53,941 nt of DNA from Pseudobdellovibrionaceae bacterium (GCA_041288045.1 JBGGMM010000068.1:1-53941), one strand, 5' to 3'. Shown: positions 1 to 53,941, numbered from the stretch's first letter. Notes: a model not told the origin generated them from the sequence alone. Numbers and translations are program-made.

Positions 1-1
1 A

Positions 2-466
2 AGAGAAAAAGAGCAAAATTTCGGAAGCCATTCTTGCCAAAGACAAATGCACCGAGGAGTTGGTGACAGTCCACAGGGATTCTGCTGCCAGAGATCCAGT
101 TTGAGAATTTCGTTGATAGGTTTGCAGTGAGCTTCCATTGGCGTCGACAGCAAGAAATTTTTGAGTGATCGAATCGCTCGCCATCCAACCCACGGCGGTT
201 CCAGGAAAAGAGATTTCGCCTTGATCGCTGAGGGCTTCAGAAATCGGATCCCAGGAAAACTTGCGAATCCGGTTTTTGCCGCCAAGGTATAAATCCGTGC
301 GGATCCATTTGGAGCTTGAATCTCCAGTTTGAGAGCCTAAAGAGGCGGACTCAGAAAGAGGAATCTCTTCCAGTTGAAATCCCTGACTGCAGTTCTGAAA
401 GACAAACATCAGCGCAGCGAGAGAGAAAATGCTGACCCAAGCTTTCAAACGAGCTCTCCTTTTCAT
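2..466 (-). CDS. FQNC-type lipoprotein, partial (runs off window start)
   Basis: Manual translation from ATG at 466: MKRRARLKAWVSIFSLAALMFVFQNCSQGFQLEE..., open to the window edge. Basic N-terminus, hydrophobic stretch, FQNC. Confidence 0.75.
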   Translation of the reverse strand, partial: MKRRARLKAWVSIFSLAALMFVFQNCSQGFQLEEIPLSESASLGSQTGDSSSKWIRTDLYLGGKNRIRKFSWDPISEALSDQGEISFPGTAVGWMASDSITQKFLAVDANGSSLQTYQRNSQTGSLAAESLWTVTNSSVHLSLARMASEILLFFS

Positions 467-618
467 GCAAATCTTATCGGTTGATCGCTTTGGAAAAATC
501 AGTCTGATTCTCAAAATGAGATAAACTTTGACAGAATCAGACTGGACCCGCTTTGTCTTTCATTCAAACGTTGGTCGAGGCCCAAAGCCAGGGTTTCCCT
601 TTTTCAATTCGAGGTTTC

Positions 619-1563
619 ATGATGTGGAAAGGAGAATTTTCCTTCATGCGAAACCACATTCAAATGCTGAACTTCTGTGCTCGGTTCTTTCTTTCGATTT
701 TGACTGGGATCCTTATTTTTGCCCCAGACCTGCAAGCGCAGGATTTGGATCCACTGACTGGAGTGCGAGTTTCTTTGGCCAGCACTCAGGCTTTGTTGGC
801 AGTCCCGCCACTTCCCTCACTCGAGACTGAGGGGCGCTCGACTTTTTCAGTTTCAGGTTCTTATTTGAAAGCTTCCACAGCTGTGGTTTTGGATGAAACT
901 CTTTATTATGATGGCAAATTTGAAGGGGCTGCTTTCGGTATTGGATACACCTCTCGCTCTTTTGGGCGCTTGAATTATTTTTGGATGTTGGTGGCCAATC
1001 ATCTCTCCGGAAGTATCGACGTCAATCAAGCCGATGGCACGACGCTTGGGACTTTGAAAGACATTTCCACTCAGGGTTATTCCGGAGCCGGCGGAGCCAG
1101 TTACCGATTTATCGGCGACAATAAATCGCCATTTGCAGCTGGGTTTTTCTTTGGCCCGGCATTTATGTATTTTAAAAATGAATTTAAACTTCAGGTTCAA
1201 CAGAGCGGAGTGCAAGCTGCGGAAGTTCCTGTCTACAGTTCAAGCCCATTGATTCTCGGCGCACTCGGGGGACTTCAGCTCAAACTGCGTTTGGGAAATT
1301 TGTTGATTATTCCCTATGGATTGTATGTCAGCGAACTTTCTGAAAAATGCAAAAGCTACTCCTCAACAAATAATGACACGAGCTTGGATTGCGAAGGCAC
1401 TCCTGGAAAAATCAATATGCCAGGCTCTTTCGCGGCTTTTGGTTTGAATCTTGGCTATAAAGCGATTCGCCTGAATGCCTATTCTAGCACCTCCAATGAC
1501 CCCACCATGAAGAATATCAAGGTCAATCAGTACCAGCTGTCCTATGCCTGGGGTCTTGATTAG
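619..1563 (+). CDS. Exported protein, probable outer-membrane beta-barrel
   Basis: Long ORF with signal-like segment (…ILIFAPDLQA-Q), Gly/aromatic alternating strands, C-terminus YQLSYAWGLD. Start at 619 or 646 (GAGG/GGAG upstream of each). Confidence 0.55.
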   Translation: MMWKGEFSFMRNHIQMLNFCARFFLSILTGILIFAPDLQAQDLDPLTGVRVSLASTQALLAVPPLPSLETEGRSTFSVSGSYLKASTAVVLDETLYYDGKFEGAAFGIGYTSRSFGRLNYFWMLVANHLSGSIDVNQADGTTLGTLKDISTQGYSGAGGASYRFIGDNKSPFAAGFFFGPAFMYFKNEFKLQVQQSGVQAAEVPVYSSSPLILGALGGLQLKLRLGNLLIIPYGLYVSELSEKCKSYSSTNNDTSLDCEGTPGKINMPGSFAAFGLNLGYKAIRLNAYSSTSNDPTMKNIKVNQYQLSYAWGLD

Positions 1564-1586
1564 ATTCCTAGGGCGAAGGATCCGCT

Positions 1587-2732
1587 TCAAAGGTTCTCAA
1601 TTTTTGATAAAGACTTGTCCATAAGATCTTTGAGAGTTTCAAATTGGGGATCGTCCTTCAGTATGAGCAAAGCGGCTTCGATTTGTGATTTCTTTGAGAG
1701 AAAGCTTTGCTGGATTTTGTGCTGAGTGGCTTTGTCCACAACATCATAAGTGATTTGATTGATTGGCAATGGATAACTGATACCACTGACAAAGCCGGAA
1801 AGACTGAAGTCTTGCATCAGAACGAACCATTTCTTTTCGGATGTTTCAATGATTTTGGTATTCCAAAGATTGCTGGAGTCACTGTCGCTTCGAGTGTGAT
1901 GGGGATTCATTTTGATAAACCAATCGAAATTGCCCACAAGAAATTGAAAGAGGGCGGCCCGAGCGATGTCTTCCTTGTCGAGCTGAGGCGATTCGGAGAC
2001 GCTTTGGAACTGAAACTGAGAGGCGATTTCTGGCTTCCGAGAAATCTCAAAATCTTTCATTGGTGAATTGGCGCCTTTGATTTCTTTGACTTGTGAGCGT
2101 CGCCGAAAATCCGCCATATCTTCCAAGAAAAAAGCTTGATAGAAAAAATCCTTCTGAATCATAACTTTTGTGTCTCGCCCCAGATCTGTATATTGAATGA
2201 AAACAGGACGAGCTTTCAAAGTTGGAATGGATAAGATTTCCATCAATCGGTAAATAAAAGCTTCTCGGTGATTGTTGAAAGAAGCTCGAAAATAAGTTTC
2301 GACACTTTCGTCGTTAGCTTCAGCGCAGTGAGTGTTGAGGTCGACAGTTTTGGTGCCCGCAAACAGGGTGTTGGCAGTTTTTGTGTCATCGAATTTCAAT
2401 TCCAATTTTGGAAAAGGACAGTAAACAAGGCTGGAAAATCCCTTCAAATGGATTTTCACTGGTATTTCAATCATCCGATGATTGGAAGCCTCATAGGCGA
2501 TCACACCATCCACTGATTTTTTCTTCGCTGTGTACCCCTCCTTCTTGTAAGAGAAAAGTTGCGACAGGGGAGCCGTCAGACGCAGACGAAGGGATTCGTT
2601 GGAAGAAAAAAGAGAACCATTGGCCGGCGGTGCGAGGGGAGGCGAAAGAGCTGGCTGCCTTTGCGCTCCCAAAGATTGTAAAGAAATGAAAAGAGTGGCT
2701 GCAAAAATGATTTTTTGAAATCTGAAATCCAT
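1587..2732 (-). CDS. Secreted CotH-like/atypical kinase-fold protein
   Basis: Signal peptide MDFRFQKIIFAATLFISLQSLGA. Motifs KIHLKG..CPFPKL, REAFIYRL, FFLED, LVGNFDW..N, QDFSLSG. The ORF-track extension to 2912 overlaps the neighbouring gene. Confidence 0.55.
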   Translation of the reverse strand: MDFRFQKIIFAATLFISLQSLGAQRQPALSPPLAPPANGSLFSSNESLRLRLTAPLSQLFSYKKEGYTAKKKSVDGVIAYEASNHRMIEIPVKIHLKGFSSLVYCPFPKLELKFDDTKTANTLFAGTKTVDLNTHCAEANDESVETYFRASFNNHREAFIYRLMEILSIPTLKARPVFIQYTDLGRDTKVMIQKDFFYQAFFLEDMADFRRRSQVKEIKGANSPMKDFEISRKPEIASQFQFQSVSESPQLDKEDIARAALFQFLVGNFDWFIKMNPHHTRSDSDSSNLWNTKIIETSEKKWFVLMQDFSLSGFVSGISYPLPINQITYDVVDKATQHKIQQSFLSKKSQIEAALLILKDDPQFETLKDLMDKSLSKIENL

Positions 2733-2740
2733 CTGGTTTC

Positions 2741-3394
2741 CTAAAACAAATACCCAATATGGAAATCCAAGGCCAGGCCTGTGAGAGTTTGTGTTTTGAC
2801 TCGGCCGATTTCTGAGCCGGTGCTGTCTTGGACGACGACTTCTGGTTCTTGGATCATGCGGACGCCGGCGCCTGCTAAGAGGCGGAGGTTGGGATAGGAT
2901 TTGCTGAACCATTGATAGCCGCCAGTCAATCGAGCTTGAGGCGAAGATGTTGAGCCCTGAAGCTGCATCTCTCCGAAATTTTTAATCGAAGCCCCTGTGT
3001 ATCCAATGGCTGGATTGATATAGAAACCATTGCTCAAGAGATTTCCAGTCAACATGATATTGGAGCCGATGTTGACTTCATAGGAAGACCATCGGTAGCT
3101 GGTGCTGGAGCTTTTGGAATCCGAGCTTTCCGTCTCGGCCTCATGTTCGGCAATGTAAACGCCGTTGAGACCCGCTGACACTCGGTCCGTCACAAAGTAT
3201 TCGGCTTTGGCTCCAATGCCGCCGACCAAAAGCCAAATCGGCTCCACACTTAAGCTCATGGAAGGTTTGTTCTCTTTTTGATAGCTGGTTCGCAATGAAT
3301 TTTTCTCAGCTGCCATCGAGCTGAAACCAATGGCCAGGGTCAATAAACACACTAGGGGAGAGTAAGCTTGCTTCAGTTTCACAATAAACCTCAT
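2741..3394 (-). CDS. Outer-membrane beta-barrel protein (DUF3575-like)
   Basis: Signal peptide, amphipathic beta strands, C-terminal Phe BAM-type motif LDFHIGYLF. Confidence 0.65.
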   Translation of the reverse strand: MRFIVKLKQAYSPLVCLLTLAIGFSSMAAEKNSLRTSYQKENKPSMSLSVEPIWLLVGGIGAKAEYFVTDRVSAGLNGVYIAEHEAETESSDSKSSSTSYRWSSYEVNIGSNIMLTGNLLSNGFYINPAIGYTGASIKNFGEMQLQGSTSSPQARLTGGYQWFSKSYPNLRLLAGAGVRMIQEPEVVVQDSTGSEIGRVKTQTLTGLALDFHIGYLF

Positions 3395-3653
3395 TTCAGT
3401 GGGTAGGATTCATCGGCTTTGTTTCAATGTTAGTGCCGCGAATTCCTTCGTTTAAACTGCGAACAAGTGGATTTTGCTGACAAACTTTTCGACGAGCTCC
3501 CTTTTTTGAGTTCAGCCATTTTGCTGAAAGTGGCAAAAAACGGCCCCTCGCATGGACTTCAGGCAGTTCAAGTCTCTGTAACCCAAATGAAAGCTCCTCC
3601 GGCAAGAATGTGCTTTGCAAAGCCATTCCTCGAAACAAAAATAAGGAACGACT

Positions 3654-4838
3654 ATGAAACTGAATCAAATGTTTATTTTCGCAATCCTGGCCGTCGTGGG
3701 CCCGATTTCGCCTTCATCTGTTCTAGCGGATGAGGAAGTCATTCCTGAGCAGAGAAAACAATTGCTCAAAAATGCGGTGGTCTGGCAGCAGCCGGTCGAA
3801 GAAAAAACCGGAAAAACCATGGATCTTTTTGGCGGCCCAGAAACCACCAAGAAGCTGCAGTTCGGTCAAAAAATCGAGTGCGATTTCGTTTTCGATGTCT
3901 TCGACGGAGGCTACAGCCCGAAATTCAAATGCCAGCTTGGCGATAAAAAAGTCAAAATCAAATATTACAATGGCAACAACCGTGAGCTCTTCTCTGAAGT
4001 GATCGCCGGTCGTCTTTTTTGGGCTCTCGGTTTCGGCACGGACCAAAACTATATGGCCGAAGTCCATTGCCGCAATTGTCCCCACGACGATCCCTTCCGC
4101 TGGGTGGATCCTCGAACGAAGGAATCCAATTCAGGAATCTTCAAGCGAGATTTGGAGGACGGCCTGAAAGCCGAAGATCTGAAAGCCAAATACATCAACA
4201 CCGAAAATTTCCAAGGCACTCGGGTCTTTCCTTTCGCTGTGGTTGAAGCCAAATTTGAGGGAAAAGAAGTCGGCCTTTGGGGCTGGGATGAAATTTCCAA
4301 AAATTCCAACCGCAAACATGTCGATGCCTTAAAGCTTCTCGTCGCTCTTTTGCAGCACGCAGATAATGCCGACAAACAAAACCTTTTGGTCTGCAAGAAA
4401 GAAAATCTGATCAAGGCCGGCGATGGCACCGTCATTGGTTGCAAACAAGCCCACGCCTATGTTCAGGATCTCGGCGGAACCTTCGGTGGAGGCGGACCCA
4501 AAATCAGTGTCGGCGGAGCTGCCAATTACAATGAGTGGCAATCCATCCCTGTGTGGAATGACCGTGGACAATGCGAAATCTATCTGATTCCCGCCGGCAC
4601 TCCATCGTCGTCGCAGCTCAGAACCAGCAAGATCTCAAAAGCCGGTCGTGATTTTCTCTTGTCGCGCTTAGAGCCCTTGGCGCAAAAGCCAGGAGCTTTT
4701 GAAGCCATGTTCAAAGCGGCAGGAATGGATCACGGCGGAAACCACCCAGACAACAGATCCGCCGCCGAATGGGCCTTTCTATTGCGAGCCAAAATTTTGG
4801 ATCTGAAAGACGCCTGCGATGGTTCGAGCAATCTTTAG
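3654..4838 (+). CDS. Secreted atypical kinase-fold (HipA/PI3K/CotH-like) hypothetical protein
   Basis: Signal peptide to VLA-D, AAGGA SD. GGYSPKF, KVKIKY, SEVIAGRLFWALG, HADN..QN and QDLGGTFG resemble the Gly-loop, Lys, alphaC-Glu, catalytic and DxG elements. Confidence 0.5.
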   Translation: MKLNQMFIFAILAVVGPISPSSVLADEEVIPEQRKQLLKNAVVWQQPVEEKTGKTMDLFGGPETTKKLQFGQKIECDFVFDVFDGGYSPKFKCQLGDKKVKIKYYNGNNRELFSEVIAGRLFWALGFGTDQNYMAEVHCRNCPHDDPFRWVDPRTKESNSGIFKRDLEDGLKAEDLKAKYINTENFQGTRVFPFAVVEAKFEGKEVGLWGWDEISKNSNRKHVDALKLLVALLQHADNADKQNLLVCKKENLIKAGDGTVIGCKQAHAYVQDLGGTFGGGGPKISVGGAANYNEWQSIPVWNDRGQCEIYLIPAGTPSSSQLRTSKISKAGRDFLLSRLEPLAQKPGAFEAMFKAAGMDHGGNHPDNRSAAEWAFLLRAKILDLKDACDGSSNL

Positions 4839-5051
4839 CGAATCGAATTGCAGAAATAGGATCGTGACCAAACTTCTGGATCAAAGATTGGCGATAGAAT
4901 GGACGACTGCTAAGAGTCCTCTCATAATTTATAATTTCCTAAGTAATTCAATTGCTTGTCTGTTTTTTTGACAATAAGTTTTAAAAATTTGTAAACAAAT
5001 GAGATTTTGTGATTTTGAATGTCTTGATCTGAGGCAAAAAATCAATCCTGT

Positions 5052-5064
5052 TATCAAGAGCTTA
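5052..5064 (+). promoter_or_regulatory. IHF-binding site
   Basis: TATCAAGAGCTTA is an exact match to WATCAANNNNTTR, in AT-rich DNA just upstream of a sigma54-type element. Confidence 0.45.
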
Positions 5065-5086
5065 TAAAATTGATCCATTCCTCCCA

Positions 5087-5102
5087 TGGCGACGCCTTTG
5101 CA
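5087..5102 (+). promoter_or_regulatory. sigma54 (-24/-12) promoter of GH16 gene
   Basis: TGGCGACGCCTTTGCA has GG and GC at canonical spacing, 60 bp upstream of the ATG. Confidence 0.6.
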
Positions 5103-5161
5103 TTACATCTCCCAGTGGGGATTTTTTTCTATTTTTAAGAAAAGCGAACTTCGGGGGAAGC

Positions 5162-7018
5162 ATGGACCGGGTATTTAGTTTATTTCTTTTTGCGCTAGCA
5201 ATGCCATTTGCGACGCAGGCTCAGCAGGCGAATCAGCCGATGCGTCCGCTCGATGGAACAGCTTGGATCATGACCTTCGAAGACAATTTTAATGGAACAA
5301 CGCTGGATACAACGAAATGGACCGCAAGAAAACCAACAGCTTCTAGCCAGCGTTACCGTCCTGATTTTGTCAGCGTGAGCAATGGAAATCTCGTTCTTAA
5401 AATTGATCGCGATTCGACAAGTCCGAATGGTTATCGAGCGGCTGCGGTTGATACCACGAAGGGTCTTGGCAATATGGATAATAAATTTGATCAGCTCTAC
5501 GGCTTTTTTGAAGCCCGAGCCATGGTGCCGCCCACCAATCAAACCCTGTTTGCATTTTGGATGCACAATTGGCCAGGCATGGGCAATGTCGATGGAACAG
5601 GTCGTGATGGTACAGAGATTGATGTGGTTGAATCCGCGTATAGAAGTGATCTCACACAAAGCACTCTTCACATCGATGGTTATGGTGCCGACCATAAGGT
5701 CATTACCAACGGTCCTCAGCCAGCAACCAACATCCACGTGGGTTACCACGTTTATGGCGTTGAATGGGATCGGGATAATTTAAAATTTTATTACGATGGA
5801 AAATTAACTTGGCATTACCAAGGTGTCGCTGTTCCTTGGGTCAAAGAATTTATGCTTTTATCGACGGAAGCTTTGATTGGATTTGGTGAAGGCAATATCT
5901 CTCAAGCTCAACTTCCTTATTACGCCCATGTGGATTATGTCCGTGTTTGGAAAAAAGGGACATCCACATCTTCTGGGGGCTCGACTGGTGGCTCAACGAC
6001 AGCTGATGGTCAAACTTTTAAGCCCACGGATGATTCCTATGTGCGCGATGGTATTTATTCAGGCAATAACTTCGGCAGTGAAACAACGATGATGGTTAAA
6101 TCTGATGTGGCTAATAACAGCCGTCAGGCTTTTTTGAAATTCAATTTTGCAGGATACAAAGGATCGGTTCCTGCAAAACAGATTAAGCTTCGATTGTTCG
6201 TGAGCAATGTCAACATCGATCCAATAAGAACAATAAAGGTCTATGGGACCTATGAAAACTGGTCGCAATCAACGATCAATAGCAACAATGATCCAGCAAT
6301 CACAACCTTTCTGGGATCATTCAATGTGACTAATTCTATGGCTGGAAAGTGGGTTGAACTGGATGTCACAAATAGCGTCAACAGCCAGATGGGCGATAAG
6401 ATCATCTCTTTCAAACTTGTGAATGAAGGTGGGGCAAGTCTGACGAACAATGTCAGCTTTAATGCCAAAGAGGCTTCATCCAATCAGCCAGAATTAGTGA
6501 TTATCTCGAATCCACTCACTTTTATTGCCAGTGCTGATGCTTATGTCAGAAAGGGAATTTACGCGAATAACAATTACGGTGGCGAAGCCCTTTTGACAGT
6601 GAAGAGCAGTGCGAATCAGCCCAATGATTCATATAAATCTTATTTGCGATTCAATTATACAACTTACAGTGCACCCAGTATTTCATCTGCAAAATTGAAA
6701 TTAACTGTCTCAAGTGTGGGGACAGATGCAAGCCGTACACTAAGGGTTTACGGAGTCAAAAATGAAAGCTGGTCTGAGCTTGGGATCAATTGGAGCAATG
6801 CCCCACTGGATGCAACTTATCTAGGCTCCATCACGGTCAGTTCAGCGGCTGGAGCCAGTTACCAATTTGATGTCACAAACTACATCAAACAGCATACAGA
6901 CAAAATAGTGTCCTTTGCGATTACAAATGAAGGAGTGACAACATTGCAAAACATCGTGTCTTTCCATTCGAAGAATTCAAGCTCCAGCAGTAAACCGCAA
7001 TTGATCCTTGCTCCCTGA
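5162..7018 (+). CDS. Secreted GH16 glycoside hydrolase with two C-terminal DNRLRE/CBM96-like modules
   Basis: Signal peptide, FEDNFNG, YGFFEAR, catalytic EIDVVE, HVYGVEW, VDYVRVW, Ser/Gly/Thr linker. Two D[SA]YVR..G..NN[FY]G…[FY]L[KR]F…W.E..I.W…F..K….P.L modules. Confidence 0.85.
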   Translation: MDRVFSLFLFALAMPFATQAQQANQPMRPLDGTAWIMTFEDNFNGTTLDTTKWTARKPTASSQRYRPDFVSVSNGNLVLKIDRDSTSPNGYRAAAVDTTKGLGNMDNKFDQLYGFFEARAMVPPTNQTLFAFWMHNWPGMGNVDGTGRDGTEIDVVESAYRSDLTQSTLHIDGYGADHKVITNGPQPATNIHVGYHVYGVEWDRDNLKFYYDGKLTWHYQGVAVPWVKEFMLLSTEALIGFGEGNISQAQLPYYAHVDYVRVWKKGTSTSSGGSTGGSTTADGQTFKPTDDSYVRDGIYSGNNFGSETTMMVKSDVANNSRQAFLKFNFAGYKGSVPAKQIKLRLFVSNVNIDPIRTIKVYGTYENWSQSTINSNNDPAITTFLGSFNVTNSMAGKWVELDVTNSVNSQMGDKIISFKLVNEGGASLTNNVSFNAKEASSNQPELVIISNPLTFIASADAYVRKGIYANNNYGGEALLTVKSSANQPNDSYKSYLRFNYTTYSAPSISSAKLKLTVSSVGTDASRTLRVYGVKNESWSELGINWSNAPLDATYLGSITVSSAAGASYQFDVTNYIKQHTDKIVSFAITNEGVTTLQNIVSFHSKNSSSSSKPQLILAP

Positions 7019-7216
7019 TTCGAAAAGGAAAAAACTCTTGGCCCTGCCTTGGCGATGACTGCTCATTTAGACTATTCAAGATCTGACTTCATCGCCAAGT
7101 TCATCTCGTGCAACATAATTTCCTTAAATGAAACTTTTCCACTAGGAACCTTTTGCCTCCAAAGTTGCCGATTCGATGCTTGCAATCTTTGATATTCACC
7201 AAAAATGGGGGCCAGT

Positions 7217-7516
7217 ATGACACTTTTAAGATTTTTTACGGTTTTAATTTTTTCAGTTCTATCTAGTGTTGCGATGGCTAGCGGTTATCAGCAAGGTTGC
7301 TGGGAAACAGGTTGCGATGATTTTTACGTCTCTAGCGGCTATCAGCTTGGCTGTTGGGATACGGGCTGCGATGACTTCTATATCTCGAATGGCTACAATC
7401 TCGTTTGTGATTCAAAGGGCTGCGAAACCAAATACGGAGTGGCATCAAACATTCGTGATCCTGCACATTACAGAACCTGGTATCCCTACAGCAATTTTCT
7501 AATTTCGATTTTCTAA
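7217..7516 (+). CDS. Small secreted Cys-rich protein with three 18-aa repeats
   Basis: GGGGG SD, signal peptide to AMA, repeats SGYQxGCWxTGCDDFY with mostly synonymous nucleotide differences. Alternative start 7205. Confidence 0.75.
   Translation: MTLLRFFTVLIFSVLSSVAMASGYQQGCWETGCDDFYVSSGYQLGCWDTGCDDFYISNGYNLVCDSKGCETKYGVASNIRDPAHYRTWYPYSNFLISIF
7277..7438 (+). repeat. 3 x 54-nt intragenic tandem repeat
   Basis: gctagcggttatcagcaaggttgctggg… / tctagcggctatcagcttggctgttggg… / tcgaatggctacaatctcgtttgtg…. Confidence 0.8.
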
Positions 7517-7534
7517 TTTTGCGAAAGCAAAATT
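7515..7534. terminator. Hairpin between small ORF and tRNA-Cys (possible bidirectional terminator)
   Basis: AATTTTGC-GAAA-GCAAAATT. Confidence 0.5.
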
Positions 7535-7608
7535 TGGAGGTGGCGGACGGAATTGAACCGACGTACGCGGTTTTGCAGACCGCTGCCTAACCACTTGGCT
7601 ACGCCACC
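7535..7608 (-). tRNA. tRNA-Cys(GCA)
   Basis: Reverse complement GGTGGCGTAGCCAAGTGGTTAGGCAGCGGTCTGCAAAACCGC…GTTCAATTCCGTCCGCCACCTCCA. Cloverleaf, GCA anticodon, encoded CCA. Confidence 0.97.
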
Positions 7609-7656
7609 CCTTTGGTTAGATTGGAAAGAAAAAATTAACTGCGGGTGCCTACGAAG

Positions 7657-8382
7657 TCAAAGAGAATCCATGGCGGAAGCGGGGCTGTATGGGATCTCTG
7701 GATCGCTTTCTCGGAGCTGATAAATCCATTGGCCATCAGGTTCTTTCGCTGTCCAGCTTAAGATCACACCATGAAAAGGATGGCCGGGCTGGTTAAAATA
7801 GCGAGGACCCTGCGAGCTCCACACTTGAAATGTCGAATAGGATTTTCCCGCAGCGGTGTAAGTCTGCGCTTCAAAGTGCACGGGTTGGGTTGAGCCATAC
7901 AGATAATCATAAATCGATTTGAGATCCGATTTGCTCACATGGCCGCCATTCACCAATTTGTCTTCTCTCACCACGCCGTCATGCAAATTGAAATTGATTT
8001 GCCGTTCTTTGTTTTTTTGAAATTTGCTGCAATCGGCAGGTTCATTGTCTTCTTTGGGACCCGTGGGTGTGGAGTAATGGCCAAGGATGAGATGCGAAGT
8101 TTCGCCGGGATCGACATCAACAAAAGTCCAAACCACACATTCTTTTTTCTTTTTCGAATTTGAGGTTTTTTCCGTTCTCTCCCAAACAATGACCTGACCC
8201 TTTTTGAACTGCTTCACATCATAGGGAGTCGGAGTTCCGACCGGCTTTTCCGAACCGTCGTGATCGCCTCCGCCACCGCCATCTTTGCCGGATTTAATCT
8301 TGAGGTCTTGGGGATTGTTGCCACAACTTGTAAAAAGCAACAGACAAGTAAGAAGAAATGTAAGTTGGATTCGTTTCGTCAT
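7657..8382 (-). CDS. Hypothetical lipoprotein
   Basis: Lipobox LLFTSC followed by a Gly-rich linker, 241 aa. Confidence 0.75.
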   Translation of the reverse strand: MTKRIQLTFLLTCLLLFTSCGNNPQDLKIKSGKDGGGGGDHDGSEKPVGTPTPYDVKQFKKGQVIVWERTEKTSNSKKKKECVVWTFVDVDPGETSHLILGHYSTPTGPKEDNEPADCSKFQKNKERQINFNLHDGVVREDKLVNGGHVSKSDLKSIYDYLYGSTQPVHFEAQTYTAAGKSYSTFQVWSSQGPRYFNQPGHPFHGVILSWTAKEPDGQWIYQLRESDPEIPYSPASAMDSL

Positions 8383-8516
8383 GCTCTGAACATAAGCATG
8401 AATTTGTCATTTTGACGACTTCAATTGCCACGCGTTACAAGAGGGAATCTTTTAACTTGAGAGGGGCTCAGGGGTTTCAAGTAGTCTTCTTTCCGTCAAC
8501 TCATGAAGGAGGACCT

Positions 8517-9695
8517 ATGAGGATTTTGATTTTGCTTCTCTGTGGACTGATCGCTAGCACTAGCTTTGCCGCCCGCTACACGGTTTTCATCAAGGACGAG
8601 AAAAAGTTCCAAGAAAGCACCAGGCAATGGTCCTTCATGAAAGTGAGGGGGGCTTACAAAGTCCTCAAAGTTCATCCCCATCTGCAAGCTTATCTGATTG
8701 AGTCCAATGACGAGAATCTGCAATCGATTTCGCCTGAGGTTTTGATTGAAAAAGATTTTCGCCATCCATTGCCTAAAATGGAAGCGCGCACAGCGGATCT
8801 GAAGCTCTTTCCGATGGATCTCAGTCAGCAGGGAGCGCCCTGGGGAGTGGTCACAGTTCGGGCTTCTGAAGCCTGGCCTCTCAGTCATAAAGGAAAGGGT
8901 GCCCGAGTTCTAGTTTTAGATACTGGCATTGATCGCGATCATCCCGCTCTGCAAGGACAAATCAGCGAAAGCAAGAATTTCGTCAGTGACCAGCCGGCGC
9001 CCTACGCGGTGATCGATAAAGTCGGACATGGAACTCATGTGGCCGGGATCATTCTGGCCAAAGAAATGGCCGGCGGATTTTCAGGCGTGGCCCCAGGCGC
9101 TCGGCTCTTGGTCGGTCGAATCTGTGATCTCACTGGCTGTTCCAGCAGCGATATGATTGCGGGGATTGAATGGGGGATTGCAAAAAAAGTCGACGTCATC
9201 AATCTCTCTTTGGGAGATCAAAGACAAACCGACCTGGAAAGAGCGGCCATTGCCAAAGCTGAAAAAGCAGGCGTGGTCGTCGTCGCAGCCACTGGCAACA
9301 ATGGCTCGGATTCCATCAGCTATCCTGCCGGCTATGGGACCTCGGTGGCGGTTGGAGCTGTGGATCAGGAGCTCAAGCGGGCCCCCTTTTCTCAATATGG
9401 AGAAGCCTTGGATTTGATGGGTCCTGGCGTGAGCATTTATTCCACGTTCTCAAAAGCGGCCCTCTGCCGGAAGGCCCAAGCTGATTACTGTGTGATGTCG
9501 GGGACCTCCATGGCTTCTCCGCATGTGGCCGGAGTCGTAGCTTTGATCCGAGCCGCCAACCCTGCGCTCAAGCCCCTGGAAATTCGAAGAATTCTCAAAA
9601 GCTCCGCCAAAACCCTTGGCAACAGTCCTTTGCAGTACGGTGCGGGGCTGGTGGATGCGGAAAAGGCTGTGACGAAAGCCTCTGAATTGAGATAA
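8517..9695 (+). CDS. Secreted subtilisin-family (S8) serine protease
   Basis: AAGGAGG SD before ATG 8517, signal peptide, triad VLDTG / GHGTHVAG / GTSMASPHVAG. Confidence 0.95.
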   Translation: MRILILLLCGLIASTSFAARYTVFIKDEKKFQESTRQWSFMKVRGAYKVLKVHPHLQAYLIESNDENLQSISPEVLIEKDFRHPLPKMEARTADLKLFPMDLSQQGAPWGVVTVRASEAWPLSHKGKGARVLVLDTGIDRDHPALQGQISESKNFVSDQPAPYAVIDKVGHGTHVAGIILAKEMAGGFSGVAPGARLLVGRICDLTGCSSSDMIAGIEWGIAKKVDVINLSLGDQRQTDLERAAIAKAEKAGVVVVAATGNNGSDSISYPAGYGTSVAVGAVDQELKRAPFSQYGEALDLMGPGVSIYSTFSKAALCRKAQADYCVMSGTSMASPHVAGVVALIRAANPALKPLEIRRILKSSAKTLGNSPLQYGAGLVDAEKAVTKASELR

Positions 9696-9705
9696 GCTTC
9701 TGATC

Positions 9706-11451
9706 ATGCGCACATTGCATGATCACCTGCGGGTTTATTTAAGCAAAAAAATCCTGGCCGCTCTGTCTGAACCAGGATCCTTCAAAGTGGAAGAGCTGGC
9801 CGAGCAATTTGTCGAGCCCCCCAATTCGGATTTGGGGGATTTGGCTTTTGGCTGTTTCATTTTGGCTAAAAATTTAAAAAAAGCCCCGCCAGCGTTAGCG
9901 CAAGAACTGAAAGCTAAAATTCCTCTCGATCAAGATCTACTATCTGTCGAAGCCGCCGGGCCCTATTTGAATTTCAAATTCTCATCGGCAAAAATCGGTG
10001 AAGCCTTGCTGGCACCCATTCGAAGTGGAGAACATTTTCAGAGAACTCTCACTGAAAAAACGCCAAAGACCATGATCGAATTCTCTCAGCCCAACACGCA
10101 CAAAGAATTGCATGTAGGACATATGCGAAATGCCTGCCTGGGAGATTCTCTCGTTCGGCTGCTTCGCTACTGTGATTATGAAATCATCAGCTCGACTTTT
10201 CCAGGCGATGTCGGAACCCACGTGGCCAAATGCCTGTGGTATTTGAAATACCACAACACGGAGCCGATGCCTGCGAAAGACAAAGGCGAATGGATTGGCA
10301 AGATCTACTCGAAAGCTCATTTAAAATTAGAAGACGAGACAGGCACAGCCAAAGAAGCCGAAAACCGCGAAAAGCTCACAGCCATTTTGCACGAGCTTGA
10401 AGCCAAAAAAGGCGAATACTTTGAGCTTTGGAAAGAGACCAAAAGCTGGTCCCTGGATCTGATGAAAGAAGTCTACGCCTGGGCAGGAATCGAATTTGAT
10501 CACTGGTACTGGGAATCCGATGTGGATTCGGATTCCGTTCAATACGTCAAAAAGCTTTACCAAGAAGGAAAGCTCGAAAAATCCGAAGGCGCCATCGGCA
10601 TGAATCTCGAAGCCGAAAAGCTGGGTTTTTGTTTGCTTTTGAAAAGCGATGGCACAGGTTTGTATGCAACTAAAGATCTAGAATTGGCGCGCCGAAAATT
10701 TCAAGACTATCAAGTCGAAAACAACATCTACGTCGTCGACATGAGACAAGAACTTCATTTCAAACAAGTTTTCAAAGTGCTGGAGAAATTAGATTTCCCC
10801 CAAGCCAAAAATTGTTTTCATTTGAAATACAATTTCGTCGAGCTCCCCGACGGCGCCATGAGTTCTCGCAAAGGCAACATTGTCCCCCTGATGGAACTTG
10901 TTCACCGCATGGAAGACATGGTGAAAACAAATTATCTTTCTCGATACGAAAATGAATGGCCAGCCGAAGACATTCAAAGAATCGCCACCCAAGTCGCCCA
11001 AGGCGCGATCAAATACGGCATGCTCCGCATGGACACCAACAAGAAGATCGTCTTTGATATGAACGAATGGTTGAAGCTGGATGGGGAGTCCGGCCCCTTC
11101 ATTCAATACTCAGGAGCGCGAATTCAAAGCCTGCTGCGAAAATTAGGTCCAGTAGCAGCTTCCGTGCAGTGGAAGCTCTTGGTCCATCCGGCTGAGCGAA
11201 AGCTCATGCAGTCCCTGATGAATTTTCATTCGATTGTCCTAGGCAGTTCTGAAAACTACAAACCGCATTTGCTCTGTACCTATCTGTACGAGACAGCCAA
11301 GCGCTTCAACGTCTTCTACCACGAATGCTCCATCGGCCAAGCCGAAACCGAAGACCTCAAACAGGCAAGATTAGCGCTCAGCGAAGCGACAGGAAAAATC
11401 TTGATTCAGGGTTTGAGTCTTTTAGGGATTCCATCTCCAGAAAAGATGTAA
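9706..11451 (+). CDS. argS: Arginine--tRNA ligase
   Basis: EFSQPNTHKELHVGH (HIGH), MSSRKG (KMSKS), KSDGTGLYATKDL, DALR-type C-terminus ending PEKM. Confidence 0.97.
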   Translation: MRTLHDHLRVYLSKKILAALSEPGSFKVEELAEQFVEPPNSDLGDLAFGCFILAKNLKKAPPALAQELKAKIPLDQDLLSVEAAGPYLNFKFSSAKIGEALLAPIRSGEHFQRTLTEKTPKTMIEFSQPNTHKELHVGHMRNACLGDSLVRLLRYCDYEIISSTFPGDVGTHVAKCLWYLKYHNTEPMPAKDKGEWIGKIYSKAHLKLEDETGTAKEAENREKLTAILHELEAKKGEYFELWKETKSWSLDLMKEVYAWAGIEFDHWYWESDVDSDSVQYVKKLYQEGKLEKSEGAIGMNLEAEKLGFCLLLKSDGTGLYATKDLELARRKFQDYQVENNIYVVDMRQELHFKQVFKVLEKLDFPQAKNCFHLKYNFVELPDGAMSSRKGNIVPLMELVHRMEDMVKTNYLSRYENEWPAEDIQRIATQVAQGAIKYGMLRMDTNKKIVFDMNEWLKLDGESGPFIQYSGARIQSLLRKLGPVAASVQWKLLVHPAERKLMQSLMNFHSIVLGSSENYKPHLLCTYLYETAKRFNVFYHECSIGQAETEDLKQARLALSEATGKILIQGLSLLGIPSPEKM

Positions 11452-11512
11452 AAACGCGAAAACACTAGTATGACCGTCTGGCAAGTTTAAGATGAGGCAG
11501 GTCGGTTTTTGT

Positions 11513-11554
11513 ACTCACATTATCGTCTGCTTATGGGCAGACGATAATGTGAGT
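11513..11554. repeat. Perfect 18-bp inverted repeat (REP-like/terminator) between convergent genes
   Basis: ACTCACATTATCGTCTGC-ttatgg-GCAGACGATAATGTGAGT, with a related copy at 48220-48252. Confidence 0.8.
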
Positions 11555-11611
11555 GCTTGAATAAAAGCATCAGTCGTGGAGTTCAGAAAGCCTTGCGGCA
11601 TGATGTTTGGA

Positions 11612-12595
11612 TTAGGTTTTTGGATTCAAAAATTTTATCAAGGCTTCGAAACAGTGGGCGACTCCCTTATAAACTCTTGATTCGGGTGTCATGCTTTGAA
11701 GGGCTGAGCTTAATTGGGAGCGCATTTTTTCATCGGCTTTGATTTCGCTTCCGGGAATAAAGCTCAAACGAATTGTAAATAGCGAAGCTTGAATTTTGGG
11801 AAATCCAAAAGTCGTTTGTCTTTCGATCCGCAAATAGAAAGGTTCCTTCGCAGATTCGTCAAAGCTTCGGCCTTTCCATGAAAGCTCGTCTTCACCGGAA
11901 GGGGCGATGGGGTGGTGATTCAGTCGAGTGTCGGTCACAAAACTCCAGACAAAGCGTACGAAAGGACCCTTGGCTATCATAGCCTCAATCATGCTGTCAG
12001 CGACCTTGAGCATCCGATCGATTCCTGGAATCGGTTTATGAACGGCTGAAAAATTGAGGCCAATTTTGTCCTCAGCAGCCCAGTGACTGGGACTGCAAAG
12101 ATTCAAATAACTGAGCCAGTCTTTTTTGCTTTCCAAATCTCTTTGCACCAGGGCGATATCTTCAGGCACCTGGAGAAAAAGAGCGTCCAAGGCATTGAGT
12201 GGCTTTGGATTGACAGCTTCTGCTGAAGAGTAGAGCAGAAGCTCGCCCTCAGTGGAAAAAGTCATCTTGTCATTTGTGTGATTGGCTTTAAGTTCGATTT
12301 TACTTTCTGTTTTCTGCAATTGAAAAAGCTCTGGAGATTCTTTTTGAAATCGCTCGATCAAAAAAAGCACGATTTCTTTTTCGCTCTCTGCAGGCAGGTC
12401 CTGGGTCTGAATGTATTTGCTGAGGCGCTCTTTGCGACATTTCAATTTGTTCTCACGAAAGAGTGGGAATTCAGAATCAATCTGAAAAATCTTTTCATCA
12501 AAAGCGCCATTGCCAAAGGAAAAGCCCAAGGGCTTCAGTCCAGGAGCCACTTCATAAAGTCCGCGGTCGATAGGGAAATAACGGGGAGTCTTCAT
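11612..12595 (-). CDS. DUF3445 / heme-dependent oxidative N-demethylase alpha-subunit-like protein
   Basis: LQVPEDIALV, LCSPSHW..EDKIG..F..VHKPIPG, RFVWS, YLRIERQT…LFTIR motifs. Start 12595 or 12649. Confidence 0.75.
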   Translation of the reverse strand: MKTPRYFPIDRGLYEVAPGLKPLGFSFGNGAFDEKIFQIDSEFPLFRENKLKCRKERLSKYIQTQDLPAESEKEIVLFLIERFQKESPELFQLQKTESKIELKANHTNDKMTFSTEGELLLYSSAEAVNPKPLNALDALFLQVPEDIALVQRDLESKKDWLSYLNLCSPSHWAAEDKIGLNFSAVHKPIPGIDRMLKVADSMIEAMIAKGPFVRFVWSFVTDTRLNHHPIAPSGEDELSWKGRSFDESAKEPFYLRIERQTTFGFPKIQASLFTIRLSFIPGSEIKADEKMRSQLSSALQSMTPESRVYKGVAHCFEALIKFLNPKT

Positions 12596-12754
12596 GGACT
12601 TTAGGCTTTCGCACGCAGCAGAATTTGCGTCAACGAAATTTTCTTTCAAGACTTTGGATTTGAAAACCAGACCTTATTGGAAATCTGGACCTGAATATCA
12701 AGCTGAGGCGTCCGATGTAGTTTCTAAGAGAAAACCTCTCGAATGGAGTTTTTT

Positions 12755-14584
12755 GTGGCTTTTAATTATTCAAAACACAAAAATTCAGGTGATGGACACG
12801 GATCCGTTTGGACCTCATATTCAGATCTCTTTCTGGGTCTTTCGGTTATTTTCCTTCTCCTGTATGTGACCGCAAGTCTTCGTCAGGGAACCAACGGGTT
12901 TCAAACCCAGCGATTGGCCCTTGAGAACACGGATCTGAAAAAACAGCTCCAAGCTTATCAAGCAATGACTGACGATTATCTGAAGAAAAAGGCAACTGAA
13001 CAAGAAGCAGACAATTATCAAGAGCTCATGGACCAGCTGGATCTTTTGCAAGATAAGGCTGATGAAGAAAAACGGGAGCTTCGCAAGCAAGCTCAGGAGC
13101 ATGAGAAAAAAGAACGGGCGCTGAATAAGTACCAGCAAATGATTCGAAATATCATCAATGCCAACATGGTTTCTAAGGCCGGGATCAAAAAGCGTGACGT
13201 CGAAATTGAGAGCCAGGATCAGCAAATCGCCAGCAATGAAGAAGAGATCCAGACGCTGGAGCAGTCGGTGGCTGAAAAGAAAGCTCAGCTGACTTTGAAT
13301 GACAGAAAGATCAAGGACCTGAATGCCAACTTGGACACTCGCATGAAGCAGTTGAGATCGTCTTACAAGTTGCAGAAAATTTCGCAGAGCAAATTTGAAC
13401 AGCAGAAAAAGGCAATCGAGGCTGAGACTCAGCGTAAAGTTGCGGCACTTCGTGCTCAGAACCAAACTGTTTCTCAACAGCTCAATGAAGTGAACGAGCA
13501 ATTGAATCAAACCAATGCTCAATTGGCTCAAACAGAACAAAAAGCCGCTCAATTGGGACAGAAAGCAGATCAGTTGGGTCAGGACGTCAATCGTTTAGGC
13601 CAAGAGAAAATGGCATTGAAAGGCCAGTTCGAGAATGAAAAAGCCGCAATGAAAGGCGACTTTGAAAACGAGAAATCGGCTCTCAAAGGTCAGTTTGAAA
13701 ATGAAAAGTTAGCTTTAAAAGGCAAATACGATCAAGACAAAGCTTACTTGCAAGGCAAACTCGCTCAAGAGCGAGCTGCTTTTGAAGGACAAAAAGCCAA
13801 GCTTCAAGGCGATTACGATACCCAACGAGCACGTGACAAAGCCGCTTTTGACGCTGCATTGGCAAAAGAGAAACTCACGGGTGCGCAACGTGCAGCTCGA
13901 GAAGCTGCCTTTAAAGCCGATGCCGATCGGAAAGCCAGAGCTTTGGGTGATCAACTCTCTCACCTTCAAGGAAAAATGCGTGATACAGAAGGAGCTTTGG
14001 CAAAAGCGCAAGAAAATCTCAATGCCAAGAAAAAGATCACCGAGCAAATCAAGCGCAATTTTGCTTCAGCTGGTGTGAAAGCCGACGTGGATGAAGCCAC
14101 TGGTGACGTGATTCTATCCTTCGGAAACCAGTATTTCGACACGGACCGATCGGATCTGAAACCTGGAATGGTGAACATCATTCGTCAGGCGATGCCTCAG
14201 TACTCAAAGAGTCTTTTTGAGGATCCTAAGATCGCTAACAAAATTCAAAACGTCGAAATCGTCGGGTTTGCGTCTCCCACTTACCAGGGCAAGTACATTG
14301 ATCCGAAGAGTTTGGATCCAGCCGATCGTCAGGCGATCAATTACAATCTGGATTTAAGTTATGCGCGAGCCAAATCCATTTTCAATGTGGTTTTTGACCA
14401 GAAGAAAATGACATTTGAACATCAAAGGAAACTTTTGCCACTGGTGAAAGTGACAGGGCGAAGCTTTTTCTCGAATCCGGATGACCAGCGCGGGGTCGCC
14501 AGTGATTCAAGCAAATCTTTTTGCGAGAAGAACGACTGCGCCAAGCTTCAAAGAGTTATTATTAAGTTTAATTTAAAAGATTAA
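12755..14584 (+). CDS. MotB/ZorB-like protein: TM with conserved Asp, long coiled coil, C-terminal OmpA-like peptidoglycan-binding domain
   Basis: WTSYSDLFLGLSVIFLLLYV TM, ~380 aa coiled coil, FDTDRSDL…VEIVGFAS…NLDLSYARAKSI…RVIIK. GGAG SD precedes GTG 12755. Confidence 0.8.
   Translation: MAFNYSKHKNSGDGHGSVWTSYSDLFLGLSVIFLLLYVTASLRQGTNGFQTQRLALENTDLKKQLQAYQAMTDDYLKKKATEQEADNYQELMDQLDLLQDKADEEKRELRKQAQEHEKKERALNKYQQMIRNIINANMVSKAGIKKRDVEIESQDQQIASNEEEIQTLEQSVAEKKAQLTLNDRKIKDLNANLDTRMKQLRSSYKLQKISQSKFEQQKKAIEAETQRKVAALRAQNQTVSQQLNEVNEQLNQTNAQLAQTEQKAAQLGQKADQLGQDVNRLGQEKMALKGQFENEKAAMKGDFENEKSALKGQFENEKLALKGKYDQDKAYLQGKLAQERAAFEGQKAKLQGDYDTQRARDKAAFDAALAKEKLTGAQRAAREAAFKADADRKARALGDQLSHLQGKMRDTEGALAKAQENLNAKKKITEQIKRNFASAGVKADVDEATGDVILSFGNQYFDTDRSDLKPGMVNIIRQAMPQYSKSLFEDPKIANKIQNVEIVGFASPTYQGKYIDPKSLDPADRQAINYNLDLSYARAKSIFNVVFDQKKMTFEHQRKLLPLVKVTGRSFFSNPDDQRGVASDSSKSFCEKNDCAKLQRVIIKFNLKD
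13604..13768 (+). repeat. 5 x 33-nt (11-aa, hendecad) intragenic repeat
   Basis: EKMALKGQFEN/EKAAMKGDFEN/EKSALKGQFEN/EKLALKGKYDQ/DKAYLQGKLAQ. Confidence 0.8.
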
Positions 14585-14594
14585 GAGGTGAAAT

Positions 14595-15548
14595 ATGGAT
14601 TTAAATTTGATGATCCACAATCTGATTGAAGGGATCGTGCACTATTCGAAAATTTTGCACTTTCCCATCATGGTTGGGGCCTTTATCGTCGGGGTGGCAT
14701 TGCGCTTTCTCGTTTTCTACACGGTAAAAAGGCATGATTGGTTCGCCATGGAATTTGAAAAGCGGGTCAGTCGCTTTCTCGATAAAGAGGCCAAGGGTGT
14801 CACCGAAACGCACTCGTTCTATGTTTTGGTGAAACGACTCATGGAAAAAACGTTTTTCGAAGTTTTTGAAAACCGCGAAAAACTCAAGCGTCGAAGACCA
14901 GACCGCGTGATGCTGATGAGTGATCGCTGGTTCTTGATCAAGGCAGGCGTGGCTTGGATGATCCACGATATTCTCAAGCAGATCCGCTTTCTGAAATACG
15001 GATCGCAACCTCCGAAGCTTGTGAACATCACCAAGAACACATTTGCCAAAAATCCATGCTTCAACCGAGTGTTCGGGATCATTCCAACTGTCGGAACGAA
15101 CGAAGTCTTGAACGTTCTGCCAAGCCTTTTTGTCATCGTCGGGATCTTTGGAACTTTCTTAGGTGTTATGAAGGGTCTTCCCGAGCTGAGCAAAATGGAT
15201 GTTCAAAATGCAGAAGCAACAAAAACAGTCATGGACACTTTCTTGATGGAAATCGCTCTTTCTATGGGAGCTTCGATTTTGGGGATTTTCTTCTCAGTTT
15301 TGATGACAATCGTGAACACGATTTTCAATCCAGACCGTCTGTTTGTCGAAATCGTCGATCGCTTCGAAAATTCATTGGATCTTTTGTGGAACAGAGCCCA
15401 CACCAACGAAGTTCCGCCGAATTTGGCTGAATTCAACGAACACCGCGATCCACTCGAGGCCTTGGCTGAGAACGCCTTGCAAGCTGAAATCATGAAACGG
15501 CCTTTTGACCGCAACAGTGGGAACGAGCCGCCTTCAAAAGCAGGCTAA
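14595..15548 (+). CDS. MotA/TolQ/ExbB/ZorA-like proton-channel subunit
   Basis: N-terminal TM, cytoplasmic loop, then LPSLFVIVGIFGTFLGVMKGL and IALSMGASILGIFFSV TM pair (GxxGTxxG signature). GAGG SD. Confidence 0.75.
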   Translation: MDLNLMIHNLIEGIVHYSKILHFPIMVGAFIVGVALRFLVFYTVKRHDWFAMEFEKRVSRFLDKEAKGVTETHSFYVLVKRLMEKTFFEVFENREKLKRRRPDRVMLMSDRWFLIKAGVAWMIHDILKQIRFLKYGSQPPKLVNITKNTFAKNPCFNRVFGIIPTVGTNEVLNVLPSLFVIVGIFGTFLGVMKGLPELSKMDVQNAEATKTVMDTFLMEIALSMGASILGIFFSVLMTIVNTIFNPDRLFVEIVDRFENSLDLLWNRAHTNEVPPNLAEFNEHRDPLEALAENALQAEIMKRPFDRNSGNEPPSKAG

Positions 15549-15569
15549 ATTGACCGCGAGAGGGAGCTA

Positions 15570-18191
15570 ATGGCAAAAAAGTTTTTGCCCCTCATTCGAA
15601 TATTCACTCCGAACGATTCCCGGTGCCATTTGGTTGACCGGGAAAAGTTCGTTATTGGCAGATCGCCCGGTGTTGAGATTTTGCTCACCACGGGATCCAT
15701 CAGCCGAAAGCATCTTTCTGTTGAAATCAAAGGACAGGAGATTTTGATTGAGGATCTGGGGTCTGCCAATGGATCCTTTTTGTCTGATATGCGCCTTGAG
15801 CCTGGCAAAAAATATCCACTACCGGCCAGGACTCCAGTTCGTCTCGGAAATTCTGGCGAAACCATCACGGTAGAGCTCATGGACCGCCCCGTTGAGTTCG
15901 GGGATTACAAAAACTTTCTCTCTGATTTCAATCGTGACCTGCAAAATGTCATGGCCGAACTGATCCTTGAAGGCCGAGAAAAAGCCAATTTGATTATCAA
16001 AGAAGCGCAAGTGCAAGTGGCGAATGCCATCACTTCATCGCAAGCTCAAGCACAAGGAATTCTCCAGCAAGCCAAAGCTCAGGCTGACAGCTCGCTCGAA
16101 GCTGCCAATGTGAAAAGCCATCAGATTGTCAAAGAGGCCGAAGAGAAAGCGGAAGAAGTCTCTGATCGCGCCAAGCGCAATGCCATTGAAGAAGCACACG
16201 CTCTGAAAGAAAAAATCAAAGCTGATTCCGAAGCTGAAATCAAAGAAAAAGTTGAAAAAGCCAAAGCCGAGGCCGAGAAAATCCACCGCGAAGCCATTTA
16301 CCGAGCCCAAGAAAACGCCCAGACGGAACTTGAGCAGCTTCGACAGAAAGCCCATCACGACATCGAAATGAAACGCCAAGAAGAAACATCGGCGCTCAAA
16401 GAGCAACTGGCAAAAATGAAGCTCGACCATCAGGTCGAAGCCGATCAGACACTGCAAAATGCTCACAAAGAAGCTCAGAGAATCAAAGAAACAGCTGTCC
16501 AAGAAGCTGAAAAAATAAAATCAGACGCGCAAGCCTTCAGTCAAAAATTGCATCTCGACACTGAGGCCGAAGTCAAAAAACAGCTGCAGCAGACAAGAGA
16601 AGCGGCTGAAAAAATCAGACAAAGTGCCCAGCAGGATTTTGATGAGACAGTGGCTCGTGGCCAAAGCAAAGGACAGGATCTTTTGCATCAAGCTGAAACG
16701 GAAGCGGCCATGATCATTGAGAAAGCCCGTGCCAAAGCGGCGCAAATCGTCGAAAACCAAGAGCAAGAATCCCATTTATTTTTGAAAAATCTGAAAGCTG
16801 CGATTGAATCCGAAGCTAAAATCGAAGCGCAGCGAATTTTGAAATCCACTGAGGATCAAGTCGCTCACCAAAGAGCCGAAGCTCAAAAAGAAGTCGATTC
16901 GGCCAAAGCCACAAAAGCTCTTCTCGAATCCGACATCAGCCAGTTGACCAAAGCTTCAGGCCAACTTTTGGATGAAAAAGGACGGCTGCAAGAAGATTTA
17001 AAGAAAATCCAAAGTGATCTGGTGGCACTGCGAGAGGAAACTTCAAGACAGCATGATCTGAATGCCAAATTGGTCGAACTTGAAAAAGAGCTTCAGGCGC
17101 TTGAACTGAAGCGAGCGCAAATTCAAGAAAGAAATCGGCGAAGTGAAGAAGAATTGGACCTGCTCAAGCGCAGCACACTTTCCGAACTGGATCGAATTCG
17201 TCGCGCTGAAGAAGTTAAAATCTTGCAGATGGCCAGTCTCAAAGCCAAAGATTTCTCAACTCGGATTGAAAGCTTGGTGATTCACGGTCTCAATGAAAAA
17301 TTAGATGTGAAGCTGACTCCGGCCCAAGCCAATGAGCTCTGCCATCAAATTTTCGAAGAGCTGAACACTTTGTTTGCCTCTGAAGCTTTCAAGCATGACG
17401 AGAAAGTCTCAATGGCAAAACAGGGTGAAGTTCCAACCCCATCCTTTTTCAAAAACAAAGCCTTTCGCTGGGGTGTCGCCGCGGCGGCTGTAGCTGGCGT
17501 GGTTTTCCTTGCCAAGAATTCAAAGCAGTTGGTGCAAATGCAAGATCAATTGACAGAAAAATTGATCGTTAAACAAAGAGACGATGCGACTTACAAACCG
17601 GCCATGACGCCAGAGTACCGGCAGACTTACACAGATAATATTTTGTACATGGAAAAGTACTTAGCCCTCAAGAACGACGAGAAAGTGCAAGAGCAGTGGG
17701 CTCTGAACTTAAGTGATTTCTTCTTTAAAGATTTGAGATTGAACGAAGAGGTCATGGTTCGATTTATCGGGCTTGAGTCGGCTTTGATCAAACGTCTTTC
17801 TGGTTTCCGAGATTCAGTCGATCTTCGCTATCTTGAAGAAGGCATCATGCGAATGCGAGAAGCCGAGCGAGAAGAAGTGGCAAAAATCCACCAGCTCCTG
17901 AATGGTCCTGTGAACTATGAAAAACTGCGAGTCAGAGAGAAAATCTTCTTAGCGCAAATGAGTGCCCTGCAGATGCGTCAGCCTTCGCAAGCTTTCGATA
18001 CAAACCCTTCAGCGTCCGCGCCACCACCCGAGGTCAGAGAAATCTCATCGACGCCAGAGACGCCAGCTTCTTTTGCTGAGCCAGAAGCGTCAACAAGTCG
18101 AGAGGCCTCCAAGGCCCGACGCCGGCCGACCACTTCCAGCAAACAGATCCCCCGTAAGCTGCCAGCGAAGAAAACAAGATCTCGAAATTAA
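15570..18191 (+). CDS. FHA-domain, long coiled-coil, single-TM protein
   Basis: FHA motifs IGRS…ISRKH…EDLGSANGSF, ~500 aa Ala/Glu/Lys/Gln coiled coil, TM WGVAAAAVAGVVFLA, helical C-terminal domain and Pro/Ser-rich tail. Confidence 0.85.
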   Translation: MAKKFLPLIRIFTPNDSRCHLVDREKFVIGRSPGVEILLTTGSISRKHLSVEIKGQEILIEDLGSANGSFLSDMRLEPGKKYPLPARTPVRLGNSGETITVELMDRPVEFGDYKNFLSDFNRDLQNVMAELILEGREKANLIIKEAQVQVANAITSSQAQAQGILQQAKAQADSSLEAANVKSHQIVKEAEEKAEEVSDRAKRNAIEEAHALKEKIKADSEAEIKEKVEKAKAEAEKIHREAIYRAQENAQTELEQLRQKAHHDIEMKRQEETSALKEQLAKMKLDHQVEADQTLQNAHKEAQRIKETAVQEAEKIKSDAQAFSQKLHLDTEAEVKKQLQQTREAAEKIRQSAQQDFDETVARGQSKGQDLLHQAETEAAMIIEKARAKAAQIVENQEQESHLFLKNLKAAIESEAKIEAQRILKSTEDQVAHQRAEAQKEVDSAKATKALLESDISQLTKASGQLLDEKGRLQEDLKKIQSDLVALREETSRQHDLNAKLVELEKELQALELKRAQIQERNRRSEEELDLLKRSTLSELDRIRRAEEVKILQMASLKAKDFSTRIESLVIHGLNEKLDVKLTPAQANELCHQIFEELNTLFASEAFKHDEKVSMAKQGEVPTPSFFKNKAFRWGVAAAAVAGVVFLAKNSKQLVQMQDQLTEKLIVKQRDDATYKPAMTPEYRQTYTDNILYMEKYLALKNDEKVQEQWALNLSDFFFKDLRLNEEVMVRFIGLESALIKRLSGFRDSVDLRYLEEGIMRMREAEREEVAKIHQLLNGPVNYEKLRVREKIFLAQMSALQMRQPSQAFDTNPSASAPPPEVREISSTPETPASFAEPEASTSREASKARRRPTTSSKQIPRKLPAKKTRSRN

Positions 18192-19255
18192 AAAAAGCTC
18201 ATTTGATCTCCGGGTCTTGCAAAAGACTCGGCGGAAAGTTTGACTTCAGATTGATTCAGGCTCCATTTTTGTGTGTAAATGCGAAACATCTGCTGCAGAT
18301 TCTGAGCAATGGGGCCGGCCCCCCGCATTCGCGAACCAAATTCAGAGTCATTTAATTTTCCTCCTCGCAGATCGCGAATCAAGGAAAGGACTTTTTCTTT
18401 CTTGTCAGGGCGGTGGACTTCTAGCCATTCGCTAAAAAGCGGGCTGACCGCTAAGGGGAGTCTTAAGGGAGTATAACCCGCAAATTGCGCTCCAGCGTCT
18501 CTGGCCGCTTTTAAAATGGACGGCAGTTCATGATCGGTCAGTCCTGGGATCACCGGTGCCACATTCACCCCGACAGGAATCCCGGCTTGCGCCAGCTTTT
18601 CAATGGTCTGCAGACGGGCCTGGGGCCTTGACGTCCTGGGCTCAAGATCACCGCAAAGATCGGCATCCAAAGTCGTGACTGAAATAAACACCAAAGCTCC
18701 TTGAAACTGAGCGAATTCTTTCAACAAATCCAAATCCCGTGTGACCAGCTGATTTTTGGTGATGATTCCCACAGGGTTTTTAAATTCAAGCAGAACTTGC
18801 AAGCAGCGACGAGTGAGCTCCAGTTTTCTTTCGATCGGTTGGTAGCAGTCGGTGACTCCGCTGAGAAAAATCGCTTCGGGTTCATAGCTTTTCTTCATCA
18901 AAGCTTCATGCAAGAGTTCGGGAGCACTTTCTTTGACCATAATGATGGATTCAAAATCAAGGCCTGGAGAAAACCCCAGATACTCATGGGTGGGACGGGC
19001 GTAGCAATAAGCACATCCATGCTCACAGCCCCGATAGGGGTTCACAGAAAGGCGAAAGCCGATATCGGGGCTTTGGTTTTCGGTCAGAATGCTTTGCGAA
19101 GAATCTTTCAGGAAACGAGTTCGAAGCAGTGGTTTTTCATCCTCACAAAAGGCTTCCCAATCTTGGAGTTCCAGCTCCACATGGCTTTTTTCAAAGCGGT
19201 TGTGCTGCTGACTGCTGGCCCCGCGTCCTGTGATGTTTTTTCTGAATTCTTTCAC
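18188..19255 (-). CDS. PA0069/Rv2578c-family radical SAM protein (SPL-like)
   Basis: SVNPYRGCEHGCAYCYARPTHEYLG, TDCYQPIE, LEPRTS.P..R, GSRMRG. Confidence 0.9.
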   Translation of the reverse strand: MKEFRKNITGRGASSQQHNRFEKSHVELELQDWEAFCEDEKPLLRTRFLKDSSQSILTENQSPDIGFRLSVNPYRGCEHGCAYCYARPTHEYLGFSPGLDFESIIMVKESAPELLHEALMKKSYEPEAIFLSGVTDCYQPIERKLELTRRCLQVLLEFKNPVGIITKNQLVTRDLDLLKEFAQFQGALVFISVTTLDADLCGDLEPRTSRPQARLQTIEKLAQAGIPVGVNVAPVIPGLTDHELPSILKAARDAGAQFAGYTPLRLPLAVSPLFSEWLEVHRPDKKEKVLSLIRDLRGGKLNDSEFGSRMRGAGPIAQNLQQMFRIYTQKWSLNQSEVKLSAESFARPGDQMSFF

Positions 19256-19411
19256 TCACCAAATCTAGCAAAAATCCCTGGCTCTGTCACTGTTTCGGCT
19301 CTGGTTCCACAATGGGTCAGCTCAGGCAATAATTATAACCGACAAATCACAGTCTTTACTTCTGCACGGAAAAAAATTAGATCTTGCCTCCGTTTCCCCG
19401 AGGAGTCCGGT

Positions 19412-20767
19412 ATGCGATTTTTTCTTGCGCTTTTGCTTTTACCCCTTGTGGCCTGCCATTCTTCACGCTCGTCCTCTTTCAACGAGAGCCCAGCGGAACA
19501 AGCTCAGCTTTACTCCTTGGACGGCAGCGAAAGGCAAGTGCAATTTCAGGCGATTTTAAAATCTTCAGAAAAGAGTCTGGAAACACTCAGTCCGACCCGA
19601 GTGAGATATGAGATCAAAGATCTGATTCCGTTTCTTTATGGCCCTTTGACCACCAGACAATGGGGAGCTCCACAAAAAGGTGAGCAAATCGAAATTCTCA
19701 CTCAACAAGCTTTCGTTCAAGACGGCGTGGTGATGGTCCCTTATATTTATCGCGGCACTTGGTTGATCGGAAAGAAGCTCCTGGCGGCGCCGTTTTTTCT
19801 GCCGGTTCCTTTTTCAACAGGACTTCTTGACACCCCTCAATGGAATCAATGCACAGACTCTCATGAAGGCCACAATGGTTGGGATATGTTCTGGTACTAC
19901 TGGGATCCCACGCGCTGGGGCTGCGATCACCGAGAGGGTGTGAATTTCCAAACAGTTCAAATCCAAATGAATCCTCAAGAAACACCGCAGACATTTCTTT
20001 CTTTCCCAGAGTACCGAAAGATGATTCGCATGGAAGGCCAGCAGCCCGTGGTTTCGATGAGCTTTGCCTTTGGTTATGTCGAGGACCCGGAGGTGCCGCG
20101 TCCTTTCACCGACAGAGATGCGGGAATGATTGAATTTCAAAGATTTCACCAGTTGCTTCGCAGTGTTCTTTTGCCCATGGGCTTTCAAGAAAATCCTGTT
20201 TTGCAAAAGGCCTTTGATGATTTGGGTGAGGAGCGGATTGGAACTCGCTTTGTGGGCTGGAAAAACGGAGTGCTGTACCGAATTCATGTCCTAGCTGCTG
20301 CCGGAGTGGATCAAATGGATCTCTTTGCTCATAGCTACGCCAAAGAGCATGAAAGTTTTTTTGCCTGGTTTGGCCATTCGCGTGTGGGCTCTGGGTTTGA
20401 TGCTCAACGCTTTCATCAAATTGTTTCCAACAATCCCGAAATCTTCTCTCTGACGTCGGATTATCAGTTGGTTTACTGGGCTGGCTGCAACAGCTACTCC
20501 TATTACACAGCTCCTTTTTTTGAGATGAAGGCCAGTTTGCAACCGGATGTCGATCCTCGCGGCAGCAAGAGCCTGGATATTATTTCCAACGGACTTCCAT
20601 CCTTATTTGCTTTCAATACGGACAATGCTGAAATTTTATTTCGTGCCCTGTTCAATCCTGAATCTCCGACCAGCTATCAGGCTCTGGTCAACCAGCTGGA
20701 AGCCAAAGCCCATTCTTGGGGCTATGAGGTCTTGGTCAATGTTCTTGGCGACGAGGACAACGAATAA
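19412..20767 (+). CDS. Lipoprotein with possible His/Cys (clan CD-like) peptidase domain
   Basis: GAGGAG SD before ATG 19412, lipobox LVAC, FGHSRVG and WAGCNSYSYY. Confidence 0.6.
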   Translation: MRFFLALLLLPLVACHSSRSSSFNESPAEQAQLYSLDGSERQVQFQAILKSSEKSLETLSPTRVRYEIKDLIPFLYGPLTTRQWGAPQKGEQIEILTQQAFVQDGVVMVPYIYRGTWLIGKKLLAAPFFLPVPFSTGLLDTPQWNQCTDSHEGHNGWDMFWYYWDPTRWGCDHREGVNFQTVQIQMNPQETPQTFLSFPEYRKMIRMEGQQPVVSMSFAFGYVEDPEVPRPFTDRDAGMIEFQRFHQLLRSVLLPMGFQENPVLQKAFDDLGEERIGTRFVGWKNGVLYRIHVLAAAGVDQMDLFAHSYAKEHESFFAWFGHSRVGSGFDAQRFHQIVSNNPEIFSLTSDYQLVYWAGCNSYSYYTAPFFEMKASLQPDVDPRGSKSLDIISNGLPSLFAFNTDNAEILFRALFNPESPTSYQALVNQLEAKAHSWGYEVLVNVLGDEDNE

Positions 20768-20777
20768 TCCTGAAATG

Positions 20778-22358
20778 TCAGTGCATGGAGCTTAGGTAAT
20801 TTCGAATGGTGACCCGAAAAAGCGAGCCTTCATGAGGAACGCTTTTGACCAGGGTCACGTCCCCGCCAAGGGCTTGGGCGATTTTTTTTGAAAGTGCCAA
20901 GCCCAGTCCTGCACCCCCGTATTTCCGAGTCAGACTGTAATCGACCTGACTGAAGGGTTTAAACAGGCCCTCCTGCTGATCAGCCGAAATTCCAATTCCG
21001 CTGTCTTGCACGTCAAAAGCCAGAATGTCTGAGTTCTTTCCGGAAGGCCCCAAGCTCAATCGCAAACTCACAGAGCCCTGTTGAGTGAATTTGATGGCGT
21101 TGTGGGTGAGGTTGATGAGAATCTGTTTTAATTTGAGGGGATCGGTGCAGATTTCTTCTGGAACTTGAGGATCCATTTCAAACTGCAAATTGATTTTTCT
21201 TGTGTCGGCTTGCACTTGCAGGGACATGAGAACTTCGGAAACCAAAGTTCGCACCAGAAAGCGAGCTTTCTGTGTTTCCAAATGGCCGGATTCGACCCGG
21301 GAAAGATCCAAAATTTCGTCAATCAAATGAGTCAGAAGCTCGCCATTGCGGTGAATGGCTTCGCGACATTTCCGACGCTCAAATTCAGGAACAGAAGGAT
21401 CACCTAAAATTTCAGCAAATCCCAAAACAGCTCCGAGGGGAGTTCGAATTTCGTGGCTCATGTTGGCCAAAAAGGCTGTCTTCAGTTCATTGGCCGAATT
21501 GGCTCTTTCAAGCACGATCTTGAGGCGTTTTTCGCTTTGCTTGAGCGCGACTTCGACTTCGCGATTTTTGGTGATATCTCTGGCGATCAAGATGATTTTT
21601 TCTGGTCGGCCTCTGATATCTAAAAGTGGCATGGCAATCACATCCCACCATTTGGGGGTTCCAGACAATGTCGGGCTGAAGCCGACGAAATGTCCGGAAG
21701 CTCCTTTTTTTGCGCTTTCAATCAATGCTTCGGCATTGGCGTGTTCTTGCGGGTCCTCCCAAAGATCCGTCCAATGATATCCAACCACATCCCGCATGTC
21801 CTGAACTTCCAGCAGTGTTTGTGCTGTGCTGCTGATGGATTCAATTTTGCCATCGAAAGTGATGATCTTTATGCAGTGAAGCCTGCTTTCCATCAACTGT
21901 GAGCGAAGGGAATCATTGAGGCGAAAATAGGTTTCAGTTTCATTGTGCAGCTTTTTTTCGCGAGACTCGGAAAGATAATGGGCGATCAAATGCGCTTGTT
22001 CAAAAATATTTTTCTTCAGCAAACAATCGGTGGCGCCAGCTTTTAAAATACTCAAAGCAGCTTCTTCAGACATTTGTGAGGAGATGGCGACGAAAGGAAT
22101 GGGAAGCCCCAATTCTTTGACTTTTTGAAGTGCCTGAGAGGCCGGCATATCCGGAGTTTCATCATCACTGACAATCAGATCCCATTGACTGTCAGGGTCT
22201 TCGAGGGCTGCTAGAAATTCTTGTGAACTTTGCACTCGCCGAAAGGTGGGATTGAGTCCTTCTTGTCGAAGCGCATTTTGGAGAGCATCAAAATCCTTTT
22301 GCGAGTCTTCGACAACCAAGAGGCGTTGATCTGGGTTGAAGGAGCTGTTCATTGACAT
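20778..22358 (-). CDS. Cytoplasmic hybrid sensor kinase REC-PAS-HisKA-HATPase
   Basis: LLVVED…DLIVSD receiver, PAS/PAC ending ARDIT, FLANMSHEIRTPL, NLTHNAIKFT, DSGIG, GGAGLGL. Confidence 0.92.
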   Translation of the reverse strand: MSMNSSFNPDQRLLVVEDSQKDFDALQNALRQEGLNPTFRRVQSSQEFLAALEDPDSQWDLIVSDDETPDMPASQALQKVKELGLPIPFVAISSQMSEEAALSILKAGATDCLLKKNIFEQAHLIAHYLSESREKKLHNETETYFRLNDSLRSQLMESRLHCIKIITFDGKIESISSTAQTLLEVQDMRDVVGYHWTDLWEDPQEHANAEALIESAKKGASGHFVGFSPTLSGTPKWWDVIAMPLLDIRGRPEKIILIARDITKNREVEVALKQSEKRLKIVLERANSANELKTAFLANMSHEIRTPLGAVLGFAEILGDPSVPEFERRKCREAIHRNGELLTHLIDEILDLSRVESGHLETQKARFLVRTLVSEVLMSLQVQADTRKINLQFEMDPQVPEEICTDPLKLKQILINLTHNAIKFTQQGSVSLRLSLGPSGKNSDILAFDVQDSGIGISADQQEGLFKPFSQVDYSLTRKYGGAGLGLALSKKIAQALGGDVTLVKSVPHEGSLFRVTIRNYLSSMH

Positions 22359-22408
22359 CCTTTCCGCAAGGGAGTCTCTGGAATCTTAAGATCTTCAAAA
22401 ATCCAGGG

Positions 22409-22424
22409 TGCAAGTCCAATTCCA
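22409..22424 (-). promoter_or_regulatory. sigma54-type promoter of the hybrid kinase
   Basis: Minus strand TGGAATTGGACTTGCA, canonical GG/GC spacing, ~50 bp upstream of the start. Confidence 0.5.
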
Positions 22425-22671
22425 TCAATTGGAATGCATTAAACTGCGGAAATGAGGCAAAAAAGGATGAGTCTTTAAAAAGTTGGGTGAGCCGGGGCGT
22501 GGATCGGGTGAGAGGCGTGATTGATCTTATTCCCTTTTCTTTGGGCACGACCCCAGACGGAAACCAAAAGAAAGAGGAAGGCGATTGCCAGTAGAATTTT
22601 GCTTTTTGTTTTCATAAAACAGACCTCCGGCCCTTCGCATACTCCCGATTGCCGGATCTGTCGATAGCAAT

Positions 22672-23916
22672 TTAAGGATTGAGGCTTGTCGAAATAACCT
22701 TCACCCGTCCAAACTGATCAGTGCAGGTTTGCATCATATATCCGTCGTTGACGCAAGACCAGATGGAGCGCTCTCCCAAAGTGGCAGAGCACATCCAAAA
22801 ACAGCATTCCTGAGTCGAACTGGTTCCGTCACATTCTGGTGGCTTTCTTGAATCGGTCATCGGGTAGTAACAGCCGATGCGGTTGTTGTAATTGTATTGT
22901 TTGGCGCCGGTTGAGCAGTTGCCGGCTTTTTCTGCCGAGGCAGCGAGTGTTCCACTGGGGCAGGGCGTTTGATCGGCTCGCCATCCCATTTTTCCACCGA
23001 TATCGCAGACATAACCTTTGGAGCGGATTTGTGGGACAGTTGCAGCGACTTTGCAGCTTTGATCGGCTTGCAAGACTCCGCCTTGGGATTTGCAAGACAG
23101 ACAAGAATTGGTTTCATAAAAAGGAGCTGCCAGCAAAGCTTGAGTGGATTTGTTGCGAAGCTGTCCGTTGGTATCGCAGTATCCGACGAGTGAAGTGCAT
23201 TGAATTGGATCTTTTGAATATGAGAATTCTTGGCCGGCCGAAAGAGTGCGACCATCAAAATAACAAGAGGCAGCTGATTCTGAACAACTGGCATAAATCG
23301 AAGCTGTCAGGAGTTGATTGTTTGAATCCGCCAATGTGCCATCAGCCTGACAATGTCCTGTTCGGGGTTCGCAGGAAGCTGTGGAAGTTCCCAGTGAATT
23401 CAAATAATAAGTGAAAGTCTCATTGGTTTTCAACGTTCGGCCTTCAAACAGACAGGCGCCAGCTGTGCAGCTCGAATAAAGGTAAGTGCCCGAGAGCTTG
23501 CCATCGGTGCAAGTGCGCTTTTGTGAGGAGCACTGGCCGTTGACCGGCTTGTCATAGGCAGCAATGAAATCACCGCTCTGAATGGTGATGCCGTTAAACA
23601 GGCAGGCTTTCAATCCGGTTTTGCAACTGGCGAAAGTGAAGGAACCACTCAGCACATTGTTTTTGCAAGTCCGAGTTTCCGACACACAGCCATTGGTGAA
23701 TTCAGGAGTCGAGTTGAGATAGGCCGTCACGCTCTGGCCTTCTCCTAAAACTTTGCCATTAAAAAAACAGCTCAGAGGTTCTTCTTGAAAAGCAGTGGCC
23801 GTGCTGCTGGCTTCAGTGCCCACATCAACCACCATTGGCTCTTTTGCACAATTTTGAAAGAAAAGACCAAGGCTCACAAAGACCGCGACCCAAAGATAAA
23901 TCACTGCATTTTTCAA
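22672..23916 (-). CDS. FQNC lipoprotein with four Cys-rich repeats
   Basis: LGLFFQNC, repeats C.F[NED]G…G….Y…C….. C..G.L……..SC, Cys-rich C-terminus. TTG start after GGGGG SD. Confidence 0.8.
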   Translation of the reverse strand: MKNAVIYLWVAVFVSLGLFFQNCAKEPMVVDVGTEASSTATAFQEEPLSCFFNGKVLGEGQSVTAYLNSTPEFTNGCVSETRTCKNNVLSGSFTFASCKTGLKACLFNGITIQSGDFIAAYDKPVNGQCSSQKRTCTDGKLSGTYLYSSCTAGACLFEGRTLKTNETFTYYLNSLGTSTASCEPRTGHCQADGTLADSNNQLLTASIYASCSESAASCYFDGRTLSAGQEFSYSKDPIQCTSLVGYCDTNGQLRNKSTQALLAAPFYETNSCLSCKSQGGVLQADQSCKVAATVPQIRSKGYVCDIGGKMGWRADQTPCPSGTLAASAEKAGNCSTGAKQYNYNNRIGCYYPMTDSRKPPECDGTSSTQECCFWMCSATLGERSIWSCVNDGYMMQTCTDQFGRVKVISTSLNP

Positions 23917-23970
23917 GCTGTCCCCCTGGCTCTTTTCTTATCGGTTCAGAGCGAGAAAATTCAAGTAGAG

Positions 23971-23985
23971 GTCTCATTGTGAAAC
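23971..23985. promoter_or_regulatory. Palindromic site GTCTCA-N3-TGAAAC (candidate activator UAS)
   Basis: Located in a divergent intergenic region ~110 bp upstream of a sigma54-like element. Related sites at 509-521 and 47492-47506. Confidence 0.4.
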
Positions 23986-24081
23986 AGGACCAGCTGCTTG
24001 AAATCACTGACAAACTCTCAGTCATTTTTTTCCAGTTCAACAGCTCAGAGGGTCTTAACTCTTTCTCAATGAACCCTGGCT

Positions 24082-24097
24082 TGGTCCCAAAATTGAA
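24082..24097 (+). promoter_or_regulatory. sigma54-like promoter of vWA lipoprotein
   Basis: TGGTCCCAAAATTGAA; GG at -24 with a TTGA variant at -12. Confidence 0.4.
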
Positions 24098-24120
24098 ATA
24101 GTTTGGGTTGGGGGAACAAC

Positions 24121-25251
24121 ATGCAAAACTCAAAATTTCATATCCACGCCAAGAAAATTTCAGTCGCTCTGGGACTTTTGGCCCTGCTGACTTTTCAAAA
24201 CTGCGCCAAGGTCGGCGTCGAAGATCTCAGCACAAGCAATGCTTCTACCGGACTGCCAGTTGACGATTCAGGGATCCCACAAGATCCAGGTGATGGAGAG
24301 CCTGTTTTGCATCAACAAAAAACAATTTTGAAATCTGATCAGTCACCTTTGGATATCGTTCTCATCATTGATAATTCAGGATCCATGAAGCCTGACAGCG
24401 TGAGCTTAGCTAATAAATTAGGCGGCTTCATCGATACATTGGAAGACCTGAGCATGGACTGGCAGATGTGTTTGATCACTTCAGATCTGGCGGCCACAAA
24501 TGGAAAATCTCATCCTTGGGTGGGTCAATCCGGAGCCCGCGCCCACATTCTGGCCCGAGGCGCCTCGGATGTTGGCAGCATCATTGTGAATACCGTCAAC
24601 AATCTGGCCTTCAATACCACCAATTCAGGAGATGAAAGAGCCATCGCTTCTTTACGCAAGCACCTGGATCTGCGATCAACCAACAACTGTTACCGTACGG
24701 GATCTGTCGTCACTTCAATTGTGATTTCTGATGAAGATGAGCGCAGCATCGGTGGCAATCGAGACCTTTACACTGCCTACTATACAAGTGCGAAACTTGA
24801 TGAGCAGTCCAAAGACAAACCAATGGAAGCCATCGACTTTGCCACCAATATGAATGCAGCTTTTAAATCGGCTCTTCCAAGCAACAAGCTGGTCTCTAAT
24901 TCGATTGTTGTCCAATCAGGCGATATGGCCTGCTTTGATACTCAACGCTTTCAGAAAGATTCTATAGCGTTTTGGGGAAAGCAGTATGAAGCCTTGTCGT
25001 CATTGACTGGTGGAGCCGTTGGCAGCATTTGCGCTGCTGATTACGGACCTGTTCTTTCCAAATTTGCTTCAGTCATCAACAAGTCCTATAAGGCCGTGCA
25101 GCTCGAGTGCAATCCGATCAGTGCAATCACTGTTCAAGCTGCTGATGGATCACAGATGTCCTACACTCGCAGCGGAATGACTTTGAATTTCGAGACTTCG
25201 CTGTCTCAGGATTTAGAAATCAGCATTTCTTACATGTGCGCCGGCCAATAG
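24121..25251 (+). CDS. FQNC lipoprotein with vWA (MIDAS) domain
   Basis: LLTFQNC, DIVLIIDNSGSM (DxSxS), VISDEDE, GSICAADY. GGGGG SD before ATG 24121. Confidence 0.85.
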   Translation: MQNSKFHIHAKKISVALGLLALLTFQNCAKVGVEDLSTSNASTGLPVDDSGIPQDPGDGEPVLHQQKTILKSDQSPLDIVLIIDNSGSMKPDSVSLANKLGGFIDTLEDLSMDWQMCLITSDLAATNGKSHPWVGQSGARAHILARGASDVGSIIVNTVNNLAFNTTNSGDERAIASLRKHLDLRSTNNCYRTGSVVTSIVISDEDERSIGGNRDLYTAYYTSAKLDEQSKDKPMEAIDFATNMNAAFKSALPSNKLVSNSIVVQSGDMACFDTQRFQKDSIAFWGKQYEALSSLTGGAVGSICAADYGPVLSKFASVINKSYKAVQLECNPISAITVQAADGSQMSYTRSGMTLNFETSLSQDLEISISYMCAGQ

Positions 25252-25397
25252 TGGCTTGAGGCGCCTCCATCCACGATCTTGACCCTTGGTATGCCATGCC
25301 AGGGGTTTTGTGTTTCCGACTGTCGGTCCTCATTCGAGTTGGAAATGAATGCATTTGACATGCACTGCGGAATCTCATTTGCACTTCATGTTTCATC

Positions 25398-25685
25398 ATG
25401 GGACACCACAAACTTTTTTATCAAAACGGAAAAATGATTCGTGACCGACTCAATGAAGCCAGAGAGAGAGCTCAGAAAATTCTGCAATTGGAAAAAGATT
25501 TGATTGAGATGCTCATTGAAATTGATCAGAAAAAATTCTATGTCCGCTATGGGTTTAAGTCTTTGAATGGTTTTTGCCGATTTGGATTGAAGTTTTCAAA
25601 GACCCAAGCCCAACGAATCACAACACAAGTTCGCCGCTCTATACCAACGGACAACATCGTGGATGAGAGCCCTCCCCAAGTCTAG
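25398..25685 (+). CDS. Small protein resembling the N-terminal helical part of DUF222/HNH-type proteins, without an HNH domain
   Basis: LIEIDQKKFYVRYGFKSLNGFCRFGLKFSKTQAQRI pattern. No Cys/His nuclease motif follows. Confidence 0.5.
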   Translation: MGHHKLFYQNGKMIRDRLNEARERAQKILQLEKDLIEMLIEIDQKKFYVRYGFKSLNGFCRFGLKFSKTQAQRITTQVRRSIPTDNIVDESPPQV

Positions 25686-25898
25686 AATCGAAAAAATCGA
25701 CTGAAATTTCGACATGTCGTTTTTCTCACTTCTCAAACCCAATTGAAGGACCCCACGGCGAGTCCCGATTTTGCTTTTTCTATAAGAAGCATCAGATGAA
25801 AGCTCATCTGCAATTCAGCCTATTCAAATGGGTTGAAACTGAAGAACTTTTGAACTGGCGCTTGGGGCGATGTGTGTTTGCTCAAGGGGAATCTCAAA

Positions 25899-27125
25899 AT
25901 GAATCAGTGGAAACGCATCATTAAAAACAGCATCATGATTTCTTTAGCGAGCCTTCCGCTTTTTGCTTACAACAATTGCGGTTCTCCGGGCTTTGAGACT
26001 GTCTCAGTTTCTGAAGACTTGGCTTCAACCGCAGGAGACCCCAGTCTTCCCAATCAGCCATCGACTCCGACAACCACGCTGCCTCCAGTGACTCAGCCGC
26101 CGAATCCGCCGACGGGGAACAAAGTTGAAATTTTCGTGGCCTCTGGTCATCAAGGTCGCACCATCATGTCTTGCGATGAAGGCCAGACTTGGATCAATGA
26201 TCGATCTGACAATCCCAATGCGATTTGTTGGGGACCTGACAACACGGATCCCAATTATGCCGAGTGCGATCATTCACCAAGTGCAGGAACTGGGATCGAG
26301 TACGCCAATGGCTATTTCTACACCACTTTTGGTTGGGGCTACGGAGGAACTGTGCGCAGATCCTCGGATGGAGCCAATTGGCAAGTGCTCAAAAGCGGTG
26401 GCTGGGGCGGTGGCCTGGCGATTGTGCAAAACTCTCTGATGCTTCTTTGGGATAAGTGGCCGATCACTCATGATTGGGGATCGACTTGGACAAACACTTG
26501 GAACACCACTCAGCTCTCGGGTTTCAATGCCAGACGATTGACGAAGGCTGGCAACAAATTGATTGCCATGGGTGGAACAACGGGGATTGCCATCAGTTCC
26601 GATCTTGGCGTGAATTGGTCAAGACCTGCTTCTTTCCAGCCTGCTTGGGGTGATGGAGTTGAGAAGGGCAGAGGTGGAGCTGTTGAGGGCAATGGTGTGA
26701 TTGTGATTCTCTCGACCAAGACAGCTTCTCCGAATATTCTCTATGCTTCTCGATCGACGGATCAAGGGCAGACATGGACCGCGGTGGAAGTCGCCACTGG
26801 ATCTGGTTTCAGTTGGAGCAGTTTGATTTTTGCCAACGGCAAATTCATGTCTTGGGGTGGTGGAAAAATGTGGACCAGTACCGATGGCGCCTCTTGGACG
26901 GGCACAGCGATGAACATCGGCAACGTCCCAGGCCCTATCGCACGAAATTCCAAAGGCGTTTTCACACTCATTAAAGCCGTTTGGGCCAACTACTACAATT
27001 TGCAATACGCCTATCGCAGCACCGATGGAGTGAACTGGACAAAGCTGAGCGCAACTGCTTTTCCTGGCGGTCATCCTCTGAACTTTATCCTCTCAGGTGA
27101 AGTGGATGCGAGCGCTTGTCCCTAA
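25899..27125 (+). CDS. YNNC lipoprotein with BNR/Asp-box beta-propeller
   Basis: LFAYNNC, Pro/Thr linker, repeated S.D.G..W boxes (SCDEGQTW, SSDGANW, SSDLGVNW, STDQGQTW, STDGASW, STDGVNW). Confidence 0.85.
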   Translation: MNQWKRIIKNSIMISLASLPLFAYNNCGSPGFETVSVSEDLASTAGDPSLPNQPSTPTTTLPPVTQPPNPPTGNKVEIFVASGHQGRTIMSCDEGQTWINDRSDNPNAICWGPDNTDPNYAECDHSPSAGTGIEYANGYFYTTFGWGYGGTVRRSSDGANWQVLKSGGWGGGLAIVQNSLMLLWDKWPITHDWGSTWTNTWNTTQLSGFNARRLTKAGNKLIAMGGTTGIAISSDLGVNWSRPASFQPAWGDGVEKGRGGAVEGNGVIVILSTKTASPNILYASRSTDQGQTWTAVEVATGSGFSWSSLIFANGKFMSWGGGKMWTSTDGASWTGTAMNIGNVPGPIARNSKGVFTLIKAVWANYYNLQYAYRSTDGVNWTKLSATAFPGGHPLNFILSGEVDASACP

Positions 27126-27224
27126 AGCCCTGAATTTTCAGTGACATTCTTGGGCTCTTCATCAAACTTTCGACAGTCGCTTCAGGTCGAAGGCTTCTCA
27201 ATTTCACTTCTGAATTCAACTGGA

Positions 27225-27240
27225 TGGCATCTGCTTCGCA
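27225..27240 (+). promoter_or_regulatory. sigma54-type promoter
   Basis: TGGCATCTGCTTCGCA, canonical spacing, 31 bp before ATG 27272. Confidence 0.5.
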
Positions 27241-27271
27241 GTGCTCATGAGTTGAAACAGGAGTCGAATTT

Positions 27272-28000
27272 ATGAAATCCAGAATTTTCACACCCATCCT
27301 GATGGTCCTTGTCGCCTCAGGGTCTCTCACGGCCTTTGCCCAATCGGCAGATTTCCGATTGGCCCCGACGATGTTGGATTCCCAAGGGCGAGACTCCGCG
27401 GTTCCTCATTTAACATTCCTGTGCGCTTCAAATGCCAATCAGCTTTTCGACAGTGAGCTGGCTGAAAAAAAGATTTTAAAAGAAAATCAGCTGATGAAAT
27501 CACAATTGCTGAGAAAAGAATTTGATTCGCTTTACACAAAGATCGACCGAGCCGAAACCGAAAACGTGAAACTTCATGCCGGACCCTTGGCGATTCCCTA
27601 TCACGCTCTGAAAAGCATGGGTGACAAAGATCGTGAAAAGACCTCTGATTTGTTATTGAAAATTCAAGAACGAATCCATCCCTCCCACAAGCACCTGATT
27701 CGCAATGATTTGAATGGGATTCTGATGGATTGTTTTGAGTCTGAGGCCGTCTGGACTGCTTTGGAGCAGGAAAGACAGCTGATTTTGGAGAAAAAACTAG
27801 CTCCGCGATTGCGCAACCAGGCAGATTCGTTGAATACTTGGAGCAGCCGGGAAATGGCTCGGGAGCTTTTCGCGATTTCAACTTGGCAGCAAGATGTTCG
27901 CGAGCTTCAAGTTCAGGAACTGAGAATGGAAGTGATCCGCAGGTCCAATGCAACTTCTTCGTCGACTTCGCAACAAACTAAGGTTCAAGCGGCTCAATAG
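27272..28000 (+). CDS. Secreted alpha-helical hypothetical protein
   Basis: AGGAG SD, signal peptide to AFA-Q, Ser-rich tail ending QAAQ. Confidence 0.75.
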   Translation: MKSRIFTPILMVLVASGSLTAFAQSADFRLAPTMLDSQGRDSAVPHLTFLCASNANQLFDSELAEKKILKENQLMKSQLLRKEFDSLYTKIDRAETENVKLHAGPLAIPYHALKSMGDKDREKTSDLLLKIQERIHPSHKHLIRNDLNGILMDCFESEAVWTALEQERQLILEKKLAPRLRNQADSLNTWSSREMARELFAISTWQQDVRELQVQELRMEVIRRSNATSSSTSQQTKVQAAQ

Positions 28001-28002
28001 CT

Positions 28003-28458
28003 CTATTGCAAAGAGCATTTCATCATGCGACGGACGTTGACCGCTTCGTCGATGGCTAAATCCCAGAAATTTTGGATTCGCAATTGGCCTAAGCCTTTGC
28101 CGTTGGTGGAGGCTTCGACCGAGCCTTCGTAGAGGGCTTCGATTTGCACTGGGTGGCCTTCGAAATCGCTTTGGGCTGAGTGGAATTGCATGCCGTTGAT
28201 GCTGCCATCAAAGCGTTGGGTGCCTGTGGCTTCGGTGTAGAGCACTCGGGCTTCGCCTTTATTTACGAAAAGTTTCAAAGTTTTCTTTGTCAGATTCAGT
28301 TCATATTCGAAATCGTAGCGATTCACTTCGCTGGGGTCAGAGACCACATAGGTGTCAGATGAAACGCAGTGGATGATCTTGCTTTTTGCCAGGGCCGGAA
28401 ATGAGAAACTCAAGGCAGTTAAAATCAGGGTCAGGCTGGAGGCAGTGGTGATTTTCAT
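28003..28458 (-). CDS. Secreted hypothetical protein
   Basis: AAGGA SD, signal peptide to ALA-K, Cys near both termini. Confidence 0.7.
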   Translation of the reverse strand: MKITTASSLTLILTALSFSFPALAKSKIIHCVSSDTYVVSDPSEVNRYDFEYELNLTKKTLKLFVNKGEARVLYTEATGTQRFDGSINGMQFHSAQSDFEGHPVQIEALYEGSVEASTNGKGLGQLRIQNFWDLAIDEAVNVRRMMKCSLQ

Positions 28459-28561
28459 TGATCATCCTTTCAAAGATGAGCTGGGCTCGTCTGAAGGTAT
28501 ATTCAATCTTGGATCAAATGAAAAGCCGGGTCTGAAAAAAAGACAGTTTGAAAGGCAAATC

Positions 28562-29353
28562 TTAAAACCCCAGGACAGATTCCAGCCATTTGTGATGCTG
28601 GGCGAGATTCACTTCAAAATACTCATAGCGAGAATCCTCGCAAGGGGCCACTTTTTTAGCCAGGGCATGGCGGCTGGAAAGAAGGCCCACAATTCGTGTC
28701 CCTTCTGTGCTTTCAAGCAAGAGAGGGCCGCCGCTGTCACCTAGGCAAAGCGCCTGGTTGGGGTTTGCAGAAGTGGCTCGCAGGGGTGAGTCTGTGAAAG
28801 ACGCCACTTTGAGAGGGACGGACCTGCGAAAGTCTGATTCATCGCCGTCATCGTTGGTGGCGCCAAGGCCTAAGCTCAACAAAGTGCCTTCGCTGGGAAG
28901 GCTTGCTATGAAAAAATCTTGGCTTTGAGTGATTCCCTGAAGGTTTTGGTAGCTTTGAAGCCCTTGGATTTTTTCCAGGGCGCCTTCTGCAAGTTCGATC
29001 AAAACCACATCGAATTGGGCCATGGCAAAGGGCATTCCGCCATCTTCCACAGTTTTCAGGTCAAAGCCTGGGTGAAAATGCAGCTTCCGAAAGCGCAGGG
29101 AGGCTTTCGCCCCGTTGCTGCCATTCCAAGAGGTGAGTTTCTTTTCCGAAGTGTCAAATCCAGTAAAACAGTGAGCGGCAGTAGCAACAAAACGATCGGT
29201 CAAAGCAAAAGCCGAGCAGGAAATCCCAGCTTGGATTTTAAAAATGAAATTGTATTTGGATTCCGATCGGAGGTCGCCATTCCAATTCGCCCGCGCCATT
29301 CCATTCGCAAAAACCAAAACAAATGAGAGCAAATATCCAAGCTGCTTTGCCAT
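28562..29353 (-). CDS. Secreted trypsin-like (S1) serine protease
   Basis: TAAHC, FDVVLIEL, CLGDSGGPL, GGAGG SD, signal peptide. Confidence 0.92.
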   Translation of the reverse strand: MAKQLGYLLSFVLVFANGMARANWNGDLRSESKYNFIFKIQAGISCSAFALTDRFVATAAHCFTGFDTSEKKLTSWNGSNGAKASLRFRKLHFHPGFDLKTVEDGGMPFAMAQFDVVLIELAEGALEKIQGLQSYQNLQGITQSQDFFIASLPSEGTLLSLGLGATNDDGDESDFRRSVPLKVASFTDSPLRATSANPNQALCLGDSGGPLLLESTEGTRIVGLLSSRHALAKKVAPCEDSRYEYFEVNLAQHHKWLESVLGF

Positions 29354-29508
29354 TGAGATCCTCCACAGAGAGATTCTTTTTACCAGAAATAGCGAGGTCC
29401 CGAAAGGTGTTATGATTTTAACAGGCCGTCAGAAACCCAACAACTGTTGCCCATTTTGCGCTCTTTGAAGAGCCGCATTTCCCGGTCGGTGATAAAATCG
29501 ATTTGAAC

Positions 29509-29524
29509 GGGTACAAGCTTTGAA
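29509..29524 (+). promoter_or_regulatory. sigma54-like promoter of the Fic operon
   Basis: GGGTACAAGCTTTGAA (GG..AC-N5-TTGA), 32 bp upstream of ATG 29557. Confidence 0.35.
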
Positions 29525-29556
29525 ATGAACTTCTTCGTCATTCGAAGGAGTTTGAT

Positions 29557-30198
29557 ATGAAAAAAATTGTGATGTTCGTAGGCGCCCTCTGTTCTTTGGT
29601 TTCCTTTTCCGCCAATGCAAAAGACGTGAGTCTGAGCGAAGCTCGGGCCATCTTTCAGGAATGGGCAAAGGGCAATCAAAAAGACTTTGGCCCCAACTGC
29701 AAATACGTCAACTGGATTGCTCAAGAATCAGTGAAGCAAAATCCTCGACTAAAGAATTTGTCAGCTCAGGAAAAGCAGGCTTGTGTGGCGCTGGTGAAAT
29801 CCACCACAGGAGCTTACTGCCGATACCAATTGAAAGTCGTTGAAAGCGCTTTGACCTCCCTCAGTCAGGAAAATGTCAAAGATGTGTCTTCTCGTTTGGA
29901 ATCCGCTTCGCCAGAATTTATCGGTCGGGGACTGTTGATGAGTTTACGACGTGATTTCCAACGAAGCGAAATCTTCTCCACCAGTGCCATTCAAGAAGCT
30001 GTGAAATCATCCAGCTGTGAAGCTCTGAAAGGAAATGTTGAAAAACTGCAAGCCCGAATGGAAGAAGAGAATTCTCAAATTCGTAAGGCCATGGAAGAAG
30101 ACAGTTTGATTGCAGTTGAAACTCTTGAATCTAAAGTTTCAAGTTCATCTTCAACAGCGACTTCATCTTCAAGCACGGCTTCTGATGGCGCCCAGTAA
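29557..30198 (+). CDS. Secreted helical hypothetical protein, first gene of the Fic operon
   Basis: AAGGAG SD, signal peptide to ANA-K, four Cys in the mature part, Ser-rich tail ending DGAQ. Stop overlaps the next ATG (TAATG). Confidence 0.8.
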   Translation: MKKIVMFVGALCSLVSFSANAKDVSLSEARAIFQEWAKGNQKDFGPNCKYVNWIAQESVKQNPRLKNLSAQEKQACVALVKSTTGAYCRYQLKVVESALTSLSQENVKDVSSRLESASPEFIGRGLLMSLRRDFQRSEIFSTSAIQEAVKSSSCEALKGNVEKLQARMEEENSQIRKAMEEDSLIAVETLESKVSSSSSTATSSSSTASDGAQ

Positions 30199-31937
30199 TG
30201 ATCCGATCTGGCCTGCTTCTTAGTCTTTTGTTTTTCACTGTCAGCCTGGCTGAAGCTCAGCCGGGCCTGTTGTGCAGGCAAATTCACCAAAAGTCTGCAA
30301 CCCCAAGCGACTTCATTTTAGATCCCCAAAAATTAGAGAAAGAGGGCTTTCGAATCACCAAAGAAGGCTCTCTTTTCGACACTCGACAAAATATCATTTT
30401 AGGCTACGTCAGCAAACGAGACTTCCCTTACCTTTACGAATGGGCCGATTTGGAATTTCAAAAGCTCTGGGTGCAAAATGGTGGGCTTTCCAAAGAAGAT
30501 ATGGACCAATACATCCGGGATGAAGCCCAAGCTTATGGCCGTGGGTATTATGTCTCGACTCATCCCACGGACAGCATTGACTATGGGAATGCTGTCACAG
30601 TGTTTAAGCCGGCAGGGACGATGACTGTTCTGGGATTTACTTCGATTCTCAATTCTTTGGGAACTGTCTTTTTCCAGCGTCTCCAGCGAGTAGGAGTCGA
30701 TGCGATTCAAGGGACTAACACCTGGTTTTCAATTATTAATGACAAGCATTTAAAAGTGGCGCAAGGGGAGATTCAAGATCCACAACTGGCCGCCGTGCAG
30801 TCGCCCAAAGCCATCGGTCGCTTTCTTATTTCAGGATTGATAACCCAGCTCCCCAAGGACCATCCCCTTCGCCAGATGACTGCTCAACTGACAGAAGAGG
30901 GAGTTCAAAAAGCACTCAATCACGATGACCCCAGTGAAATTCAAAAGCTGACCCAATTTGAAGATTGGATTCAAAGACCAGAAATTCAAAAATATTTCAA
31001 TCCAACGCTTGGATTTTCCCTGCATTCGATTTTTTCCTATTTTGACATTGTCACGACCTTGCAGGTTTTGAAAAAAGGCCCAGCCGAAGTCAAGGACTTG
31101 AAAGCCATTTCAGATTCGACTCGAAAACTGGTGAGCAACCGAAAGAAAATCAATTTGAACAAGGTCAAAGACTTTCGAGATTTTGCCCAATTGGCTGACA
31201 TCTACACAGGGCAAAAAACGAGTCTTCGCGGTCGCGCTTTGAAGGTGTCAACCCAAGGGATTGCAGATCTGCCAGGTCATTTTTATGAACTTTTTCTTCA
31301 GCTCCAACGAAACCAACTCGTGAGTATGAATCGCAATGGCTCGCCCGGGCGGGTTCAAATTGAATTATTGAATTTGCAAAAGATCTATCAATTTTATATT
31401 GGTTTTCTTTCGCCGGGTTTGCGTCAAAGGTTGGAGCAATTGGCTCAGCAGCAAGACCTCTCCCATTCAGATCTTTACCGCTTGAAAGAAGCGCAAGTGC
31501 TTTTGCAAGAGTCCTTGGCAGAGATTACAAACCTTCTTTTTACTGGAACTCCAGAGCAGCTCCGAAGTTTCCTGACCCGAGCATTCTCGTTGAACATCAA
31601 TGTTGAAGATATCAATCCCTACCTTTTGTACAGAGCCTTTATGTCCATTCAGCCCTTCGCAAATGACAATGGTCCCATGGGGCAACTGTATTTTGAGTGG
31701 TTGCAGCGAAAATCCAAAAATTCAAACTCAGTGATTGAATTGGCTGATTTCAATATATTTCTTTTCATGAATTCAGCAGAACTAGAAAAATTGCATATGG
31801 CCACCCGGATCTTCAACGCCTGGATCTCAAGAGCAAAAAATCAAGCCGAACTTTTAGATCGCTTGGAAAAGGCCAAAGCCCAATTGTCACAACAGTTCCC
31901 CAGTCTGAGGGATTACTGGAAAGTACAGGGTGATTAG
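30198..31937 (+). CDS. Secreted ART-like + degenerate Fic-domain protein (pseudo-Fic paralog)
   Basis: Signal peptide, YGRGYYVSTHPTDS..YG. Fic position reads QPFANDNGPMGQ (His and both Arg lost). Full-length paralog of the next gene. Confidence 0.75.
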   Translation: MIRSGLLLSLLFFTVSLAEAQPGLLCRQIHQKSATPSDFILDPQKLEKEGFRITKEGSLFDTRQNIILGYVSKRDFPYLYEWADLEFQKLWVQNGGLSKEDMDQYIRDEAQAYGRGYYVSTHPTDSIDYGNAVTVFKPAGTMTVLGFTSILNSLGTVFFQRLQRVGVDAIQGTNTWFSIINDKHLKVAQGEIQDPQLAAVQSPKAIGRFLISGLITQLPKDHPLRQMTAQLTEEGVQKALNHDDPSEIQKLTQFEDWIQRPEIQKYFNPTLGFSLHSIFSYFDIVTTLQVLKKGPAEVKDLKAISDSTRKLVSNRKKINLNKVKDFRDFAQLADIYTGQKTSLRGRALKVSTQGIADLPGHFYELFLQLQRNQLVSMNRNGSPGRVQIELLNLQKIYQFYIGFLSPGLRQRLEQLAQQQDLSHSDLYRLKEAQVLLQESLAEITNLLFTGTPEQLRSFLTRAFSLNINVEDINPYLLYRAFMSIQPFANDNGPMGQLYFEWLQRKSKNSNSVIELADFNIFLFMNSAELEKLHMATRIFNAWISRAKNQAELLDRLEKAKAQLSQQFPSLRDYWKVQGD

Positions 31938-33689
31938 GTGACTCGATCTTGGCTGCTTCTCAGTCTTGTGTCGTTGGCTGTCAGCCTGTCTGAAGCTCAG
32001 TCGGCTTCGCTCTGCCGTCAGGTTCATCAGAAAGCCACAGCGAAAAGCAGCGGCGCACTTTTGGATGCAAAAAAATTGGCGCAAGAGGGATTTCTTATCA
32101 CCGATGGGGGAGATCTCTATGATACTCGGCTGAACCGAAAAATGGGCTCTATCCGCAGACTGAATGTTCCCAATCTCTATGAATGGGCACAGCCGCCCCT
32201 CCAAAAAATTTGGGTTCAAAACGGAGGTCTTTCGAAAACGGATTTAGATGCTTATATCGACGGCAAGGGGCAAAATTTTGGGCGCGGATATTATGTCTCG
32301 ACCCATCCGACAGACAGTATGAGCTATGGCGATGCCGTGACCATATTTAAACCTTCGGGTCCTATGACTGCTCTGGTCTACACTCAAGATCTCTATAAGG
32401 CCGACGCCATTTTTTACCGACGTCTTCAACGAGCCGGCCTAGATGCCATTCTCATTGGTGAAACTTGGCTTGCGGTGATCAACTCTCGACATTTGAAAGT
32501 CGAGAGGGGTGAGATCCAGGATCCTCAACTGAATGATTTAAATTCTCTGGGATTTATCGTGCGTTTGCAGAAATCAGGATTTGCAGAGCACCTCTCTGCA
32601 GGCAATCCAAATCGCCTGCTCGCCGAGCAAATGACAGGAGAGGGGCTCAAGCAGGCCTTAGCCAGTGAGGATCCCACGTTCCTACAAAAAATTTCAGAAG
32701 TCGATAGCTGGATCGATAAGCCCCAGGTTCAAAAAATTTTCAGTCCAACCGAAGAGTTCTCTTTGCGTTCCATTTTTCCCTACTTTGATATCGCCACGAC
32801 TTTGCAAGTTTTGAAAAAGGGAACCCCTGAGCTCAAGAATCTGAAATCCGTTTCAGACTTCACTCAGTTGATGATGAAGAATCGCGCCAAAATTGATTTG
32901 CACAAAGTGAGAAATTTTAAAGAATTTGCCAAATTGGCTGTGGATTACACCGGACAAAAAAGTGAAATTCGTGATTATGCTGTGATGATGTCTTCTGTTA
33001 CCGCCAAAGGAGATAATGGGATCGCGAATCCTCCCGACAAGTTTTATAAAAACATCAGAAGAAACATTCTTTTATCGATCACCCCTAGCTCGCCGGGTCG
33101 AATCCATGTCGAGTATCTCAGTCTGCCGAAAATTCAAAAGAACTTTTCGCAGTTTCTTTCAACGTCTCTGCAAAAAAGACTTTCAAAGTTGGCAGAAGAT
33201 TATGATCTCGAGCACCCAGGGCTTTACCGTTTAAAAGAAGCTCAAATTCTTTTGCAAGAATCCTTAACCGAATTGACCGACATTCTCTTCACAGGCACTC
33301 CAGAACAACAGGCGACCTTTCTTGGAAGAGCTCTGGCCATCCCGGCTTCTCCTCAGTTCTTCACTCCCTACCATTACTACCAAGCCTTTATGGCCATTCA
33401 TCCACTGACAGACGCCAACGGCCGCATGGGACGCCTGTTCTTTGAATGGCTCCATCGCAATTCGAAAGGTCCACTTTCAGTTTTAGAGCTCGCTGACTTC
33501 GATATGGATGTGTTCATGCCAGCGGAGAATTTGAAGCAACTTCACATCACCACCCGAGTTCTGAATACTTGGATCGCAAGATCCCAAGACCAAAAAGAGC
33601 TTCAGGCTCGCTTGGAGCAATCAAAAGCGTACCTCGCAAATCGGTTCATAGAGATGGGTCAATACTGGAAAGCTGAAGGCTACAAATGA
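31938..33689 (+). CDS. Secreted ART-like + Fic-domain protein
   Basis: GTG start abutting the previous TAG, signal peptide, FGRGYYVSTHPTDS..YG, Fic motif HPLTDANGRMGR. Confidence 0.8.
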   Translation: MTRSWLLLSLVSLAVSLSEAQSASLCRQVHQKATAKSSGALLDAKKLAQEGFLITDGGDLYDTRLNRKMGSIRRLNVPNLYEWAQPPLQKIWVQNGGLSKTDLDAYIDGKGQNFGRGYYVSTHPTDSMSYGDAVTIFKPSGPMTALVYTQDLYKADAIFYRRLQRAGLDAILIGETWLAVINSRHLKVERGEIQDPQLNDLNSLGFIVRLQKSGFAEHLSAGNPNRLLAEQMTGEGLKQALASEDPTFLQKISEVDSWIDKPQVQKIFSPTEEFSLRSIFPYFDIATTLQVLKKGTPELKNLKSVSDFTQLMMKNRAKIDLHKVRNFKEFAKLAVDYTGQKSEIRDYAVMMSSVTAKGDNGIANPPDKFYKNIRRNILLSITPSSPGRIHVEYLSLPKIQKNFSQFLSTSLQKRLSKLAEDYDLEHPGLYRLKEAQILLQESLTELTDILFTGTPEQQATFLGRALAIPASPQFFTPYHYYQAFMAIHPLTDANGRMGRLFFEWLHRNSKGPLSVLELADFDMDVFMPAENLKQLHITTRVLNTWIARSQDQKELQARLEQSKAYLANRFIEMGQYWKAEGYK

Positions 33690-33696
33690 TAAGTGT

Positions 33697-33781
33697 TGGT
33701 GCGCCCGCGCGGACTTGAACCGCGACGTCTCTCGACATATGCCCCTCAAACATACGTGTCTACCAATTCCACCACGAGCGC
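33697..33781 (-). tRNA. tRNA-Leu(GAG)
   Basis: Reverse complement GCGCTCGTGGTGGAATTGGTAGACACGTATGTTTGAGGGGCATATG…GGTTCAAGTCCGCGCGGGCGCACCA. Long variable arm, GAG anticodon, CCA. Confidence 0.97.
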
Positions 33782-34148
33782 ATCGGAAAAGAATCACGAG
33801 GGAATATTGGTTAAATCATCAATCAAGAGTTCTTGTCAAATCTTCGGCCCAAAGACGCTTAAAACTTGCGCATTTGTCAGGGGTCAAAGGCCTTGGTCTA
33901 GAAAATCAAAAAGGCCGCCAAAAAAGAATTTATACTGTCCGTAAACAACGTAAAAACATGTTTTATTTCAATTAGTTGCCGTGGCGGATTGAAAAATAAG
34001 ATTCGATGCTTCATACCTAACCTATCTCAAGCATTCAGTTGTCTTAAGAACAAGAGCACGGATGCTCACGGAGGGGGCACGGGGGAGTCTAGGACGGGTT
34101 ATCCCTCATGTCTCAATGGATGTTCAAAGCCTATCGAAAGGAGTCGAA

Positions 34149-34262
34149 ATGGCGGCAGAATTAACAGCAGTTTTTTGGTTTGTCGGAGCTTACTCAGTGG
34201 TTGTTTTGACATCGGTCTACACTCTCGTGACAGATCGACGAAAGAGGCGATTCATTCAGTAA
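34149..34262 (+). CDS. 37-aa single-TM small protein with basic tail
   Basis: AAAGGAG SD 5 nt before ATG, MAAELTAVFWFVGAYSVVVLTSVYTLVTDRRKRRFIQ, followed by an intrinsic terminator. Confidence 0.6.
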   Translation: MAAELTAVFWFVGAYSVVVLTSVYTLVTDRRKRRFIQ

Positions 34263-34347
34263 GTTTCGTGGTTCCTCCTTATAAAATAAAGTGGTTGTTT
34301 TTTAAAGGCTGGGATGAGGGTTTGGTGGTTCCCCTCGCTTGGCCTTC

Positions 34348-34374
34348 GCGGAGCGAAAGCTCCGCTTTTTTTTT
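34348..34374 (+). terminator. Rho-independent terminator
   Basis: GCGGAGC-GAAA-GCTCCGC followed by T9. Confidence 0.85.
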
Positions 34375-34401
34375 GTCCACAAGCATGCTAACCCCAATCT
34401 C

Positions 34402-36542
<2,141 letters not shown>

Positions 36543-36657
36543 GATTCTGAAAGGCCTTGCGAGGCCCTGCAGCAAGTCCTTTAAAGAATTGATTCTTCTT
36601 CAGAAAAAGAGTCAAATTCTTCTCTTGAAGTGACCACAATTCGAGGGAGGATTCTTC

Positions 36658-36957
36658 ATGCAAGCGGCACAGCCAACGATGCTTGAGATGTTCATGCCAT
36701 TTATCATTGTTTTCGGAATCATGTACTTTCTCATGATCCGTCCGCAGGGCAAACGTCAAAAGCTCCAAGATCAATTTCTCAAAAATCTCAAACGCGGAGA
36801 CCAAGTCCTGACGAGCTCAGGAATTTTGGCGACTGTGGATGGATTGACAGAGCAATTTGTCATTCTCGAAATCTCTGAGGGAGTGAAAGTCCGCATGCTG
36901 AAAAAGCAAGTGGCTGGTCCCGCTTCGGCCGCAACTCAAGATGTGAAAAAGGGATAG
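36658..36957 (+). CDS. yajC: Preprotein translocase subunit YajC
   Basis: YFLMIRPQ.K, LKRGDQVLT.SGI, position between tgt and secD. Confidence 0.95.
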   Translation: MQAAQPTMLEMFMPFIIVFGIMYFLMIRPQGKRQKLQDQFLKNLKRGDQVLTSSGILATVDGLTEQFVILEISEGVKVRMLKKQVAGPASAATQDVKKG

Positions 36958-36969
36958 GGGATAGCAGAA

Positions 36970-38661
36970 ATGGAAAATCTTCGCACGCGTAGCATTTTGG
37001 CATTGCTTGGAGTCTTGCTGGCTTTTGCTTGGGTGGCTCCGAATTTTATCGATTTCAAAGGCAAATGGATTTCCGATAAAAAACTCAATTACGGCTTGGA
37101 CATCCAGGGTGGTTTGCATTTGGTGATGGGTGTGGACGTGGCTGGAGTCGTGAACGAATCCGTGACTCGTCTGTCAGCCAGTTTGAAAAGCGATTTGGAA
37201 AAAGAGGGCATCACAGTCACGCAAGTGCGCCCGACCAACGCGCAAAATGGCGAATTGGAAATTCAATTTCCTTCCGCTGATCTCAAGGATAAAATCAGCA
37301 AACACATTGATGATCGTTATCCTTCCATGTTGCAGATCATGGGATCGACGGATTCAGCCATCACAGTTCGCTACTATGATTCTTACCTTCGCGATTACAA
37401 ATCCAAAGTCATTCAGCAAGCCATTGAAACAATTCGCAATCGAATTGACGAATTCGGCGTGGCTGAACCCAGCATTTCCCAGCAAGGCTCAGATCGCATT
37501 CTGGTTCAGCTTCCTGGAATGGCCGATGCTGAAAAAGCCAAAGCTCTGGTGAACACAGCGGCTCGCCTGGATTTCATGCCTGTCTTAGATCAGGAAAAAT
37601 CTCCGCAAGAATTGCAGGACTTGATCGCCGATGCTGAGAAAACTGGAAACTACAATCTTCAGACTTTGAAATACTCAGATTATGTGGCTCGTTTGAATCA
37701 GGATCTGAAGGCAAAGCTTCCTCCCAATTCCCTGGTGCTCTTTGAAAAAGCCGAAAACGCGCAAACATTAGAAGCGGGACGCCAGGCTTTGATCGTGAAG
37801 ACAGATTCCAATTTGACCGGAGCCGATCTGGATGATGCCAGTGTCGGATTTGGTCAGTACGGTGAACCCATTGTTTCATTGACCTTTAATTCTGTTGGCG
37901 CAGGAAAATTCAAAGACCTAACAACGGCCTGGGTGAACAAGCGCATGGCGATTGTTTTGGATAAAGTGGTGAAATCAGCACCGAACATCAATGAGCCCAT
38001 TGGTGGAGGCACAGCTCAAATCACTTTGGGTCGCAGCCAAGATCGCGAACAGATGATGGAAGAAGCCAAAATGATTTCCACTTCACTTCGCGCTGGAGCT
38101 TTGCCAGCTTCTTTGGATCAGCTGGAAGAGCGACGAGTGGGTCCAACTCTCGGCGGAGACTCCATCCGGAAAGCCATTTTGGCCAGCTGGATCGGAGCCA
38201 TTGTCATTTTGATTTTCATGGCGGTTCGCTACCGAGGCATGGGACTGATTACCGATCTGGTCCTCGCATTGAATATTGTCTGTATTTTAGCTTTGCTGAC
38301 GACTTTGGGCGCGACTTTGACTTTGCCGGGGATTGCCGGGATTGCGCTGACCGTGGGCTTTGCCGTGGATGCCAACGTGCTGATCAATGAACGAATGCGT
38401 GAGGAATTGAATAAAGGTTCCAGCTTTGTTTTGGCTATCAAAGAAGGTTACAGCCGAGCCATGTCAGCTATTTTGGATGCCAACGCCATGGTGGCAGCAA
38501 CCGCTTTCATTCTTTTGTATTTCGGAACCGGACCAGTGAAGGGATTTGCTGTCACATTGCTCATCGGGATTGTGACCACTCTTTTTGCCAATGTCTTTGT
38601 TTCGAAAGTCATTGTTGATGTCCTGATTCATAAATTCGGTTTCAAAAAGTTGTCGGTGTAG
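36970..38661 (+). CDS. secD: Protein translocase subunit SecD
   Basis: GLDIQGG, IRNRID.FGVAEP, LRAGALPA, VGPTLG, TLTLPGIAG…VDANVLINER. Confidence 0.97.
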   Translation: MENLRTRSILALLGVLLAFAWVAPNFIDFKGKWISDKKLNYGLDIQGGLHLVMGVDVAGVVNESVTRLSASLKSDLEKEGITVTQVRPTNAQNGELEIQFPSADLKDKISKHIDDRYPSMLQIMGSTDSAITVRYYDSYLRDYKSKVIQQAIETIRNRIDEFGVAEPSISQQGSDRILVQLPGMADAEKAKALVNTAARLDFMPVLDQEKSPQELQDLIADAEKTGNYNLQTLKYSDYVARLNQDLKAKLPPNSLVLFEKAENAQTLEAGRQALIVKTDSNLTGADLDDASVGFGQYGEPIVSLTFNSVGAGKFKDLTTAWVNKRMAIVLDKVVKSAPNINEPIGGGTAQITLGRSQDREQMMEEAKMISTSLRAGALPASLDQLEERRVGPTLGGDSIRKAILASWIGAIVILIFMAVRYRGMGLITDLVLALNIVCILALLTTLGATLTLPGIAGIALTVGFAVDANVLINERMREELNKGSSFVLAIKEGYSRAMSAILDANAMVAATAFILLYFGTGPVKGFAVTLLIGIVTTLFANVFVSKVIVDVLIHKFGFKKLSV

Positions 38662-38670
38662 GGGGTGTCC

Positions 38671-39609
38671 ATGAAATCCAATCAAACTCATGATTACGGA
38701 AAATTCGATTTTGTCGGTAAAGTCGGGATCTTTGGTGGAATCTCATTGTTTCTCGTCGTGGCCTCTTTGGTCTATTTGGCGGTTCGCGGAATCACCTACG
38801 GGATCGACTTTGCTGGTGGAACCGAGATCCAAGTGAAATTCTCTCAGCCTGTGACCATCGACCAAGTTCGAGCTCTGGCTGAAAAGCAAAACCTCTTGAA
38901 CGTGGGACTTCAGTCTTTCGGAGAGGGGAGTGAATACATCATTCGCTTTCAAACTCATGAAGGCGCGACTGATAAAGAGACCAACGAAAACCAAGTCAAA
39001 GCTGTTGCTCAATTGCGAGAAGCGATCAATACAGAATTCGCCGCCGCTCAGCCTGATTTTCGCCGAGTGGATTCGGTAGGACCGCAGGTGGGAGCTGAGC
39101 TCAAGAGAAACGGGCTTTTGGCCGTTTTTTACTGTCTTTTGATGATCCTCATCTATGTGGCCCTGCGCTTTGATTACTCTTTTGCGCCAGGAGCTGTGGT
39201 CTGTTTGGCCCATGATGCGATTATCACCATGGCGCTTTTTGTTTTCACCGGTCGTGAGGTGAATGTTCCCATTCTCGCTGCGATTTTGACCTTGATTGGT
39301 TATTCTTTGAATGACACCATCGTGGTCTTTGACCGAATTCGTGAAACAGAACATCTTTACCACGACAAGGGCATCCGTTTTGTCATTAATAAATCCATCA
39401 ACGACATGTTTGGCCGCACTCTGATCACATCAGGGACGACATTTGTTTCGGCAACAGCACTGTATCTGTTTGCAGACGGAACCATTGGCGATATTGCCTT
39501 TGCCATGTGTGTGGGTATTTTCTTTGGAACTTACTCTTCTATTTACGTGGCAGCACCGATGATTTTGATGGTGGAAAAATTCAGATCTCTCAAGAAGGCG
39601 GCGGCCTAA
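38671..39609 (+). CDS. secF: Protein translocase subunit SecF
   Basis: GIDFAGGT, VGPQVGAEL, HDAIIT, IGYSLNDTIVVFDRIRE, GTYSSIYVA. Start 38665 or 38671. Confidence 0.97.
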   Translation: MKSNQTHDYGKFDFVGKVGIFGGISLFLVVASLVYLAVRGITYGIDFAGGTEIQVKFSQPVTIDQVRALAEKQNLLNVGLQSFGEGSEYIIRFQTHEGATDKETNENQVKAVAQLREAINTEFAAAQPDFRRVDSVGPQVGAELKRNGLLAVFYCLLMILIYVALRFDYSFAPGAVVCLAHDAIITMALFVFTGREVNVPILAAILTLIGYSLNDTIVVFDRIRETEHLYHDKGIRFVINKSINDMFGRTLITSGTTFVSATALYLFADGTIGDIAFAMCVGIFFGTYSSIYVAAPMILMVEKFRSLKKAAA

Positions 39610-39628
39610 GAGAAGAAAGAGGCGGGCT

Positions 39629-41371
39629 GTGGAACGGCTATGGCGCTCGCGCGAAGATTCGATCCTCAATCAGGGCGAGGTTTCCAGTGAAATCTCGCCA
39701 GCTGATTTTCCGCCTCTCATTCGACGCCTTTTGCACTCTCGTGGCTTAAAAGAAAAACTTCAGGTCAGCAAATGGCTCTCTCCCAAATTAGGGGATCTTC
39801 GGGATCCCGCCACTTTGCTCGACATGCAAATCGGCGTGACCCGGCTAGTCCAAGCCTTTCGTGTGCAAGAAAAAATCTGCATTTATGCGGACTTTGATTT
39901 GGATGGGACTTCTGGGCTTGCGCTCTTAAATGATGGCCTCAAGCAATTGGGTTTTCAGAATTTGGTTTTGGCTCAACCCAAAAGGCTTTCCGAAGGCTAT
40001 GGCTTTCACTCTCACATTGTCGAAGATCTCAAAGCTCAAGGGGTTTCAGTCATTGTGACGATCGATGTGGGAATCACGGCTTTTCAGGCCTGTGAAAAAG
40101 CCAAAGAGCTTGGGGTGGATGTGATCCTCACAGATCATCATCAGCCCAGTGACAGGCTTCCCCTGGCTTTGGCTGTGATCAATCCCAATCGCAAAGATGA
40201 CACTTCAAAACTGGGTTATCTGAGCGGGGCCGGAGTGGCTTTTTATTTTCTACGAGCTTTGAAACGGGGACTTTTAGAGGCAGGATTGATTTCTGAAAAT
40301 GCTTTGGATCTAAAATCAGTCTTGGATTGTTTTTGCATTGCCACTCTCACCGACATGGTGCCTTTGGTTGAAGACAATCGAGTCTTAGTGAAACAGGGCC
40401 TGGTTCAGCTGGAACACACCAAACGGGCCGGGCTTCGCGCTCTTTTGGAAGAATTGGATCTCTCCGGCCGCTCGCTGAGCAGTCAGGATGTGGCGATTCG
40501 TTTTGCTCCCAAGCTCAATGCCCTGTCTCGAATGGAAATGGGGATTCTGCCGATTGATCTTTATTTGGTCGAAGATTTGCCGACAGCTCGAAACATGGTG
40601 CAAACAGTCCTTAAAAACAATTCGACTCGAGTCCAGTTGCAGGGCGCCGGTGAGAGTGAAGCATTGGAGCGACTCAAAACCTGGCCACATGAAAAATTTG
40701 TTTTTCTCACTTCTAAAAATTTTCATAAGGGTGTTGTTGGCCTGATTGCGACCAAAATTTCTTTGCAAAAAAATGTTCCAGCTTTCATTGGGGCGATCAA
40801 TGAAGAAGGGGTGATCACTGGAAGTGCTCGCTTGCCTCAAGGTTTCGTCAATGGTCTTTTGGGAGCTCTTGAGTCGGGGCGAGAGCATTTGGTTCGCTTC
40901 GGTGGTCACGAAGCAGCTGCTGGATTTGAGTTGCATGAAAATCAGCAAGAAGCCTTTCTAGAAAAACTTGTACAGTATTTTGAATTGCAGGAACGGCAAG
41001 GGCAAAAATGCATTGATTTCGATCTAGAGGCGGATTTGGCCGAGATCACGGAAAATCTCATGCGGTGGTTTGAAGTGATGGGACCTTTTGGCCAGAGCTT
41101 TGAAAACCCAGTGCTCTGCTTTCGGCATGTGGTCCTTCAAGATGTCATTGTTCTCAAGGGCAATCATTTGAAATTCAAACTGCAAGACCGCGAGGGGCAA
41201 AAGAAAGTCGATGGAATTTATTTTTCACCTCCTCCGGCCCTGCTTGAGAATCTTCCCGCGAAGGGAAGTCTTGTGGATCTTTTGGGTGAGCTTCAGTGGA
41301 ATTATTTTTCTGGTCGGCGAAGCGTTCAGATTCTATTGAAGGATTTGAAGCTTTCGAAGGGAGAGGGATGA
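39629..41371 (+). CDS. recJ: Single-stranded-DNA-specific exonuclease RecJ
   Basis: YADFDLDG, R..EGYG, TIDVG, TDHH (DHH), GSAR, FGGHEAAAG, PFGQ. Confidence 0.95.
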   Translation: MERLWRSREDSILNQGEVSSEISPADFPPLIRRLLHSRGLKEKLQVSKWLSPKLGDLRDPATLLDMQIGVTRLVQAFRVQEKICIYADFDLDGTSGLALLNDGLKQLGFQNLVLAQPKRLSEGYGFHSHIVEDLKAQGVSVIVTIDVGITAFQACEKAKELGVDVILTDHHQPSDRLPLALAVINPNRKDDTSKLGYLSGAGVAFYFLRALKRGLLEAGLISENALDLKSVLDCFCIATLTDMVPLVEDNRVLVKQGLVQLEHTKRAGLRALLEELDLSGRSLSSQDVAIRFAPKLNALSRMEMGILPIDLYLVEDLPTARNMVQTVLKNNSTRVQLQGAGESEALERLKTWPHEKFVFLTSKNFHKGVVGLIATKISLQKNVPAFIGAINEEGVITGSARLPQGFVNGLLGALESGREHLVRFGGHEAAAGFELHENQQEAFLEKLVQYFELQERQGQKCIDFDLEADLAEITENLMRWFEVMGPFGQSFENPVLCFRHVVLQDVIVLKGNHLKFKLQDREGQKKVDGIYFSPPPALLENLPAKGSLVDLLGELQWNYFSGRRSVQILLKDLKLSKGEG

Positions 41372-41592
41372 AAAAGAAATCCAAAGTCAAAACGAAAAAA
41401 ACGGCAAAAAAGCCAAATTTGAAAAAGCGGGCCTCACAGAGGGTTCTCTCGGCGGCGGCTCAGCTGCGAAGAACGACAAAAAAGCTGGTGGATGATGTTT
41501 TTTTAAAATTGGTGGGAAGCAAAGTTTTGGCTCGCTCTGAAGAAATTCAAAAAACCATGAAAAAAGAAAGAAAGTCCAAAAAGAAAAAATGA
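41368..41592 (+). CDS. Small, very basic Lys-rich protein (74 aa)
   Basis: ATGA overlaps with recJ (41368) and queC (41589), GGGAG/GAGGG SD. Confidence 0.7.
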   Translation: MKKKSKVKTKKTAKKPNLKKRASQRVLSAAAQLRRTTKKLVDDVFLKLVGSKVLARSEEIQKTMKKERKSKKKK

Positions 41593-42278
41593 AAAAATCG
41601 GTTGTTCTTCTCAGTGGAGGCATGGATTCCAGTGTGAATCTCCTCGCTGCCCGCGAGGAAAGCCAAGTGGTTTTAGCACTGACCTTTGATTATGGCCAAA
41701 GAGCCGCCCCAAAAGAAATCGAAGTGACTTCGAAGCTCACTAAAAAACTGCAGATCCCGCATCGGGTTCTCCCACTTCCTTTTTTTTCTGATCTTGGCCA
41801 CTCCTCATTGATTGATCGCCAGCAAACAGTTCCGGTGGGTTCGGCCGTTTCGATTGACGACCCAAAGACCTCGGAAAAGACGGCTCAATCTGTCTGGGTT
41901 CCCAACCGCAATGGAATTTTTCTCAATGTGGCTGCAGGCTTTGCTGAAGCTTTGGGGGCTGACTGGATCGTTCCTGGTTTCAATCAAGAAGAGGCCAGTA
42001 CCTTTCCGGATAACTCCGAAGAGTATTTGCAGGCCGCCACCCAGTCGTTGAAATTTTCAACTGCCAATCAGGTGCAAGTGAAATGCTTCACTGTGAAAAT
42101 GAATAAAACGGAAATTGTCGGGCTTGGGTTGAAACTTCAGATGGACTGGAGCTGGATGTGGCCCTGCTATTTCAATCAGTCCCGCTGGTGTGGTCAGTGT
42201 GAATCCTGCCAAAGATCCAAGCGAGCTTTGCGGGCCCAGGGTGTTGCTGTTGAAACCTATTTTGAAAGTGCAAAATGA
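41589..42278 (+). CDS. queC: 7-cyano-7-deazaguanine synthase
   Basis: VLLSGGMDS, FDYGQR, VPNRN.IFL, FPDN, Zn motif CY…CGQCESC. Confidence 0.95.
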   Translation: MKKSVVLLSGGMDSSVNLLAAREESQVVLALTFDYGQRAAPKEIEVTSKLTKKLQIPHRVLPLPFFSDLGHSSLIDRQQTVPVGSAVSIDDPKTSEKTAQSVWVPNRNGIFLNVAAGFAEALGADWIVPGFNQEEASTFPDNSEEYLQAATQSLKFSTANQVQVKCFTVKMNKTEIVGLGLKLQMDWSWMWPCYFNQSRWCGQCESCQRSKRALRAQGVAVETYFESAK

Positions 42279-42838
42279 AAACTCAGTGGCTCAATCAAAC
42301 AGTCAAATATGATGGCACTCAATTAAGATCCCTCTATGCCTATCTTGGGCATCAATTGCTGGGGGATTCGGCTGTGGCTTGGCGGGGAGCTTGTGATGTG
42401 AGCTTTGAGCACATGGTGGATGGCGAAGATCTCTTAGATGGTTCTTTGATCCGCGGCTCTGATATGGTTCATTTCATTATTGAGATCTTTGACCAAAGTT
42501 TAATGAGCGGCGTTTTGCTGCAGAGGCTTTTTGCCGGGATTGTCCGGGATGTGCTTTGGCAGCTCAGTCCTTTGGCAAATCTGGAAATTCAGCGACAAGG
42601 GGACGATCTTTACTGGAATCAAAAAAAATTGAGCATCAGCATTGCCACTCAGTCCCCGGTTTCGACGATGGTGCATTTTGCAATCAACGTTTCGCCTGAA
42701 GGTGCGCCAGTCGCAGCGGCTGGCCTTTTGGATCTACAAGTGGATGTGAAAAAATTTGCTGAAGCCTGTTTACAGCAACTCCAACAGGAATATCAGTCAA
42801 TGCAAGAAGCGACCTGGAAGGTTCGGCCCGTGCCATGA
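42275..42838 (+). CDS. DUF366 family protein (lipoate/biotin-ligase-like fold)
   Basis: YDGTQL, W.G.C.V…MVD.ED, HFI.E.FD, LQRL, R.GDDL….KLSISIAT, HFAINV. Confidence 0.8.
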   Translation: MKTQWLNQTVKYDGTQLRSLYAYLGHQLLGDSAVAWRGACDVSFEHMVDGEDLLDGSLIRGSDMVHFIIEIFDQSLMSGVLLQRLFAGIVRDVLWQLSPLANLEIQRQGDDLYWNQKKLSISIATQSPVSTMVHFAINVSPEGAPVAAAGLLDLQVDVKKFAEACLQQLQQEYQSMQEATWKVRPVP

Positions 42839-44184
42839 GTGCTCGCTTGAATTTTCTTTGCGTCAGCGCCGATGAGCTCACTTTAAAACGCTGCCAAGAG
42901 ACGGCCCGCGAATTCGAATACTCTTATCAGCAGGTTCCTAAAATTGAAGCGCTTGTTGAAATGATGGACAAATTCGATTTGGTTCAATTTGTTCTTTACA
43001 ATGCCAGCCAAGTGCAAAACAAAGATGAAATTTCAGGGGCGGTACAAGCCATCCGTCAGATTTTCAAAGATAGTTTCATCTGCGTGGTGGTCAATAAGAA
43101 AATTCCGCCAGAGCTTGCAAGCTTTGTGAAAAAATCGGGAGCTCATCTTTTGCTTCTGGAAAATGAATTTCATGAAACCAGCCGCTTAGAATTTATTGCT
43201 TCGCAAATCATCCGCGCCTCCTACGTGCCCGTGAAGCTCACTGAATTTCCAAAAGACTGTGTGCTGGATTTTACTCTTTTTCATCTCATGCCTTTGAATC
43301 AAAAATTAATTCCAGTCCTTCCCAAAGGCACGCCTCTGGCAGAAGGACGAATGAAAAAGCTTGAAGGCATCGGCGAAGTCTTTGTCAAAAGAGAAGAGGT
43401 GGATCGCTATCGCCATTATGTCGAGGGCCATCCCGACATGTCGGGCACAGGTCTCAAGAGCCGCTGTCGGGCCCAGTACCTTTCTTTCTGCAACTCTCAC
43501 ACGCAGCTGATTTTTCTGCTTTTGGATCAAAGCGAAAGCGGCTCTTACAAAGAAGGCAAATGGCTTTATGACCGCTGCGAAATTCTCGCTAAGGATTTGA
43601 TCACCACGCTTTCGGCAGTGGGCGAGGCCTGGGACATCGTCAATAATTCTTCTATCGGTGAATTCGGCTCGGTCGAGCGAGCGCCAACCATTGCCGCCTA
43701 TTCGGGGCTTTTAAGTCTGCTGACAACCTTGGGAGAGCCTGTCGAGGTCATGACTGCGGCTCTGTTGTCAGATGTGGGAATGCTCGAGCTGCACCCGCGG
43801 ATCACCAAAAAATTGAGACAAACAGGAAATTTCGAAGAGCTTTCACCGGAAGATCTAGAGGCTTACAAAAAACATCCTGTTCTCAGTGTCAATCGCTGCC
43901 TAGAGCGAAAACTGCAGCTGCCAGACGGGGTGAAAGAGTTCATTCTTAACACTCATGAAAGAGCTGATGGCAAAGGCTTTCCGGCTGGCCGCACTTTGGA
44001 TAAAATTCCTCAGGAGGCCATGCTCATCCAGTTCAGCGAACTCATCGATCGAGGCGCCATGATCCGCATGGGCCATCCTCGCACTTCTGTGCAACAAGTC
44101 CGCGACTCTCTGATGGAGTCTGAATTCAAAAGCGGCAAGATTTTTTCTCTCGCTTTTATGCAAAAGCTCAAGCCGGTGGTTTGA
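42835..44184 (+). CDS. Degenerate HD-GYP domain protein with N-terminal receiver-like region
   Basis: LLSDVG in place of HD, KKHP, THERADGKGFP.G in place of HHE…GYP. Confidence 0.75.
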   Translation: MSARLNFLCVSADELTLKRCQETAREFEYSYQQVPKIEALVEMMDKFDLVQFVLYNASQVQNKDEISGAVQAIRQIFKDSFICVVVNKKIPPELASFVKKSGAHLLLLENEFHETSRLEFIASQIIRASYVPVKLTEFPKDCVLDFTLFHLMPLNQKLIPVLPKGTPLAEGRMKKLEGIGEVFVKREEVDRYRHYVEGHPDMSGTGLKSRCRAQYLSFCNSHTQLIFLLLDQSESGSYKEGKWLYDRCEILAKDLITTLSAVGEAWDIVNNSSIGEFGSVERAPTIAAYSGLLSLLTTLGEPVEVMTAALLSDVGMLELHPRITKKLRQTGNFEELSPEDLEAYKKHPVLSVNRCLERKLQLPDGVKEFILNTHERADGKGFPAGRTLDKIPQEAMLIQFSELIDRGAMIRMGHPRTSVQQVRDSLMESEFKSGKIFSLAFMQKLKPVV

Positions 44185-44250
44185 GTTATCTCAAAAGCTG
44201 ATCATCCGGAGCTTTGAATGAACACGGCACAAGAGGTATATTCGCGCAGA

Positions 44251-44271
44251 GCAACACCACCGTGGTGTTGC
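44251..44271. repeat. Palindrome between convergent genes
   Basis: GCAACACCAC-C-GTGGTGTTGC. Confidence 0.6.
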
Positions 44272-44304
44272 GGTGTTTAAGTTGAAGATGGCTCGGCTGG
44301 CAGA

Positions 44305-44640
44305 TCAATCGGCGCGAAAGACGAAGTAAATGGCACCGACTAAGCACAGGCTGGCCCAGAGGTAATCGAGCTTCAGGGGTTGCTTCATGAAAAAGTAGGA
44401 GAATCCGGCGAAGACCACCATGGTGATTGTTTCTTGCATGATTTTTAATTGTGGCAATGAGTAATTTTCGCTTCCCCAGCGGTTGGCTGGGACTTGCAGG
44501 GCGTACTCAAAAAGGGCGATTCCCCAGCTGATCAGGATCACCCAGTGAAGAGGTGTGTCTTTCAAAGTTTTTAAGTGGCCATACCAGGCAAAGGTCATAA
44601 AAATATTAGAGGCGAAAAGAAGAAAGATGGGAGTGATCAT
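44305..44640 (-). CDS. DMT family small membrane protein (DUF486)
   Basis: SNIFMTFAWYGHLK, SWGIALFEY.LQVPANR.G, QLKIMQE.IT. Confidence 0.9.
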   Translation of the reverse strand: MITPIFLLFASNIFMTFAWYGHLKTLKDTPLHWVILISWGIALFEYALQVPANRWGSENYSLPQLKIMQETITMVVFAGFSYFFMKQPLKLDYLWASLCLVGAIYFVFRAD

Positions 44641-44656
44641 TGAAGGCTCCTGCTGA

Positions 44657-46264
44657 TCATGAGCGAGTGTTGTAGGCGTGAGAGCACAGAAGGCTGGCGA
44701 TTCGTTTGTACTCTGAAAGCAGATCCAAATGAATTGAACTGGTGTTGATGGATTCTCTGAGGCCTCGGTTCAGACGGGTGATATGACTTTCGCGCAATTG
44801 AATTTCAAGCCGAGCCAAATCCCGCTTCAGTTGAATGGCTTCTTCGCACATTTCTCGGTTGTGGTAGGCATTGATGGCCATGGAGGCGACTCGGATCACT
44901 TGTGCATGCATTTTTTGAATGTCTTCCCAGCCCTCTTTTGAAAATTCAAGCTTCAGAGCGTTCTTCTTGATCGCCAAAGCCACAAGGTTGATATCAATCG
45001 AATCCGCTGATCTTTCCAGATCACTTAAAAACATGATGGTGCTCATGATCCCCTGATGGACAGCGGTGGCGCTTTTGTTGGCGTGATCCAAAAGAAACAT
45101 TTTGGTTTCGCGGTAAAGATAGTCGACTTTGTTGTCGCGATCTTTGATGGATTCAATCAAAGGCGGATCGGCATGATCGAAGAGCTTGATGGAGTCTTGA
45201 ATCATCGAGATCACAATGTCTGCTGTTCGCATGATTTCCCGATTGGCATAAGAGACGGCCAGTGCTGTGGATTGATAGTTGTTCATGGAAAGATACTCGG
45301 CGGTAAAATCCTCTTTTGGATTTTTTGGAAAGAGCTTTTCAATGAAACGTGAGGCCGGTCGGATGAAGGGAAAGAAAATGGCTGCTGAAATCAAATTGAA
45401 TATCAAATGGCCATTGGCGACTTCACGGGCGGCCGTATTGTGAAAGTACATAATGAGTTTCACAAAGTACTCATGCACAGGGCCGATCAGAAAAATCACC
45501 ACACTCAAGGTTTTATAGAAAAAATGAGCCCAAGCCACCTGCCTGCCGACGTGATTGCTGCCAATTGCCGCCAACAGGGCCGTCGAAGTGGTTCCAATAT
45601 TGGCGCCATAAACCCAAAACATCGCATCATGCAGGGTCAGGGCTCCGGCTTGCACCAAAGAAATCACCAATCCCACAGTCACAGCACTGCTTTGCACGAA
45701 AGCACAAAAAATGATCGAAATAAAAAGCGAAAGGTGCGGATTGCTTTTCAAAGTGAGAAGAGTTTCTTTCAAGCTCTCCAGCTCGGCATAATGGTGAGCA
45801 GCCGCAGAAATCAGTTTCATCCCTAAAAACAAAAACGAAAATCCAATGAACACAGAGGCAATGGTTTTAAGGCCCGGTTTTCTTGAGAAAAAATAAACGG
45901 CAAAAGAGACGATCAAAGCCGGAAGCGAATAAGATCCTAAATCCAAACTGATCAGCTGAACTGTGATCGTGGAACCAATCGCAGTGCCGATGATCACCCC
46001 CATGACTTGCGGAAGCGAGATCACTTTGGCTGAACCCAATCCCACCAGCATAGAGGTCACAGCTCCGGAACTTTGCAGCAAGGTGGTGAGGGAAATTCCA
46101 ATCACAATTGCTAAAAAATGGCTCGAAGAGAGCTTGTTGAGAAGCAGGGAAATCCGCCCTGACATCAGAATCTCAAGAGCGTGAGAGGCAATGCTCATGC
46201 CGTAGAGAAAAATGGCGACACCGCCAAATAATATCACCAGGTAACTGCTATGAAGCTCGAGCAT
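44657..46264 (-). CDS. Na/Pi cotransporter family protein with PhoU-like C-terminus
   Basis: Duplicated QSS.A.T and G..IG[ST]T motifs, multiple TMs, C-terminal NTSSIHLDLLSEYKRI. Confidence 0.9.
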   Translation of the reverse strand: MLELHSSYLVILFGGVAIFLYGMSIASHALEILMSGRISLLLNKLSSSHFLAIVIGISLTTLLQSSGAVTSMLVGLGSAKVISLPQVMGVIIGTAIGSTITVQLISLDLGSYSLPALIVSFAVYFFSRKPGLKTIASVFIGFSFLFLGMKLISAAAHHYAELESLKETLLTLKSNPHLSLFISIIFCAFVQSSAVTVGLVISLVQAGALTLHDAMFWVYGANIGTTSTALLAAIGSNHVGRQVAWAHFFYKTLSVVIFLIGPVHEYFVKLIMYFHNTAAREVANGHLIFNLISAAIFFPFIRPASRFIEKLFPKNPKEDFTAEYLSMNNYQSTALAVSYANREIMRTADIVISMIQDSIKLFDHADPPLIESIKDRDNKVDYLYRETKMFLLDHANKSATAVHQGIMSTIMFLSDLERSADSIDINLVALAIKKNALKLEFSKEGWEDIQKMHAQVIRVASMAINAYHNREMCEEAIQLKRDLARLEIQLRESHITRLNRGLRESINTSSIHLDLLSEYKRIASLLCSHAYNTRS

Positions 46265-47009
46265 GGCTCTCTCCGGAAATGGTTTTTTTTCTCTTCACGA
46301 TCAGAAAAGCGGCCAGTGATCCTGAAATGAAAGCGGGAACAAAAAATCCCAAATAATGAATTTGAAAAAACAAAAAGGCCGATACCACAGAGCCGAATGT
46401 GAAAGAAAGGATCAAACCAGCCCGCAGCCAATTGCCGCGGATTTCATTTTTTCTCATGAGATCACTTTGTGCAGATCCAAAAGCTCGCACCAACCCCACT
46501 CCAAGATCTGTGGTGATTCCCGTCAAGTGACTGGTGCGAATGACAGCACCTGATGCCAAAGTGATGGTTGCATTTTGAATTCCGCTGCAAAGGCACAGAA
46601 GCGCCATGAGCGTATAGTCACTGGAAAGCATCCAAGGAGCACCAAAGATTCCAAACGATCCCTTCTCTCCGGCCAGAGCCACATACACCATGACAAGACA
46701 AATGAATGAAAACATCCAGTCATAGCGAGGTCTTTTCCCAAGCGCCAATCGGCGGTCGACAAAAAATCCAGAGGTCATGGCACCCATCAAAAAAAACAAG
46801 GGGACTGAAAGCATTCCCCAGGCAGCTGAAAAATTGCCTTGAGCCACTTCGGTGCCGAAGAAAGTTGAAAATCCGGTGGTGTGAGTCACGAAGCGGTGGC
46901 AGGCTAAAAATCCTCCGGCATTGATGGCACCAGATTGAAAGGCCATGGAAAGCCAAATGGAAACATTTCGAGTGTTGAACTGAGCGATGGATTCCCGACC
47001 GAAAAACAT
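46248..47009 (-). CDS. YoaK/DUF1275 family membrane protein
   Basis: AFQSGAINAGGF…FVTHTTG and GIQNA…IRTSHLTG.TTDLG. Confidence 0.88.
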   Translation of the reverse strand: MFFGRESIAQFNTRNVSIWLSMAFQSGAINAGGFLACHRFVTHTTGFSTFFGTEVAQGNFSAAWGMLSVPLFFLMGAMTSGFFVDRRLALGKRPRYDWMFSFICLVMVYVALAGEKGSFGIFGAPWMLSSDYTLMALLCLCSGIQNATITLASGAVIRTSHLTGITTDLGVGLVRAFGSAQSDLMRKNEIRGNWLRAGLILSFTFGSVVSAFLFFQIHYLGFFVPAFISGSLAAFLIVKRKKTISGESHARAS

Positions 47010-47062
47010 AACCCATCATAGCAGGTTGACCAGAAGCCGTCGAGCCGACACACTGGGAACTC

Positions 47063-47503
47063 ATGAAAAGTCCTGATCCCACGCCCGTGGTGGCCGGCAT
47101 CTTCTACCGATGGAACCCAGTGCTCAAAGAGCCCGAAGTGTTGCTTTTTCAGCGCGCCTTTGAGGATGTGGGCGGCGGTCATTGGGAATTTCCCGGGGGA
47201 AAAGTCGAGGCCGGTGAATCTGACAGCCAAGCTTTGATCCGCGAACTGGATGAAGAGATCTCGATTCAGGTCAAAGTGCAGGAGATGCTGGGAACTTCTC
47301 TGTTTCAAGCGCCCACTGGAAAACATTTTGAGCTTCGGGTTTACTTTGTCGAGGGGCCGATTGAGAAAATCGTGCTGCTTGAGCACGAGGCGATGAAATG
47401 GGTGAGAGCATCGACTTTCGTCCTGGATGAAATTGCCGACGGCGATCGTCCCTTGATGGAACTCTGTTTTGAGAAACTTGTGCAAGTTTACGTCTCAAAC
47501 TGA
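47063..47503 (+). CDS. NUDIX hydrolase (MutT-like)
   Basis: WEFPGGKVEAGESDSQALIRELDEEI Nudix box. Confidence 0.92.
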   Translation: MKSPDPTPVVAGIFYRWNPVLKEPEVLLFQRAFEDVGGGHWEFPGGKVEAGESDSQALIRELDEEISIQVKVQEMLGTSLFQAPTGKHFELRVYFVEGPIEKIVLLEHEAMKWVRASTFVLDEIADGDRPLMELCFEKLVQVYVSN

Positions 47504-47555
47504 AACTTCCTGCATTTTACTTTCAAGCTCTTCGGCTCCCTGAGACAATAAAAGG

Positions 47556-48176
47556 ATGCGCGTCTATGTGTTTCCACTGGGGAACGTGGTTTTCTATCCC
47601 AGTATATCAAAGCCCTTGAATGTCTTTGAGCCTCGCTATGTGCAGATGGTTCGGGATTCCATTGCTCAGGGAGTGCCTATTGCTCTGGCCTATGTCGATG
47701 ATCCCGATCAGGAGTATGTGTACCAATATGGTTCACCACTTTCCTTCGTGCGTCCGATTGCTGGTTACGGGCATCCTCTGATTTTAGAGGAAAGGCCGGA
47801 TGGTTCCCTCTTGGTTTTTTTGCAGGGCCGGGGGAAAGTCCGCTTGGGGACCGCCGTGGATTTAAAAACTCCCTACATTGCCTGTGAAGCTGAGCCGATC
47901 GTTGAAAATCACCTCATGCAAAACAGCAACGATGTGGTGCAAGAATTCACAACCATCAATAAAGTTTTGGTCAAATGGTTGGAAACTCATATTCCAGAAC
48001 CCAACAATCGCGATCAATTCCTCAGAAACATCCGCTCCGCCGAAGAAGTGATTGGCTGCTTTGCCTCTTACCTGGTCGCCGATCACGATATGCAACAGCT
48101 CCTCCTCGAGAGTGACGATATCAACGAAAAGATTCATCTCGTCAGTGGACTGATTGCCAGCGGCGAGATCGTTTGA
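47556..48176 (+). CDS. Stand-alone LON peptidase substrate-binding (LON_N) domain protein
   Basis: VFPLGNVVFYP…PLNVFEPRYVQMV…PDG…G.G…PY…Q.LLE. Confidence 0.85.
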   Translation: MRVYVFPLGNVVFYPSISKPLNVFEPRYVQMVRDSIAQGVPIALAYVDDPDQEYVYQYGSPLSFVRPIAGYGHPLILEERPDGSLLVFLQGRGKVRLGTAVDLKTPYIACEAEPIVENHLMQNSNDVVQEFTTINKVLVKWLETHIPEPNNRDQFLRNIRSAEEVIGCFASYLVADHDMQQLLLESDDINEKIHLVSGLIASGEIV

Positions 48177-48219
48177 TCCGTCCCTATCTTCATGTTTTTT
48201 CATGATGCAAGGTTGATAT

Positions 48220-48293
48220 CACTTTATCGTCTGACTATAGGCAGACGGAAATCAGAGTGCTCTGATGAGTGTGAACTTATATGTTCACACTCA
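48220..48293. repeat. Cluster of three hairpins between convergent genes; first related to the 11516 repeat
   Basis: CGTCTG-N8-CAGACG, ATCAGAG-tg-CTCTGAT, TGAGTGTGAAC-ttatat-GTTCACACTCA. Confidence 0.7.
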
Positions 48294-48314
48294 AGTGAGG
48301 CTTTGAAGAAGATT

Positions 48315-49277
48315 TCAGCGGCGTTCAGAAAACGATGCGGCATTTTCCGCTCTGAGCAAAACTTCGCGGATCCAAAGCACAAGAAAAATCCACACACCAT
48401 GAGCGAGCGCCAGATGGCTGAGCTTCATCCATGTGGGTGAGAGCAAAACCAATGTGCCGATCCCGAAGGCAACTCCGAGACCAGTGACAAGCGCCAATCG
48501 CTTTCCTCGGCGGGCAAGTTCCAGCTCTTCTGGTTTTTGCAATTGAATGGAAAGCCAGGCGGTCAGAGCGATGCTGCCACCGAAGAGAATTCCAAATAAA
48601 GGATGCAGTCCTCGCCAGCGGATCAAATAGTGGGATTCCGTATTCCAGTCCGCTTGAAAACCCTCGAGCAGGGAAGTGGATGGAAACAGGGTGCTCGCCA
48701 GGGCTGCGATGGCACCAGAAATTCCGATCAAGAAAAAAGAAAGCAGCAAGCCTGAAACAATTCGCTTTGGTTTCAGGCCTTCGAATGTCCAAGGTGATGA
48801 AGTGCGGGCGATCCATGATCGAGCTCCGGCAAAATCTCCAGTAAGAGTGACGCTTCCAGTGAGAAGCAAAGAATTAACCAGATGAAGTCCCATGATCAAA
48901 GCCCGATAAGGAGTGTCGTTGGTGCCGACCAGTTTAAACAAAACGAGCTTGGCTCCCAAAAGAGCTTCAGTGACAGTGAAAAGCAGACTGAGGCCCGCCC
49001 AGAAGCGAGCTTTGTGGCCTTTCGGAAACAGCTTTCGAGCCCAGAAAAAAAATCCCAGAACTAGAAATCCGTAGAGGCCTGACATCACTCGGTGAGAGAG
49101 CTCCACCCAGGTTTTTCCCTGCTGAGCATCGGGAATGATTTTGCCCTGACAAAGTGGCCAGGTGTCTCCGCAACCATCACCTGAATGGGAGATTCGCACC
49201 CAGGCTCCCCACAGAATCACCAAAAGAGTGTAAATCACCAAAGCCCGGGTCCATTTTTGAAAACGACTCATCGACAT
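48315..49277 (-). CDS. COX15/CtaA heme A synthase-like membrane protein
   Basis: GAWVR..SGDGC..WPLC.G, ELSHR, EALLG, conserved His residues in TMs. Confidence 0.85.
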   Translation of the reverse strand: MSMSRFQKWTRALVIYTLLVILWGAWVRISHSGDGCGDTWPLCQGKIIPDAQQGKTWVELSHRVMSGLYGFLVLGFFFWARKLFPKGHKARFWAGLSLLFTVTEALLGAKLVLFKLVGTNDTPYRALIMGLHLVNSLLLTGSVTLTGDFAGARSWIARTSSPWTFEGLKPKRIVSGLLLSFFLIGISGAIAALASTLFPSTSLLEGFQADWNTESHYLIRWRGLHPLFGILFGGSIALTAWLSIQLQKPEELELARRGKRLALVTGLGVAFGIGTLVLLSPTWMKLSHLALAHGVWIFLVLWIREVLLRAENAASFSERR

Positions 49278-49334
49278 AGGCTTCCTTCTGTATCATGGGT
49301 TGCTCCTGAACTCAAAGAGTGGCAATCTAAGCCC

Positions 49335-50267
49335 ATGTCTCAAGATAGCGCGCATCATCACTCTCAGGGTCATGGGCACCACCACCATCATCACCATCAC
49401 CACCATGCGGCGAGTGGTCGCATGGGGACTGCCTTTGCACTCAATTTGATTTTTGCATTGATTGAGATTGCTGGTGGGCTGATGACCAACAGTCTTGCCA
49501 TTCTTTCCGACGCTTTCCACGATCTTGGCGATTGTGCCGCCATTGGGATTGCTTGGTTTCTAGAAAGAAAATCCCTCAAAAAAAGCAGTCAGCATTTTTC
49601 TTATGGGTTTCGTCGCCTGTCTTTGATGGCGGCGATGATCACTGGACTGATTTTATTTATTGGCTCTAGCCTGATCATGGTGAAAGCCATTCCGCGCTTG
49701 TTCGCGCCACAAGAGCCACATGTGGATGGGATGATTGCGCTGGCTTGTCTGGGACTTGCGGTGAATGGCTTTGCTGCTTTTCGCATGTCCAAAGGGCAGT
49801 CTTTGAATGAGCGCATGATCCTCTTGCATCTCATGGAGGATGTCCTGGGCTGGGCGGTGATCTTGGTGGGTTCACTGATCATGTTGGTTTATCCGATGCC
49901 AATTTTGGATCCCATCATGGCCATTGGGGTTGCGCTTTGGGTGCTTTGGAATGCCTTTCACAATCTCAAAGAAACGACTAAAGTCTTTTTGCAGGCGGCC
50001 CCCAGCCAATTTGAAATTGCAACAGTTGAAAATTCCCTTAAAGCTTTGCCATTGGTGCAGGGAGTTCACCACACTCATATCTGGTCGATCGATGGCGAAC
50101 ACCATATCCTCACAGCTCACATCACAGTTCAGATTGGTGCCAGCATCGAAGCGGCTCATGATTTGAAAACAAAAATCAAAGAGCATCTGTTTGAGAAATT
50201 TCACATTCAAGAAGCGACTTTAGAAATCGAGTGGCCCAATCAGAAATGTGTGGACCCCACGCACTAA
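49335..50267 (+). CDS. Cation diffusion facilitator (CzcD/ZitB-like) with His-rich N-terminus
   Basis: SLAILSDAFHDLGD, FSYGFRR, LHLMEDVLGW, VHHTHIWS, poly-His leader. Confidence 0.93.
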   Translation: MSQDSAHHHSQGHGHHHHHHHHHHAASGRMGTAFALNLIFALIEIAGGLMTNSLAILSDAFHDLGDCAAIGIAWFLERKSLKKSSQHFSYGFRRLSLMAAMITGLILFIGSSLIMVKAIPRLFAPQEPHVDGMIALACLGLAVNGFAAFRMSKGQSLNERMILLHLMEDVLGWAVILVGSLIMLVYPMPILDPIMAIGVALWVLWNAFHNLKETTKVFLQAAPSQFEIATVENSLKALPLVQGVHHTHIWSIDGEHHILTAHITVQIGASIEAAHDLKTKIKEHLFEKFHIQEATLEIEWPNQKCVDPTH

Positions 50268-51073
50268 TCGCAAATCGCTTTGTGCAAAAGTCGAAGCTTG
50301 GCGAAATCTCCCCGGCGCAAATGGATCCAGCCCAATCGTCCCCAGCTTTTCGAGAGATGAAAATAAACCGGCCAATTTTTTTTCGCATATTTCAGAGAGA
50401 TGCGTTTGCGATTTCTTTGAAAGAGGTAAGTGGTGTAATGCGAATTTTTGTGGGTGGTCTTTCCCACGGCATGTAAAATCTGAGTCTTAGAATCTGTTTG
50501 CAGGGGATAGCCAGCCTGTGCCACTCGCAATGAAAAATCCACGTCCTCCCAGAACATTTCAAGGCTTTCATCAAAGCCACCCACGGAATTGAAAATATCC
50601 CGATGAAGCCAAAAGGCAGTTCCTGGAACATAAGAATTTTCGGCTTTTGAAAATTCCTCTTCTGATTTGCAATGCGAAAGGTGAGCTCGGTGAATTTCAA
50701 AAGATCCACCAAGAGAATCCACCCGGCCGATTTTTCGAGCCCAGATCAGAGGTGCGATCAAGCCCGGTGTGGGGGGTGTTTGCCATTCCAGCAATTGGCA
50801 GTCATTAGTGAGAAAGAGCACCCACTCTGAATTTTGAAAGGCCTGTTTCAGGCCTGCATTGGCTCCGCCCGGATAGCCGCGATTGTTTTCAATTTGCAAA
50901 TGCTCAATTTTTGGGAAACTTTCCTGCAATCGGGTTTGATGTTGCACAAGACTTCCGTTATGAACTAGCAAAATCTCTGGATCTGAAAAATGCAGTTGCA
51001 CGCTTTTCAGAGTGCGCTCGGTCAGCTCCGGATGATTGTAGCTAAGGACAACAACTTTTACATGATGACGCAA
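50264..51073 (-). CDS. Glycosyltransferase family 2
   Basis: VVVLSYN, LVHNGS, NRGYPGGAN.G, GGFDE…FWEDVDFSLR. Start uncertain (TTG 51073 assumed). Confidence 0.85.
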   Translation of the reverse strand: MRHHVKVVVLSYNHPELTERTLKSVQLHFSDPEILLVHNGSLVQHQTRLQESFPKIEHLQIENNRGYPGGANAGLKQAFQNSEWVLFLTNDCQLLEWQTPPTPGLIAPLIWARKIGRVDSLGGSFEIHRAHLSHCKSEEEFSKAENSYVPGTAFWLHRDIFNSVGGFDESLEMFWEDVDFSLRVAQAGYPLQTDSKTQILHAVGKTTHKNSHYTTYLFQRNRKRISLKYAKKNWPVYFHLSKSWGRLGWIHLRRGDFAKLRLLHKAICD

Positions 51074-51694
51074 AAACCTCTCCTTTTGATTCCAGCTGCT
51101 GGCTTTGGTCGACGGGTGGGTCAGCCTCCCGCCAAAGAGCTCCTGCCGGATCCATCTGGACGTCCTCTCATAGAGAGAGCTTTGAAGCAAGCCCAAGCCC
51201 GCGGCTGGCCCGTGCATGTGATCACGCGCGATGAAAAAATGGGTCTGATTCAATTTCTGCGGGATTTTTCAGGAGTTGAAATCCAGGTTCAAGTGATCGA
51301 GCCCAGTCGCGAGTGGCCGGAAACTGTTTTGAAATCTCGGAAATATTGGCGTGAGAGGAATATTCTCTGCCTTCCTGACACTGTTTTTTCGCCTGAAGGT
51401 GTTTTGGATTCTTTGGCGAGTTCAAAGTTTCCACTGGCTGTGGCGGCTTTCGAGACTTCGGAATATTCCACATGGGGAGTGATGAAAACAAAAAATTCTG
51501 GAATTGAAATCTGCGAAAAACCCATCGAGGCTCGGTCAGGTATGCGGGCTTGGGGGTTGATTTCGTTTGAGCCTTTTGCTGGTGAGAAATTATTCGAAGC
51601 TCAGCTTGAGAGCACTTTTGATCATCAATGGAAAGAACTTCCTATTGGTGCCGAATTTTTCTCTCTGGAAACTTTTTCCGATTTGACTCGTTAA
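51062..51694 (+). CDS. Nucleotidyltransferase-family (NTP_transf-like) protein
   Basis: LLIPAAGFGRRVG..PAKELL, LPDT, WGV, ICEKP, AWGL. Confidence 0.8.
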   Translation: MMTQKPLLLIPAAGFGRRVGQPPAKELLPDPSGRPLIERALKQAQARGWPVHVITRDEKMGLIQFLRDFSGVEIQVQVIEPSREWPETVLKSRKYWRERNILCLPDTVFSPEGVLDSLASSKFPLAVAAFETSEYSTWGVMKTKNSGIEICEKPIEARSGMRAWGLISFEPFAGEKLFEAQLESTFDHQWKELPIGAEFFSLETFSDLTR

Positions 51695-53058
51695 ATTTTT
51701 ACATTTTCTAGGTATTTCAAAATCAACTCACGCCCACGAATCTGGGCATTGAGCACCGAGAGAAAAACAAAAACTCCGCCTGTCTTTCGATCCAAAAACA
51801 CAAGCTCTCGCGGCGGAGTGCGCAGTGGAAAGCCTTTGATCATCATCAGTACTTTCTGAGTCAAGCGCTTCGGAAGGTCGGATTTTTTCCAATCATAAAC
51901 GCCATTGGCATCCATATTGCGAGCGGCTGGATCTTGGGGATCCAAAAATGGCTCAACAGTCATCAAGCAGAAATCTTCGAAAAGTTTCTTGAGTTCTGGA
52001 GAGTCGGATTCATCAATGAATTTTAAATCCAAGGAAGCTCTTTCGAGAGCTTTTTTGTCGCGCAAAAGAGAAGCTTTGATCATTCGGTAGTAAGCACTGA
52101 GAAAATCGGGATCGTATTTTCTGACAGCGCCAAAATCGAGCAACACCAGTTGATCCTGGCCTTCCGGGTGCAAACGAATTTTGTAATTTCCCAAATGTGG
52201 ATCGGTTTGCACGAAACCCCATTGAAAAAGTTCTTTGAAATAAAGCTCCAAGAAAAAAAGAGCCAGGCGATTTTTGCGCTCAAAGCTCAATGTTTGAATC
52301 AGCGGATCGTCGGGAGAAAGGCCTTTTTCAAAGGAAGTGGCTATCACTTTCTCTGTGCAATACTGAGGAACCACTTGCGGGACGATGTATCGATCATCGC
52401 CCTGAAGTCTTTCTCGGTACTGCTGAGTGTGCTCGGCTTCCAGGGGGTAATTCATCTCTTGCTCCAGCATCGAGCGGACTTCTGAAAACAGAGTGTCTGT
52501 TTGCAATTCGCCCGGAAGAAGATTCATCAGACCCATCACCGAGCGAATGCCTTTGAGATCGCTTTCAATGGCTTGGTCGACTCCGGGATATTGGACTTTC
52601 AAGGCAATCCAATCGCCTGTGGATTTGATTTTCGCTCGGTGGACTTGACCCAAAGAAGCTGAGCCGATCGGGTTGGGGTCGATTTCCAGCGCTGCCAACT
52701 TTTCTTCACCCAGTTGAGCTTTCAGGATTTTTTCAATTTCAGAATACTTGAGCGGCGGAGATTGCGACTGCAGAGTTTTTAAGAATTCATTGGCTTCAGG
52801 CGGGAGAAAGAGCTCGCCATACATGGACAGCATTTGGCCAGCTTTCATCAAGCTGCCTTTCAGCTCACCCAGCTCTTTGGAAAGCTTCATGGCTTGGGTG
52901 GCCAGAAGTTTCTGCCATTTCTGCTCCTTGCTTTCGGCATCTGAAAACAAAGTGCTTAAGCCGTGGCCCATCACTTTTGAACTTGTGTCAATTGTCAGTT
53001 TTGTTAGGCTGAGAGAACGGCGAAAAATGGAAGACTTGATTTTTTCGAGCTGTTTCAT
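51691..53058 (-). CDS. ABC1/AarF/UbiB-family atypical kinase
   Basis: LKGSLMKAGQMLS, PIGSASLGQVHRA, ALKVQYPG, QTDPHLGN, LLDFGA. Confidence 0.93.
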   Translation of the reverse strand: MKQLEKIKSSIFRRSLSLTKLTIDTSSKVMGHGLSTLFSDAESKEQKWQKLLATQAMKLSKELGELKGSLMKAGQMLSMYGELFLPPEANEFLKTLQSQSPPLKYSEIEKILKAQLGEEKLAALEIDPNPIGSASLGQVHRAKIKSTGDWIALKVQYPGVDQAIESDLKGIRSVMGLMNLLPGELQTDTLFSEVRSMLEQEMNYPLEAEHTQQYRERLQGDDRYIVPQVVPQYCTEKVIATSFEKGLSPDDPLIQTLSFERKNRLALFFLELYFKELFQWGFVQTDPHLGNYKIRLHPEGQDQLVLLDFGAVRKYDPDFLSAYYRMIKASLLRDKKALERASLDLKFIDESDSPELKKLFEDFCLMTVEPFLDPQDPAARNMDANGVYDWKKSDLPKRLTQKVLMMIKGFPLRTPPRELVFLDRKTGGVFVFLSVLNAQIRGRELILKYLENVKI

Positions 53059-53093
53059 ATTGTGTCCCCAGAGCTTACTAGAGAGGATCCACC

Positions 53094-53941
53094 ATGTCAC
53101 TGTCCGTCTTTTGGTTCCGCCGTGACTTGCGGATTGAGGACAATGCCGGGCTTTATTCTGCGCTCAAAGAGCAGGGCGAAAACGTCCGACCGATTTTCAT
53201 TTTCGATACGGAGATTCTGAGTCAAGTCAAAGATCATAAAGATGCTCGCGTGGCTTTTATCCATCAAACTGTAGCAGATTTAAAAGCACAGTTTCAAAAA
53301 TTCAATAGCGATCTTTGGGTGTTTCATGGCAAGCCTCAAAAAATCTTTGGCGAGCTATTTGAAAAACACAGAATCAAAGCTGTGTATTGCAATCATGACT
53401 ATGAACCTCAAGCCATCAAGCGAGATGAGCAAATTGCTAAGCTTTGCAAAAGCTCTGAGGCTGAATTCAAAACTTTCAAAGATCAGGTTATTTTTGAAAA
53501 GGATGAAATTCTCTCACGTCAACAAACGCCTTATACGGTCTATACACCTTATAAAAAGAAATGGCTCGCCTCTCTCAGCTCTTTTTATCTTAAACCATAC
53601 CCGACCGAAAAATATTTGAAGGCTTTGCATAAGACACAATCGCCCAAAAAACTTTTATCACTGAAAGAGCTGGGTTTTGAAAAACCACATGAGATTCAAA
53701 TTCCAAAAGCCGAGCTGAAAAAAGATTTGTTTCGAAAGTACACGGAGCAAAGAGACTTTCCAGCTCTCGATGCCACCAGCCACTTAGGGATTCACCTTCG
53801 ATTTGGAACCATGAGCATTCGAAAGCTTGTTCAAGAAGCCAGAACTCTGAATGCCACTTGGCTCTCAGAACTGATCTGGCGAGAATTTTTTATGCAGATT
53901 CTTTTTCATTTCCCGCATGTGGAAAAAGCTTCTTTTCGACC
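53094..53941 (+). CDS. phrB: Deoxyribodipyrimidine photolyase/cryptochrome family, partial
   Basis: Manual translation MSLSVFWFRRDLRIEDNAGL…NHDYEP..IKRD…PYTVYTPY…RDFPA..ATSHLGIHLRFGTMSIR…WLSELIWREFF; open to window end. GAGG SD. Confidence 0.93.
   Translation, partial: MSLSVFWFRRDLRIEDNAGLYSALKEQGENVRPIFIFDTEILSQVKDHKDARVAFIHQTVADLKAQFQKFNSDLWVFHGKPQKIFGELFEKHRIKAVYCNHDYEPQAIKRDEQIAKLCKSSEAEFKTFKDQVIFEKDEILSRQQTPYTVYTPYKKKWLASLSSFYLKPYPTEKYLKALHKTQSPKKLLSLKELGFEKPHEIQIPKAELKKDLFRKYTEQRDFPALDATSHLGIHLRFGTMSIRKLVQEARTLNATWLSELIWREFFMQILFHFPHVEKASFR

Follow-up and report, generated by a model that had tools for sequence, protein, structure and literature searches.

Known 5:2 ion motors serve flagella, TonB/Tol energy transfer, gliding, type IX secretion and Zorya defence, and a three-gene operon found in a Pseudobdellovibrionaceae bacterium (GCA_041288045.1 JBGGMM010000068.1:1-53941; this whole 53,941-nt stretch is referred to as the window) raises the question of where its products stand among these motors and what they do. 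The initial annotation proposed a distinct non-flagellar ion motor with a long periplasmic tether, composed of a MotB-like subunit (B), a MotA-like subunit (A) and a phospho-regulated FHA transducer (F), for envelope sensing, prey invasion, gliding or anti-phage defence. The anatomy of the operon is secure; its function we infer.

The operon is conserved in predators and apparently undescribed. A cluster look-up identified its orthologues in Bdellovibrio bacteriovorus HD100 as CAE79080-82 (Bd1167-Bd1168-Bd1169, in the same order), annotated as 'microtubule binding protein', 'hypothetical/uncharacterized' (MotA/TolQ/ExbB domain in UniRef) and 'large Ala/Glu-rich protein', respectively. Work by Fenton et al. 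in 2010 on Bdellovibrio coiled-coil proteins may mention Bd1167, possibly with a shape phenotype. No description of the Bd1167-1169 operon as a motor was found in the openly accessible literature searched, and an earlier remark on Bd1167 may exist. Two supplements of PMC11025332 contain no entries for these genes, and PMC11656739, bioRxiv 2025.02.19.638989 and PMC3818213 are, in the text available from them, not about this locus.

Organisation of the Operon

The B, A and F genes are carried by the same strand with gaps of only 10 and 21 bp (Table 1), in agreement with the initial annotation. The GTG codon at 12755 was taken as the start of B, since it aligns with the M-x-F-N-Y start of homologues. 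The neighbours of the operon are housekeeping genes (argS, a HODM-like gene, a radical-SAM gene and a histidine kinase), with no flagellar, tonB, tolA or zor genes among them in the window, and the GC content around the operon gives no island signal. Neither a sigma-70 promoter nor a terminator was found at 12500-12800; a FliA-like site, TGAA-N15-TCCGATGT, near 12712 is degenerate and is not claimed as a promoter. The genome also has a separate MotA-like gene.

Table 1. Features of the operon and its products (nucleotide positions in the window).
Feature	Position	Strand	Remarks
B subunit (ZorB-like; HD100 Bd1167)	12755..14584	+	GTG start; frame open from ATG at 12743
B transmembrane helix, W-T-S-Y-S-D-L-F with ion-binding Asp	12806..12877	+	Asp codon 12824-12826; aligned to EcZorB 'FWISYAD26L'
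B periplasmic proline-free coiled coil (neck and rope)	12890..14017	+	
33-bp (11-residue) tandem repeat, 2.9 copies	13613..13707	+	Within variable part of B rope
B OmpA-like wall-binding domain (putative, motif-based)	14030..14581	+	G-F-A-S-P-T-Y, Y-N-x2-L-S-x2-R, C-x4-C pair
A subunit (ZorA clade; HD100 Bd1168), 317 aa	14595..15548	+	Three TMs, no long tail
F (HD100 Bd1169), 873 aa: FHA, long cytoplasmic rod, TM, periplasmic helical domain	15570..18191	+	
F canonical FHA domain	15651..15848	+	G30 R31 S45 R46 H48 D62 S65 N67 G68
F cytoplasmic helical rod	15957..17369	+	Profile matches; no proline over residues 130-540
F transmembrane helix	17457..17513	+	Basic residues just before; sequence not conserved
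F C-terminal all-helical domain	17517..17978	+	Confidently modelled; marks F family

Phylogenetic Position of the Motor Pair

Three transmembrane (TM) helices were predicted by hydropathy in A, which contains the motif GIFGTFLG noted initially. Profile comparison with ZorA/ZorB, MotA/B and ExbB/D placed ZorA/ZorB first in every library. For A, E-values were 3.5e-11 with NCBIfam ZorA and 1.3e-9 with PADLOC ZorA1 versus 7e-4 with Pfam MotA_ExbB, and Pfam PF28082 (ZorA-like_t1) is precomputed on this protein; all ZorA/ZorB profile scores fall under the curated cut-offs (NCBIfam ZorA/ZorB: at most 42.8 bits with a cut-off of 100, and 22.5 with one of 400). A search of PDB sequences with A retrieved ZorA chains alone at E<0.01. 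In structural comparisons, ZorA occupied Foldseek ranks 1-4 (E 0.004-0.006, not significant alone), was the best match in the ESM Atlas and, as 8qyh, reached a Z-score of 11.8 in VIA (rmsd 4.3, 213 aligned residues) against 10.1 for ExbB, values in the range that the tool treats as indecisive for helical proteins.

On a phylogenetic tree of the TM2-TM3 core (76 rows, 133 columns; locus L243, in which the motif is missing, was omitted), the A family and ZorA were split from 32 Mot/Exb/Tol/Agl-type rows with support of 100/97, and 38 of the 39 A-family rows grouped together (97/90). Only five ZorA sequences, all from the phylum and with long branches, are included, because a plasmid search with the ZorA of control locus L156 gave no match; the position of the A family as sister of ZorA is therefore provisional. 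By profiles, fold and tree, A and B are closer to ZorA/ZorB than to MotAB, ExbBD or TolQR. The identification as an ion-motor pair thus stands, but 'ZorA/ZorB-like' is better wording than 'MotA/MotB-like'.

Residues of the ion path are retained. P176, I184, T187 and S227 of A, corresponding to EcZorA P136, I144, T147 and S184, are invariant in 36 of 36 sequences, and the Asp in the single hydropathy-predicted TM of B (motif SYSDLF), aligned to EcZorB D26, is invariant in all 60 homologues compared. According to the available text of Hu et al. (PMC11946911), the equivalent EcZorA/ZorB residues matter for function.

The A protein extends about 50 aa past W265, and its relatives are 292-328 aa long among the 120 matches listed (search range 174-555 aa); longer, distant members have low-complexity tails. 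The C-terminus follows the pattern basic-x-Ala/Ser/Gly in 101 of 120 A proteins versus 36 of 2223 ORFs of the same genome, a pattern picked after seeing the data, and in 128 of 195 A proteins of the locus set described below. Such an ending resembles ClpXP degrons and may mark A for degradation, so that the motor would be cleared once the prey has been entered.

The B Subunit: Membrane Helix, Rope, and Wall-Binding Domain

The initial annotation assigned to B a TM Asp and an OmpA-like domain separated by a coiled coil of about 380 aa. This architecture was confirmed: the spacer is about 388 aa, corresponding to about 57 nm if straight, residues 50-430 contain no proline, and residues 420-585 match PADLOC ZorB1 (E 3.6e-28). 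Residues 50-430 of B and 130-540 of F match SMC/Rad50 and Scy/DivIVA/FliH-type profiles, whereas the coiled-coil periodicity calculated per segment, in both B and F, was marginal relative to shuffled sequences (10-103 of 300 reached the same value); the label therefore rests mainly on the profile matches and the missing proline. A neck at about residues 60-170 is conserved, while the remainder of the rope varies in length, so that the spacer ranges from 253 to 1502 aa across homologues. Such a range, approximately 250-1500 aa, is expected of a tether and not of a ruler.

The two best PDB sequence matches for B are ZorB chains, while a single-sequence PDB search with the C-terminal domain alone gave no match. 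The Y-N-x2-L-S-x2-R motif of this domain aligns with, and has the same spacing as, EcZorB Y151/N152/L155/R159, residues that likewise matter according to Hu et al. In every B member having the OmpA GH[TA]D motif, the acidic residue is replaced by Ser, as in type II ZorB (8vvi), which likewise has GHTS; wall binding by B may therefore differ. Judging from these motifs, the C-terminal domain would grip the predator's own peptidoglycan.

One could also suppose that the complex is in the main a structural element, a periskeleton or tether, with ion flow as a by-product, as in the old reading of Bd1167 as a 'crescentin-like' coiled-coil protein (Lambert 2010, PMC2797640, in the part of the paper available). 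The TM Asp and the Thr/Ser filter, however, are strictly conserved across both clades of the family, which implies selection on an ion-coupled function, and we regard this explanation as decidedly improbable.

Two Alternative Partners Encoded by the Third Gene

The four-part layout initially proposed for F, with FHA domain, rod, TM and C-terminal domain, was borne out. The FHA domain was recognised by Pfam at residues 28-93 (E 4e-12), and among the residues that read phosphothreonine (GR, SxxH, NG), eight positions are conserved in 62 of 62 homologues and N67 in 59; Hanks kinases were found in all five genomes tested. A GarA-like self-Thr site after the FHA domain occurs in 29 of 62 homologues, was not noticed in the F of the window, and is not claimed. 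The rod is proline-free over residues 130-540, with a period of about 3.68 in its first half, and in the F family the median distance between FHA domain and TM is 512 aa, or about 75 nm if straight. The single TM (residues 630-648) and the juxtamembrane sequence are poorly conserved. The C-terminal domain found no clear structural match in Foldseek (best E 0.69), VIA (best Z 7.3, mostly on the N-terminal helices) or Atlas (TM-score at most 0.39) searches.

In a divergent sister clade, the third gene encodes a protein of about 150 aa that consists of a cNMP-binding domain alone; all nine proteins tested exceeded the Pfam cut-off, and the GE motif is present in 60 of 63. The match of these proteins to Pycsar/CBASS effector models lies in the cNMP part. 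The accompanying A proteins form their own clade (14 of 14 rows, support 100/99), and the B ropes of this clade, 266-1502 aa long, have no conserved neck. Since F is exchanged for a lone cNMP domain, the third gene looks like a regulatory input and not an obligatory force transducer. Of the earlier idea of a phospho-regulated transducer, the phospho-regulated part fits the conserved FHA residues and the presence of kinases.

The product of the third gene looks like a reader of cytoplasmic signals, with phosphothreonine (through FHA) and a cyclic nucleotide (through the cNMP domain) as predicted ligands. It is viewed here as a clutch or brake mainly because both partners read cytoplasmic signals. 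Whether the signal would pass into or out of the motor can be conjectured from the domain types only. The pairing of one motor with two signal readers suggests direct second-messenger or kinase control of torque.

The FHA-rod-TM layout also recalls the gliding transducer GltG, and A, B and F could serve as an additional motor with which the cell moves over surfaces or scouts for prey (through gliding, pili or adhesin positioning), F being the transducer. Membership of the attack-phase regulon and the retention of the cassette in FliM-less genomes that keep gliding-type and pilus genes would fit. However, F gave no AgmX/PglI C-terminal model match in NCBIfam at E<=1 and its domain is modelled as all-helical, so the initial comparison with GltG did not hold; A lies outside the AglR/TolQ/ExbB group, no glt genes are conserved near the cassette, and the cassette-less genomes G080 and G178 keep gliding-type genes. 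In addition, cassette insertions caused no fitness loss on biofilm prey, whereas gliding mutants were attachment-defective in the same study (PMC6561027, available portion). A role in surface movement is accordingly hard to credit.

Distribution and Synteny

The A protein was found in 129 of 301 genomes of the phylum and in 34 of 39 of the source family (a few matches being weak), compared with 6 of 301 for true ZorA; it is thus about 20-fold commoner than true Zorya in this sample. Named relatives of A belong essentially all to Bdellovibrionota, and no relatives were found in viral contigs. For analysis of synteny, 200 loci were collected (80 from genomes, 40 hand-picked and 80 from metagenomes); these are best matches, with many kin and some duplicates, and two of them are ZorA-type outgroups, leaving 198.

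B is located directly upstream of A in all 176 assessable loci, the other 22 of the 198 being interrupted by a contig end, so the B-then-A order noted initially is general. Downstream of A, F is encoded in 109 of the 198 loci and a cNMP protein in 62; another gene follows in 17 (two with an inverted cNMP gene), and at the other 10 the contig ends. F follows A in all 78 loci that could be assessed among the first 80 from genomes, so the FHA partner noted at the outset is syntenic. Against an obligatory role of the third gene, 15 of the 198 loci have B-A with neither reader adjoining, and five such genomes have no F domain altogether. The F C-terminal domain is present in 92 of 301 genomes, 89 of which also have A; two of the remaining three are from a genus with a shorter F-like gene, which stands alone in G312 and G123, and the third is a weak match. 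All five source-family genomes without A are also without F, and four are without B, the fifth having a B fragment at a contig end. In G210, F is apart from B-A and apparently 5'-truncated. The constant position of B, the presence of A in nearly all F-domain genomes and the joint loss of A, F and B argue for a single unit.

A flagellar role was considered and rejected, since the whole cassette is intact in G039 (one contig) and G245, in which FliM is absent. The initial proposal of a distinct, non-flagellar motor with a long periplasmic tether is supported.

The flanks of the cassette differ between genera. PADLOC matches at 1e-10 were obtained for 8 of 123 flanking proteins at 33 FHA-type loci and 7 of 79 at 15 cNMP-type loci, all of them generic enzymes (subtilase, helicase, methylase, nuclease, PLD, Fic). 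No Zor models matched among these 202 proteins, while ZorA, B, C and D were all recognised at control locus L156. The cassette is common in Bdellovibrionota, with no defence context around it.

These results bear on a Zorya-like envelope alarm, in which damage by phage, prey defences or osmotic shock would let B grip the wall and A turn, with F relaying the signal inward as a detached tail and recruiting phospho-proteins or effectors encoded elsewhere. ZorA/ZorB are the best match in all libraries and structural searches used, A shares its side of the tree with ZorA, the F rod of about 75 nm matches the ZorA tail of about 70 nm (PMC11946911, available text), the cNMP proteins resemble parts of Pycsar/CBASS effectors, and a conditional defence would be consistent with the cassette not being needed in the absence of phage and with its loss as a whole from some complete genomes. 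Against this stand the missing effectors, the abundance of the cassette relative to true ZorA, its absence from viral contigs, the existence of a clade without any rod, and attack-phase-restricted expression with FliA-type promoters (see below), unlike a constitutive island system. We consider such an alarm unlikely, though to be taken seriously, and its anti-phage version alone improbable; ordinary defence against phage, which was among the roles proposed initially, has lost ground.

Expression and Fitness in B. bacteriovorus

In HD100, Bd1167-1168-1169 form a three-gene operon with a single attack-phase start site, and RPKM values of 932/1354/527 in attack phase versus 35/23/14 in growth phase were reported in the accessible part of Karunker 2013 (PMC3627812). 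The same source states that most attack-phase promoters are governed by FliA, whereas the promoter of this operon was scored as non-FliA. Upstream of the homologous loci, FliA-type promoters were found in 9 of 88 FHA-type and 13 of 30 cNMP-type cases, compared with 0.6 and 0.2 in shuffled sequences and with 0 and 1 on the opposite strand, respectively, although kin are not independent. On prey entry, transcripts of B and A changed 0.58-0.64-fold and that of F about 0.8-fold (PMC2797640, same portion as above). All three proteins were detected in a proteome (PMC12546842, in the data available; 41/16/52 peptides), with a minimum at 3-4 h and restoration at 6-7 h, and we calculated from these data that their levels co-vary (r 0.84-0.94).

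Insertions in the 109J genes EP01_RS15535-45, assigned to the cassette by annotation and gene order, were recovered with W of 1.5-2.0 on planktonic and biofilm V. cholerae and E. coli prey (Duncan 2019, PMC6561027, partly available). Since the local median W over 44 neighbouring genes in these data is 1.81, a fitness gain from the W of about 1.8 was rejected; the insertions are neutral at this level. The cassette is dispensable in pooled laboratory predation, and any role is therefore conditional.

Another possibility is that the motor, alongside other machines able to do the same, supplies force when the predator enters or leaves its prey. In favour are the high levels of the cassette proteins before entry and again before exit (PMC12546842, in the data available), the conservation of the cassette across predators and the lack of an explanation for the force of entry (bioRxiv 2022.06.13.496000, as far as accessible). 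However, insertion mutants were neutral in all four predation conditions, the cassette is lost from complete genomes of the same family, and the wall-binding domain is located in the predator's own periplasm, with no outer-membrane partner linked. This explanation is very improbable, and the absence of fitness loss on two prey weakens the initial suggestion of prey invasion as well as that of gliding.

Possible Function of the Operon

We favour, although tentatively, a reading in which the operon encodes a signal-gated, proton-driven A5B2 motor from the ZorAB lineage, whose work in attack phase is to put the predator's own envelope under tension or to remodel it, and not to defend against phage. 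By homology, A and B would assemble 5:2 like ZorAB, and the B dimer would grip the cell's own peptidoglycan at the end of a rope of 40-70 nm. Because this is longer than the membrane-to-wall gap, about 9 nm in E. coli (PMC11946911, available text), the rope must lie along the periplasm or fold. The third protein would be a clutch or anchor on A, gripping the A ring or letting it go in the presence of its ligand, which would be a phospho-Thr protein or a cyclic nucleotide. Proton flow could then rotate B relative to A; the rope would be twisted and the inner membrane drawn against the wall, so that the envelope of the small, non-growing hunting cell would be tensioned or reshaped under mechanical or osmotic stress.

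The conserved ion-path residues, wall-binding motif and operon, the attack-phase expression and the exchange of readers all speak for a motor of this kind. Against it stand the neutrality of insertion mutants, the loci without a reader, the poorly conserved TM of F and the non-FliA promoter in HD100; moreover, any set of attack-phase genes would be expected to show protein levels that vary together. In a bolder version, which is possible but doubtful, a ZorA/B sister lineage with inverted architecture, in which the rope is on the wall-binding subunit and the rotor is tailless, would act as a winch on the cell's own wall, gated by a second messenger or by phosphorylation. If true, this would give 5:2 motors a new function, and ZorAB would descend from, or have given rise to, a housekeeping envelope machine. 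In the model predator, Bd1167-1169 are highly transcribed in attack phase, insertion-tolerant and hidden by the 'microtubule binding protein' label.

Comparison with Known 5:2 Motors

Among the relatives of ZorAB found here, the A/B family is the nearest that does not look like a defence system, and it therefore bears on the origin of the Zorya motor. With Zorya ZorA5B2 (E. coli type I, 8QYD; Shewanella, 8VVN; Sulfuricurvum, 8VVI), the A/B family shares the three-TM A fold with Thr/Ser filter, Pro kink and Ile, the TM motif and Asp of B, the YNxxLxxxR wall-binding motif and a cysteine pair. The A family, however, has no long tail, whereas the ZorA tail of about 70 nm occurs in all Zorya types and is needed for defence (PMC11946911, available text). 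The wall-binding domain is fused to the TM in ZorB but 250-1500 aa apart from it in B; zorA-zorB are followed by effectors, while B-A are followed by an FHA or cNMP reader, with no ZorC/D/E/F/G nearby; and Zorya is sporadic, whereas the cassette is common and attack-phase specific.

Flagellar MotAB shares the TM Asp and an OmpA-like anchor on a linker, but A has three TMs, not four, belongs to a separate clade and is present without FliM. The MotA5B2 stator has reader-type brakes and clutches, YcgR, MotI and FlgZ, and a signal-reading regulator acting on A is a possible likeness. A four-TM A and a plug in B are features of flagellar stators in the accessible text of bioRxiv 2024.07.22.604496, whose stator survey leaves out ZorAB; B scored 13 bits with MotB_plug against a cut-off of 24.

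ExbBD-TonB, TolQR-TolA and AglRQS-GltG have in common with the operon a three-TM A, which forms the second tier of Foldseek and VIA matches, and a single-TM third protein. B, however, ends in an OmpA/ZorB-like and not an ExbD/TolR-type domain, A is across the 100/97 split, and F has neither a conserved TM motif nor an AgmX/TonB_C-like domain. In the GldLM/PorLM motor, a long periplasmic arm on the dimeric subunit is the driven shaft, a precedent for the rope of B, but no sequence or fold match to it appeared in any search, and a type IX secretion context is lacking. The operon is a variant of the 5:2 ion motor, with a predicted A5B2 composition, that belongs to the ZorAB lineage and lies outside Zorya itself.

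Variants and rearrangements of the cassette

Two shorter, stand-alone paralogues of F, the FHA gene of the cassette, are about 550 aa long, and motor genes are absent from their vicinity (Table). The B subunit at L123 has a rope that would exceed 200 nm if straight. At locus L118, in a single case, a receiver-domain protein (6998-7537) follows the B-A pair and is possibly a third kind of reader, besides F and the cNMP partner.

Four cassettes of Bacteriovoracaceae (L068, L073, L096, and L098) look Bdellovibrio-like, and in the tree the A subunit of L098 is placed inside Pseudobdellovibrionaceae with a support of 100/100, which points to transfer. At the same loci a second FHA-coiled-coil-TM gene adjoins the cassette on the opposite strand. 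In another genome (G210), B-A and F (L274 and L275) lie 0.9 Mb apart, and F apparently lacks its first residues; the split represents either a rearrangement breakpoint or a misassembly.

Coordinates of cassette variants, other genes of the window, and Zorya-related loci
Location	Feature	Remarks
L276:4903-6528	Shorter F paralogue, stand-alone	FHA and same C-terminal domain as F
L277:4605-6263	Shorter F paralogue, stand-alone	FHA and same C-terminal domain as F
L123:8436-13712	B subunit, 1758 aa	
Window 5162-7018	GH16 domain and two CBM96 domains	One protein
Window 11612-12649	HODM-like gene	Divergent from B, short gap between
Window 18188-19255	Radical-SAM gene (spore photoproduct lyase-like)	Convergent on F, 4-bp overlap
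Window 30198-33689	Two abutting ORFs, ~580 aa each	Without families
L156:7492-14806 (G044)	Type I Zorya system	Complete (zorA, B, C, D)
L243:1312-2872 (G199)	Tail-less ZorA-like gene (287 aa), then ZorB-like gene (231 aa)	

Neither the HODM-like nor the radical-SAM gene was recurrent as a neighbour cluster in related loci. The second of the two abutting ORFs carries a weak Fic motif.

C-terminal motif and FliA

The basic-Ala/Ser/Gly C-terminus of A is also present in 51 of 63 cNMP partners (e.g., L121:8165-8617); it is possibly a degradation tag used across the lineage for attack-phase machines. The window's own genome encodes a MotA-like (C64:37519-38385), a PilT-like (C240:3565-4638, named by eye), and one ExbB/TolQ-like (C100:11852-12568) protein with the same end, and the true ZorA at L156 (7492-9393), from a member of the window's order, ends likewise. 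FliA is full-scoring in two genomes lacking FliM (G039 and G245), and its retention there fits a role as an attack-phase sigma factor of a general kind.

Zorya and related pairs

The Zorya locus L156 served as the positive control for Zorya gene detection; its carrier, a member of the same order as the window, has a 1.8-Mb genome without FliM. At L243 the gene order is A-B and neither zorC nor zorD was seen within the 3.6-kb locus, which is a further non-canonical ZorAB pair.
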